Positions 1-41,960 of a stretch of DNA of 41,960 nt are shown piece by piece (within the stretch, counting starts at the first letter, position 1; every line of letters begins with the position of its first letter). The notes under the pieces are model-generated. The model was not told where the DNA came from. It saw nothing but the letters and a program-made list of their open reading frames with translations, and made no database searches. This DNA is from Promethearchaeota archaeon (GTDB lineage: Archaea > Asgardarchaeota > Lokiarchaeia > Sigyniarchaeales > SOKP01): contig JAHPZJ010000003.1 in assembly GCA_019058245.1 (NCBI GenBank), positions 1-41,960 on the forward strand, in the 5' to 3' direction. The position numbers and the translations under genes were made by a program.

Positions 1-71
1 TTTTATTTTCCTTTTTTTACTTTTAAGAAATAATTGATAAAAATGGAATTTTCCGTGAAAACTTCTTTCGA

Positions 72-278
72 TTAATGTAATTCCGTATCTTTGAGATTCT
101 TATCTTGTTTCACCTTTAGTTCCCAAATTATCCCAATCACTACCAATACTATTCCTATTATAGGTAATACAAGAAAAATTGGTAAATAGCCTTTGATAAT
201 AATCAGGCTAATGCTTATCACGATTAAAATACATCCCGCTATTATTAGCCTTAATTTTATAGCATATATTTTTTTCAC
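72..278 (-). CDS. small membrane protein (2 TM helices)
   Basis: 68-aa ORF, GTG start, two hydrophobic stretches and a charged C-terminal tail. Confidence 0.55.
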   Translation of the reverse strand: MKKIYAIKLRLIIAGCILIVISISLIIIKGYLPIFLVLPIIGIVLVVIGIIWELKVKQDKNLKDTELH

Positions 279-456
279 ATCCCATTTGGAATTTTAATAA
301 AAGCTTTTTATTTACAATTATGTTTTTTCATATAATATTTTACCAGAACATCTAAAATATAAATCATATAGTTAAAAATTATAAATTATTACGATTTAGA
401 CTTGTTATAGTTAAACAAAAGAGCATTAAAATTTTTAAAAAAGATAGATATCAATC

Positions 457-1881
457 ATGAATAAAGAAGATATTTGTTTCATGTCGGCTTATGAAATGGC
501 AGAAACGATAAAAAGACAAGAATTAACATCTTTAGAAATAACAGAAACTATTATTGAGAAAATAGAAAAAATAAATCCAATTATTAACGCCTATTGTACC
601 ACTACTTTTGATATTGCAAGGGAAAATGCTAAAAAAGCCGATGAAGCCGTAAAAAAAGGGGAAAAATTAGGATTATTACATGGAATTCCTACATCTATTA
701 AAGATTTAGAAAACACAGACGGAATAAGAACAACAATGGGAAGTAAAATTTATGAACATAACATCCCAAAAGAAGATGCTATAACTGTTAAAAGAATAAA
801 AGATGCTGGTGCAATAATCTTAGGCAAAACTAATACCCCTTCCTTAGGATATAAAGGGGTTACAGATAATTTAATTTTTGGTGCTACAAAAAATCCTTGG
901 AACTTAGAAAAAACATGTGGAGGATCTAGTGGTGGTGCTGCCTCTGCTGTTGCATCTGGATTGGGTCCATTGGCATTGGGTTCTGATGGTGGAGGTTCAA
1001 TTAGAATACCTAGTAGCTTCTGTGGAGTATATGGACTTAAACCCAATTATGGTCGGATCCCGCATGATTATATGAAATTTATGGGGTATTTAGGAACTTT
1101 AACTCATAAGGGTCCTATTGTGAGATATGTAAAGGATGCCGCACTAATGTTAGATGCAATGGTTGGAGTAGATATAATAGATAGATATTCATTACCGAAA
1201 CCAAATTTTAGTTATTTGGAAGAACTTGAGAATGAGCCTAATAATCTACAGATAAGTTATTCACTTGATCTTGGATATGCGAAGGTTCTTGATTCAGGAG
1301 TTGAAAAAGTAATTCTAGACGCAATTTATAAATTTGAGAATTTAAATTGGTCAATTGAAGAAAGTAGTATTAAACTGCCGAGTCCAGCAATGGCGCATTG
1401 GATTATTTGGACTACAGGATTTTATTATAATTTAAAGCCTTATATAGAACAGTGGGGAGATAAAATGGATCCTCAGTTAGTTGAAATATTAAAAATAGGA
1501 TCTCAATTTACAGTTGATAATATAAAATGGGCAGAAATTCGAAGAGAAATGGTTTATGAAGAAATCTGCCGAAATTTTAAAAATTTTGATATTTTAATAA
1601 CCCCCACTTTAGCTTGTCCTGCTTTTGATTTAGATAGACAATATCCGGAAAGAATTGATGGGAAAAAGGTAGATCCAGGAGCATGGTTACCATTTACAGT
1701 TCCTTTTAACTTGAGTGGACATCCCGCTGCCTCAATACCATGTGGGTGGTCTAGTAATGGATTACCAATAGGGATGCAAATTGTTGGTCCTCGTTTAGAT
1801 GAGTTAAAAGTACTTCAAGTTTCAAGAGTCTTTGAGGAAATATCTCCATGGCAAGATAAAAGGCCAAACTTTAAATCTTAA
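457..1881 (+). CDS. amidase signature family protein (Asp-tRNAAsn/Glu-tRNAGln amidotransferase A-like fold)
   Basis: GIPTSIKD (catalytic Lys), GKTN, GGSSGG, GSDGGGSIRIP, NLSGHPAASIPCG and GLPIGMQIVG motifs. Confidence 0.93.
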   Translation: MNKEDICFMSAYEMAETIKRQELTSLEITETIIEKIEKINPIINAYCTTTFDIARENAKKADEAVKKGEKLGLLHGIPTSIKDLENTDGIRTTMGSKIYEHNIPKEDAITVKRIKDAGAIILGKTNTPSLGYKGVTDNLIFGATKNPWNLEKTCGGSSGGAASAVASGLGPLALGSDGGGSIRIPSSFCGVYGLKPNYGRIPHDYMKFMGYLGTLTHKGPIVRYVKDAALMLDAMVGVDIIDRYSLPKPNFSYLEELENEPNNLQISYSLDLGYAKVLDSGVEKVILDAIYKFENLNWSIEESSIKLPSPAMAHWIIWTTGFYYNLKPYIEQWGDKMDPQLVEILKIGSQFTVDNIKWAEIRREMVYEEICRNFKNFDILITPTLACPAFDLDRQYPERIDGKKVDPGAWLPFTVPFNLSGHPAASIPCGWSSNGLPIGMQIVGPRLDELKVLQVSRVFEEISPWQDKRPNFKS

Positions 1882-1921
1882 AATATTAATTCTTTTTCAT
1901 TTTTTGTCTTTAAAAATAGCT

Positions 1922-2998
1922 CTAATTAGAAGTAGTGATATATGAAGAATCTCCAATAGTAATACTTTTCTTAATTAAATCTTCTAATATTGTATAATCT
2001 CCGACAATACTTCTCGAGGATATGATTTTTTTCAAATTTGCCCCATCACCAATTACAGATTCTGACAAAATACATTTTTCTAAAACTACATGGTCTCCAA
2101 TTGAAACATTTGGGCCTATAACAGAATCAATTATTTTAGTATCTTCTCCAATATAGACGGGGGGAACAATCCTTGAATCTACAATATTACCAGATTGTTG
2201 TAATTTTTCATATGTGGGGTCTGGTATTTTGGCTTCTGTTAGTAATAGACGATTTCCAGCTATTAAACTTTCAGGTCGTCCAAAATCTAAAATTTCTTGA
2301 TTCATTTCACTAATTTTTAATTTGAAACCTTCTTCAATTAATTGTTGAATAATAGGAGTAATAGTATGTTCTTGACCATTTTCTAGTGGGATCTTACTCT
2401 GTTCTTCTAATAATTCAAATAATCGTGGTACCATATTCATTCCAAATAAATAGGCTCCAGCTACTGCAAAATTTGATTTAGGATCCCTTGGTTTCTCATC
2501 AATATCCCTCACATTGCCATTTTCGTCTAAATCTATCACACCATAAAATTGAGGATTATCAACTTGATGAACATTTATTACACCATCACATATATCTTGA
2601 TGAAAATTTAATAAAATTTGAGAATATTCTTCTAATGGATATCTATCGCTCAAAAATATGAAATTATCATCATTTTCGACAAGACTTTTTGCTAATAATA
2701 TCGCATCTCCAAGTCCACTAAAATATGGCGTATCTGCTTCGTAACCTAATGGTTTTTGTTCTATAAAATGCAGATTAAAATAATCTGAATGATGTACTTT
2801 AAGATATTCTGTTATTTGTCTTTTTTTATAGCCCACAATAAAACAAATATTAGTTCCCTTGGGAAATGAATTCTTAAGTTTTATAAGGATATGATCAATT
2901 AATCGTTTTCCTGCTATTTTTAAAAAAGCTTTTGGTTTAGAATAAGTAAATGGTTGCAATCTTTTGCCAACACCGGCAATAGGACAAATAAGCCACAT
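1922..2998 (-). CDS. sugar-phosphate nucleotidyltransferase with C-terminal hexapeptide-repeat domain (G1P thymidylyltransferase-like)
   Basis: AGVGKRLQPFTYSKPK, EKP, DFGRPE motifs; left-handed beta-helix repeats (VIGPNVSIGDHVVLE). Confidence 0.9.
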   Translation of the reverse strand: MWLICPIAGVGKRLQPFTYSKPKAFLKIAGKRLIDHILIKLKNSFPKGTNICFIVGYKKRQITEYLKVHHSDYFNLHFIEQKPLGYEADTPYFSGLGDAILLAKSLVENDDNFIFLSDRYPLEEYSQILLNFHQDICDGVINVHQVDNPQFYGVIDLDENGNVRDIDEKPRDPKSNFAVAGAYLFGMNMVPRLFELLEEQSKIPLENGQEHTITPIIQQLIEEGFKLKISEMNQEILDFGRPESLIAGNRLLLTEAKIPDPTYEKLQQSGNIVDSRIVPPVYIGEDTKIIDSVIGPNVSIGDHVVLEKCILSESVIGDGANLKKIISSRSIVGDYTILEDLIKKSITIGDSSYITTSN

Positions 2999-3083
2999 TT
3001 ATTATTCAAAAGATATCTAATTTTAATTATAGAAGATATAAACATCTATAAAATAAAAAGTATATTGAAATTTATTAATTAAC

Positions 3084-3617
3084 TCAAAAAATTCTAATGA
3101 TTTGTTCTAAAATTTCGTAGTATTCCGTCTCTTTTTGTTTTTCTGTTATAATGCCTTTTAATTTTCTTAAATAGTAATTATCTGAATTTGTTCTAGGTGT
3201 GTTATTTAATAATTTATTTAAAGCAACTCTAATCTTCTCATCAAGGAATTTCGGAGGAATTTCTTTATACCTTTTAATTAAACTCCTTTTCTGAGTATAA
3301 TTGTCGGATTTTACTCTCAGTTCAGTATCATAATTAACAATTGAATATAAATTCCTTATCCATGTTTCAATTTTGGTAATGTCTCCTTTTATATATGTCC
3401 GTTGATTCAACCAATTTTTAAACTCTAAAATATTATCTAAAAAATTATCTCTTTTTGATATTTCATCAGTTTTTTTTTCAACTTTTTGAACAATATTTTG
3501 AATTTTCTTTTTTTTTAAATCCTGAACTTCTTGCTTCGAAAGACTTTTAAAGGCTTTCTCTCTCCTTAAGCGGTCTTCTTTTGAATCTTCTTCATTTAGC
3601 CATTTATCAATAGACAT
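3084..3617 (-). CDS. hypothetical helical protein
   Basis: ORF 3084-3713; ATG at 3617 (MSIDKWL) preferred because the longer N-terminus runs through the divergent intergenic region. Confidence 0.65.
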   Translation of the reverse strand: MSIDKWLNEEDSKEDRLRREKAFKSLSKQEVQDLKKKKIQNIVQKVEKKTDEISKRDNFLDNILEFKNWLNQRTYIKGDITKIETWIRNLYSIVNYDTELRVKSDNYTQKRSLIKRYKEIPPKFLDEKIRVALNKLLNNTPRTNSDNYYLRKLKGIITEKQKETEYYEILEQIIRIF

Positions 3618-3755
3618 ATTAATTTTCACAATTATTAATTGCGATATTATTATTTTGTTTTTTATTAAGTATTTAACAAGTACGAGAGATTTCTTACTAA
3701 TAATATATTTCAAATAAGTTAAAATTTAGGTTCAATCTTTATAATTATTAACACG

Positions 3756-4526
3756 ATGATGATAAAAGGAATTATTTTTGATTTTGGGTTTACATTGTTT
3801 CACTTTATTAATCCTTCTGTTGAAAGATATTATGAATGTTATAAAAATGGTTTAGAAAAGTCTATTGAGATTCTAAAGGAAAAACAAATTTGGAATGAGA
3901 ATTTGTCGCCTGAATCATTTTTTGAGGAATTTATTAAAAGAAGACAAAATTTTTTCAAAGAAAGCATTAAGACAAAAACAGAATTTCCCACTTCTATGAT
4001 TTTTAAAAGTGTTTTAGAATCTCTTGGAGAAGAAAAAATTGTTTCTAATCTCGAACATATCGATGAAAATACCTATGATAAATTAGCTGAACTATATCAT
4101 TCATGTGAAGAAGATGAATGGAAACCTTTTGAAAAAACAAGGCAAACGTTAGAAACATTGACAGAAATGAAATTAAAATTAGCTTTAATTTCCAACCATC
4201 CAAATCATAAAACTATAAAGAATATGTTAAAAAGGCATGATCTAGCGAAATTTTTTAATCCAATAATGACCTCTGCCAAACATGGGAAAAGAAAACCCGA
4301 TCCTAGTATATTTTTCTATACAATTGAGAAAATGGGCTTAAAGAACCAAAATAATTCAATTATTATGTGTGGAGATGAATATGCTGATATTATTGGTGCT
4401 CAAAGAGCAAATATTCAGTCAATTTTGCTTGAAAGAAAATATAAATTTCCTTTCGAAAAAGAAATTAATGTAGAAAATCTGAGAAAAATAAGCATTATCT
4501 CGGAAATTTTAGATTATATTTACTGA
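3756..4526 (+). CDS. HAD-superfamily hydrolase
   Basis: Motif I variant IIFDFGFTL, LALISN, KPDPSIF, MCGDEYADIIGA. Confidence 0.9.
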   Translation: MMIKGIIFDFGFTLFHFINPSVERYYECYKNGLEKSIEILKEKQIWNENLSPESFFEEFIKRRQNFFKESIKTKTEFPTSMIFKSVLESLGEEKIVSNLEHIDENTYDKLAELYHSCEEDEWKPFEKTRQTLETLTEMKLKLALISNHPNHKTIKNMLKRHDLAKFFNPIMTSAKHGKRKPDPSIFFYTIEKMGLKNQNNSIIMCGDEYADIIGAQRANIQSILLERKYKFPFEKEINVENLRKISIISEILDYIY

Positions 4527-4590
4527 AAAAATAAGTCTATATTCAATGCGTTTAAATACTAATGGCCTGGGGGGGATTTGAACCCTCGAT

Positions 4591-4616
4591 GTCCAGTGTG
4601 AAATGCTTTTTCACAT
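4591..4616 (-). other. 26-nt tRNA intron at position 45/46 (variable loop)
   Basis: Central helix CCAG/CTGG, bulges AT^A and AC^A, inner stem TGTGAAA/TTTCACA. Confidence 0.85.
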
Positions 4617-4645
4617 ATCTGGCTCCGCAAGCCAGCGCCCTATCC

Positions 4646-4677
4646 ATTCCATATCTCAAAATATTTTCTAGAGATAT
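4646..4677 (-). other. 32-nt tRNA intron in the D-loop (after nt 16)
   Basis: Central helix TCTA/TGGA, bulges GT^A and AT^G, inner stem TATCTC/GAGATA; splicing gives a normal D-loop AGTGGATA. Confidence 0.82.
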
Positions 4678-5161
4678 ACTAGACTACCAGGCCTAAATTA
4701 ATTATGAATTTTAATTTTATTAAGATTTAATTACGATTATATTTTATTGAATTTCTTTAGCTTTTTAGTTTTTTTTTACTTTAACTATAGTCAAATCCTA
4801 CTATAATTAAAGTGCTTGAATCAATTAGATTATCACTTTATTTATTGATGTAATAATTATTTCCTCTTATAATATAAGTATATTCATGAAATGTTCCTAT
4901 TATGAGATCTATAAGAAAACCCATTGTTCTCCACTACTTTAATTTAAGTATTCCCTAACATAATTAGAGGATGTATCTATATAAAAGAAATAAAACTTAT
5001 CATTTTTGAAAATAGGAGATAATGCTTTTATTTGAAAAAGAGCAACAAACAAATTTTATTAAAATTTATTATAAATAATAATATTTTTAACATTATTTAG
5101 GATGTTAATTATAATTGAGGATTATAAATCCTCAAAATTATTAGTCAGAAGTAAATTTTCA

Positions 5162-6922
5162 ATGAACGTCGAAGAGATAAAAAAGTTCTTATGGTTAAGT
5201 GGATTGAAAAATTCAGTTAAATTCAATGGTAAACCAAACAAAAAAGCAGTAATGGGAAAACTCATAGCTACGAGATCTGAATTAAGATCAGAAACTAAAA
5301 TAATTCTACCATTATTAGAGCAAATTATTGGAGAAATATTACAATTAACTATTGATCAGCAGAAAGAGCAGTTATTAAAATTGGATCCACATGCTTTGGA
5401 TAAAGAAGAAAAAAGGAAAGAAACAAAAGAATTACCGGAATTACCAAATGTTTCTGATTATAAAAAAGTGGTAATGCGTTTAGCCCCTTATCCAAGTGGT
5501 GCATTACATATTGGAAATGCTAGAATGATTATATTAAATGATGAATATGTAAAAAAGTATAATGGAGAACTTATTCTATTTTATGATGATACAATTGGAA
5601 GCCCAAAATCATTACGTGACAGTCCTAAAGCTAAATATGTATTGCCTCAAGCTTATGATTTAATTAAAGAAGGCTTAGATTGGCTAGGGATTAAATATGA
5701 CAAAATATATTATAAAAGCGATCGCTTAGAAATATTTTATGAGTATTGTGAAAAATTAATTAAAGATAATATCGCTTATGTTTGCTTTTGTCCTGCAGGC
5801 AAATTTAGGAATGAATATAAAAAAAATAAAAAAGACTGCCCACACAGAACTCAATCGATTGAAATAAACTTAGAAATGTGGCAGGATATGCTTAATGGGA
5901 AATATCATGAAGGTGAAGCTGTTGTTAGGTTAAAAACTGGAATGGATCAAAAGGATCCAGCTTTACGAGATCAAATAATTATGAGAATTTCTGAAGCAGA
6001 ACATCCAAGAGTTGGGAATAAATATTTAGTGTGGCCAATGTTGGAGTACAGTTGGGCTATTGATGATTTCCTCATTGGTGCAACTCATATATTAAGAGGA
6101 ATAGATTTAGTAAAGGAGGGTATTATTGAAGAGTTTATATGGGATCATTTTGGTTGGAAAAAAGCGGAATTACTTTATTATGGAAGATTAAATTTTTCTG
6201 ATATGAAATTAAGTAAAACAGAATCAAGAAATAATATTCAAAGAGGTAAATATGAAGGTTGGGACGATCCACGAACATGGAGCTTACAATCTCTAAAAAA
6301 ACGTGGAATTAGGTCGGAAGCATTACGAGAATCGCTATTAGATCTTGGTATGTCCCAATCTGGAATAACATTCTCCGTAAATTGGCTATATTCAAAAAAT
6401 CAGGAAATAATAGATGAACTTTCTAACCGTTATTTTTATGTAGAAGATCCAATTTTACTAGTAATTGATAAAGTACCTGAAAAAGAATATATTTCGGAAC
6501 CATTATTACTTCCAACAGACCCTAAAAAAGGAAAAAGAAAGATTAAATGTAGGGTAAAAGAAAATCAGTTAATGGTACTTATTTCTTTAGCTGATGTAAA
6601 AGCATTAGAAACAGGGGTAATTGTAAGGTTAAAAGATTTATTAAATATCAAGATAAATTCTATTAATCTAAGAAATAAAAGAATAAATGCTACATATCAT
6701 AGTAAAGAATTAAACCGAGAATTTCCAATTATCCATTGGGTATCTCAAAATGAGAACATAGAAGTATCCATCCTAAAGCCTGATGGGAAATTATCAAAAG
6801 GATTTGGTGAGATAGAACTATTGAAAATACCTATGGATAAAACAGTTCAATTCGAACGGTATGGATTTGTAAATCCTATTAAAAGAGAAAAAAATCATCT
6901 ATATTGTTATTTTACTCATTAA
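5162..6922 (+). CDS. gltX: glutamate--tRNA ligase (archaeal type)
   Basis: RLAPYPSGALHIGNAR (HIGH), AYVCFC, KLSKT (KMSKS), GWDDPR, VQFERYGF; start moved to MNVEEIKK at 5162. Confidence 0.96.
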   Translation: MNVEEIKKFLWLSGLKNSVKFNGKPNKKAVMGKLIATRSELRSETKIILPLLEQIIGEILQLTIDQQKEQLLKLDPHALDKEEKRKETKELPELPNVSDYKKVVMRLAPYPSGALHIGNARMIILNDEYVKKYNGELILFYDDTIGSPKSLRDSPKAKYVLPQAYDLIKEGLDWLGIKYDKIYYKSDRLEIFYEYCEKLIKDNIAYVCFCPAGKFRNEYKKNKKDCPHRTQSIEINLEMWQDMLNGKYHEGEAVVRLKTGMDQKDPALRDQIIMRISEAEHPRVGNKYLVWPMLEYSWAIDDFLIGATHILRGIDLVKEGIIEEFIWDHFGWKKAELLYYGRLNFSDMKLSKTESRNNIQRGKYEGWDDPRTWSLQSLKKRGIRSEALRESLLDLGMSQSGITFSVNWLYSKNQEIIDELSNRYFYVEDPILLVIDKVPEKEYISEPLLLPTDPKKGKRKIKCRVKENQLMVLISLADVKALETGVIVRLKDLLNIKINSINLRNKRINATYHSKELNREFPIIHWVSQNENIEVSILKPDGKLSKGFGEIELLKIPMDKTVQFERYGFVNPIKREKNHLYCYFTH

Positions 6923-7113
6923 TTATCATTCACAATATAATATATGGATGCAAAAATCCTAGTTTATTCTTTGAGGTCTTAGATTATTATATAAAGATAA
7001 TAAATCAAGATATTTTGATAATAGAGGATATAAGGATAAAATTTTAATAATGTAATATAAATTTATTACTCTATAAGAAATATAATAAATTTATTTCAAA
7101 AAGGAAACATACA

Positions 7114-9030
7114 ATGATCTCTTACCTTCCCTGTAAAAAATGTGGTTCTGGGCTTCCTATTGTGAAGAGATCCATAGCTATGTGTCCTTATTGTGGAGTT
7201 AAAACTTCCTATATTGATTCAAAAATTTCGTTCAAATATTTTTTGAATGAAATCTTGCATCTTGAATCAGTTAAAAATAAGAGAAATATTAAAGATTCAG
7301 AAATCGAAAGAAGAAAATCCTTAATTCAATCTTGTTTTTATAAACTAACCTCTGATTTTAATGAATATAGACATTTAATAATTACCAAATTGGATAATAT
7401 AAAAATTGATCCTGTAAAATTATATAATTTAATCCGTATTGCTGGCAATTTTGAGATTATTATTGAAAATTATCTATTGGAATATCTAAAAAACGAACCT
7501 ATAAGAATAAAATATCAAGAATTCCGAGATATTGCTTATATAATCAATAAATCTTCCTTAGGATTATATTTTAGCTATTTAGCTAGAAATTCAATTTACT
7601 TTGAAAATTGTTCTGAATATTATCGATTTGCTGAAAAAAATTACCAGAATATTTTAGATTTTTGTAATATAACAAAATTTGAAAATAAGTATTCCAAAAT
7701 TTGTGAAAAAAAAGCTATATATGAAATTTTAAGTGAATTTGCTGCAATATTAAGGGGAATTCTAAATAAAAATCCTAAATATTATTCAGAAAAATTAAAA
7801 AAGTTATTATTTAAATTAGAAAAAATTAATAATATAGGATTTCAAAAAGATATTTTATATACTCAAATTGAGAGTATTTACTTATTGGAGCATAATACTA
7901 GTCTATTGTTAGAAAAAATAAAAATTGATAATCCTTTTATTTCTAATTATTCTTTAGAAGAAAATTTTATTTTTGATATAGAGGAAAATCTTAATAAAAT
8001 AAATAGAGTAAGAAATTGGATAAAAAATATATCAGATAAATATAGAATCTTTCAAAAAAATCTTTTAAAATTACATTCTGGAAGATTTATTAATTATTTA
8101 GAATCATATCGCACAGAATTTACTAATTATGAATATATAAATGTTAAAAGATTTAATAGATCATTAGAACAAATGATTAATAAGGCTTTTGACGCTTATA
8201 ACTCTGAAGTTGTTGAAGCTATGGACTATTTGAGTAATATATTGCATAATAATATCATCAATGAGAGTGTTCTTAAGAAATTTGAAATTGAATATAATGC
8301 ATTAATTAAATTAGATGGTATATTAAAGAACATCATTAATAATATTTTTCAGAAGCCTCTATTCCGAGAATTTACATCAGAACATTGCAAGAAATTAGTT
8401 TCACTTATTTCAGTTAAACATGCAGAATTTGATAAACAAATATTGAATTATATTAATAAGATATTACAAAATTTCGAAGAATTTAGAGAAAGGAATGTTC
8501 TCTCTTTAGAAGAGCAAAAGAATCAATTCAAATCAGAATTAAAACCTACTATCCAAAAACTTCTTAATCTAAGTTTTAACCTAGATGAAAGAGTTTTATC
8601 TTACCCACTATTCATCGATCTCGAAGCAAAAAATGAGATCTTAAAACAAAACAATCCTGAAGTTTTAAATCTTAGAATTAAGAATCCAAATTTAACGGAT
8701 ATTAAAAATCTTAAACTATATTTTTTTATGTCGAACTCCTTTCACTCTAAATTGAAATTTACTAATATTAAACATCTTAAATCAAATGAAGGGAGACGAA
8801 TTAAAATTAAAATTATACCTAAAAAACCAGGAACTTCTCTTTTTATGGTAATGGCAGAATATCAGCATACTAATAAAGCATTTTGGATGCCTTCAATAAA
8901 ATTTAAATTTAAGATTGAAAGATCTGAACAAATTACAACTTATAATTATTATAGATATAATAATCTAGAGCACTTTCAAACTCAAAATGAGTTTATTAGA
9001 ACTTATAAAATTATAAAAAATTATCTTTAA
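7114..9030 (+). CDS. hypothetical protein: N-terminal zinc ribbon, long helical region, C-terminal Ig-like beta-sandwich
   Basis: CKKC..CPYC; C-terminal LNLRIKNP..IKNLKLYF..LKSNEGRRIKIKIIPKKPG alternating-hydrophobic pattern. Confidence 0.7.
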   Translation: MISYLPCKKCGSGLPIVKRSIAMCPYCGVKTSYIDSKISFKYFLNEILHLESVKNKRNIKDSEIERRKSLIQSCFYKLTSDFNEYRHLIITKLDNIKIDPVKLYNLIRIAGNFEIIIENYLLEYLKNEPIRIKYQEFRDIAYIINKSSLGLYFSYLARNSIYFENCSEYYRFAEKNYQNILDFCNITKFENKYSKICEKKAIYEILSEFAAILRGILNKNPKYYSEKLKKLLFKLEKINNIGFQKDILYTQIESIYLLEHNTSLLLEKIKIDNPFISNYSLEENFIFDIEENLNKINRVRNWIKNISDKYRIFQKNLLKLHSGRFINYLESYRTEFTNYEYINVKRFNRSLEQMINKAFDAYNSEVVEAMDYLSNILHNNIINESVLKKFEIEYNALIKLDGILKNIINNIFQKPLFREFTSEHCKKLVSLISVKHAEFDKQILNYINKILQNFEEFRERNVLSLEEQKNQFKSELKPTIQKLLNLSFNLDERVLSYPLFIDLEAKNEILKQNNPEVLNLRIKNPNLTDIKNLKLYFFMSNSFHSKLKFTNIKHLKSNEGRRIKIKIIPKKPGTSLFMVMAEYQHTNKAFWMPSIKFKFKIERSEQITTYNYYRYNNLEHFQTQNEFIRTYKIIKNYL

Positions 9031-9093
9031 ATACTCGTCTGAACTGTATTTTAGAAATAATAATCTTTTTGTAATTTAATTACCTTTTGCATT

Positions 9094-10212
9094 TTGAAAA
9101 TGAATAATAGAGAAATTCCTGAATCTGGAGAATCTAAGAAAGAAATGGTAAATGATACAAAAAGGTGGTCTTTTTGTCCAGTATGTGGAAATATACTATC
9201 AGACGTCAAAAATCTTAAGTTTTGTATAAAGTGTGGAATAAATCTTCAATTTCTGAAGGAAAATAAATATGTTCAAGCAAAAAGAGTGCAAAATCCTTAT
9301 ATCACACCAACCTTATCCCCTCCGCTTTCCAAGCCTCCCATTAAATATGGTCCGAAAAAAATTTCAGATGAAGAAATATTTAATACAAAAGAATTAAAAT
9401 TGTGGGGTACTTGGCCTTCCATTGGGATTCCATTATTGGCCTTTGTTATAATGACTATTGTAACTGCGGCAATTATGTTTATTATAATGTTCTTTTCTTT
9501 TAATTTTAATCTTAATCTATTAAATAATTTAATATCAAATCCCTACTTCGTAATATTTAGTTTATTTATTGAACTGATTTTTATACTTGTTCCTGTACTA
9601 TACATAGGTCAATATTTTCAAAATCCTACTTTAAAAAACAGACTTGAATTATTAGGTTTTACTAGAAAAGGTTTTAATAGAGTAGGATTAATTCAAGAAA
9701 TCTTAATAGGATTAGGATTTGCTATAGTAGGAATCGTATTAGTATTGGGATCATCCTTTTTAATTGAGAGATTCTTGGAGTCTGTTTTTAATGTTACATT
9801 TAGCAATGCTTCAACAGAGACAGATATAATCTTCTCTTCAGCAGATATTCTCATCATCGTTCTCTTTTCTATTTTAATGATTCTTGTTATAGGACCATCT
9901 GAAGAAATATTATTTAGAGGTTTTATGCAAAAAGGTCTAACCCGAAATTTAGGAAATTGGGGGGGAATTCTGCTTACTGCATTTATTTTTGCGATTATTC
10001 ACGTCTTAGAAATTATTATCTCATATTTAGATAGTCCAATCCTCTTACTTTTTTCATTTATTTATTCATTTATTCCTTATTTTTTGATCTCCCTTTTACT
10101 AGGATTAACTTACTATTGGCGGAATGAAAACCTAATAGCTGTCATTATTACTCATGGTGTGTATAACTCATTAACTATAATTTTAGCATATTTTTTTCCA
10201 TTTTTATTTTAG
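9094..10212 (+). CDS. CPBP family intramembrane glutamic endopeptidase (Rce1/Abi-like) with N-terminal zinc ribbon
   Basis: EEILFRG, FAIIH, HGVYN motifs, multiple TM helices, CPVC..CIKC; start may be ATG 9100. Confidence 0.9.
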   Translation: MKMNNREIPESGESKKEMVNDTKRWSFCPVCGNILSDVKNLKFCIKCGINLQFLKENKYVQAKRVQNPYITPTLSPPLSKPPIKYGPKKISDEEIFNTKELKLWGTWPSIGIPLLAFVIMTIVTAAIMFIIMFFSFNFNLNLLNNLISNPYFVIFSLFIELIFILVPVLYIGQYFQNPTLKNRLELLGFTRKGFNRVGLIQEILIGLGFAIVGIVLVLGSSFLIERFLESVFNVTFSNASTETDIIFSSADILIIVLFSILMILVIGPSEEILFRGFMQKGLTRNLGNWGGILLTAFIFAIIHVLEIIISYLDSPILLLFSFIYSFIPYFLISLLLGLTYYWRNENLIAVIITHGVYNSLTIILAYFFPFLF

Positions 10213-10234
10213 ATTTTACTCTAAATCACCAATC

Positions 10235-11080
10235 ATGATACAAAAATTTAAAGAAGTAGCGAAAAAAAAAAGTTCTAATATTGGAATTGGGTTAGGAACG
10301 TCTGAAGATCATAATCAAAAAATCTTACAAGCTAGCTTGAATTTTGTACGATTAAATAAAGCGAATGTGTATATTTTTGGTACTTCAAATCAAATAAAGA
10401 ATCTTCATAAACAAACCCCAGAAAATTCTCAAGTAAAATTTATTGAATGTCAAATCCCTGAATATGCAATTTTAACCTCTTTAATTAATAATACAATTCA
10501 ATCTATTGTAAGGGGTTCTATGAGCTCAAATAAATTCTTACATAATCTTAAAAAAGAGTTAAATGTTAAAAAAATTAATAGGTTAGCATTATTGGAAACA
10601 AATTTTGGGCAACAATTCTTCTTTGGACCAGTTGGGATTGATGAATGTAAAAACCTTAAGAACAAAATTCATTTTTTAGACTTAGCGATACAAAAACTAC
10701 TGGAATTTGAATTAATACCAAAAGTTAGTATTTTGAGTGGGGGTAGAATAAGTGATATCGGTAGAGATACTAAAGTTGATAATTCAATTCAGGATGCTGA
10801 TAAAATAGTTGAATTATTAAAACAAAAAATTAAAGATCTGGAGATCTCTCATGATGAGATATTAATCGAAAAAGCGATTGAAAATAAATCAAATTTAATA
10901 CTTGCACCCGATGGTATCTCTGGAAATTTAATTTATCGTACACTAGTTCACTTAGGTGGAGGCAAAGCATATGGGGCAATTTATATGGGACTAGAACATG
11001 CAATAATCGACACTTCTAGAGTAGGGGATTTTACTGAAATACAAGGTGCTTTATTGTTAGCACTTGCTTTATCAAAATGA
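10235..11080 (+). CDS. mtxX: MtxX / methanogenesis marker protein 4-like (phosphotransacetylase-like fold)
   Basis: VRGSMSS, GPVGIDE, LSGGR..DIGR, APDGISGNLIYRTL, IIDTSR motifs recognised from the MtxX family. Confidence 0.78.
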   Translation: MIQKFKEVAKKKSSNIGIGLGTSEDHNQKILQASLNFVRLNKANVYIFGTSNQIKNLHKQTPENSQVKFIECQIPEYAILTSLINNTIQSIVRGSMSSNKFLHNLKKELNVKKINRLALLETNFGQQFFFGPVGIDECKNLKNKIHFLDLAIQKLLEFELIPKVSILSGGRISDIGRDTKVDNSIQDADKIVELLKQKIKDLEISHDEILIEKAIENKSNLILAPDGISGNLIYRTLVHLGGGKAYGAIYMGLEHAIIDTSRVGDFTEIQGALLLALALSK

Positions 11081-11276
11081 CAATTTCATTTTACATCTTA
11101 ATAATCAATAATCTATACTTAAACTATAGATTAAATTATTATGTTAGGAACACTAAAGAATTGATGAGTATTCCTTATTTATTTTAATTAGTTAAAAATA
11201 TCTATTAAAAAAAATATCAATTTTCTCAGAAAAACATATTACTATAGAAAAAAACAAAAAGGAAAAAAAAAGTTAT

Positions 11277-11579
11277 TTAACTTAAAGCTCCGATAAGCGT
11301 CGCAAGAAGTATAACAATTCCTCCAATCCAACACCCAAAGATAATTAATAAAATTCCAAGTACTCCTAAAATAGTGGGAGTATAATGTATTGGTTTTATT
11401 CCTAATAGAATAACAATAATTGCAAGAATTACAGCAATAATATCAATATATAATCCAAAACTCCAAAATCTAAAAATACCTATCAACTGTATTATTGATT
11501 CTATCAGGGCAATTACCCCGCCAATTATTGCTACAACACACATTAATTTATCTGATGCTTGCAACTTGCTCCATACCAT
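11277..11579 (-). CDS. small membrane protein (3-4 TM)
   Basis: Hydrophobic ORF; ATG 11579 is preceded by an AGGTGA Shine-Dalgarno. Confidence 0.7.
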   Translation of the reverse strand: MVWSKLQASDKLMCVVAIIGGVIALIESIIQLIGIFRFWSFGLYIDIIAVILAIIVILLGIKPIHYTPTILGVLGILLIIFGCWIGGIVILLATLIGALS

Positions 11580-11723
11580 TTGATTCACCTTTCTTATTTT
11601 TATGATTTTTTTTATCAAAAAATAGAATAGAACAATTTATAAATTTTAACTAAAAATAACAAGATTACATTAATAAATAGAAGAATAGTATTCCTATTTC
11701 TAATTATTTTCAATAAAAAGAAA

Positions 11724-11948
11724 TTATGAATATTTTTCAATAATATAATTTTGTAAGGAACACACATATTTTTCAAGATTTAATATGAGAATTCTCTGTT
11801 CTACTTCACGAAGATATGACACATCTAAAAAATTGAATAACTCTTTTAATCTATTAATATTATCAAATAATTCTACGATTATTTTCCAATCATGCGCCCA
11901 TTCATAATCTTGAAATTCTTCCATTTGGATAATTTTTATCATCTCCAT
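11724..11948 (-). CDS. small hypothetical helical protein
   Basis: 74-aa ORF with protein-like composition. Confidence 0.55.
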   Translation of the reverse strand: MEMIKIIQMEEFQDYEWAHDWKIIVELFDNINRLKELFNFLDVSYLREVEQRILILNLEKYVCSLQNYIIEKYS

Positions 11949-12334
11949 TCCTAGTTATTTTGAGTTATGTATAATAATTCATTTTAAAAAATATTGAGAT
12001 ACTCAAGGAAAAGTAATTTCTATTATTTATGAATTGTTGGAAAAATTATCTTTCAAAAATTTTCTGTACCTACTAAATAAAAATCCATCTATTTTTCAAA
12101 AATAAAAGAGTAATATCATTATTATTTAAGGGAAGAAGGGAGGTTTTATTCCCCAAGATCTTAGGTTATCACTAAGATATTAAACGAACACTTCGATCTT
12201 CTTAAGAAGAAGATTTATACTGATTAAAAACCTATATGAATTAGTAGTTATTTATTAAAATTAAATTAAATAATGAACATAAAAAACATTAGTATAAATA
12301 TATTATAAAATCTCTTCTGTCATTAAAATATTAT

Positions 12335-13804
12335 TTGCTTATGCTTCCATCACAATTTCAAAATCTTATCAAGACATTACAATCAGGAAAGATCTCAGAT
12401 TTTGTAAGTCTAGTCAAAAAATTTACTGAAAAGAGAAGCTCTTATATAATTGATTCAGAAAATTATGATAAATTCAGAAATCTTCTCAAAAAAACTTATT
12501 ATGCTACGCTCTCGGAATTCTTGACGAATATGCGATTTGATGAGTTTAGTAAGTTATTTAATATTTCTGATAAGATAGGAATCTTTATTGATGTCGCTAA
12601 TATCGATGTTATAGGGATTATTAGTAAATTACATGTAGATGGTATAAAAATTGGAAATACAGGTAGAATTATTGAACTCGTTAGGTTTTTTAATAAATAC
12701 AACTTATTAGAGAGGAATTTAACAGCAGAGGAATTAGAAATAGTTCAAGAAATAAAAGAGAATGACAAACTACTTATTGAAACTTTAAAGGATCTATTTG
12801 GAAATGTTACGGATTCGTTAATATTTTATGTCTGTAAAATTATGCCACACGATTATATAGTATGGCTACGGGATCGAGATTTTGTAGTCGATCCCAATTT
12901 TTTAAAAAATTGGACTGATAATTTCTCCATATATGGTTTAAGTGTTAGGAATTTAGGAAGAGTAGAAGATTTTATAAAAAAGGTGGAAACTACGCAAAAC
13001 TCTGGAAATTTAGATAAGGCGTTCTTAACCTTAAGATTTAATCCTCGCTACATTATTAGCTATGAGAGCCAACATATTTTACGTGAATATCATGAAATAC
13101 ATCTTGTTTACCCTGAGAATATAAAAAAAAATAAAGAAAAAATCCTCGATAAAGATAATTATAATTTTTATAGTCTATCAATGGTGATTTTCGGGGGATT
13201 AGGACCAGAAGGTTTTGGTTTTACTTATTCTACTCCTAAAGGAGAAGTTATAGAAATATGTTCCGATCAAAAAGAAACAGAAGCTATCATAATTAAGTTC
13301 AAACAATACCTAAAGAGAAAATTTTTAGATAAACTTGAAAAAGAAATGGAAAGTTTAAAAATAAATATTGACATTAGAAGAAAAGTAATTAATTATTTAT
13401 CAGATATTATTAATCCCAAAGAATTAATTAGTTATACTAACAAAAATTCAATTTTAAGAAAAATAAGAGATTTCTTGTTTCAGTTTGATGAATTTCAGAA
13501 GATACAAGAATCTGGACTTGAAGATATCCTCCTAAATATTTCTATTGCAATTTCAATCATACTTAAAAGTGTTAAACTTAAAGATCAATTCATGACTCGG
13601 ATGGAGTTAGTAGCTGATAATAAATTAAAATCTGAAGATTTAGCAAAACTCACGAGCTTAAAAGGAAAATCCCATTATGACGTTTTAAGGGAAAGGATTT
13701 TTCTCCAAAATAAACCAAAATGGTTTTTCAAAGACTATCCTGAAGAAATAAAAGAATTTGAAAATGAATATAATAAATTAGCTGGAAGAAGATGGAGATG
13801 GTAA
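12335..13804 (+). CDS. hypothetical protein
   Basis: 489-aa ORF with a conserved-looking core GGLGPEGFGFTYSTPKGEVIEICSD; family not recognised; start may be ATG 12341. Confidence 0.75.
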   Translation: MLMLPSQFQNLIKTLQSGKISDFVSLVKKFTEKRSSYIIDSENYDKFRNLLKKTYYATLSEFLTNMRFDEFSKLFNISDKIGIFIDVANIDVIGIISKLHVDGIKIGNTGRIIELVRFFNKYNLLERNLTAEELEIVQEIKENDKLLIETLKDLFGNVTDSLIFYVCKIMPHDYIVWLRDRDFVVDPNFLKNWTDNFSIYGLSVRNLGRVEDFIKKVETTQNSGNLDKAFLTLRFNPRYIISYESQHILREYHEIHLVYPENIKKNKEKILDKDNYNFYSLSMVIFGGLGPEGFGFTYSTPKGEVIEICSDQKETEAIIIKFKQYLKRKFLDKLEKEMESLKINIDIRRKVINYLSDIINPKELISYTNKNSILRKIRDFLFQFDEFQKIQESGLEDILLNISIAISIILKSVKLKDQFMTRMELVADNKLKSEDLAKLTSLKGKSHYDVLRERIFLQNKPKWFFKDYPEEIKEFENEYNKLAGRRWRW

Positions 13805-13914
13805 ATTAAGATCTTTAATAATACTTTTCTACTAATTGTTTTTTTAAAATTGTTCTAATCAAGTGAAAGAACTTGAAATTAAATTGTTCAATTTTTTAAA
13901 CGTTTAAAGAAAAA

Positions 13915-14018
13915 TGGGAGAGGGGGGAATTGAACCCCCGACCACTTGGCCCCCAGCCAAATTAACTTGATTATTTAAATACTAATTAATGTATCATACC
14001 AAGCTAGACTACCCTCCC
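13915..14018 (-). tRNA. tRNA-Pro(GGG) with a BHB intron at 27/28 (13961-13990)
   Basis: Spliced: GGGAGGG TA GTCT AGCTTGGTA TGAT A CTTGG CTGGGGG CCAAG TGGTC GGGGG TTCAATT CCCCC CTCTCCC A, followed by oligo-T. Confidence 0.92.
13961..13990 (-). other. 30-nt tRNA intron at 27/28 (anticodon stem)
   Basis: Central helix TGAT/GTTA (two G-U pairs), bulges AC^A and AT^T, inner stem TT-ATTA/TAAT-AA; removal restores the stem CTTGG/CCAAG. Confidence 0.82.
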
Positions 14019-14177
14019 ACTTAAGCAAGGGTTCAGTATATTATGTAAAGTATAGTGAAAACTGGTAATTAAATCTTTTTTGTTTCAATTCCTTAAACTT
14101 TAACCAATAATTTTTAAATTCTTTTAAGAGTTTTCTATATTAACTTTTAAATTATATTTATATACATTTCTAAAAAT

Positions 14178-14474
14178 TTGCGTTCCAGAAAACCATTTGT
14201 AATCTTTTGGCCTCAATATTTTGAAGTAAAAAGGAGTCGTAGTGATGGTAGACGAATTCCTAAGAAATTTGCTTCAGAAAAAGTTAGTTTAGAAGATATC
14301 TCCAAATCAGCACAGAATTTAGGTTATAATACACAGATTGAAAGAGGTTATAAATATTCTAGAACATGGTGGGATAATGCGGGAAGAGTATTAATAGATA
14401 TAAAGGGTAAAAAGAAAAATAGAGTAATGCTGGAAGTAGCGAAGGAAATTAGAAAAATACATACAGAAGGATAG
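14178..14474 (+). CDS. srp19: signal recognition particle 19 kDa protein
   Basis: VIFWPQYFE..RSRSDGRRIPK..YSRTWW..GRVLID; TTG start. Confidence 0.92.
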   Translation: MRSRKPFVIFWPQYFEVKRSRSDGRRIPKKFASEKVSLEDISKSAQNLGYNTQIERGYKYSRTWWDNAGRVLIDIKGKKKNRVMLEVAKEIRKIHTEG

Positions 14475-14484
14475 TATCGCTATT

Positions 14485-14856
14485 ATGCATGAGTTTTCCT
14501 TTGCCCTTGATATTTTTAAAGTTGCTGAAGCTACAGCACTTAAATATAATGCTAAAAGAATAACCGAAGTTTTACTTGAAATTGGGGAATTAACACTTAT
14601 AGTTCCTGAACTCCTTCAACGCTCTTTTGAAATGGCTACGAAAGGGACAATAGCAGAGGGGGCTAGATTAACAATTACAATAACACCTGGAAAAGTAAAA
14701 TGTCGAGATTGTAATAAAATTTCGGAGGTATCTATAACTCGAGAAGCACAATTAACTGGGCTTCAACTTTTTAAATGCTCTCATTGTGATAGTAATAATA
14801 CTGAAATTGTTGAAGGTAAAAAAGCAAATGTAAAAAATATCAAAATTCAAGAATAA
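14485..14856 (+). CDS. hypA: hydrogenase maturation nickel metallochaperone HypA
   Basis: MHE N-terminus, IGELT, CRDC..CSHC. Confidence 0.95.
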   Translation: MHEFSFALDIFKVAEATALKYNAKRITEVLLEIGELTLIVPELLQRSFEMATKGTIAEGARLTITITPGKVKCRDCNKISEVSITREAQLTGLQLFKCSHCDSNNTEIVEGKKANVKNIKIQE

Positions 14857-14921
14857 GTTAATTAAAGTTGTTGAAATCTTAGAAATTAAGGGAACTTTTC
14901 AGATCTTTTCACTTTTAAAAT

Positions 14922-15299
14922 TTATACTAAAATGGCATTTAGCAATCCATGCTGTCCAGGTCTACTCGTTATTTTTGCATTCCCTAATTCGGTCTCAACA
15001 ATCGCTCCTTTTGTTAGTACATGTCTTCGATTCAAATCTTTAGAAGCATCGTTGCTTTCAAATCGTAAAATTCTAACTTTTTTTGTTTTATTTGTATTTG
15101 GATCTGTTACATTGATAAATTGAGACGCAAATAGCCTAATTTTGAAATTTCCTCCCATAGTACGTTGTTTTTTCTTTTTTTCTTGCCCTATTTCTGTGTC
15201 TATCCTAGGACGTTCCAACTCTCTTTTTCTTTTCTTTCTAAAATATTTATATTTCTTCCCTGTATATTTTCGCTTACTTCTTACTTGAGACCTTGCCAT
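14922..15299 (-). CDS. rps8e: 30S ribosomal protein S8e
   Basis: RSKRKYTG, RTMGGNFK, LTKGAIVETELG, TSRPGQHG. Confidence 0.97.
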   Translation of the reverse strand: MARSQVRSKRKYTGKKYKYFRKKRKRELERPRIDTEIGQEKKKKQRTMGGNFKIRLFASQFINVTDPNTNKTKKVRILRFESNDASKDLNRRHVLTKGAIVETELGNAKITSRPGQHGLLNAILV

Positions 15300-15487
15300 G
15301 AAATACTTACCAAATTTAAACCGATTGAATATTTAAAATAAGGAAGGATATCTTTAAAATTTTTTTAAAAATCCCCCTTAATTATGATTTATTAAGGTAA
15401 AATAAATATAGTACAAATTTTTATTTATTATATATTATATATCATTAATCTAGTTATTCAATATAATCATATCTAATTCTTAGGAAA

Positions 15488-16129
15488 ATGATGGAAAATA
15501 ATTTTCATAAAAAACCATTGGATCATGAACAATATGAGAAGATGCTTCAAACAGGAACAACAACCATTGGTATTATGATAAAGGATGGAGTTGTTATAGC
15601 CACTGATTCACAAGCAACTGCAGGAACCTTCGTGGCATCTAAACAAGCTCAGAAATTATTTGAAATTAATAAATATACTGCAGCTACCATCGCAGGAGGA
15701 GTTGCGGATTGTCAGTACGTCATAAATCAAATTCAAGCTTTATCTCGTTTAAAAGAAATTGAAGAAGGAGAAGTAGCTGAGCCAAAATATGTAGCTAGCC
15801 TTTGCAGAAATATATTATTTAGTGGTAGAAGCTATTTTGTAAGTTTGATGATTGTAGGTGGTTATTCAGTAAAACAAAAGGATGGCATCCTATATGGGAT
15901 CGATCTTCTAGGTACGTTGTATGAAGAGGATAGCTATTTATCTTTCGGTTCTGGTAGTCCATTTAGTCTTGGAGTGCTAGAGGCGGATTGGAAACCTAAT
16001 TTAACGAAAGCAAAGGGTATTGAATTAGTAAAAACAGCGATAACTAGTTCAAAAGAAAGAGATGCGGGTTCAGGTTATGAACTACAAATTTGCACTATAG
16101 ATAAGAATGGTTTTAAGCAAGTTGAATAA
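15488..16129 (+). CDS. psmB: proteasome subunit beta
   Basis: Propeptide followed by TG|TTTIG, ATDSQAT, GSGS, RDAGSG. Confidence 0.95.
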   Translation: MMENNFHKKPLDHEQYEKMLQTGTTTIGIMIKDGVVIATDSQATAGTFVASKQAQKLFEINKYTAATIAGGVADCQYVINQIQALSRLKEIEEGEVAEPKYVASLCRNILFSGRSYFVSLMIVGGYSVKQKDGILYGIDLLGTLYEEDSYLSFGSGSPFSLGVLEADWKPNLTKAKGIELVKTAITSSKERDAGSGYELQICTIDKNGFKQVE

Positions 16130-16277
16130 TCGTTTTTATTAAGAACTAAAATTTTCTAACTTGTCTCTTTTGTTTTGTTTCTTTTTTAGTAATGTATTAC
16201 TATAAAAACTAAAGAAACAATCCCAACTAATAAAAATATTAAATTCTTGTCATAGGTATTTTCTCTGTAAAAATAGA

Positions 16278-16628
16278 TTAGTTATGTTGAATTAATGCTA
16301 TCTTGGCTCCATTTGGATCTTCTAAGAAAGCAAGGGTCCCAACCGTTATTGGTATAGGGTCCATGGTGATTTTGGCACCTTTAGATTTGAGTTCTTTCAC
16401 TGTGGTGTTTAAGTCTTTAACTTCGATTCCCACCGAAAACAGACCAATTTCACTTTCAGTATTTTTTATAAGTTCTATCATAGCATCCCCTTGACCTTTC
16501 AATAATGTAATTATCACTCCAGGCAGGGGGGTATATTGGCTATCTACTTCAAAATCCATAATTTCAGTATAAAATTTGATGGATTTTTCCATATTCTCAA
16601 CAATTATGGTAGCATATTTAACTTTCAT
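16278..16628 (-). CDS. VOC/glyoxalase family protein
   Basis: [34 protein letters not shown]. Confidence 0.9.
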
Positions 16629-16669
16629 ATTTTATCTCAACCACTAATTATAATTCATCAATAATCAAA

Positions 16670-17155
16670 TTATTTTTCTAAAATTTGAATTTGTTTAAGC
16701 TCATTAAAAATATAAATAAATCCATTTAATTTTTCACTATTAGCATTCATAATAGTCCAAATTAGATGTTTAAATTTAGATACACCACTTTTATAATAAC
16801 CTTCCATATATGGAATATCTATTCCACTAGGGTACGCACTTCCTGGATGAGAATGAAATATGCTAATAAGTTGATAATTGTATTCTTTAGAATAAGTACT
16901 CGAAATTTCTATTAATTTATTATAATCATCCATTAAAAATGCGATTGGACTTTTATGGCTAGATTCAATACACTCGAATTTAATACCATAAAAATGATAA
17001 AAAAATTCATCTTTACTATTGGATTTTTTTTGCTCCTCAATCTTCCCAAAAATCAAACCACAAGCCTCATTAGGCTTAGCTTTCATAACACATAGTTTAA
17101 TATCTTCTAAAACTTCAACATTTACGAAGAGAATTATATCTTTTTCAATTTGCAA
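16670..17155 (-). CDS. JAMM/MPN+ (Mov34) metallo-isopeptidase
   Basis: PNEACGLIFG and HSHP..PSGID (E..HxH..SxxD); TTG start with a GGGGG Shine-Dalgarno. Confidence 0.9.
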   Translation of the reverse strand: MQIEKDIILFVNVEVLEDIKLCVMKAKPNEACGLIFGKIEEQKKSNSKDEFFYHFYGIKFECIESSHKSPIAFLMDDYNKLIEISSTYSKEYNYQLISIFHSHPGSAYPSGIDIPYMEGYYKSGVSKFKHLIWTIMNANSEKLNGFIYIFNELKQIQILEK

Positions 17156-17171
17156 ATATCTAACCCCCTAA

Positions 17172-17858
17172 TTAAACTATCGTTAAAGCTGCATTCAGAG
17201 CCGCTAATCTTGCTTTTTCAGCATTCTCACCTAACCCTATTATCACAACATCGTTTTCCTCTAATTGTATATTATTTTTAGTAAAAAGAGTATCAATGTA
17301 ATTAAAAGTAGTATCTTCAACTTTCATTGGTTCTTTCCCTTTTTCAGAAAGTGAAGTCTGAGGAAAAATTAAATTTTCACCGTTATAAATTAAGCACGTG
17401 GCTCCTTCACCACCTATTTTAATTGCAGCATCTCTTTGTTCAATTCCATTAGAAATCTTATCTGCTGCCTTTTTTACTAAGCAAAAATATGGATAATTTC
17501 CATCAGGCCTAATAACAATCTCTTTTAATTCAATCGGATTTCCAGCTTCTATTAAAGGGATTTTTACTTTAATTTTTTTTAAAAAAGTCATACCTTCCTT
17601 AGTAAGAATATGACCTTTTCTCTTATTTTCATTAGTCAATACAATAATAAAGTTAATATCTTTGTTTAATTTCTTAATAAGCGATCTAGCTGTTCCAGAA
17701 CCAATTAATAATTCGTTTTGTAAGCGATACCTTCCAATACCGTCTTTATTTTCTTCAAATATAAATAATGCTAAAATAACATGAACTTTCTCAAATGAGG
17801 GCTTGATCGTAGGACTCTTAAACAAAGTATCTAATTCTTCAAACATTAATACATTCAA
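17172..17858 (-). CDS. winged-helix + DUF4443-like protein
   Basis: IGRYRLQNELLIGSGTARSLI wHTH; GIEQRDAAIKIGGEGATCLIY; real start may be a few codons downstream. Confidence 0.75.
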   Translation of the reverse strand: MNVLMFEELDTLFKSPTIKPSFEKVHVILALFIFEENKDGIGRYRLQNELLIGSGTARSLIKKLNKDINFIIVLTNENKRKGHILTKEGMTFLKKIKVKIPLIEAGNPIELKEIVIRPDGNYPYFCLVKKAADKISNGIEQRDAAIKIGGEGATCLIYNGENLIFPQTSLSEKGKEPMKVEDTTFNYIDTLFTKNNIQLEENDVVIIGLGENAEKARLAALNAALTIV

Positions 17859-17979
17859 GTAAATTTAATTAATATAAATAAGTTAAAAAAAAATTTAAAT
17901 CAGAATGTAATTTTATTAAATATCTAGATTTTGAAAATTCAACTTGACCTATCATAATTATACATTTAACTCTAATAAT

Positions 17980-18973
17980 ATGCCTAAAAAAAAAAAAGAA
18001 CGTAATCCTAACAAAACTCAAAATTTAGTTATTTTTAAAGAACAAGAAGAGCCTCCAAAGAAAACAATAAATAAATATACCTTTGAGGAAGTTGATCAAG
18101 AGTATAAAATTAAATGTAAATGTGTTTATGCTCCTTTTGGAAGTCATTTTCGATATTCAATTCTTATTGATAATCAAAGTCATGCTCCAATTACTGAATT
18201 GAACATTAAAATACGGTATCCTGAATTTTTAACTCTTACTAGAGCTTTTCCACCTACAATTAGAATTCCACAAGTTATAACTGAAAAAAAAAAAAAAAAA
18301 TCAAATAAACTTAGAATTTGATGAGTTAAATGAAAAAAGTAATAAACAAATTCATCTTCATTTTAGCCCTAATTCATTGGATAGAAAAGGAGATATAAGA
18401 ACTATCGTTACCTACGTAAACAATAAGGATACTATTAGAGTGTTAGATTCAGGACCAGCCCAAATAATAGTTGATAAAATCGTTTTAGAACCAAAAATAG
18501 TTCCATCAAGTTATATAAGCGAATTTTCGAATCAACCTGGAATTAAGAAAGTAATTAAGAGTATGGGTATAGCTATTGAACATCAAGTACATTCTGAAAT
18601 AATTTTTGATATTCTAGAAAACCTATTTTTACTTCATAATTTCCAACTAGTGACTAAGGATGTTAAAAAAAAAATTTTATGGTATTTTGGAACCGAATCC
18701 TTAATTAAAGAAGATATTTTAGCAATAGGTCAAATTGTGTCAAATAAAATAGAAATAATAGCGTCTTCACTAAATCATTATCTACTAATTTCATTTTTAA
18801 CACAATTCTCAAATAATTTTAAACAACATTTAGTAGTAAATGGAATTATAAGTTCTAAAGAAAAAGTTCTTGATTTAGAATGTAAAAATTGTGGTGCAAT
18901 TTTATCTTTTTTTCCGCAGAAAAGCGAAAGGATAGAATGTCAAAAATGTAATTATGAACAAACTATTTGGTAA
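17980..18973 (+). CDS. coatomer/adaptin appendage-like protein (Ig-like + platform) with C-terminal zinc ribbon, frameshifted at A17 (18284-18300)
   Basis: The +1 frame is open from the A-tract (NQINLEFDELNEKSNKQIHLHFSP) into ORF 18377-18973; deleting one A gives a single ~330-aa ORF; CKNC..CQKC at the end. Confidence 0.7.
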
Positions 18974-19039
18974 TAATTCAAAAACATAATTTTCTACTAT
19001 ATTATAATAATTTTTAAAAAAGTTGATTATAAAAAGAAA

Positions 19040-19483
19040 ATGGAATATAAGGATATATTAAGTAAACTAGCTCCATGTGGGCTGAACTGCTATAAATGTT
19101 TTGCTAACTCTGAGGGTGCAATAAGAGAGACTAGTATAAATCTTCAGAATTTATTAGGATCATTTGATATATATGCTGAAAGATTTTCATCATTTCTTCC
19201 TATTTTCAGACAATATCCTTCTTTTAAAGTCTTACTTAATTATTTAACTAAAGAGAACTGCTTAGGATGTAGGAATGGTTCTTGTTTATTTCCCAACTGT
19301 GGAGTAAAAGATTGTTATAGAAATAAAAAGATTGATTTTTGCTTTCAATGTAATGAATTTCCTTGTGAGAAAACTAATTTTGATTCCCATCTTAAACAAA
19401 GATGGATTAAAATAAATAAAAGAATGAAAGAAATTGGTATTAAAGCATACTATAAAGAAACAAAAAATTTACCAAGATATTAA
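19040..19483 (+). CDS. DUF3795-like Cys-rich protein
   Basis: APCGLNCYKC..CLGCR..CGVKDC..FCFQCNEFPC. Confidence 0.85.
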   Translation: MEYKDILSKLAPCGLNCYKCFANSEGAIRETSINLQNLLGSFDIYAERFSSFLPIFRQYPSFKVLLNYLTKENCLGCRNGSCLFPNCGVKDCYRNKKIDFCFQCNEFPCEKTNFDSHLKQRWIKINKRMKEIGIKAYYKETKNLPRY

Positions 19484-20009
19484 TTATATTTTAAGAGTTG
19501 AACATTAATAATTAAATCGGAATTTTCTTTTTATTTAAATAAATTTAAGATAAACTATATAATTATCTTTTCCTCTTATTTATTATTGATCCAGTTTAAA
19601 TTATTAAACTAAAAGACTCTAGAATCCCATTCTTTTAAAAAAACTCATATAATATAATTTTAAAAATTTATATATATAGCATTTCAGAATTTGATTATTT
19701 TTTCCCTATCATTTTCAAATTCGATTATTCCAAGAGTTAAGCAAATTTAAGACTATCATTTAGTTAAAAGACACTCAAATTTCATTACAAATCAAGTTAC
19801 CATAAAATTATCTAAACTTCAACGAGATTGATCGTCTTCTTAAGTCTGAATTTTGTCGTTCAATTTTTTTTGTTTTTTTCTCCATAAAGTTAAGTATAGA
19901 TAAAAATCTTTAAATATATAAAAGATATATATCTATATAACAAACTCTTAAAAAATAACAAATTTCAATAAAAAAAATAAAAAATTCTAAAATAGTGGAG
20001 GAATATAAA

Positions 20010-20219
20010 ATGTCCGAATATATTAGTTGGAGTCCTATTAGAAGATTAATGAAACATAATGGTGCTATTATTGTTGCTCGTGATGCAGTTGATGAATTAG
20101 TTGATTGGATGGGTCAATCAGCCGAAAAAATTACAAAAACTGCTTTAACTCTCACGAAACATTCAAAAAGGAAGAAGGTAACAAAGGACGACATTCTTTT
20201 AGCTATAAAATACTTTTAA
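20010..20219 (+). CDS. archaeal histone (HMf-like histone fold)
   Basis: PIRRLMK..GA..VARDAV..HSKRKKVTKDDILLA; GGAGG Shine-Dalgarno before ATG 20010. Confidence 0.93.
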   Translation: MSEYISWSPIRRLMKHNGAIIVARDAVDELVDWMGQSAEKITKTALTLTKHSKRKKVTKDDILLAIKYF

Positions 20220-20257
20220 ATAGATTTAAACGGTTGAGAAGCTTTTCTTATTATCTA

Positions 20258-20270
20258 CTCTTTTTTTTTC
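20258..20270 (+). terminator. oligo-T terminator after the histone gene
   Basis: T9 run about 40 nt after the stop, between convergent genes. Confidence 0.4.
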
Positions 20271-20292
20271 TATTTTAATCCCTAATTTTAGT

Positions 20293-20784
20293 CTAAGAAA
20301 ATTTCATCTCATCATTTTTCAATTTACATTTTGATATTATAATCTTATTTTTTTTTTTTCGAATAATAATTATCAAATAACCCGCAGGAATGGCTATGAT
20401 AAATCCCCATAACGGAGAGTTGAATATCAATAAAATACTCCCGAATGGATAGAGAAAACGACAAACAAATTTTATTGCTCGATTTCTAAGTGGTTTTTTA
20501 TGTATAATCTGAATTGCATATTGGAAAATTGAGGGAATCCAGCAGATTAAAAACATTATTAGAAATATAGGTAAACTAATGAAATTTACAATGAAATAAT
20601 AGAAAATATTTGCTATTATTAATGCAAAAGCAGCACCTAAAGCAAAAGCAAAACACCCAATACAAATAGCATAATTGAATATATAAAAAACATGTTCATT
20701 GAAATCATCACGTTTAGGATTATGATGAGCTAACCAATGGATTATTTTTATATTCTTTTGAGATACTTCTTTTTGATGATGCAT
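20293..20784 (-). CDS. membrane protein, DUF2085-like (HH..CxxC)
   Basis: HHNP..ICIGC followed by 4 TM segments. Confidence 0.6.
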   Translation of the reverse strand: MHHQKEVSQKNIKIIHWLAHHNPKRDDFNEHVFYIFNYAICIGCFAFALGAAFALIIANIFYYFIVNFISLPIFLIMFLICWIPSIFQYAIQIIHKKPLRNRAIKFVCRFLYPFGSILLIFNSPLWGFIIAIPAGYLIIIIRKKKNKIIISKCKLKNDEMKFS

Positions 20785-20883
20785 TCTTTTTTATTTAGAT
20801 TATGTAATCCAAAATTTTATGATTATCAAATATTATATTAAGATTTTTTATATTGAAATATAGAGCATATGAGAAAAGAGATT

Positions 20884-21327
20884 CTAACAATCACAACCAC
20901 TACAATCGCAATCACAGCCACTACAATCACACCCACTACAGTCTCCACCACCAACATATCCCACTCCTCCTCGTCGTCTCCTACGACCACATCCACCACA
21001 TGCACTACAACCTATGCAAAGAATCATAATTGATCCTATTACAAGCATAGTTATTGCCGGACTAGGCATGATTACCAATGAAGTTGCTCCAAAATAAATT
21101 AATATAATTCCAATGATAAAAACAACACCAATGGCAGCAATTATACCCGCAGTTGCACTTGATGATTTTGGTTTAGATTCCGAAGGTATAGGAGTCGGGG
21201 TTGGTATTTGTTGTGTCGGTTGAGTTCGGGGGATTTGACGTCTAGTTGAGGAATCGGTAGTTGCGCCACAAAAAGTACAAAATTTTGCATCATCGGGAAT
21301 TTTTGAACCACATTGAGTACAATACAT
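20884..21327 (-). CDS. zinc-ribbon membrane protein with Cys-rich (CSGCD)n tail
   Basis: CTQCG..AKFCTFCG, Pro/Thr linker, two TM helices, tail DCSGCDCSGCDCDCSGCDC. Confidence 0.8.
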   Translation of the reverse strand: MYCTQCGSKIPDDAKFCTFCGATTDSSTRRQIPRTQPTQQIPTPTPIPSESKPKSSSATAGIIAAIGVVFIIGIILIYFGATSLVIMPSPAITMLVIGSIMILCIGCSACGGCGRRRRRGGVGYVGGGDCSGCDCSGCDCDCSGCDC

Positions 21328-21512
21328 TTAAATCAACATTTATTTTATTGAAATCTAATTAATTTTTTTCTATAAAATTAATGAAGCAACTTTATAATTT
21401 AAATATAGAAGTACAGGTTAGAACGTTAATTTTCTTATAACTATTATATATTTTTTTGACTATTTTTTAAACATTAATTTTTTTTTTTTTCGAATATTTA
21501 TGAATCTCGTTA

Positions 21513-22526
21513 ATGAATGAAGTTTATCCTGGAATTTTTTTAATAAAGGAAAAAGGAACTTTTGGTGTAATAAAGCCTTCAGAAAATATATATGTCTTAG
21601 CTGGTTCTGATGGCATATTATATGATGCAGGATATGGTAAAAAAAGAGCTGTAATTCACTTAATTAAGGAAATTAAAACAATAAAGGAAAAATATAAACA
21701 ACAAGGTAAAAGTTTCCATCTCAGTAGAATTATTGTATCTCATTGTCATCCCGATCATTTTAGCGGTCTAAAAAGAATAAGAGAAGCTTTAGGAGTAAAG
21801 ATAATTCTCACAAATAAAAGTGCTGAAATCATAAAAAATAAGCAGAATTTCAAAAAAAGTTATGAAGCTGACGAATTTAATGATTATCTAAGAGTTAGGA
21901 AAGGAATTACAAGGAAAATTGTAAATAAACTGAGAAATGTTTTTACTAACTTTTTTTATCAAAGACTTTATGGATTGTCTTATATAGATGATCCAGAAGA
22001 AATTATGGGAGACAATACAAAAATTTCGATTAATGATGAAATATGGGAGATTTTTTCTTCTCCAGGACATGCTGTTGACCATATATCTCTATATAATGAG
22101 GAAAAAGGGATCTTATTTTCTGGAGATAATATTTTAAAATCTATAACTAATTGGCTTGGCCCTCCAGATTGTGATGTAGCTGAATATATAAATAGTATCG
22201 AGAAAATTCGAAATTTACCCAATCTTCAATTAATTTTAGCCGCTCATGGAAGCCCTATAGAAAATCCTAAGGATAGAATAAGAGAGATACTAACACATAG
22301 AAAACAACGGGAAAATCAAGTATTAAAAATAATTCAAGATAATTCTAATAATGGTATTTCTCCAAAAGATATAATCAAAACAATTTATTCTAATAGTACT
22401 AGATTCCGACGTCAAATTGCTCGTGGGTGGGTTGTGTTAACTTTAAAAATGTTACAAGAAAAAAATTTAATACAAAGACAAGACACAAAAAAAAAGATAC
22501 TATTTTTCCCTGTAGAACAGGATTAG
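21513..22526 (+). CDS. metallo-beta-lactamase fold hydrolase with C-terminal winged helix
   Basis: SHCHPDH, PGHAVDH, FSGD, AHG motifs. Confidence 0.92.
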   Translation: MNEVYPGIFLIKEKGTFGVIKPSENIYVLAGSDGILYDAGYGKKRAVIHLIKEIKTIKEKYKQQGKSFHLSRIIVSHCHPDHFSGLKRIREALGVKIILTNKSAEIIKNKQNFKKSYEADEFNDYLRVRKGITRKIVNKLRNVFTNFFYQRLYGLSYIDDPEEIMGDNTKISINDEIWEIFSSPGHAVDHISLYNEEKGILFSGDNILKSITNWLGPPDCDVAEYINSIEKIRNLPNLQLILAAHGSPIENPKDRIREILTHRKQRENQVLKIIQDNSNNGISPKDIIKTIYSNSTRFRRQIARGWVVLTLKMLQEKNLIQRQDTKKKILFFPVEQD

Positions 22527-22860
22527 AATCTTCGCAAACGTTATTTAATACAAGTTTTAATATTTATTTCTTAATTAATAATTAGATTCTATTAGTAAAA
22601 GTTCAATATAATTTTATAAAAATCTTACAACGATGTCATTTTTAAAAGCAATTATCCTTCAGTAATTCTTAAGATGCAAAAATATTTTGGTCAATATTTA
22701 AATGGACCCATCTTAAAAAAAAATCAAATTCTTTTTAGATATTATCAAAAAAATACTGTTTGTAATTGCTAAAATAAAAAATCATTAATTATGATACCAA
22801 CTGGTTTTGAAAAGACTATAATTGGTATTTTTTTAATATCTAGTTGTTTATATAAATAAA
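22521..22860 (+). repeat. diverged copy 1 of a ~340-bp direct repeat (hef upstream region + 5' end)
   Basis: Colinear with 23479-23818 at offset 958, e.g. cagtaattcttaagatgcaaaaa vs cagtaattcttaatatgcaaaaa. Confidence 0.88.
22674..22859 (+). pseudogene. decayed 5' fragment of the Hef helicase gene
   Basis: Translates MQKYFGQYLNGPILKKNQILFRYYQKNTVCNC*NKKSLIMIPTGFEKTIIGIFLISSCLYK*, matching Hef residues 1-61 with an internal stop and a broken Walker A (GFEKT vs GLGKT). Confidence 0.85.
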
Positions 22861-22878
22861 ATTTATAAAGAGTTCGAT

Positions 22879-23475
22879 ATGTACAAGATTATAATGAAAG
22901 TAGATAAATTATATGATTATTGGGCCAAAGCTGGATTTATCACTGCACTATTTCTTCTAATTATACTTTTTTTTAACTCAAGAGTACCAATTGGTAGTTT
23001 CGAATGGTTATACTGGTTTAGCATACCAGTCTATATGTTCCATCAATTTGAAGAATATGTATACCCAGGAGGGTTTAAAGAGGAATTAAATCAAATTCAA
23101 AGCAAAAACTTACCAAACCAAGAAGTTTTAACCAACAAACTAGTTTTATTAGTGAATATAGGGTTTGTTTGGATTCTTAATCTTATATTAATTATTCTGG
23201 GAGCGATTTCAGTTATTTTTCCAATAATTTTAATGACAATTGTTTGTTTTAATGGATTTGTTCATGTGGGTGCAAGTATAAAGTTTCACAAATACAATCC
23301 AGGATTAATAATAAGTATTATAGGAAATATCCCCCTAGGTCTGTATGTATTATTTGGTTTGGGGATAACTGGTTATGCTTCAATAGTTGAATTAACTATT
23401 GGGATATTAATTGGCATTTTACTCCATGCACTATTGTTCATTATATTATTTCTTAGAGCTAAAAGAGGATCTTAA
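22879..23475 (+). CDS. HXXEE domain membrane protein
   Basis: HQFEEY.YPGGF, YNPGL, multiple TM helices. Confidence 0.88.
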   Translation: MYKIIMKVDKLYDYWAKAGFITALFLLIILFFNSRVPIGSFEWLYWFSIPVYMFHQFEEYVYPGGFKEELNQIQSKNLPNQEVLTNKLVLLVNIGFVWILNLILIILGAISVIFPIILMTIVCFNGFVHVGASIKFHKYNPGLIISIIGNIPLGLYVLFGLGITGYASIVELTIGILIGILLHALLFIILFLRAKRGS

Positions 23476-23478
23476 AAG

Positions 23479-23818
23479 GTTTAGAATTTTCGGTAACTTA
23501 ATTAAATACATATTTAAATGCTTATTTCTCAATTAATAACTAGATTCTATTAATCTGAGGTTAATTTAATATTATAAAAATCTTACAGCGATATTATTTT
23601 TAAATGTAATTAATCAGCAGTAATTCTTAATATGCAAAAAGAGATTAATCAATATTTTAACGGGCCTTTCTTAAAAAAAAACAAAGTAATTCAGAGAAAT
23701 TATCAAAAAAATATTATTAATAGCTGCAAAAATAAGAATTCCTTAGTCGTTTTACCAACAGGTTTAGGAAAGACAATAATTGGCATCTTATTAGCATCTA
23801 AATGTATATATAAATATC
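23479..23818 (+). repeat. copy 2 of the direct repeat (functional hef upstream region + 5' end)
   Basis: See copy 1. Confidence 0.88.
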
Positions 23819-25785
23819 CAAAAGCAAAAATTATTATGCTTGCTCCTACACGCCCCTTAGTTTCGCAACATCAAGATTCATGTGAGAAATTTCTTGATCT
23901 TACTTCAGAAGAAATCACTTCATTTACAGGGAAAATTCCTCCAGAAAAAAGAATTCTATCATTTAAGAACTCGAAAATTCTAATATCTACACCCCAAGTA
24001 ATTAAAAATGATCTATTGAGAGGAAGATACGATTTAAAACATGTCTCATTAATTATTTTCGATGAAGCTCATAAAACTAAAGGAAATTATGCGTATAATT
24101 TTATTTCAGAAGAGTATATTAGAACATGTGTAGATCCTTTAATATTAGGTTTGACAGCATCCCCTGGAAAAAATTATGATCGAATTCAACAAATATGTGA
24201 TAACCTATATATTGAAAATATTGTCTTTAAAAATTATCAAGATAAGGATGTAAAAGATTATATTTATGATATTGATACTTATATTAATTTAGTAGATTTA
24301 CCAATTAAACTAAGAGAAATTAGTGCTGTTTGGTACAATTTATTCGATAAATTTTTAAGATTTTTTATTAAAAATAAATTATTACCGCCGAATAAATCCT
24401 ATTACTCAAAATTAGATTTTTTAGGTATCAGTCGTGATTTAACCTTATCATTGCATTTTAAAAAAGAAAATACACTTGAATTATCAGAAGAAGAATTTTT
24501 AGAGACTCTCTACTTTAAATCACCTAAAATTATTGACATTGTTCAAGAAAATCAACTTGACATTCCTTCTGTATATTCTTATTGTTCGAGTTGTATATCT
24601 ATCCTCCATGCTAAAGATTTATTAGAAACTCAGGACATTACTCTTTTTAAATCTTTTTTAAATAAAATTAAATATAATGCAAGTAAAGAAATTTTATCAG
24701 CCAAAAGAATCATTAATTCAGAGAATTTTAATTATATAAATTCTATAATTGAAAGTGAAGAACAAATAAATCTATCTCATCCTAAGTTAAAAAAGATAAT
24801 ATCAATCATAAAAGAGGAAATTGCGGAATTTAATAACAAAAAAGTACTGATTTTTACACAATACCGTGAAATGGCAGAATTTCTCAAGAATTTATTAAAA
24901 AATGAATTTAAAGATCAATTTAAAATTGAAAAATTTATTGGTCAAACATCAAAAACAGATGATAACGGATTTCCTCAACATTTACAGATAGAAATAATGA
25001 ATAAATTTAGAGAAGGAGTAATAGACATTCTTATTGCCACTAGTGTTGCTGAAGAAGGATTAGATATCCCAAATGTGGATGCTATAATATGCTATGAACC
25101 TGTTCCGTCCGAAATCAGATTAATTCAAAGAAGAGGGAGAACTGGTAGGTATTCTCCTGGTAGATGTTATATACTTGTTACAGAAGAAACTATTGATATT
25201 CCTTTTTTTATTATTGCTAGACGTAAAGAAAGTTCTATGAATTCAGTTCTATCTGATTCTGGACAAGTAATTTTAAATGATAATTTAAAACGAAAAAAAA
25301 TTATATTCCCTCAACAAAAAGATATATCTTTGGAGTCTAAAATTATTGAAAACTATAGAGAAAGAAGAGAAAAAGAAAAACAATGTTTAGCAAATCGATC
25401 TATAGAAGATATCCTTACCCAATTAGATAATTTTTGTAATAGTGAAGAATATAGAAATCTTAAGAATTATGGAGTCACTTTTTATTCAGATTTAATAAAA
25501 TTTGATGAATCCTTCTTACATGCAAAAATAACCAAATTGAAAAATAGAAAAATCAAAGGTTCTAATAACCAAAAAATATATTTGAATAAACATGTAAAAT
25601 CACTAATTAATTTGGTTAAGATATATAGCCGGAATGGTTCATTAAATTACAAAAAATTTAAAGAACTTGCTCGTGATGAAGATATTATTGATAAAAAATT
25701 TTATCTTCATTTCAATCAAGCCTGTTTTTTAGGATATCTTAAAAAATTAGATAATCAAGTCCACTTTGTTATGGATTTTGATTAA
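23632..25785 (+). CDS. hef: Hef/FANCM/Mph1-like DEAH-box helicase, no recognisable ERCC4 nuclease domain
   Basis: LPTGLGKT, DEAH, GLTASPG, HPKL, ATSVAEEGLDIP, QRRGRTGR. Confidence 0.92.
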   Translation: MQKEINQYFNGPFLKKNKVIQRNYQKNIINSCKNKNSLVVLPTGLGKTIIGILLASKCIYKYPKAKIIMLAPTRPLVSQHQDSCEKFLDLTSEEITSFTGKIPPEKRILSFKNSKILISTPQVIKNDLLRGRYDLKHVSLIIFDEAHKTKGNYAYNFISEEYIRTCVDPLILGLTASPGKNYDRIQQICDNLYIENIVFKNYQDKDVKDYIYDIDTYINLVDLPIKLREISAVWYNLFDKFLRFFIKNKLLPPNKSYYSKLDFLGISRDLTLSLHFKKENTLELSEEEFLETLYFKSPKIIDIVQENQLDIPSVYSYCSSCISILHAKDLLETQDITLFKSFLNKIKYNASKEILSAKRIINSENFNYINSIIESEEQINLSHPKLKKIISIIKEEIAEFNNKKVLIFTQYREMAEFLKNLLKNEFKDQFKIEKFIGQTSKTDDNGFPQHLQIEIMNKFREGVIDILIATSVAEEGLDIPNVDAIICYEPVPSEIRLIQRRGRTGRYSPGRCYILVTEETIDIPFFIIARRKESSMNSVLSDSGQVILNDNLKRKKIIFPQQKDISLESKIIENYRERREKEKQCLANRSIEDILTQLDNFCNSEEYRNLKNYGVTFYSDLIKFDESFLHAKITKLKNRKIKGSNNQKIYLNKHVKSLINLVKIYSRNGSLNYKKFKELARDEDIIDKKFYLHFNQACFLGYLKKLDNQVHFVMDFD

Positions 25786-25842
25786 TTTTACTTTTATTAT
25801 GTGGAAAGAATTTAAAATCCTTATGTTACGAAATAATAATTA

Positions 25843-28800
25843 TCAATTAATTGTTTCTTCTTTATTTTTTTTCAGAACATAAAATACCATAACTAAAACT
25901 GTTAGGACTATAGGTAATGCAATTATAACAGGATTATTTCCACTAAAAAGGTAAAAATAATATGAGATAGTTATAATAGAAGCAAATAAAGCGATTACAC
26001 TACCATACTGACTAGCTAAATTTTTCAGATGGCGCAACATCATATTTACTTTATAATTTGTACTTTTAATAACTTCTAATTCAGTTTCATCTAATTCATC
26101 TAAAACTTCTGGATTCTCGAAATATATAGAAATTCTTGGATCAAACTTACCTTGTAATTCCCCTGAACTAATTAAAAATAATAAATGGTCCTGAATATTT
26201 TGCTTTTTTATTTTCAATTCGTTGTTTAGGAATCCAACTGTTAAATATTCATTCGCCACAGCCTTTATTGTCATTCTAATATATGATTTCAATATCAAAC
26301 GTTCTAAAGCTTTTACTTTCTCATTTAAAATCTCAGAATATTCCTCAATAAATTTGTTAAAATCATCTAAAATAAATTTTGAAATTTGTGTGAAATTTTT
26401 TGACTTTCTAGAAAAATCTTTAAATGTATTATCAATATAGCGTTTAACTTCTTTAATTTCTAATTCAATATTTTTGGCTCGTTTTTGTATTAGATAATTG
26501 CTTTTCTTGAATTCTTTAATTTCGATGTTATCTTCTACTTTTCTTTCTAAATTACCAAGTAATTGACTCAAATGTATTTTGTAATCATTAATTAATTTAA
26601 GCAATTGTTCGCGAAATGATTCATTCTTCAATGAATTTATCTGATCGTTAATTTTTTGTACTTTATTTTCAAAATCTTTTATATACGTATTTTTTACAAA
26701 CACATATAATTCTCTTATTTCAGGGATTAACTTATTTGGATCCCCTGTTGCATTCAAAACTATTTTTATTTGTTCCTCTATTTTATCTTGAACTTTTTTA
26801 AAATTTTCTTTTATGCTTAGCTTTTCAGTTTCAAAAGCATCTTGGATTTTTCCATAGTTATCATAACCTTCCATTCTTTTGAAATTTTTATTGCTAAATT
26901 CTCTTAATTCCATATTGAACATATTGAACTGTTTTTCAATGTATACTTGCATTTTATTAAATATCTTTATACTACTTTTTATATTATTAATAGCCATTCT
27001 ATCATTTTCTAAAGTAGATTCAAAATGATTTTTAGTTTTAAGGAATTCTTCTCTTTCTTGAATAATATTAAGATCATTAGCTTTTTTATAGAATTTATTT
27101 GGGAGGGAATCATCGAAGATACTTAATTCCTTAATTCTATTTTGAAGCTCCAGCATATTTACATTTAAGGTTCTATTCCTTATACTTGAATCATATAAAG
27201 CTAAAATCTTTCCAATTCTCTCTCTGTTTAATTTTAATAAATGATTATCCACAAAACTCTTAAGATCTTTATTTAAATAATAATAATCTGTGTAGAGCAA
27301 AATGATTTTATCCTCTTCATTAAGCTCTGCATTTATTTTTGAAATATCTATCATATCCTTTAATCGATTAATAAGAATTTTGCATGATAATTTTACTTCC
27401 TTCTTTAAATCATCAAGTTTAATGTAATTTGTTTTCTTTTCAATTGCTATGATATTTACTCTATTTGAAATAATCTTATTAATATATTCATCTTTTAAAA
27501 CAGAAATGTCATTATTATAAGAATCTATGAAATTTTCCCATTGAATTATACTTAATTCTGATTGTTCCTTAAAATTCTCAATATTCCTTACACACTCATT
27601 TAATTTTTTCAAATACAATTTATTTGATTTTGTAAGTTGACTATGAATATTATCTAATTCTTTATTAACTTGGTCAATCTTTAAGTTTTTAGATTGATCG
27701 AAATTAGTTTTGATTATTTTTAAGTGGGATTTTAAATTAGCAATTTCTTGTGAAACAAAATTATCAAAATCTTCAATTTTAGATTTATTTCTCTCTTCAA
27801 TTATAAAATTTTTTAATGTTTTAACCTGATTAGCAATTAACTCAATTACTTCAGCTTCTAATTCTTCTAATTTCTCCTGTAAATGGCGACAAAGTAAATA
27901 GATTTTTTGTTTCTTTCTTACTTCTCGTTTTACAATAGACTGAATCTCTTTGATTTCAGCTAATTTCTCCTTCATTAAGAGATCATATTCAGTCTTGGTA
28001 AAATTGAAAGCATCTTGAAATTCATTTGCTTTTATTTTCCTTTTTGCTTTATCTCCAATTTCTATAATATCTGCTTTTATCTTTTTATTAATGCCCTCAA
28101 TTTTTTGAAGATTATTATTGAAAAATTGAAATCCATCGGTATAGAAATCAAATTCTGTATTAAATTGTTCCTTAATATTTATCCATTTTTCTATTATTTT
28201 TTTATGTTTTTTAATAATTTTCTTTTCTTTAATTGTAATCTGTTGAGAAACGCCATATATTATTTGATCATACTTTCTTACATTTTGAGAGAGCTGGTCC
28301 AAACTTTGAATAATACAATTTAATTCTTCCTTATCATAGTCCTTTTCGAGAACCTCGGTAAATTGCTTCTTAAATAAATCTACTTTTTTTATTAAATCTT
28401 CCTCTATAATATCTATTTTTTCATTTAAAGTCTCCAATAAACTAGCTAAGTTTCTTAATTCTTCTTTTTCTTGAATTTTACCTTTAAGATATGACTCTAC
28501 TTCTACTAATTTTTTCTGTAAAATAGAATATTCTTTTTTCCATTGAGATATTTCTGAACCTAAACTCGCTTGAATGTTGATATATTTAAGAATTTCATTA
28601 AAAGAACCTTCAATATTCTCATTTAAAAAATCTGCTTCCATTAAAGCATCACGTAGAATAAATTTTAAGCGTTCTTTTGCATAACTGATTTCATTGATTA
28701 AAAGATAACTTTCAATTTCTTCTCGAATTTGAGAACTGATATTTTTTAACTTCAATGTCATATTATAGATATCATTCTTAATATCATCTAATTTCTCTTT

Positions 28801-30255
28801 TTCTTCAAATAATCGTTCTGTATTTAGATCTACATCACATATAATAATCTTTTTCAAAAAATATTTTAAATAAAATAAATATTTAGTTCTGAATCCTAAA
28901 AATGATTTTTTAGTTCTTATAGTACCAATGAATAGTTTTTTCTTTACCATATCTTTTACAATAGGGAAAATATCTTCTTTCAATTTCAAAGGTTCCAAAT
29001 GTTCTGCCTTAAATTTTTTAAAGAGTTCAGAAAGAGATATTATACTATTGTTATTCAATTTGTTATAGAAGATTTTAAAGAATTCTTTCTTACCATAACT
29101 GAAATTACTAATAAAATTCTGGAATTCAATCTCATTATCTATAATTTGCAATTTAAAATTATAATTGAGGTTAATATATAACACAAGTTCATCTATATAT
29201 TCTACTAATCCAAAAGTCGACTTTAACTGATTAATATCGACATACTTTTCCTTTTCAAGTTGTCTGAATAGTACCCTTTCAATTTCTTCAATAAATTTCT
29301 TCCAAACGAGAGATAAAAGAATTATTAATTTTGATGTCTCATTTAATAGTTCAGGATTCCAATTTTCTGGAGTTTTTAATATTTCTTTTAATTTTTGAGT
29401 AATAAAGGAATAAATTCCTGCAGGGTTATAATCCAATAACCATGAATATAATTCAAGGATATAAACTAACCAGAAAGTAATATCAATGTTATCACCCTGA
29501 GTAAAACTGAAACTACCATTTTCTTTCTGAAGCTGTTGAAGCAATTGAAGCTCTTTATCCTTAACTTCCATATCCAAATCTAAATACTTGAAACAAAGTA
29601 ATCTAAAAATTAACGAAGAATCTTTTTTCTTTTCGTCAGCATAAGTACGGAATTGCTCTCTATTTACACGAACATCAACTCCTAGGATTGTAAATATTTC
29701 GATTATATAGTAGAGTAATTTTGAGTTTGAACTATTTTTGCAAATTTCACACTCTTTATTTTGACAGTGTAAAAATTTATTTCCCTTTTTATGAGCTAAT
29801 ACAAAATTTTTAATTTGCTCTTTAACTTGACTTCTTCCATCAGACATTAAATATTGATTTAGTAAACCTAAAGTTTTTAAACTTGATAAAGCAAAAAATG
29901 TAGAACAAATATCTGGATTATTTTCTGAATGTGGAGTGTATGTAAATCCTATTTGGTCATTTTTTTGAACTTCGCAACTTTTTATAAAAGCAAATATTTT
30001 ATCTCTATACTTCTTTTTTTCCTCTTTTAAATATTTCCTCAATAAAAGTAGCCAAAAAACATTTTCAAGATTCAGATGAGGTTCATTTATTAGTGATTGA
30101 TTAAAATGGTGATAGAATTGAATTATTTTATTATATTCACTGTAATAAAAAATTCGAATATCTCTTCTTTTAACATTTATAAAGGATGAAAAAGGCTCTT
30201 TTTTAAATTTTGTTATATACGGATATGCAAATTTGTCTTCGTAGGCATTGCTCAA
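25843..30255 (-). CDS. 1470-aa protein: prenyltransferase-like alpha/alpha repeats, several PCI/winged-helix-like domains, long coiled coils, C-terminal TM hairpin
   Basis: GFTYTP..PDICSTFFALSSL and LQKENGSFS..IDITFW repeats; YLTVGFLNNELKI..LLFLISSGELQGKFD and YIKLDDLKKEVKL..LKDMIDISKINAELN PCI-like segments; TTG start with GGAG Shine-Dalgarno. Confidence 0.75.
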   Translation of the reverse strand: MSNAYEDKFAYPYITKFKKEPFSSFINVKRRDIRIFYYSEYNKIIQFYHHFNQSLINEPHLNLENVFWLLLLRKYLKEEKKKYRDKIFAFIKSCEVQKNDQIGFTYTPHSENNPDICSTFFALSSLKTLGLLNQYLMSDGRSQVKEQIKNFVLAHKKGNKFLHCQNKECEICKNSSNSKLLYYIIEIFTILGVDVRVNREQFRTYADEKKKDSSLIFRLLCFKYLDLDMEVKDKELQLLQQLQKENGSFSFTQGDNIDITFWLVYILELYSWLLDYNPAGIYSFITQKLKEILKTPENWNPELLNETSKLIILLSLVWKKFIEEIERVLFRQLEKEKYVDINQLKSTFGLVEYIDELVLYINLNYNFKLQIIDNEIEFQNFISNFSYGKKEFFKIFYNKLNNNSIISLSELFKKFKAEHLEPLKLKEDIFPIVKDMVKKKLFIGTIRTKKSFLGFRTKYLFYLKYFLKKIIICDVDLNTERLFEEKEKLDDIKNDIYNMTLKLKNISSQIREEIESYLLINEISYAKERLKFILRDALMEADFLNENIEGSFNEILKYINIQASLGSEISQWKKEYSILQKKLVEVESYLKGKIQEKEELRNLASLLETLNEKIDIIEEDLIKKVDLFKKQFTEVLEKDYDKEELNCIIQSLDQLSQNVRKYDQIIYGVSQQITIKEKKIIKKHKKIIEKWINIKEQFNTEFDFYTDGFQFFNNNLQKIEGINKKIKADIIEIGDKAKRKIKANEFQDAFNFTKTEYDLLMKEKLAEIKEIQSIVKREVRKKQKIYLLCRHLQEKLEELEAEVIELIANQVKTLKNFIIEERNKSKIEDFDNFVSQEIANLKSHLKIIKTNFDQSKNLKIDQVNKELDNIHSQLTKSNKLYLKKLNECVRNIENFKEQSELSIIQWENFIDSYNNDISVLKDEYINKIISNRVNIIAIEKKTNYIKLDDLKKEVKLSCKILINRLKDMIDISKINAELNEEDKIILLYTDYYYLNKDLKSFVDNHLLKLNRERIGKILALYDSSIRNRTLNVNMLELQNRIKELSIFDDSLPNKFYKKANDLNIIQEREEFLKTKNHFESTLENDRMAINNIKSSIKIFNKMQVYIEKQFNMFNMELREFSNKNFKRMEGYDNYGKIQDAFETEKLSIKENFKKVQDKIEEQIKIVLNATGDPNKLIPEIRELYVFVKNTYIKDFENKVQKINDQINSLKNESFREQLLKLINDYKIHLSQLLGNLERKVEDNIEIKEFKKSNYLIQKRAKNIELEIKEVKRYIDNTFKDFSRKSKNFTQISKFILDDFNKFIEEYSEILNEKVKALERLILKSYIRMTIKAVANEYLTVGFLNNELKIKKQNIQDHLLFLISSGELQGKFDPRISIYFENPEVLDELDETELEVIKSTNYKVNMMLRHLKNLASQYGSVIALFASIITISYYFYLFSGNNPVIIALPIVLTVLVMVFYVLKKNKEETIN

Positions 30256-30477
30256 TACTATTTAAGCTCCAGAGATATAATTTGTTTTTTTGTTATTAAT
30301 GAAAATCTATACATATAATTTTTTGGAATCAAACATTTTGAGGATGTAATATTTCTCATATATATAAGCTCATAAGCTAAGCTAGTCTATAATCTATTAC
30401 GTTAAGGTGGTATTCTTAAGTTAAAATATTTATAATAGAATAAAGAATTATGATAAAGACCTATAGTTCCTTCCATT

Positions 30478-31080
30478 TTATTCTATTATTTTAGGTTGAT
30501 GTTTTTTATTTATATATATAACCATTCCTGCAAAAATTAGCGAAATCACTATGATGTAAATAATCATAGTCCATATTCCTAGACCATTAGATAAATTTAA
30601 GTATATATAAAATTCCTCGGATTTTCCTAAATTTTTAGTCAGAGAAGAATCATTAGCCCAGATTTGAATTATATATTCCTCCCAATTCTGATATGCACTA
30701 ATATTATTCCAATTATAACTCCATTGAATTTCATTTTCCTTATCCATGCTAGCATTAAATAACAAGTTCGTTAGATTTGATATTCGGATAATAACATCAC
30801 CGTTTAAAGGAGGATTTTCATCACTTATATTAACTATTATATTAAATTGCCTTGTAGTTATTGTCGTATAATTCTCAAGTGGTTGGATAAAAATAATGAC
30901 TGGAGCTGTAGTATCTTCAGCTGATCCTTGAGCTACCACTAAAATCCCATTATTAATGAGACTATTATTATATTCAGTGAAATTCCATGAATTAAAACAA
31001 CCATGAAAACTAAGAAATGTTATAAAAATTATGGAAAAAATGATATTTTTAGATATAATGGTTTTTTTTTGCCACTTCAA
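30478..31080 (-). CDS. cell-surface Ig-like protein with signal sequence and C-terminal TM anchor
   Basis: DTTAPVI..P, IQIWANDSS, many N-x-S/T sequons, TM helix followed by KK. Confidence 0.75.
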   Translation of the reverse strand: MKWQKKTIISKNIIFSIIFITFLSFHGCFNSWNFTEYNNSLINNGILVVAQGSAEDTTAPVIIFIQPLENYTTITTRQFNIIVNISDENPPLNGDVIIRISNLTNLLFNASMDKENEIQWSYNWNNISAYQNWEEYIIQIWANDSSLTKNLGKSEEFYIYLNLSNGLGIWTMIIYIIVISLIFAGMVIYINKKHQPKIIE

Positions 31081-31260
31081 TGCTATTTTTCAGGCTAATA
31101 TTTCTTTTTGTTCTATTAAAGTAGAATTAATTATATTTGAAATATAAATTTAAGTAAAGAAATGCCTTCATTTCTAAAAATCTCATTGACTTGTTGAATT
31201 AAAAAATACAGTGCATCAAAAAGAATAAAAAAAAGAAATAAGATTTAATTGGTAATATGT

Positions 31261-32682
31261 TTATTTTTTTGGCAAATGACCTATCTCTTCTCTAATAGAT
31301 AAAGTTAAAAAGTCTTTTTCCGTAGGCTTATTTAAGATCTCTAAAAGATTATATTCTGTGATCATTTGAAGGATTCCCAGAACTTTCATACCGTGCTCGT
31401 ACATCTCATTCGCATCAGATAAATTCCTCCAACAGAATGGACACTCAGTTGTAAGAATATCCGCTCCAACAGCATTCGCTTCATCACATCGTAAACTTGC
31501 TGTTCTAAGTGAGAATTCAGGATATCCTGCCCTTACACCACCACCTGCTCCGCAACACATACTATCAATTTTTATTCTGTACATTTCTTTGAATACTAAG
31601 CCCACGTCCTCTTCAAGTTTTCTAAGAATGATACGTGGAACTTCATACCACGCTTCGATTGCTTTATCAATTGCTCGATGGTCTACTATAAGATTCGTTG
31701 ATTCCTTTATCATTTCTTGCTCCATATCAATAGCAAAATGTCTGCCTGTATGACAAGGATCATGATAGGTAACTACTTTTCCTTTCAATTCTTTGTTTGG
31801 TTTGAATTTAATTTTCTCTTGTTGCACTAATCTTGCAACAAGTTCAAAAGCATGTTGTGTTTTAAATGGAAGCTTCTCACCCTCAGCCATCCATTTTGGA
31901 TAATCAATAGTAAAAGTTCTATAACAACCAGCGCAACTAAAATAGACCATTTCGACATTCTTGAAAGCTTCGAGATTTTTTCTCATTAATTCCTGTGCGG
32001 TATCAACTGCCCCAATTCTAAAGAAAGGACTTCCGCAACATACTTCATCATCAACTAAGGTAAAATTCATACCTAATAGCTCAAATAATTTAGCTGTTGC
32101 TATAGCTACTTCTACTTGACGATAACTAGCTGTACATCCTACATAATAAGCAATTTTTGCACCTTTATTGTCAATAAATTTTTCTAGTCCAGCATCCTTC
32201 GCCCATTTGAATCTTTCAGCCGCTTTTCCACCATATGGATTATTTCTTTCTTTAACTAATTTATCCACTACTTCATGTTTATCTATCATTGGTATACCAG
32301 CTTCTAAACATGCTGCTCTCAATGATTCAATGATATCAACAGTAGGAACCTTATTTTCACATTGTGCTGAGCATTGACCACATGTTATACAGGGTAAAAA
32401 TACATCTCGCACTTCCTCACTAAATTCTAAATCACCACTTAAAATCGAACGAGCAATCCACATTTTGCCGGCATTCCAGAAAGCTTCCCATCCATATTCT
32501 ATTCCCGCTGGACAAGCATCAACCATTCCTTCATAAAGAATCGTTCCTTGCTTTCCTGCAAATTCTCCTATTCCATCTTTATCAGGTTCATTTGAATAAG
32601 CAAATCTACATGCTTTACAATGGATACATTTAAAAATCTCTTTTCTTAATTCTTCCAATCTTTCCATTCCTGTTTTTGCCAT
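31261..32682 (-). CDS. Fe-S oxidoreductase (GlcF/HdrD-like, two 4Fe-4S motifs + two CCG domains)
   Basis: CIHCKAC..CP, CITCGQC..C, EVCCG, YHDPCH, CCGAGGG, CPFC. Confidence 0.92.
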   Translation of the reverse strand: MAKTGMERLEELRKEIFKCIHCKACRFAYSNEPDKDGIGEFAGKQGTILYEGMVDACPAGIEYGWEAFWNAGKMWIARSILSGDLEFSEEVRDVFLPCITCGQCSAQCENKVPTVDIIESLRAACLEAGIPMIDKHEVVDKLVKERNNPYGGKAAERFKWAKDAGLEKFIDNKGAKIAYYVGCTASYRQVEVAIATAKLFELLGMNFTLVDDEVCCGSPFFRIGAVDTAQELMRKNLEAFKNVEMVYFSCAGCYRTFTIDYPKWMAEGEKLPFKTQHAFELVARLVQQEKIKFKPNKELKGKVVTYHDPCHTGRHFAIDMEQEMIKESTNLIVDHRAIDKAIEAWYEVPRIILRKLEEDVGLVFKEMYRIKIDSMCCGAGGGVRAGYPEFSLRTASLRCDEANAVGADILTTECPFCWRNLSDANEMYEHGMKVLGILQMITEYNLLEILNKPTEKDFLTLSIREEIGHLPKK

Positions 32683-32703
32683 TTTTCTATCAACCTCCTT
32701 TTT

Positions 32704-34194
32704 TTATGGAAGAGCAAGTCTTCCTGGGTGCATTATCATGTTTGGATCAACAAGCTTTTTAAAAGCCCTAAGATATTTCCAATACATCCCTGCTTGATAA
32801 TAGGCTTGAATGTGAATGTATGGATCTGGTCTGTAGTTAAGCCAGCCCTGTTTAAGGGCATATTCAGTTGTTTCCCGATTTAAGTCTTGAACCCTTTCAA
32901 AATCTGATTGCTTAGTGGAGTCAAAGCCAATTATAGGCATGCATATCGCCTGTCTGCAACGTTCAATACTAGCCACCCAAATTGTTGGGGGAAGACCATG
33001 TTTTTCCGCGGCTTTTGTATACATATCACAAAAGTGGGCGCATTCGTTCCATGGAGTATACCATGTAATAAAGAGAAAACCTGCTTCCCAAAAACTATAT
33101 GGAATTGCAATCTTATTTGGCTTTTTCATTCGACTTGCTATTTGTTTAGGATGTAATTCTTGTTTTTTAAGCGCATCAGGATCTTTTGCTCGTTTTTTAA
33201 AATCTTCTGCTTGTTTGTCTATAGTCTCAATTACATGATTCAATTCACTCTCTTCTTGAGCCCAAATCTCCCAATTCATCCACCATGGTGAGATTCCCAT
33301 TCCCTCATAGAATTCATAATCATGTGGGACCTTATCTTTAGGCCAACGAGTCATAACCAGTTGGTAATTTCCCCCCTGGACCATAACTGTGTGATGAGAT
33401 ATTCCAAACTCTTTTTTACCAACTTCAAGGGTTAAATCTTGCATATCATAAGGATTCGACATACCCCAAACTACTACAGTCTTATGTTTTGGATGGGGAT
33501 AAATTTTCACAGCTGCTTTAGTAATAACACCAAAAGAACCTTGAGAACCCATTAAGAAACTCCACATATCAGGACCTAAACCATATTTATAAAAAGGTTT
33601 AGCAAAAGGAAGTGCCCAAGATCCAGTTCGTACTACATCTCCATTTGGGAACACAATTTCTCCACACATAAAATTATCTCCTTGTGGACCAACTGAAGAG
33701 GTATATAAAGAAAATCCACGATCAATCGCATCTCCCATAACTGTCGCAGCTGGAGGAGCACCATCAGGAATAGGGGGCGCCCAATCGGGGTGATTTTTAT
33801 GCATATAAGCCCAAAGTTCCCCATTGGTCACGCCTGGCTCTATCACACAAAAACGGTTATCCTCATCAATTTCAATAATTCTTTTCATTCTTCCTAAATC
33901 AAGAACAACTCCACCAGGTCTTATTGTAGGACATGCAAATCCTCCAGATAATCCACCGGAAATGGGACTTACAGCAATCTTCTCAGCAGAACAATATATC
34001 AATATTTTGCGTATTTCCTCGACATATTTCGGTCTAACAACGATATCAGGAATTTGAGACTCTAATCCCATGATTGCTTTTGCCAGATAGCCCGCAGTAA
34101 TCGCCTTGTTGTTTGTAGCAAATTCTTTACCGACAATACCAATCATAGCTTCGAAATCTTTTTCCGTACAAAGTTTATAGCTCATAATTTCCAA
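32704..34194 (-). CDS. FAD-binding oxidoreductase (GlcD/VAO-PCMH family), partner of the downstream Fe-S protein
   Basis: PDIVVRP, LDLGRMKRIIEID, IEPGVT, GSQGSFGVIT, DPNMIMHPG. Confidence 0.92.
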   Translation of the reverse strand: MEIMSYKLCTEKDFEAMIGIVGKEFATNNKAITAGYLAKAIMGLESQIPDIVVRPKYVEEIRKILIYCSAEKIAVSPISGGLSGGFACPTIRPGGVVLDLGRMKRIIEIDEDNRFCVIEPGVTNGELWAYMHKNHPDWAPPIPDGAPPAATVMGDAIDRGFSLYTSSVGPQGDNFMCGEIVFPNGDVVRTGSWALPFAKPFYKYGLGPDMWSFLMGSQGSFGVITKAAVKIYPHPKHKTVVVWGMSNPYDMQDLTLEVGKKEFGISHHTVMVQGGNYQLVMTRWPKDKVPHDYEFYEGMGISPWWMNWEIWAQEESELNHVIETIDKQAEDFKKRAKDPDALKKQELHPKQIASRMKKPNKIAIPYSFWEAGFLFITWYTPWNECAHFCDMYTKAAEKHGLPPTIWVASIERCRQAICMPIIGFDSTKQSDFERVQDLNRETTEYALKQGWLNYRPDPYIHIQAYYQAGMYWKYLRAFKKLVDPNMIMHPGRLALP

Positions 34195-34620
34195 CCTATT
34201 AATAATTCTTCTAAATTTAGTTTTTTTATAATTTATAATATAATTTTGGAAAATTAAGTACTGAATTTTAAATTTTCTTATATCTTTTACAAGTAAATAT
34301 AGATTTTTTCTTTTTTTTAGTATGTTGTTATAATTAATTAAAGTGGATTAAACATTCTTTAATGATATAAAGGAGATTTCAATAAATTCAGAACTTTTTT
34401 TCTCTTATTTTGAAATTGTGAAATTCTGATAAATAAGATTCCAATCTTTATTCAATTTTTTTAAAATTAGTTGAAGCTCTTTAATAATTAATCAATATAG
34501 AGTCTAAAATTATCAAATAGATTTTCATTGATATTTATTAAGATTAAATAATTTTTTTGTCCAAATTCATACATGAATATAATGTATCAAAAAATGAACA
34601 CATATGCTTAATTATACTTC

Positions 34621-35181
34621 TTAAACTTCTTGATCTAATTCTATTTGATTATGATGATTATTAGTATTAGAAAATGTTGAACATTTTTTACGCTTACTAT
34701 CCTTTATAATAAATTGTTGAAAAAATTTGTTTTCTTCATTGATTAATTCTCTGAATTCTTCATAAATCTCTTTTAGAGTCATTTTTCTATTATTGATATT
34801 TAGGTTATTTTCCGTAATATTATTTTCATTATGTTTATCACTATTTAAAGGGATATATTTCGTATTATCAGCATCATAAATTATTTTTTCAAAGAGATCG
34901 TCATTTTCTATTTCATATTGACTTAATGCTTTTACACCATTGCTTAATTTTTTAGAATTTTCGTGATTTAATTCTAAATCGACCTTTTGATATCCTCGAA
35001 TTTGAAACTGATTGTCTAGAAAAAATTGAAAGTGGTGAGGGCATATCAGTCCTTTTTGGATTGAAATTGTAGTTAATTGAGATTTTTTATTCAGTTGTGA
35101 TCTAGGGATACCTACTAGATCTCTTGTTTTACAGATTGGACAAATTACTTGAATCTTATTTGTTTTTTTTATATTACTCAT
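34621..35181 (-). CDS. hypothetical zinc-binding protein (CxxC..CxH)
   Basis: CPIC..CPHHFQFFLDNQFQIRGYQKVD, a motif type I associate with lokiarchaeal protein families; ATG 35181 preferred. Confidence 0.65.
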   Translation of the reverse strand: MSNIKKTNKIQVICPICKTRDLVGIPRSQLNKKSQLTTISIQKGLICPHHFQFFLDNQFQIRGYQKVDLELNHENSKKLSNGVKALSQYEIENDDLFEKIIYDADNTKYIPLNSDKHNENNITENNLNINNRKMTLKEIYEEFRELINEENKFFQQFIIKDSKRKKCSTFSNTNNHHNQIELDQEV

Positions 35182-35292
35182 TAGGAACCACAAAATAAAA
35201 TTAATTTCAAGTATTTGATATATCTCTAAATTAGAATATTTAAACTTCTGTAATTCTTAGGTTTTTTCAAAATTAATTGAAAATTTATATAA

Positions 35293-36096
35293 TTATCTTT
35301 TTAGGAACATTTTCGATGAATATCTTATCCCTATGAAAAGAAAGAACAGAGAAAATATCAAAGTTAATGGCAATTGACCTACTATAATATAAGCGAATTG
35401 AGGTTCTGATGAAAAGAAAAACAATGTAATAGAAACTCCTAAAAAAATAAATGAATTAAGAGTAGCAATTTTCCAGTTTGGAGATAAAAAACCAAAAATC
35501 AAATTTGGAGGTAAAAATAAAATAATAATATTTGCTGTCGATAATAAGATTAAAATTGGCATGAATCTTGTGAATAATTGCTCCGCGTTATAGAATCGGT
35601 TTAAATTAAAATATTGAAAAATGAATAAAGTTACATTTATACTCAAAACAATTAAAAGATAAGATAAAGGGCCAACTAATAACCATGACAATAACGTCCT
35701 TATAATTGGTTTTTGCATTACTTTTCCCTTTAAATTATTACTAAATATTACTTCCATCTCATCAGGGAAAATTAATTCAGGATCATATTCGGGTGAATAT
35801 GCGTCGATAAAATCTTGCATCATATTTTTAAGTATCACCGTGATTAAATCATTATTATCACTCGTTCCTGCCACAGCTGCTCCGAGAATTCGTTCTTCTT
35901 CATTAGGAACTAAAATAAGTTTATTATTTTCCCCAAGATCAACGTTTTTAATCACACTTCCAAGAGCTTCTCTACCAAAATTAGCTATTGATGAAAAAAA
36001 TCCTATTAGAATATTTTCATCAAATTTTTTTTCAATAAAATTTTTGGAATATAATAAAATTCCATTTTCGTCCAAAAAATAAACACTTTTTAACAT
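35293..36096 (-). CDS. longin-like domain fused to ~4 TM helices
   Basis: MLKSVYFLDENGILLYSKNF..DENILIGFFSSIANFGRE..VILKNMMQDFIDAY longin pattern; hydrophobic C-terminal half. Confidence 0.75.
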   Translation of the reverse strand: MLKSVYFLDENGILLYSKNFIEKKFDENILIGFFSSIANFGREALGSVIKNVDLGENNKLILVPNEEERILGAAVAGTSDNNDLITVILKNMMQDFIDAYSPEYDPELIFPDEMEVIFSNNLKGKVMQKPIIRTLLSWLLVGPLSYLLIVLSINVTLFIFQYFNLNRFYNAEQLFTRFMPILILLSTANIIILFLPPNLIFGFLSPNWKIATLNSFIFLGVSITLFFFSSEPQFAYIIVGQLPLTLIFSLFFLFIGIRYSSKMFLKR

Positions 36097-36126
36097 TTTA
36101 TTCTTCCATATCATTAATTTTTAATT

Positions 36127-37872
36127 TTATGTGTAACTACTTTCAAAAAATTCTTTATAATCTTCTAAGGATGCTTTATACCTTTTAAAACTGAAAAGAG
36201 AATGACCAAATAATTTTGTTAATCGAATTATCATCTTATTAGGCTCATCTTTTAAAAAAATTTTATATTTTTCATTTTTTCTCTCTTCTTGAATTTTTGC
36301 TATTTCATCAAACTCACGTAGTTTTTCAATCAATGATTCATCAGGATTACTTAATTCTATCGTAAGAATTTCTCCTGATTGAGGTAATTCTTCCATTAAT
36401 TTGTTGAAAGTTCCAATTTTTGATGCGTTTTTACTAATAGTTAATATTTGATCACATTTAGAAACTATACCCTCTGGGGCATGAAAGATTAAAATTACAT
36501 TAAATTTCTCTTTAATATTTTGCATATAATTATTAAATTTGTCATATTCCAATCGATCTAATATTTCATAAGGAATAAAGAACATAATTATTGAGGGAAA
36601 TGATACTAAGGATCTAGCAATTGAAAATAAAAGAAAATCCAAATGATTCAACTCGGAACATCGCTTATTCTTCTTATGTAATAATCCAGTCAGCTCTAGA
36701 GCATTCTTAATATAAGTTTTACTGCGAATAAATCTCTTTGAGGGAGCCACAAATATTTCCCTTATAATTTCATCAATTCTAGGAACAAAACCTGCAGTTT
36801 TTAGTAATAATTGCAATTTAGTTTTTCTAATTTTTAAGATTTCTTTAATGTTGATTTTATATTTGATTGCTTTCTTAACCTTCATATTTAATATGTTTGA
36901 TTCATGTGCTTGGGGTAATATCACTATTTTTTCTAATTCCATTTTGTTCAAAAATTGAATTTCTTTTCCAAAAATCTTTATATTACCTGTAAATTCGGAA
37001 AAATTTCCTGAAATACTCCAGAACAAATAGAATAAATCATATTGATGCTCTGTGTCAGATAATTGTTCTTCATCATAGAGTATTCCAATTGATTTTCCTC
37101 TATGAATTCTAAAAGAAATGTTTTGAACACCATTCTCTATAGAGACATTTTCAAGCAATAAGTGTTGTGAATTTGGTCTTAATCTATCTAATTTTAAGCG
37201 CGTTTCTACTATATTACATACTTTTTGGATTAATTGGTAAATATGAGGAGGATTTAGTTCATTCCAATTTTTGATAAGATCCACATTGTTAAACTCCCTT
37301 TCACTTATAATTTTTAAAAGTGTTTTTGAAAAGGAAAAAAATGGTAGAAGAGGGTATTTTTCAAAATTTATTTGTAATTTTATAACAAAATAAGGATAAG
37401 AAATTCTAAATTCTCTATGGTAAGGATTATTATCAATCATATAATTTTCAAATCTATTATCCAATAATTCCACTTCTTTTTCGAGTATCATCATATGATT
37501 TTGAAATTCTTTTCTAATGAGTTTCCTCATACGTTCGATTATTTTTTTAGGACTAACAAGTCCGTCATTATCAAAATCAGGCTCAACAATTAATTCATTA
37601 AAGTCAATTTCATCTATGAGTGGAGTATAAATTTTTAATAAAGGCACTCCCCTATCCTTTACATCCTGATTAGTAAAGAATAATACTTCAATAAATGATT
37701 TCTTATAAATTAAATTTAGAATTGAAGCAATCCCAAAGGTATTTTCTCGATATGTAATCCAAAAACGTTTAGAAAACCTGACGGCATCTAATATTTTTAA
37801 TCTTAGACGTTCTAACTCAATGGTTCTAGGATCCTTGAGCAATTTGATTTTCTTAATTTTAATAGATTTCAT
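36127..37872 (-). CDS. UBC/UEV/RWD-like domain(s) fused to a degenerate ABC ATPase
   Basis: LQINFEKYPLLPFFSF..LIKNWNELNPPHIYQLI E2-fold pattern; ABC scaffold (QNISFRIHRGKSIGIL, ILPQ, SIARSL, LIFH) lacking Walker A, LSGGQ and Walker B DE. Confidence 0.72.
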   Translation of the reverse strand: MKSIKIKKIKLLKDPRTIELERLRLKILDAVRFSKRFWITYRENTFGIASILNLIYKKSFIEVLFFTNQDVKDRGVPLLKIYTPLIDEIDFNELIVEPDFDNDGLVSPKKIIERMRKLIRKEFQNHMMILEKEVELLDNRFENYMIDNNPYHREFRISYPYFVIKLQINFEKYPLLPFFSFSKTLLKIISEREFNNVDLIKNWNELNPPHIYQLIQKVCNIVETRLKLDRLRPNSQHLLLENVSIENGVQNISFRIHRGKSIGILYDEEQLSDTEHQYDLFYLFWSISGNFSEFTGNIKIFGKEIQFLNKMELEKIVILPQAHESNILNMKVKKAIKYKINIKEILKIRKTKLQLLLKTAGFVPRIDEIIREIFVAPSKRFIRSKTYIKNALELTGLLHKKNKRCSELNHLDFLLFSIARSLVSFPSIIMFFIPYEILDRLEYDKFNNYMQNIKEKFNVILIFHAPEGIVSKCDQILTISKNASKIGTFNKLMEELPQSGEILTIELSNPDESLIEKLREFDEIAKIQEERKNEKYKIFLKDEPNKMIIRLTKLFGHSLFSFKRYKASLEDYKEFFESSYT

Positions 37873-40800
37873 TCATTTAGACACCTCCATTGCTTTATAG
37901 CGGAAATATTGCTCCATTTTCGAATCTATTTGTTTTACTTCTTGAATTGAATTTTTTCCTATCTTTTCTTCTATCCTTTCAACTAATGTATCAATATTTA
38001 AATTGGAAAATATAGAATAATTAGTACCTGCTTTATTTTCTAGAACTTTATCAATTCCTTCAATCAATTCGAGTTTTTCAATTGCATTTTCTTTTATATT
38101 CGTAAATTCAACTTCGATTGATCTACCTTTTCCTGGTAAATTTGATAAGAGTTCTTTTGGTTGCCCAAAATCAATCATTCCTCGCTTTCGCCCAAAAATT
38201 GCTATAAGATTACAAAATCTGGATTCTTCTGGATAATGAGTAATTACAACCAAGGTGGTTTTAAATTGCTCATTAATTTTAGTTAAAACTAAAAATAGAT
38301 TTTCACGAACAACGGGGTCTAAACCAGAAGTCGGTTCATCTAAAATTAAAAATATCGGTGAGTGTATTAATCCTATTGCGATGCTAACTCGTCTTTTTTG
38401 TCCTCCAGAAAGATTTTTAACTAATTCATCCATTTTATCTTCAATTTCTAAATTTCGCAAAATTCTTTTAGCCCTACTCATAATTTCCTTTTCTGTTAGC
38501 CCATATTGACCCCCAAAATATAATAAATTATCAAATGTTGTAAAATTTTGATAAATTTTTCCTAAATCTTGAGGAACATAGCCATATATAGGTCTAATCC
38601 TTCTCGAAGTTCTCTTATTCATATTCATTCCATAAATTTGGCAAAATCCTGTGATTTTTCTCATACCCAATAACCCTTTAATAAAGGTTGATTTACCCGC
38701 TCCACTTTCTCCTAAAATACCTAATATTTTTCCATGTTCCACATTCATAGAAACTGAATCAACTATTAATTTTCCTCCAGCGAAAATGCTTAAATTTTCA
38801 CAATTAATAGCAGGAAACTTTTCTAGATATGATTCATTAAGTTTCCCCCCAATTCCTAATAATAATTTAATTCTCTGCGGTATTGAAAGCCTTTTATAAA
38901 GTTTTAACAAGATAAATACTCCAATCCCTGCAGCTTCAATAAGTAGGATATATGTTAATAACAGATTCCAAGGTTTTGAATCAAAGCTCTGATCATATTG
39001 CAATTCATCCACTATAACAATTGCATTAGCTACATTTCTTAAATCACCTCCAAATCCCGGATTGTCACCCACTCCTCCTGTGTTATTACTAACACATTGA
39101 AGATACCAATTTAAAGTAGTTTTTATATTTTCTGGCTGAAATCTGTAATCATAAAGGCCTTTTGATCCAAAATAAGTAATTAAAAAGTTTGATGGTAAGT
39201 CAAGATAAGCCCCAAAAGCGGGTAGAACTAAAAAAGAGCCATCTGAAGTTTGTGAGTTCTTTAAAAACTCAATAGCATCTATTTTAGCTAATGGTTCAGA
39301 ATTTAATAAATCAGTAAAAATTTCCAATCCATAATAAGTAGAAATTACATCACTGTGGAATCCTATGAACAGGGAAAACCCACCATCTGGATTTTGACAT
39401 GATTTCATCCAATGCGTAAGATTTACATGATCAATATTGTTTAATCCGTCAATAAGTTCTAGAGAATACAAAGCCCAATAAGTACTTTCTATTGTTGAGA
39501 TATTTGAATTAATTAAATATAAAATTACTTGGTAGAACGCGCCATACATGTTTAAAACAGCTTCTACATCTTGACCGATGCTAAATCCGCCATCAGGATT
39601 CTGAAGATCAGATAAATAATTTGTTATATTTCCAGTTTGATAATCACTAGGCCACTTATTTGTAAAAGGAAGAAGGTTATCATAGATATTTAATCCACAA
39701 TATGTTGCATATAAAGTGGCATTTTCACCAGGAGAAGAAGAAAATCCACCATTATATGGATTATAACATCTTTCAACAAAGTTTGTTATGTTCTTTAATA
39801 TTTCTTCATTCATAATCTCTTTATTTATAAATTCAGTAAAAATTTTAGGATTATAATTATAAAGGGCTGAGATTCCGTTAAAATTTGCTTCTATTGTAGT
39901 ACCTCCAAATAATGAATTTTGTCCTTGAAAAAAATGAAGCCATTCATAATAATTAAGAGTAGCTTTTCTAATATCAGCAAGGTTACTTTCAGTTAAGGAT
40001 TCTAATTTGAGAATATCAATTGATTTCATAGCAGCCCACCCTGATATAAAATCGGAATTATCATTTGAATTTGGACTTGAACGAAAACCCCCATCTCCAT
40101 TTGAACAATTAAGTATAAAAGATAGAGTTTTTTGTTCGTCAAATAAGAGAGGAGTAGGTAAACCTAATCTTTTTAATGATGATAAAGCGTAATACGTCGA
40201 TTGGACATCAGAAGGTCCACCTAAAATATTAGAAAAGCCATAATCTATAACATTGTATAGCGAACTAAGATAGATATAAATAGCCGACAATTCTGCAGAA
40301 GTATAGGTCATATTCATTCCTAAAAATGCTTGAATTCCGTAATAGGTTGATTCGGCTGTTGCTAAACTTAAAGCATCATTTGTCATTTTATAACTCCCTA
40401 CTAGCCATGTGGAATTAATATATTTTGAAATGTTCTCATTTCTAAGAATGAAATCCCCATTTAAAGTATTAGCTAAATAAATAGCACATGAAGTAGATTT
40501 TAAATCAGTAATATTTAAGAAGGGAATTAACTTAAATCCCCCTTCTTCTTTGTTCAGTGAATTATTTATATAATTTATAATATTGTCTGTCTGATTTTGC
40601 TGAATTTTATTTTGCAAATATGATTGATTTGCAATCTCTAAAGTTTTTATTGCTTGATATGTAGAAATCATATTTCCAAATCCACCTATATCTGAATATG
40701 AACCATCTATATTTTGTTTTTCAAAAATATAATCAAAAAATATATTTGGTTTCTCTGTTTTCACATTTTGGTTTGAAATATTATTTGGATTCACTAATTC

Positions 40801-41028
40801 AGACGAAGATATACTAACAAATGTAAAATTTATTGAATCAATTGCTCTGAAATTAGAATCTAAAGTAGGTTCAATAAACAATCCATCATCATTTTGGTGA
40901 GTCCACGTGAAAAAAACAGCATTGTCCTTAATAAATCGAACATCTTCATTATCAATATATTCAATATAAGGAATGTTAACTAAAACAAGAGATATAATAG
41001 GAACACATACTAAAATTCCCAAAACCAA
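37873..41028 (-). CDS. prenyltransferase/squalene-cyclase-like repeat ectodomain + TM + intact ABC ATPase
   Basis: About 11 QNxDGGF..STYY-type repeats rich in N-glycosylation sequons; TM WNLLLTYILLIEAAGIGVFILL; GESGAGKST, YVPQ, LSGGQ, LILDEPT, VITH. Confidence 0.88.
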   Translation of the reverse strand: MVLGILVCVPIISLVLVNIPYIEYIDNEDVRFIKDNAVFFTWTHQNDDGLFIEPTLDSNFRAIDSINFTFVSISSSELVNPNNISNQNVKTEKPNIFFDYIFEKQNIDGSYSDIGGFGNMISTYQAIKTLEIANQSYLQNKIQQNQTDNIINYINNSLNKEEGGFKLIPFLNITDLKSTSCAIYLANTLNGDFILRNENISKYINSTWLVGSYKMTNDALSLATAESTYYGIQAFLGMNMTYTSAELSAIYIYLSSLYNVIDYGFSNILGGPSDVQSTYYALSSLKRLGLPTPLLFDEQKTLSFILNCSNGDGGFRSSPNSNDNSDFISGWAAMKSIDILKLESLTESNLADIRKATLNYYEWLHFFQGQNSLFGGTTIEANFNGISALYNYNPKIFTEFINKEIMNEEILKNITNFVERCYNPYNGGFSSSPGENATLYATYCGLNIYDNLLPFTNKWPSDYQTGNITNYLSDLQNPDGGFSIGQDVEAVLNMYGAFYQVILYLINSNISTIESTYWALYSLELIDGLNNIDHVNLTHWMKSCQNPDGGFSLFIGFHSDVISTYYGLEIFTDLLNSEPLAKIDAIEFLKNSQTSDGSFLVLPAFGAYLDLPSNFLITYFGSKGLYDYRFQPENIKTTLNWYLQCVSNNTGGVGDNPGFGGDLRNVANAIVIVDELQYDQSFDSKPWNLLLTYILLIEAAGIGVFILLKLYKRLSIPQRIKLLLGIGGKLNESYLEKFPAINCENLSIFAGGKLIVDSVSMNVEHGKILGILGESGAGKSTFIKGLLGMRKITGFCQIYGMNMNKRTSRRIRPIYGYVPQDLGKIYQNFTTFDNLLYFGGQYGLTEKEIMSRAKRILRNLEIEDKMDELVKNLSGGQKRRVSIAIGLIHSPIFLILDEPTSGLDPVVRENLFLVLTKINEQFKTTLVVITHYPEESRFCNLIAIFGRKRGMIDFGQPKELLSNLPGKGRSIEVEFTNIKENAIEKLELIEGIDKVLENKAGTNYSIFSNLNIDTLVERIEEKIGKNSIQEVKQIDSKMEQYFRYKAMEVSK

Positions 41029-41069
41029 GATACTTTTTAATAATCGTTTTGTTTTGTGCCCTAAATTAA

Positions 41070-41960
41070 TTATTTTCTAATCACCTTTACATCCTTCGAA
41101 CCAATTTCTTTTTCTTCCTCTTGTAAAATTCTAATTTGAAAATACCTTCTAAAAGTAGCGATATCTTTACTCATTGAAGTTATTATAATATTATTATCTA
41201 ATATATACTCGATTACTTTTGGTAGATTTTCTTCAAAATTTTCCATTAAAACCTCAATTGCTTCGTTTCCTACTCTTATTATTCGTCTTATAGAGGGAAA
41301 TTTCTCAATAAAAGCAATTATTTTTTCATTTAGATTTTGAATTGTAAACCTTGCTATTAATCCTTCACTTGGTAGTGAAGATATCAGGTTTTGAGAAGTA
41401 TCAAATTCTAATAACCTTCCATCTCTTAAAATTGCCGCTTTATCACATATTAATGCTGCTTCTAAATCATGAGTAATTATAAACATCGTTGTATTTAACT
41501 TTTGGTTTAATTTCTTTAAATAGCTAAGGATATCATAACGCTTGGAGGCATCCACGCCTTAAACTCTGATAGTTGAATCAACTATATAGTGTAGTCGGCT
41601 CATCTAAGAATAGGACATGTGGATTATGAATTAAACCGATAGCCATTGACAGTCGTTTCTTTTCTCCCCCACTCATCTTTTCAACTTTCTTTTTCCAAGT
41701 ATCTTCTGGAATATCAAGGATTTTAAACAATCTTTCTGCTATTTCTTTTGCATTTTTTTTATTCATTCCATATGTAGAGGTAAATACCTCAACATTTACC
41801 ATTGGATCTAATTCGAAATACAAATTTAACATTTCAAGTTGAGGAACATATCCAATATTGCTGAGGATCTTTGAATGATTACTCTTTTTATCGGGAGATA
41901 AATCAGTAACTTTAACTTCTCCAGACCAATTTTTTTTTTCAATTTGACAGGTCATTACTC
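41070..41960 (-). CDS. ABC-2/DrrA-type ABC ATPase, 5'-truncated by the window edge, interrupted by a 31-nt BHB intron; exons >41960-41591 and 41559-41070
   Basis: [21 protein letters not shown] in exon 1; GVDASKR..IITHDLE..GRLL in exon 2; joined junction DEPTTGVDA. Confidence 0.88.
41560..41590 (-). other. candidate mRNA intron with bulge-helix-bulge motif
   Basis: GCC-GACT-AC^A-CT-AT-ATAGTTG-ATT-CAACTAT-C-AG-AGTT-TA^A-GGC: outer helix GCC/GGC, 4-bp central helix GACT/AGTT, two 3-nt bulges, inner hairpin. Confidence 0.82.

Follow-up and report, generated by a model that had tools for sequence, protein, structure and literature searches.

A six-gene operon of Loki-type Asgard archaea that may encode a regulated type V exporter with tandem RWD and longin subunits

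The end of one contig of a Promethearchaeota archaeon carries ABC ATPase genes joined to eukaryote-like domains, and the question is whether these genes encode a transporter or a signalling and sorting complex. The window, i.e., the whole stretch of 41,960 nucleotides that was analyzed, is the entire contig C3. The first-pass annotation had described four tightly packed co-directional genes at positions 35293-41960 (minus strand) and proposed signalling or cargo sorting rather than simple transport. The four genes were found at these positions, with gaps of 5, 0, and 12-30 nt and with the abutting TGA-ATG at 37873/37872 between g2 and g3 (Table 1). Comparison with relatives shows that they form the last part of an operon of six genes in Loki-type Asgard archaea, i.e., permease A, permease B, ATPase 1, barrel-TM-ATPase 2 (g2), tandem-RWD pseudo-ATPase (g3), and longin-4TM (g4). 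With a probability of about one half, the operon is considered to encode a regulated six-subunit type V (ABC-2) exporter of hydrophobic, possibly isoprenoid, cargo.

Table 1. Positions of the predicted features in the window
Feature	Position	Strand	Remark
ABC ATPase 1, exon 1	41591..41960	-	Q-loop, signature, and Walker B intact; 5' end beyond contig
31-nt bulge-helix-bulge (hBHBh') intron candidate	41560..41590	-	D-loop codons immediately after Walker B
ABC ATPase 1, exon 2	41070..41559	-	D-loop, H-loop, C-terminal DrrA-type domain
g2, signal anchor + ectodomain + TM + ABC ATPase 2 + C-terminal domain	37873..41064	-	ABC_tran domain intact
g2, second transmembrane helix	38908..38964	-	followed by basic residues (inside)
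g3, tandem RWD/UEV (UBC-fold) domains, residues about 15-124 and 121-229	37186..37830	-	no HPN, no catalytic Cys
g3, pseudo-ATPase NBD + C-terminal domain	36127..37164	-	Walker A, signature, and Walker B lost
g4, longin domain, residues 1-126 from ATG 36096	35719..36096	-	predicted structure and structure search
g4, four-TM membrane anchor	35293..35718	-	follows the longin domain

It had been noted that no permease is visible in the window. This is correct, but only because the contig ends within ATPase 1; in relatives, one of them with 92% DNA identity, two ABC-2 permease genes lie directly upstream. On other contigs of this genome (assembly 76% complete), neither the permeases nor the 5' end of ATPase 1 was found, only a 26% paralogue on C6. 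The permeases of relatives matched Pfam ABC2_membrane_3 (E 1e-25 and 4e-23), and their only PDB sequence matches were insect ABCH (E 2e-11, permease B). These genes place ABC-2 TMDs together with NBDs, which is the type V organization. ATPases 1 and 2 retain Walker A, Q-loop, signature, Walker B-Glu, D-loop, and H-loop in 19/19 alignment rows, the Walker A of the window ATPase 1 being off the contig. Judged from sequence, permeases A and B and ATPases 1 and 2 very probably form the pump. Two permeases and two intact ATPases would make up a complete YbhFSR-like type V transporter, so that the proposal of something other than simple transport is unsupported.

E. coli YbhFSR has two different ABC-2 permeases with extracytoplasmic loops and two different NBDs (PMC13739795). 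The present operon resembles YbhFSR, and also RbbA/YhhJ and DrrAB, in this pairing and in a DrrA-type C-terminal domain. However, its NBDs are on separate chains, one of which is membrane-tethered with a 650-aa ectodomain; a dead NBD with tandem RWD and a longin-4TM subunit are added, and no membrane-fusion protein is present. The best NCBIfam profiles of ATPase 1 were DrrA and RbbA, and all scores of the operon were under the family cut-offs, i.e., 192 and 155 bits against 312 for DrrA and 145 against 1050 for RbbA. By these profiles, the pump is predicted to work like YbhFSR, DrrA, and RbbA and is not a member of these named families. The eukaryotic ABCA1/3/4/7 and insect ABCH transporters, also of type V, were the best PDB sequence matches of ATPase 1 (ABCA3/ABCA1, weak evidence as NBDs are generally alike) and permease B. 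They share a large ectodomain and regulatory C-terminal domains, whereas here the parts are divided among six genes and a prenyltransferase-like barrel on an ATPase chain, not TMD loops, makes up the main ectodomain.

The small C-terminal domain, previously noticed on all three ATPases, was recovered by HMM cross-matches, i.e., E 1e-5 to 1e-12 between ATPases 2 and 3 and 8e-5 at best between ATPases 1 and 3, the g3 domain being most similar to that of ATPase 2. Further ABC-2 ATPases in the genome have similar tails of ~85 aa, and the domain falls within the TIGR01188 DrrA profile; on these matches, it is real but not special to the three ATPases. In the ATPase tree, each of the three was one clade (100/99+), and the three grouped together against 23 other ABC ATPases with support of only 90/86. 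The AU test did not single out the active ATPase that gave rise to g3 (p 0.23 for ATPase1+3).

The upstream permeases bear on whether the locus is an ordinary drug or peptide exporter of the DrrAB/YbhFSR type, with g3 and g4 as co-transcribed passengers or a duplicated relic without a role in the pump. A standard upstream permease had been named as a possible account of all the ATPases. Such permeases are present in relatives, but they do not explain the dead third ATPase, the tethered barrel, and the longin-TM protein, and therefore the system is not just an ordinary exporter. The DrrA/RbbA profiles of the core fit this alternative, as does a simpler relative (locus L050 of genome G045) that has a single permease, ATPases of the same two lineages, and no barrel, RWD, or longin. 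The alternative is nevertheless improbable: g3 stays linked to the pump core across four families even after inversion and keeps the ATPase-2-like C-terminal domain, dN/dS is 0.10-0.16, and the 120 best homologues all carry barrel and ATPase in one chain. The 592-aa ATPase of L050 was rejected as a short-ectodomain version of g2, having no TM.

In the window, about 45 codons of the 5' part of ATPase 1, Walker A among them, are off the contig; the orthologues are complete, with 328-349 aa. The gene had been read as intron-split, and the reading held. The 31-nt insert brings an in-frame TGA and a frame shift, and its deletion in silico gave a single open frame of 285 aa with the stop at 41070. 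The insert was found at an identical site and with identical length in 13 loci, its removal restored the frame in 13/13 of them, and it was absent from 21 distinct orthologous sequences. A BHB was defined as a 4-bp helix between two 3-nt bulges with outer helices, the frame being restored on removal. This geometry was present, with 97.5% of cells paired (central helix 100%; slid controls 21-50%), and the insert ranked best among 40 BHB-like sites on this strand. Covariation in the BHB helices was not above shuffles (84/500). Splicing enzymes, i.e., EndA (two genes) and RtcB, are encoded in the genome. Where the insert is present, ATPase 1 would in all likelihood be made only after EndA/RtcB splicing.

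The cbf5 pre-mRNA of Sulfolobales and Desulfurococcales carries a BHB intron that is short, breaks the coding frame at a conserved motif, and is patchy among relatives (PMC2738675). The ATPase 1 insert is alike in all these respects but lies in another gene and phylum, and its splicing is a prediction from sequence. The candidate (one site, 13 loci) would join a very short list of archaeal mRNA introns. Genes bearing such introns are called broken by annotation pipelines. Neither the operon nor mRNA introns in Asgard archaea were found to be described in the literature covered, subscription journals being outside it.

The architecture of g2 was recognized as previously described, i.e., ectodomain, TM, and intact ABC ATPase, with a hydrophobic anchor ahead of the ectodomain. 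Its start is uncertain, since the TTG of relatives is TTA here (41064) and the first standard start is at 41028. The ectodomain of about 650 aa matched Pfam Prenyltrans (E 3.5e-36) and probably forms two alpha/alpha barrels. By its PF00432 repeats, it matched RabGGTase and FTase beta subunits (E 8e-14), and the YW of the RabGGTase-beta repeat, which presumably lines the isoprenoid pocket, is kept in the alignment. Near-invariant columns are concentrated in the second half (62 versus 18 in the first half). Unlike a prenyltransferase beta subunit, which has zinc ligands (Asp-x-Cys...His) and an alpha subunit, the g2 ectodomain is predicted to be extracellular, is twice as long, and is fused to TM and ABC ATPase. 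Among 40 homologues it showed no conserved His and no DxC motif, and no alpha subunit gene was detected in the operon. The TM pattern and basic flanks fit an ectodomain outside the cell; against it, N-glycosylation sequons were only modestly enriched in the ectodomain (0.25 versus 0.19 per Asn).

By sequence, ATPase 2 is anchored in the membrane through two helices and carries the large prenyltransferase-like barrel region. By analogy with the ABCA/ABCH ectodomains, there is a nearly even chance that the barrel faces outward as a non-catalytic acceptor of hydrophobic, probably isoprenoid-bearing cargo, e.g., an archaeal ether lipid or lipid-linked glycan. The same barrel could serve in the opposite direction. 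Transporter subunits with a large conserved ectodomain are typically found in uptake systems, and the tethered barrel might be a surface substrate-binding protein of a type V importer, capturing a hydrophobic nutrient (isoprenoid, lipid, or corrinoid as in alpha6/alpha6 B12 binders) for the permeases, with g3 and g4 tuning uptake. Patchy presence fits a nutrient module, the operon is flanked within the family by acyl-CoA synthetase and FAD/FeS oxidoreductase genes, and importers such as ABCA4 belong to type V (PMC8386196). However, the nearest profiles are exporters (DrrA, RbbA, NodI, and ABCH), and outside the family the metabolic flank genes differ (loci L045, L049, and L070), which makes uptake a rather remote prospect compared with export.

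For g3, one E2-fold-like domain followed by a degenerate ATPase had been proposed. Both parts were confirmed, but two UBC/RWD units were found instead of one. The AlphaFold model of the pair had pLDDT 89.9, and structure search gave Z 9.3 for unit 2 (rmsd 2.6-2.7 over about 100 residues) and Z 7.7 for unit 1. The top matches in Foldseek and VIA were among the double-RWD, UEV, and RWD proteins named below, e.g., FANCL, with identity of 7-20%. The units have the UBC alpha-beta4-alpha fold with YPxxP in 61/62 rows, as expected of RWD/UEV domains, and not the features of an E2, i.e., HPN in 0/62 and no Cys after YPxxP. Double-RWD proteins (FANCL, BRE/BABAM2, Knl1, CENP-O/P), the UEV of TSG101/Vps23/VPS37A, and the GCN2 RWD share this UBC fold, in tandem, without catalytic Cys. 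In contrast to them, the g3 pair is fused to an ABC pseudo-ATPase, with no RING in the chain; the NBD follows directly, in place of the coiled coil and steadiness box of ESCRT-I UEV proteins. The g3 RWD profile links to Pfam RWD proteins. The RWD and longin parts were not recognized directly by Pfam, NCBIfam, and PDB sequence searches, and the ESM Atlas feature search gave nothing beyond the query protein's own cluster or a weak row. Calmodulin/secretagogin matches of the g3 profile were rejected as a fold call, being based on one short DxDxDG loop.

The C-terminal part of g3 is of NBD ancestry (GldA profile, E 2.5e-8). Among 124 homologues, Walker A and the LSGGQ signature were found in none and Walker B in one, so it does not have the motifs of an active ABC ATPase, and a dN/dS of 0.10 indicates purifying selection. 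Through its kept NBD scaffold and C-terminal domain, the pseudo-ATPase would dock on, or replace, one active NBD, and the pump would be gated. We tentatively propose such gating, with the RWD pair and longin as a protein-interaction input that g4 holds at the membrane; this is somewhat less probable than the outward acceptor role of the barrel.

The longin and TM parts ascribed to g4 were also supported. The longin matched AP-3 mu with Z 13.3 (rmsd 3.0, 119 residues; Foldseek E 1.9e-4), above roadblock/MglB matches (Z about 9-10). It has the same five-strand, three-helix fold as the longins of AP/COPI sigma-mu subunits, VAMP7/Sec22, TRAPP, and Mon1-Ccz1, but is followed by four TM helices without a SNARE motif and lies in a transporter operon. 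The operon loci showed no recognizable partner longin, small GTPase, or SNARE motif, but partners may be encoded at other places; many other longins are present in this genome. Elsewhere, a g4-like longin (E 1e-12 to 1e-15; no matches in a reversed control) and a g3-like RWD occur fused in one protein. However, longin and RWD domains are promiscuous in Lokiarchaeia, and therefore these fusions may say little about the g3/g4 pair. Complex prediction of the g3 RWD pair with the g4 longin scored 0.03, which is not evidence either way.

In its strong form, the first-pass proposal would be a receptor-like or sorting complex, in which the ABC core is a mechanotransducer (cf. FtsEX, MacB, and BceAB) and ligand binding by the barrel makes RWD/longin adaptors recruit ubiquitin-system or trafficking/GTPase partners. 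Both eukaryote-like folds were confirmed, the g3 RWD is related in sequence to Loki multi-RWD proteins, two of them with weak RING matches, fusions to Arf/Roc GTPases are frequent among the longin-like domains of Asgard archaea, and a dead NBD under selection fits signalling. Against these points, the core is complete with intact catalytic motifs, its permeases are ABC-2 rather than MacB/FtsX, and g3 has neither HPN nor Cys. No ubiquitin, E1/E2/E3, ESCRT, SNARE, or small-GTPase gene was recognized in the fetched loci, whose neighbours are annotated only in part. Sorting is thus unlikely. A common fold does not show ubiquitin or trafficking function, and nothing shows ubiquitin or vesicle sorting.

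For the exporter, a bolder form is that all six proteins are one complex, in which the membrane-bound longin and the tandem-RWD pseudo-ATPase let the ubiquitin system or small GTPases control an ABCA/ABCH-like lipid exporter, with tRNA-type mRNA splicing as a further gate on ATPase 1 in some lineages. This form has a low probability; if true, folds known from eukaryotic trafficking and ubiquitin systems would here regulate membrane lipid export in a prokaryote. To our knowledge, most longin and RWD/UEV domains among Asgard "eukaryotic signature" proteins have no known job. Here they share a tight operon with an assayable ABC pump, so that function is testable by reconstitution. Among ABC systems, neither a fully dead third NBD nor the fusion of an ATPase to an outward barrel is standard.

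The gene order, for which a synteny check had been suggested, was conserved in about 20 fetched loci, far beyond chance. g3 and g4 are adjacent in 35/36 family genomes with a full g3 match, and a contig break accounts for the remaining one. Two class-level relatives transcribe g3 divergently, and locus L047 has no longin gene beside g3. An apparent g2-g3 fusion in L032 was rejected as a 100-N scaffold gap, L073 and L074 were rejected as pattern matches by chance, and a sigma-70 promoter scan, ill-suited to archaea, was set aside. g4 had matches in 88/161 Lokiarchaeia genomes, and the RWD module of g3 was not found in the other Asgard classes searched. Because it is confined to part of Lokiarchaeia, the operon is probably a lineage invention and not a eukaryotic ancestor. 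It is absent from many near-complete relatives and therefore does not serve housekeeping lipid transport. Where it is present, dN/dS is 0.05-0.16 across every domain.

The source genome is 3.1 Mb in size, 76% complete and low in GC, its relatives are Promethearchaeota/Lokiarchaeia, and the window is an entire contig (C3). Gene coordinates confirmed the tight packing and the TGA-ATG junction at 37873/37872 noted in the first-pass annotation, with gaps of 5, 0 and 12-30 nt between the four minus-strand genes, i.e., ATPase 1, g2 (ectodomain barrel, TM and ATPase 2), g3 (tandem RWD and pseudo-ATPase 3) and g4 (longin and four TM helices). The operon reaches the contig end, so no permease is visible in the window, and the ATPase 1 N-terminus is short by about 45 codons there. 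Pfam Prenyltrans repeats were recognized in g2 between an N-terminal anchor and a second TM, ahead of an intact nucleotide-binding domain (NBD); no Pfam match was obtained for g3 and g4.

In the loci retrieved from relatives, ATPase 1 was preceded by a pair of ABC-2 permease genes. The earlier remark that no ABC-2 permease is visible in the window, though one may lie upstream, is therefore borne out. One such locus is 92% identical to the window across 5.9 kb and carries both permeases. The full order, i.e., permease, permease, ATPase 1, g2, g3, g4, was kept in 15 of the 22 loci listed. Most of the remaining loci were cut by a contig end or carried an insertion; in L046 and L047, g3 was divergent and the permeases followed g2.

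The permeases and live NBDs very probably form a core pump. YbhFSR has the same parts, a permease pair and a pair of live NBDs (PMC13739795), as do type V transporters generally (PMC8386196). By score, the operon is a member of no named family, and it would work like a YbhFSR/ABCA-type transporter. The nearest solved relatives, by PDB sequence matches, were the lipid movers ABCH and ABCA. Archaeal lipids are isoprenoid. Together, these suggest that a prenyltransferase-like pocket in g2 would fit a hydrophobic, possibly isoprenoid cargo. It is reasonable to propose, at a probability of about one half, that the pump exports such cargo, that the barrel on the outside would accept it, and that the pseudo-ATPase and its longin partner would gate the pump. 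No paper describing the operon was found in the open literature searched.

The g2 ectodomain matched the RabGGTase/FTase beta subunit but lacked the conserved zinc ligands, and its second half was more conserved. An importer with a tethered binding protein seems improbable. The barrel-ATPase fusion was kept in all of the best 120 homologues, and an ordinary exporter with passengers is improbable to a similar degree.

Table. Coordinates of features in the window and in loci of relatives
Feature	Location	Observation
g2	37873..41064 (-)	
g2 start	41062-41064	TTG in close relatives, TTA here
Alternative g2 start	41028	May be the true start, dropping basic residues ahead of the anchor
Candidate intron	41560-41590 (-)	31 nt, after the Walker B codons of ATPase 1
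g3 residues 99-108	37549-37578 (-)	Conserved DxDxDG loop between RWD units, resembling an EF-hand loop; may bind Ca, retained chiefly within the family
190-aa protein	34621-35193 (-)	Cys/His zinc-ribbon-like N-terminus, weak Pfam Brz match
1470-aa protein	25843-30255 (-)	Prenyltransferase-like repeats N-terminal, TM pair C-terminal
Rce1-like CAAX prenyl protease family gene	9094-10212 (+)	25 kb off the operon; co-location only
tRNA	13915-14018 (-)	Anticodon TGG (Pro, by eye), ~30-nt insert in D-arm; Rfam match, missed by ARAGORN
Rearranged operons	L046:1895-11546; L047:3420-14748	Followed by MacB/FtsX permease, HTH protein, LolD-like ATPase
Simpler operon (genome G045)	L050:295-10138	ATPase-2-like gene whose 270-aa N-terminal domain is soluble; a single permease; ATPase-1-like gene; Ig/PKD surface proteins after these
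ATPase 1 duplication (Loki_b31)	L065:3639-6829	5' 60 codons duplicated, ~2 kb apart, plus intron
Longin-RWD fusions	L090:1145-1897; L091:2829-3590	Flanked by GT4 glycosyltransferase and ArsA/ParA-like ATPase

The g3 N-terminus was predicted as two UBC-fold units (pLDDT 89.9). The top Foldseek match was the FANCL double RWD (E 1.3e-3, weaker than the 0.001 mark), followed by CENP-O/P, Knl1, BRE and E2s, and VIA placed Ubc8 and VPS37A at Z 9.3 and the GCN2 RWD at Z 8.4. Its profile also found Loki-type multi-RWD proteins above the Pfam RWD cut-off, two of them with weak RING matches, so the RWD call, proposed earlier as UEV/RWD, rests on both sequence and shape. Neither an HPN motif nor a catalytic Cys was found in g3. 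The multi-RWD family (P0271, P0273, P0274 and P0277; 550-690 aa) occurs in most family genomes, and the weak N-terminal RING matches of some members give a FANCL-like parts list. In the g3 NBD, Walker A and the signature were absent across 124 homologues, decay was graded and increased to distant families, and dN/dS was 0.10.

In g4, residues 1-126 form a longin (Z 13.3; Foldseek E 1.9e-4), after which come four TM helices, and structure comparison thus bears out the initial reading. The added folds are real, as the first-pass annotation proposed; its inference of signalling or cargo sorting rather than simple solute transport is not supported, given the full transporter parts list with two permeases upstream in relatives, and a receptor or sorting complex is unlikely. 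A longin like that of g4 and an RWD like that of g3 are fused in three 250-aa proteins, two of which are encoded beside a GT4 glycosyltransferase and an ArsA/ParA-like ATPase. These fusions hint that the two domains may act together, a lead weakened because both are promiscuous in these genomes.

The longin-TM gene was single copy within the window's family and matched in 88 of 161 Lokiarchaeia genomes (E 1e-25; 6/7 families); at class level, the weaker hits (E above 1e-40) are possibly paralogues. The g3-g4 adjacency was kept in 35 of 36 family genomes having a full g3 match. The RWD module had no match among the other Asgard classes of a 301-genome draw, and the operon was absent from many near-complete relatives. 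By this patchy distribution, the operon is an accessory, lineage-limited block.

Across Lokiarchaeia, each of the three ATPases was a clade of its own with good support; as a group, they stood only moderately apart (90/86) from the other ABC ATPases of the genome. The C-terminal domain of g3 was clearly nearer that of ATPase 2, which suggests a tandem duplication that the tree does not settle. In the simpler G045 operon, a single permease accompanies the ATPase 1 and 2 lineages, and no barrel, RWD or longin lies nearby, suggesting that these were added onto a pre-existing pump.

The intron-split reading of ATPase 1 held, i.e., in silico excision of the 31-nt insert restored an open 285-aa frame, 96% identical to an uninterrupted orthologue. 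By pattern search, the insert was found at the same site in 13 loci (one in this genome, six in genomes from a different genus and six on metagenome contigs) and was absent from 21 distinct orthologous sequences. A 4-bp helix and two 3-nt bulges were kept in 13/13, and variation lay in the bulges, the loop and G-U/A-U swaps. Covariation was not above shuffles, as expected for so few, similar sequences. The site was the most stable of 40 bulge-helix-bulge-like sites on the strand, and EndA and RtcB are encoded in the genome; the candidate intron is predicted to be spliced. Its flanks share 90-96% identity with same-genus relatives that lack the intron, against about 75% with the genus that carries it, so the intron would have been either lost many times or transferred sideways.

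The 190-aa gene lies directly downstream of g4 in the window's genus and directly upstream of the first permease (permease A) in L042, L064-L067 and L069, and may be a seventh linked gene. Many relatives keep the gene for the 1470-aa repeat protein a few genes downstream of the operon; the protein has barely any similarity to the g2 ectodomain.

Follow-up and report, generated by a model that had tools for sequence, protein, structure and literature searches.

A predicted extracellular prenyltransferase-like double toroid fused to a single-pass ABC ATPase, a probable ABC-2 exporter subunit of Asgard archaea

The fusion gene and its ATPase domain

The window, a stretch of 41,960 nucleotides that makes up the entire contig, carries a fusion gene, P0001, on its minus strand. 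The gene encodes 1051 amino acids (aa), uses TTG as its start codon, and has its stop codon at positions 37873-37875. A database protein of 1049 aa is 100% identical to it. From the N-terminus, P0001 consists of a hydrophobic helix, 12 repeats, one transmembrane (TM) helix, an ABC ATPase, and a C-terminal regulatory domain. The Pfam matches were Prenyltrans (PF00432; E 3e-36, 4 stretches) and ABC_tran (PF00005; residues 757-901, E 7e-27). The parts of the gene and its neighbors, all on the minus strand, are listed below with the evidence used for each.

37873..41028, minus strand: fusion gene P0001, whole, 1051 aa (open reading frame list and translation)
40972..41028, minus strand: N-terminal hydrophobic helix, residues 1-19 (hydropathy 2.85; modelled helix 2-17)
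39994..40950, minus strand: toroid 1, the first six prenyltransferase-beta-type repeats, residues about 27-345 (Pfam PF00432, models)
38980..39993, minus strand: toroid 2, the second six repeats, residues about 346-683 (repeat hairpins, conservation, fold match)
38896..38964, minus strand: single TM helix, residues 689-711 (hydropathy 2.37, with KLYKR next)
38818..38895, minus strand: conserved basic juxtamembrane linker, residues 712-737
38149..38817, minus strand: ABC nucleotide-binding domain (NBD), residues 738-960 (Pfam and NCBIfam DrrA-type matches)
38686-38712, minus strand: Walker A, residues 773-781
38566-38577, minus strand: Q-loop, residues 818-821
38398-38412, minus strand: LSGGQ signature, residues 873-877
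38335-38352, minus strand: Walker B and catalytic Glu, residues 893-898
38233-38244, minus strand: H-loop, His 931
37876..38148, minus strand: C-terminal regulatory-type domain, residues 961-1051 (structural superposition)
41070..41960, minus strand: upstream free ABC ATPase, NBD1 (NCBIfam DrrA matches to both pieces)
36127..37872, minus strand: downstream pseudo-ATPase protein, 581 aa (weak ABC matches at residues 384-571)
35293..36114, minus strand: downstream 4-TM protein, 273 aa, with a soluble N-terminal domain and four TM helices (hydropathy)

Both AlphaFold2 models of P0001 are confident predictions, with a pLDDT of 87 for the full-length protein and a pLDDT of 90 and pTM of 0.90 for the ectodomain. 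The ectodomain was modelled separately because fold searches with the full-length model were swamped by ATPase matches. An earlier, sequence-only reading had described a protein that opens with a hydrophobic segment and continues through barrel repeats and a single TM helix to a complete ABC domain, and this architecture was borne out by Pfam, hydropathy, and the models.

Judged by its sequence, the ATPase was shown to be complete, as that reading had held, and strongly constrained: every ABC motif is present in P0001 and invariant across 36 homologues. The NCBIfam DrrA model matched with an E of 3e-45, which lies under its curated cut-off. The solved structures nearest to the NBD by sequence were ABCA3/4/1/7 and ABCH-9C (E 5e-50 to 9e-36). 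Modelled residues 737-1048 superposed on TM_1403 (4yer_B; Z 27.7, rmsd 3.0, 266 aa), and NosF and the ABCA NBD-R domains also matched the model of the NBD with its C-terminal domain.

The double toroid and its predicted location

The ectodomain contains 12 QNxDGGF-type hairpins, at residues 45, 105, 157, 209, 258, and 309 in toroid 1 and at residues 368, 422, 476, 545, 593, and 646 in toroid 2. The sequence-only reading was correct in seeing two barrels, each with six repeats, and slightly low in its count of about 11. The two halves align to each other with 25% identity over 294 aa (E 1.6e-6), and the boundary given between them is approximate. The toroid is nearest in both sequence and fold to the beta subunits of protein prenyltransferases. 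A profile of the ectodomain matched RabGGTase beta in the PDB with an E of 4e-24, and the fold match to GGTase-I beta had a Z of 27.3 (rmsd 2.8, 286 aa). Fold Z scores of the ectodomain were 26-27 against the GGTase-I, FTase, and GGTase-III beta subunits, 19 against cyclases, and <=18 against glycosidase and thioester toroids. Conserved positions include E53, D113, D175, D548, D655, and ~29 aromatics; most of the conserved residues fall in the repeated structural motif. A GGDLRN...PW segment of toroid 2, near the membrane, is also strongly conserved.

A search of the ectodomains of the 36 homologues for a Zn triad, DxDD, DDxxD, and a thioester motif found none of them conserved. DxC is missing from P0001, and none of the ectodomain His residues is invariant (the best is present in 28/36 homologues), in agreement with the earlier remark that the DxC..H zinc-ligand set of prenyltransferases is missing. 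The conserved ectodomain Cys residues all lie within the repeat motif. When the ectodomain profile was aligned to RabGGTase beta, the Zn-ligand positions were unmatched, and the basic residues with which prenyltransferases bind diphosphate had no conserved equivalent, a weak result since repeats can slip register. DxDD, the motif of class II terpene cyclases, is absent from P0001 and occurs, unconserved, in three of the 36 ectodomains, while CGEQ, the thioester motif, occurs in none of the 36; the fold Z to thioester domains was about 16. A PPTA-repeat alpha subunit had no match in the source genome, which is 76% complete. With the known catalytic motifs absent, the ectodomain is apparently non-enzymatic, which is what the sequence-only reading had proposed for the barrel.

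Hydropathy gave two membrane segments in P0001, residues 1-19 and 689-711. The first is probably an uncleaved signal anchor: homologues have a basic stretch ahead of this helix and no small residues at -1/-3 behind it. Its Asn18 is invariant where the helix is present, and Pro10 is common. In the TM helix, a buried Glu698 is shared by 32 of the 36 homologues and replaced by Asp in two more. The linker that follows has low pLDDT at residues 711-729, yet K721, K729, Y734, and L735 are conserved.

The placement of the toroid outside the cell, as the earlier reading had assumed, is supported by the basic stretch before helix 1, by KLYKR after the TM helix, and by a doubled density of sequons on the outer side, and is thus predicted from hydropathy, the positive-inside rule, and the need of the ATPase for cytoplasmic ATP. 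Across the 36 homologues, there were 2.2 sequons per 100 aa outside compared to 1.0 inside. The P0001 ectodomain has 16 sequons where 11.3 +/- 3.0 were expected from composition, and the mean over the homologues was 14.2 observed compared to 8.8 expected (mean z 2.1). The conserved sequons include N67 (29/36) and N509 (32/36), along with N436. The ectodomain had been called dense in N-x-S/T sequons; they are enriched above expectation, and the enrichment is mild.

The six-gene cassette and its distribution

In relatives, the fusion belongs to a six-gene cassette made up of two ABC-2 permeases, the free ATPase, the fusion, the pseudo-ATPase protein, and the 4-TM protein. The permeases are two different ABC2_membrane_3 genes in the same operon as the fusion. 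They were invisible to the sequence-only reading because the contig, and with it the window, ends at 41960 within the upstream ABC gene. That gene, NBD1, is truncated where the contig stops and is also broken by a 31-nt insert after its Walker B codons; its counterparts in relatives are intact, at 330-350 aa. On the other side, the start of the 581-aa gene abuts the stop of the fusion. Its product combines an N-terminal domain with a degenerate ABC domain that has no Walker A or B. The cassette has three ATPase-like proteins and two permeases. No importer-type permease was found in the cassette. Pfam gave no match for the 581-, 273-, and 190-aa proteins, and profile-profile comparison detected no homology of the 273-aa protein to ABC-2 permeases.

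Two other arrangements were considered and rejected. The two helices of the fusion and the four of the 273-aa protein could have formed a split ABC-2 permease, for which the profile-profile probability was 0.1%. The 190-aa Zn-ribbon gene could have been a cassette member, and it stays put in genomes without the cassette.

Gene order is highly regular. The order permease, permease, free ATPase, fusion was found in 54 of the 57 loci with enough flank, and a distant branch has the order ATPase, fusion, permease, permease. The pseudo-ATPase gene was present in 64/64 loci and the 4-TM gene in 56/60, again counting loci with enough flank. The NBD lies behind the ectodomain in all 69 of 69 loci. In five genomes of the same genus (97-100% complete), the genes that flank the cassette adjoin each other at the same site, with the six cassette genes missing, showing that the six are gained or lost together as one block.

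Besides the identical database protein, 168 homologues of P0001 were found, and among those listed, all of ~800 aa or longer carry both Pfam domains. Searching 1.8 billion representatives with the ectodomain alone gave 22 matches at E <= 1e-30. The near-full-length matches were all 1040-1150 aa, and the four that were checked all had the ABC domain. Natural split forms of the fusion were not found, and the shorter ectodomain matches look like contig-end fragments. The fusion, noticed at first in this one gene, is therefore not absent from its relatives, since every full-length homologue keeps it. The fused form was found at 75 species-level loci, and both it and the six-gene cassette were seen in Asgard (Loki-type) archaea only. 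Other Asgard lineages have a related double toroid in a fusion where 7 TM helices connect it to an ATP-grasp enzyme. The cassette was carried by 9/22 genomes of the genus and 34/68 of the family. This patchy distribution makes the cassette dispensable and thus speaks against a core role in the envelope.

Proposed function and comparison with known systems

ABCH-9C, an insect ceramide exporter, has been described as a lipid exporter (PMC12578276). The cassette permease profile matched its residues 391-791 with an E of 9e-29, covering profile positions 4-386 of 389. By this alignment, the cassette permeases are full-length homologues of ABCH-9C in both the membrane and the outer domain (TM1, outer domain, TM2-6).

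Taken with the gene order, these findings strongly favor the view that the fusion serves an ABC-2 exporter as a subunit whose toroid lies outside the cell and is non-enzymatic. Somewhat less firmly, we propose a heteromeric ABCA/ABCH-like ABC-2 exporter in which the fusion is the second subunit to hydrolyse ATP and brings with it an extracellular binding cap. An ATPase heterodimer of the fusion and the free ATPase would sit beneath a permease heterodimer. Both helices of the extension, with the buried Glu698 among their residues, would pack on the permease helices and hold the double toroid on the outer face over the pump exit, in a fixed 1:1 stoichiometry. As a non-catalytic cap, the toroid could receive, shield, or hand on a long hydrophobic cargo from the permeases, and closure of the ATPases, driven by ATP, would perhaps be relayed to the cap via the helix.

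The cargo is probably hydrophobic. An isoprenoid-type lipid would be the likeliest candidate, a tentative assignment that may well prove wrong. The sequence-only reading had suggested that the barrel binds isoprenoid or lipid ligands, and this suggestion gains some strength from the homology of the transporter core to lipid exporters. Aromatic-rich toroids bind sugars too. More speculatively, and rather doubtfully, the pump could expel isoprenoid lipids or polyprenyl-linked molecules into the tethered prenyl-binding toroid, from which they would pass to the cell surface, protrusions, or a partner cell. If so, the fusion would be a one-polypeptide counterpart of exporter and acceptor pairs such as ABCA1/apoA-I and Snu/Snsl. 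Asgard prenyltransferase-beta-like toroids would then have been extracellular lipid binders first, which bears on the origin of the eukaryotic prenylation enzymes.

Other explanations were weighed against this exporter model. An ABC-2 core could carry out no net transport and use ATP for conformational work in the tethered ectodomain, extracting an outer-leaflet lipid or lipid-linked molecule or loading a surface partner, like NosDFY, LolCDE, and FtsEX. The pseudo-ATPase and the 4-TM protein do suggest a machine beyond a simple pump. The conserved helix and linker physically tie the ATPase to the ectodomain, but model confidence is low in the linker that runs from the TM helix to the ATPase, which may therefore be flexible there. 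NosF is one of the top fold matches when the ATPase is compared together with its C-terminal domain, a likeness that is general to this ATPase class. We consider such a mechanotransducer improbable, since a true lipid exporter is homologous to the permeases over their full length.

Another possible explanation is that the double toroid is an extracellular enzyme of unrecognised chemistry, for example a lipid- or glycan-modifying one, acting on what the pump delivers. Alpha/alpha toroids house many enzyme families and the ectodomain has many conserved acidic and aromatic residues, but most conserved residues lie in the repeated structural motif and the Zn triad, DxDD, DDxxD, and thioester motif are all unconserved. 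Prenyltransferases are the nearest fold relatives, and it is precisely their catalytic residues that are missing. An enzyme is thus about as improbable as a mechanotransducer.

The sequence-only reading had taken P0001 for a stand-alone, receptor-like ATPase, in which a ligand outside switches ATP hydrolysis inside and no permease takes part. The single-pass layout is indeed receptor-like, and the 7-TM ATP-grasp fusion indicates that the toroid module can couple to various cytoplasmic ATP-using domains. Against this proposal stands the finding that two ABC-2 permeases and a free ATPase lie alongside the fusion in 54/57 loci and are lost with it. In addition, ATP hydrolysis by an ABC domain requires a second ABC domain, and the transporter-coupling motifs of P0001 are all conserved. 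A receptor is therefore very improbable. Least credible is an uptake system whose tethered toroid captures a scarce hydrophobic nutrient (quinone, corrinoid, or sterol-like) for import: some ABC importers have tethered binding domains and the patchy distribution suits an accessory nutritional trait, but the characterised relatives matched for the permease and ATPase class are all exporters, and the cassette lacks an importer-type permease.

Automatic annotation labels some members of the family 'geranylgeranyltransferase type II', and archaeal homologues of prenyltransferase beta have been discussed as building blocks of the prenylation machinery (PMC4915359). Since the toroid of the fusion family is predicted to be extracellular and lacks the catalytic metal site, it provides no evidence for protein prenylation. 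Should the cargo prove to be an isoprenoid lipid, the cassette would offer a handle on surface lipid traffic in the closest archaeal relatives of eukaryotes.

The toroids resemble the prenyltransferase beta subunits (RabGGTase/GGTase-II, GGTase-I, GGTase-III, and FTase) in their six-hairpin alpha/alpha fold and PFTB repeats, with fold matches at rmsd 2.5-3.1 over 274-297 aa. They differ in forming a tandem pair, in their predicted position outside the cell rather than in the cytosol, in the absence of the Zn Asp/Cys/His, and in sharing a chain with a TM helix and an ABC ATPase. Squalene-hopene and oxidosqualene cyclases likewise have two alpha/alpha barrels per chain, and both barrels can be overlaid loosely, but the barrel pair superposes poorly (1gsz: Z 19.1, 474 aa, rmsd 7.7; Foldseek TM 0.2), DxDD is absent, and the location appears to be extracellular.

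Bacterial heteromeric ABC-2 systems of the YbhFSR/RbbA-YhhJ type and DrrAB share the DrrA-type ATPase and two different ABC2_membrane_3 permeases. The cassette scores under the curated cut-offs and is thus no equivalog of any named system. To our knowledge, no bacterial system of this type has an ectodomain on its ATPase.

An ABC ATPase normally occurs as a free subunit or in one chain with a multi-pass permease. A single-pass ATPase bearing a 660-aa outside domain was not found described in any paper recovered by our literature search. The ABCA/ABCH lipid exporters (type V / ABC-2 fold) are alike in their permeases and NBDs, and ABCA also in its C-terminal regulatory-type domain. In contrast to these exporters, the Asgard subunits are separate genes, with two permeases and two ATPases, and the cassette adds a pseudo-ATPase and a 4-TM protein. 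The outside domain is borne by the ATPase subunit through one helix and not by the permease.

LptC (LptB2FGC) and NosD (NosDFY) are partners of ABC machines that handle cargo outside the membrane, and both are separate proteins with other folds. The proposed exporter would resemble them in having a helix or outside domain added to an ABC core. Unlike LptC and NosD, the Asgard outside partner is covalently joined to the ATPase, and the fusion would thus be a natural case of a covalent link from the motor to an extracellular cargo domain in the ABCA/ABCH-type exporter class.

Architecture and predicted topology of the fusion

The fusion is encoded in a single uninterrupted frame of 1051 aa (37873-41028, minus strand). 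The window is a complete contig of 41,960 bp with a G+C content of about 26%, from a genome of 3.09 Mb. Two Pfam domains were identified, the alpha/alpha toroid of prenyltransferases (E 3e-36) and, at residues 757-901, an ABC ATPase. By hydropathy, membrane-type segments number exactly two: one at residues 1-19 and one at 689-711, with KLYKR directly after the latter. AlphaFold2 modeling was confident both for the whole protein (pLDDT 87) and for the ectodomain alone (pLDDT 90, pTM 0.90). ORF, Pfam, hydropathy, and models thus confirmed what had been noticed in the sequence-only reading, namely barrel repeats, a TM helix, and an ABC domain in one protein. The repeats are of the toroid type, as described there, but number 12 instead of about 11, each a "helix, QNxDGGF hairpin, helix" unit, with six per half. 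The first half can be aligned to the second (25% identity, E 1.6e-6), suggesting a duplication of the entire six-repeat toroid. All ABC ATPase motifs are present and are invariant across 36 homologs at 35-90% identity.

Since the ATPase is necessarily cytoplasmic and positive charges lie C-terminal of the TM helix, the 660-aa toroid region is predicted to be outside. The earlier description of the barrel as sequon-dense is only mildly true: the ectodomain has 16 sequons compared to 11.3 +/- 3.0 expected, and the 36 homologs have a mean of 14.2 compared to 8.8. In these homologs, sequons are twice as dense outside as inside, and some of their positions are conserved. Homologs with a longer 5' end carry a basic stretch (e.g. 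KTKRLLK) ahead of the first hydrophobic helix. At 41029-41076 in the window, the TTG start of a 90%-identical relative, located before GHKTKRLLK, is TTA and, therefore, the fusion ORF begins 16 codons later. Unless a non-standard start is used, the fusion would have no basic stretch ahead of this helix. The helix is followed by VNIPY, with no small -1/-3 residue pair for signal peptidase, and its Asn18 is invariant, which points to a predicted uncleaved anchor. In the TM helix, a buried Glu698 is found in 32 of the 36 homologs (Asp in two others), and conservation extends to the linker between this helix and the ATPase. This suggests that the helix makes specific contacts and is not a passive tether.

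A six-gene accessory cassette

Upstream of the fusion, a further ABC ATPase is split over two ORFs, and the contig end falls inside its gene. Gene order was taken from 12 relatives and then from 75 further loci: two ABC-2 permeases, a free ATPase (~333 aa), the fusion, a dead-ABC protein (570-620 aa), and a four-TM protein (270 aa). The permeases are placed after the fusion in a Helarchaeota-like branch. No Pfam family was found for the last two conserved members, which appear in the window as follows:

36127-37872, minus strand: 581-aa protein that retains a region of ABC fold but has neither Walker A nor Walker B
35293-36114, minus strand: 273-aa protein with a soluble N-terminal domain and four TM helices

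Cassette features, counted at loci with enough flank
ATPase domain immediately following the ectodomain: 69/69
Free ATPase and permeases: 54/57
Pseudo-ATPase protein: 64/64
4-TM protein: 56/60

The fusion is therefore far from absent in homologs. A search with the ectodomain alone against 1.8 billion representative proteins returned only 22 relatives at E <= 1e-30. Those of near-full length were all 1040-1150 aa and the ATPase was present in four of four checked, so fusion is the rule for this ectodomain family. All named homologs are from Asgard archaea, as are all 75 loci found in species-representative genomes. Promethearchaeota (Lokiarchaeota) is the label of most, with a few from Hel-, Thor-, Hod-, Hermod- or Odinarchaeota; the genome-based placement of one Deferrimicrobium-labeled contig is the same class as the window. 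Within the genus, 9 of 22 genomes gave a match to the ectodomain query, and within the family 34 of 68 did, nearly always in single copy.

In five same-genus genomes without the ectodomain (97-100% complete), the flanking genes adjoin and all six cassette genes are absent. One flank consists of two genes, FAD-oxidase-like and Zn-ribbon (190 aa), and the other is a CoA-ligase-like gene. Joint absence between contiguous flanks marks the cassette as one accessory module. The Zn-ribbon gene was rejected as a member because it belongs to the flank in cassette-free genomes. In Loki_b31, the second permease and the free ATPase are separated by a 2.1-kb insertion (L040 2655-4806) that contains two ORFs, of 178 and 272 aa. 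A duplicate of the 5' part of the ATPase gene borders the insertion, which looks like a mobile-element footprint.

Short inserts in neighboring genes

A 31-nt insert (41560-41590, minus strand) splits the free ATPase right behind the Walker B codons (LDEPTT|GVD). Of 77 loci, 11 have an insert of 31-34 nt at this exact codon boundary (besides the window, L030, L031, L040, L041, L059, L067, L070, L071, L076, and L080), and the other 66 have none. The sequence of the central hairpin varies among loci while its arms remain complementary. This fits a conserved spliced mRNA mini-intron rather than the mark of a pseudogene. The FAD-oxidase-like gene beside the cassette (32704-34194) is intact in the window. 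In several relatives it has ~32 extra nt near codon 45-50 with in-frame stops (one TGA, one TAA), possibly a second case of a mini-intron in a protein gene.

Interrupted FAD-oxidase-like genes in relatives
L003: about 15622-15653
L013: about 15837-15868
Also in genomes G228, G279, and G177

Elsewhere in the window, Rfam reports a 104-nt tRNA (13915-14018, minus strand, 38.5 bits) that is absent from the ARAGORN output, as expected of an intron-bearing archaeal tRNA.

The toroid and a proposed exporter

In the PDB, a profile of 13 ectodomains matched the beta subunits of RabGGTase (E 4e-24) and FTase. The ectodomain model is considerably closer to the beta subunits of GGTase-I, FTase, and GGTase-III (Z 26-27, rmsd 2.5-3.1, 274-297 aa aligned) than to squalene cyclases (Z 19 and rmsd 7.7 with both barrels aligned) or to glycosidase and thioester toroids (Z <=18). 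The prenyltransferase Zn ligands, already noted as not seen in the sequence-only reading, are unmatched in the profile alignment, and the 36 homologs share no invariant ectodomain His; the conserved Cys residues are part of the repeat motif. The cyclase-type DxDD, and also DDxxD, occurs in 3 of 36 homologs and the thioester motif CGEQ in none. The alpha-subunit repeat PPTA was not found in the same genome, which is 76% complete. With these catalytic features missing, the toroid is best read as a putative binding module. Some catalytic chemistry of an unrecognized type is possible, and an ecto-enzyme of that kind is ranked lower.

Our literature search found no description of a toroid-TM-ABC ATPase architecture. 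Prenyltransferase-subunit homologs are common in archaea and might be building blocks of prenylation machinery (Surkont and Pereira-Leal, PMC4915359). Judging by the fusion family, beta-like proteins in Asgard archaea are in at least some cases extracellular, by predicted topology, and without the metal site. Other Asgard families have a related double toroid in a different conserved trio (L091 7251-14617; L092 7113-14686): a 680-763-aa toroid protein, a transglutaminase-like protein, and a 1390-aa protein combining a toroid, 7TM_transglut, and a sugar-transfer-associated ATP-grasp domain. Occurring in both cassette and trio, the outside toroid is a portable module that has been joined to more than one kind of cytoplasmic ATP-using domain.

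We conclude that the fusion belongs to a heteromeric ABC-2 exporter, as one of its two ATPase subunits, and brings its own putative extracellular cap. It would pair with the free ATPase, its helices would pack against the permeases, and the toroid may receive a hydrophobic cargo, perhaps an isoprenoid. A mechanotransducer without net transport is ranked below this exporter. So is a stand-alone receptor; the earlier receptor-like interpretation is, overall, partly supported. An uptake system is also ranked lower.

The cassette permeases are ABC2_membrane_3 proteins, and no named bacterial system was reached at curated cut-offs. Over the full length of the permeases, their profile matches the membrane and outer domain of the beetle lipid exporter ABCH-9C (E 9e-29), an outward transporter of ceramide and lipophilic compounds (PMC12578276). 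The fusion ATPase is closest to ABCA3, ABCA4, ABCA1, and ABCA7, with ABCH-9C next, and its C-terminal domain is common to TM_1403, NosF, and ABCA proteins.
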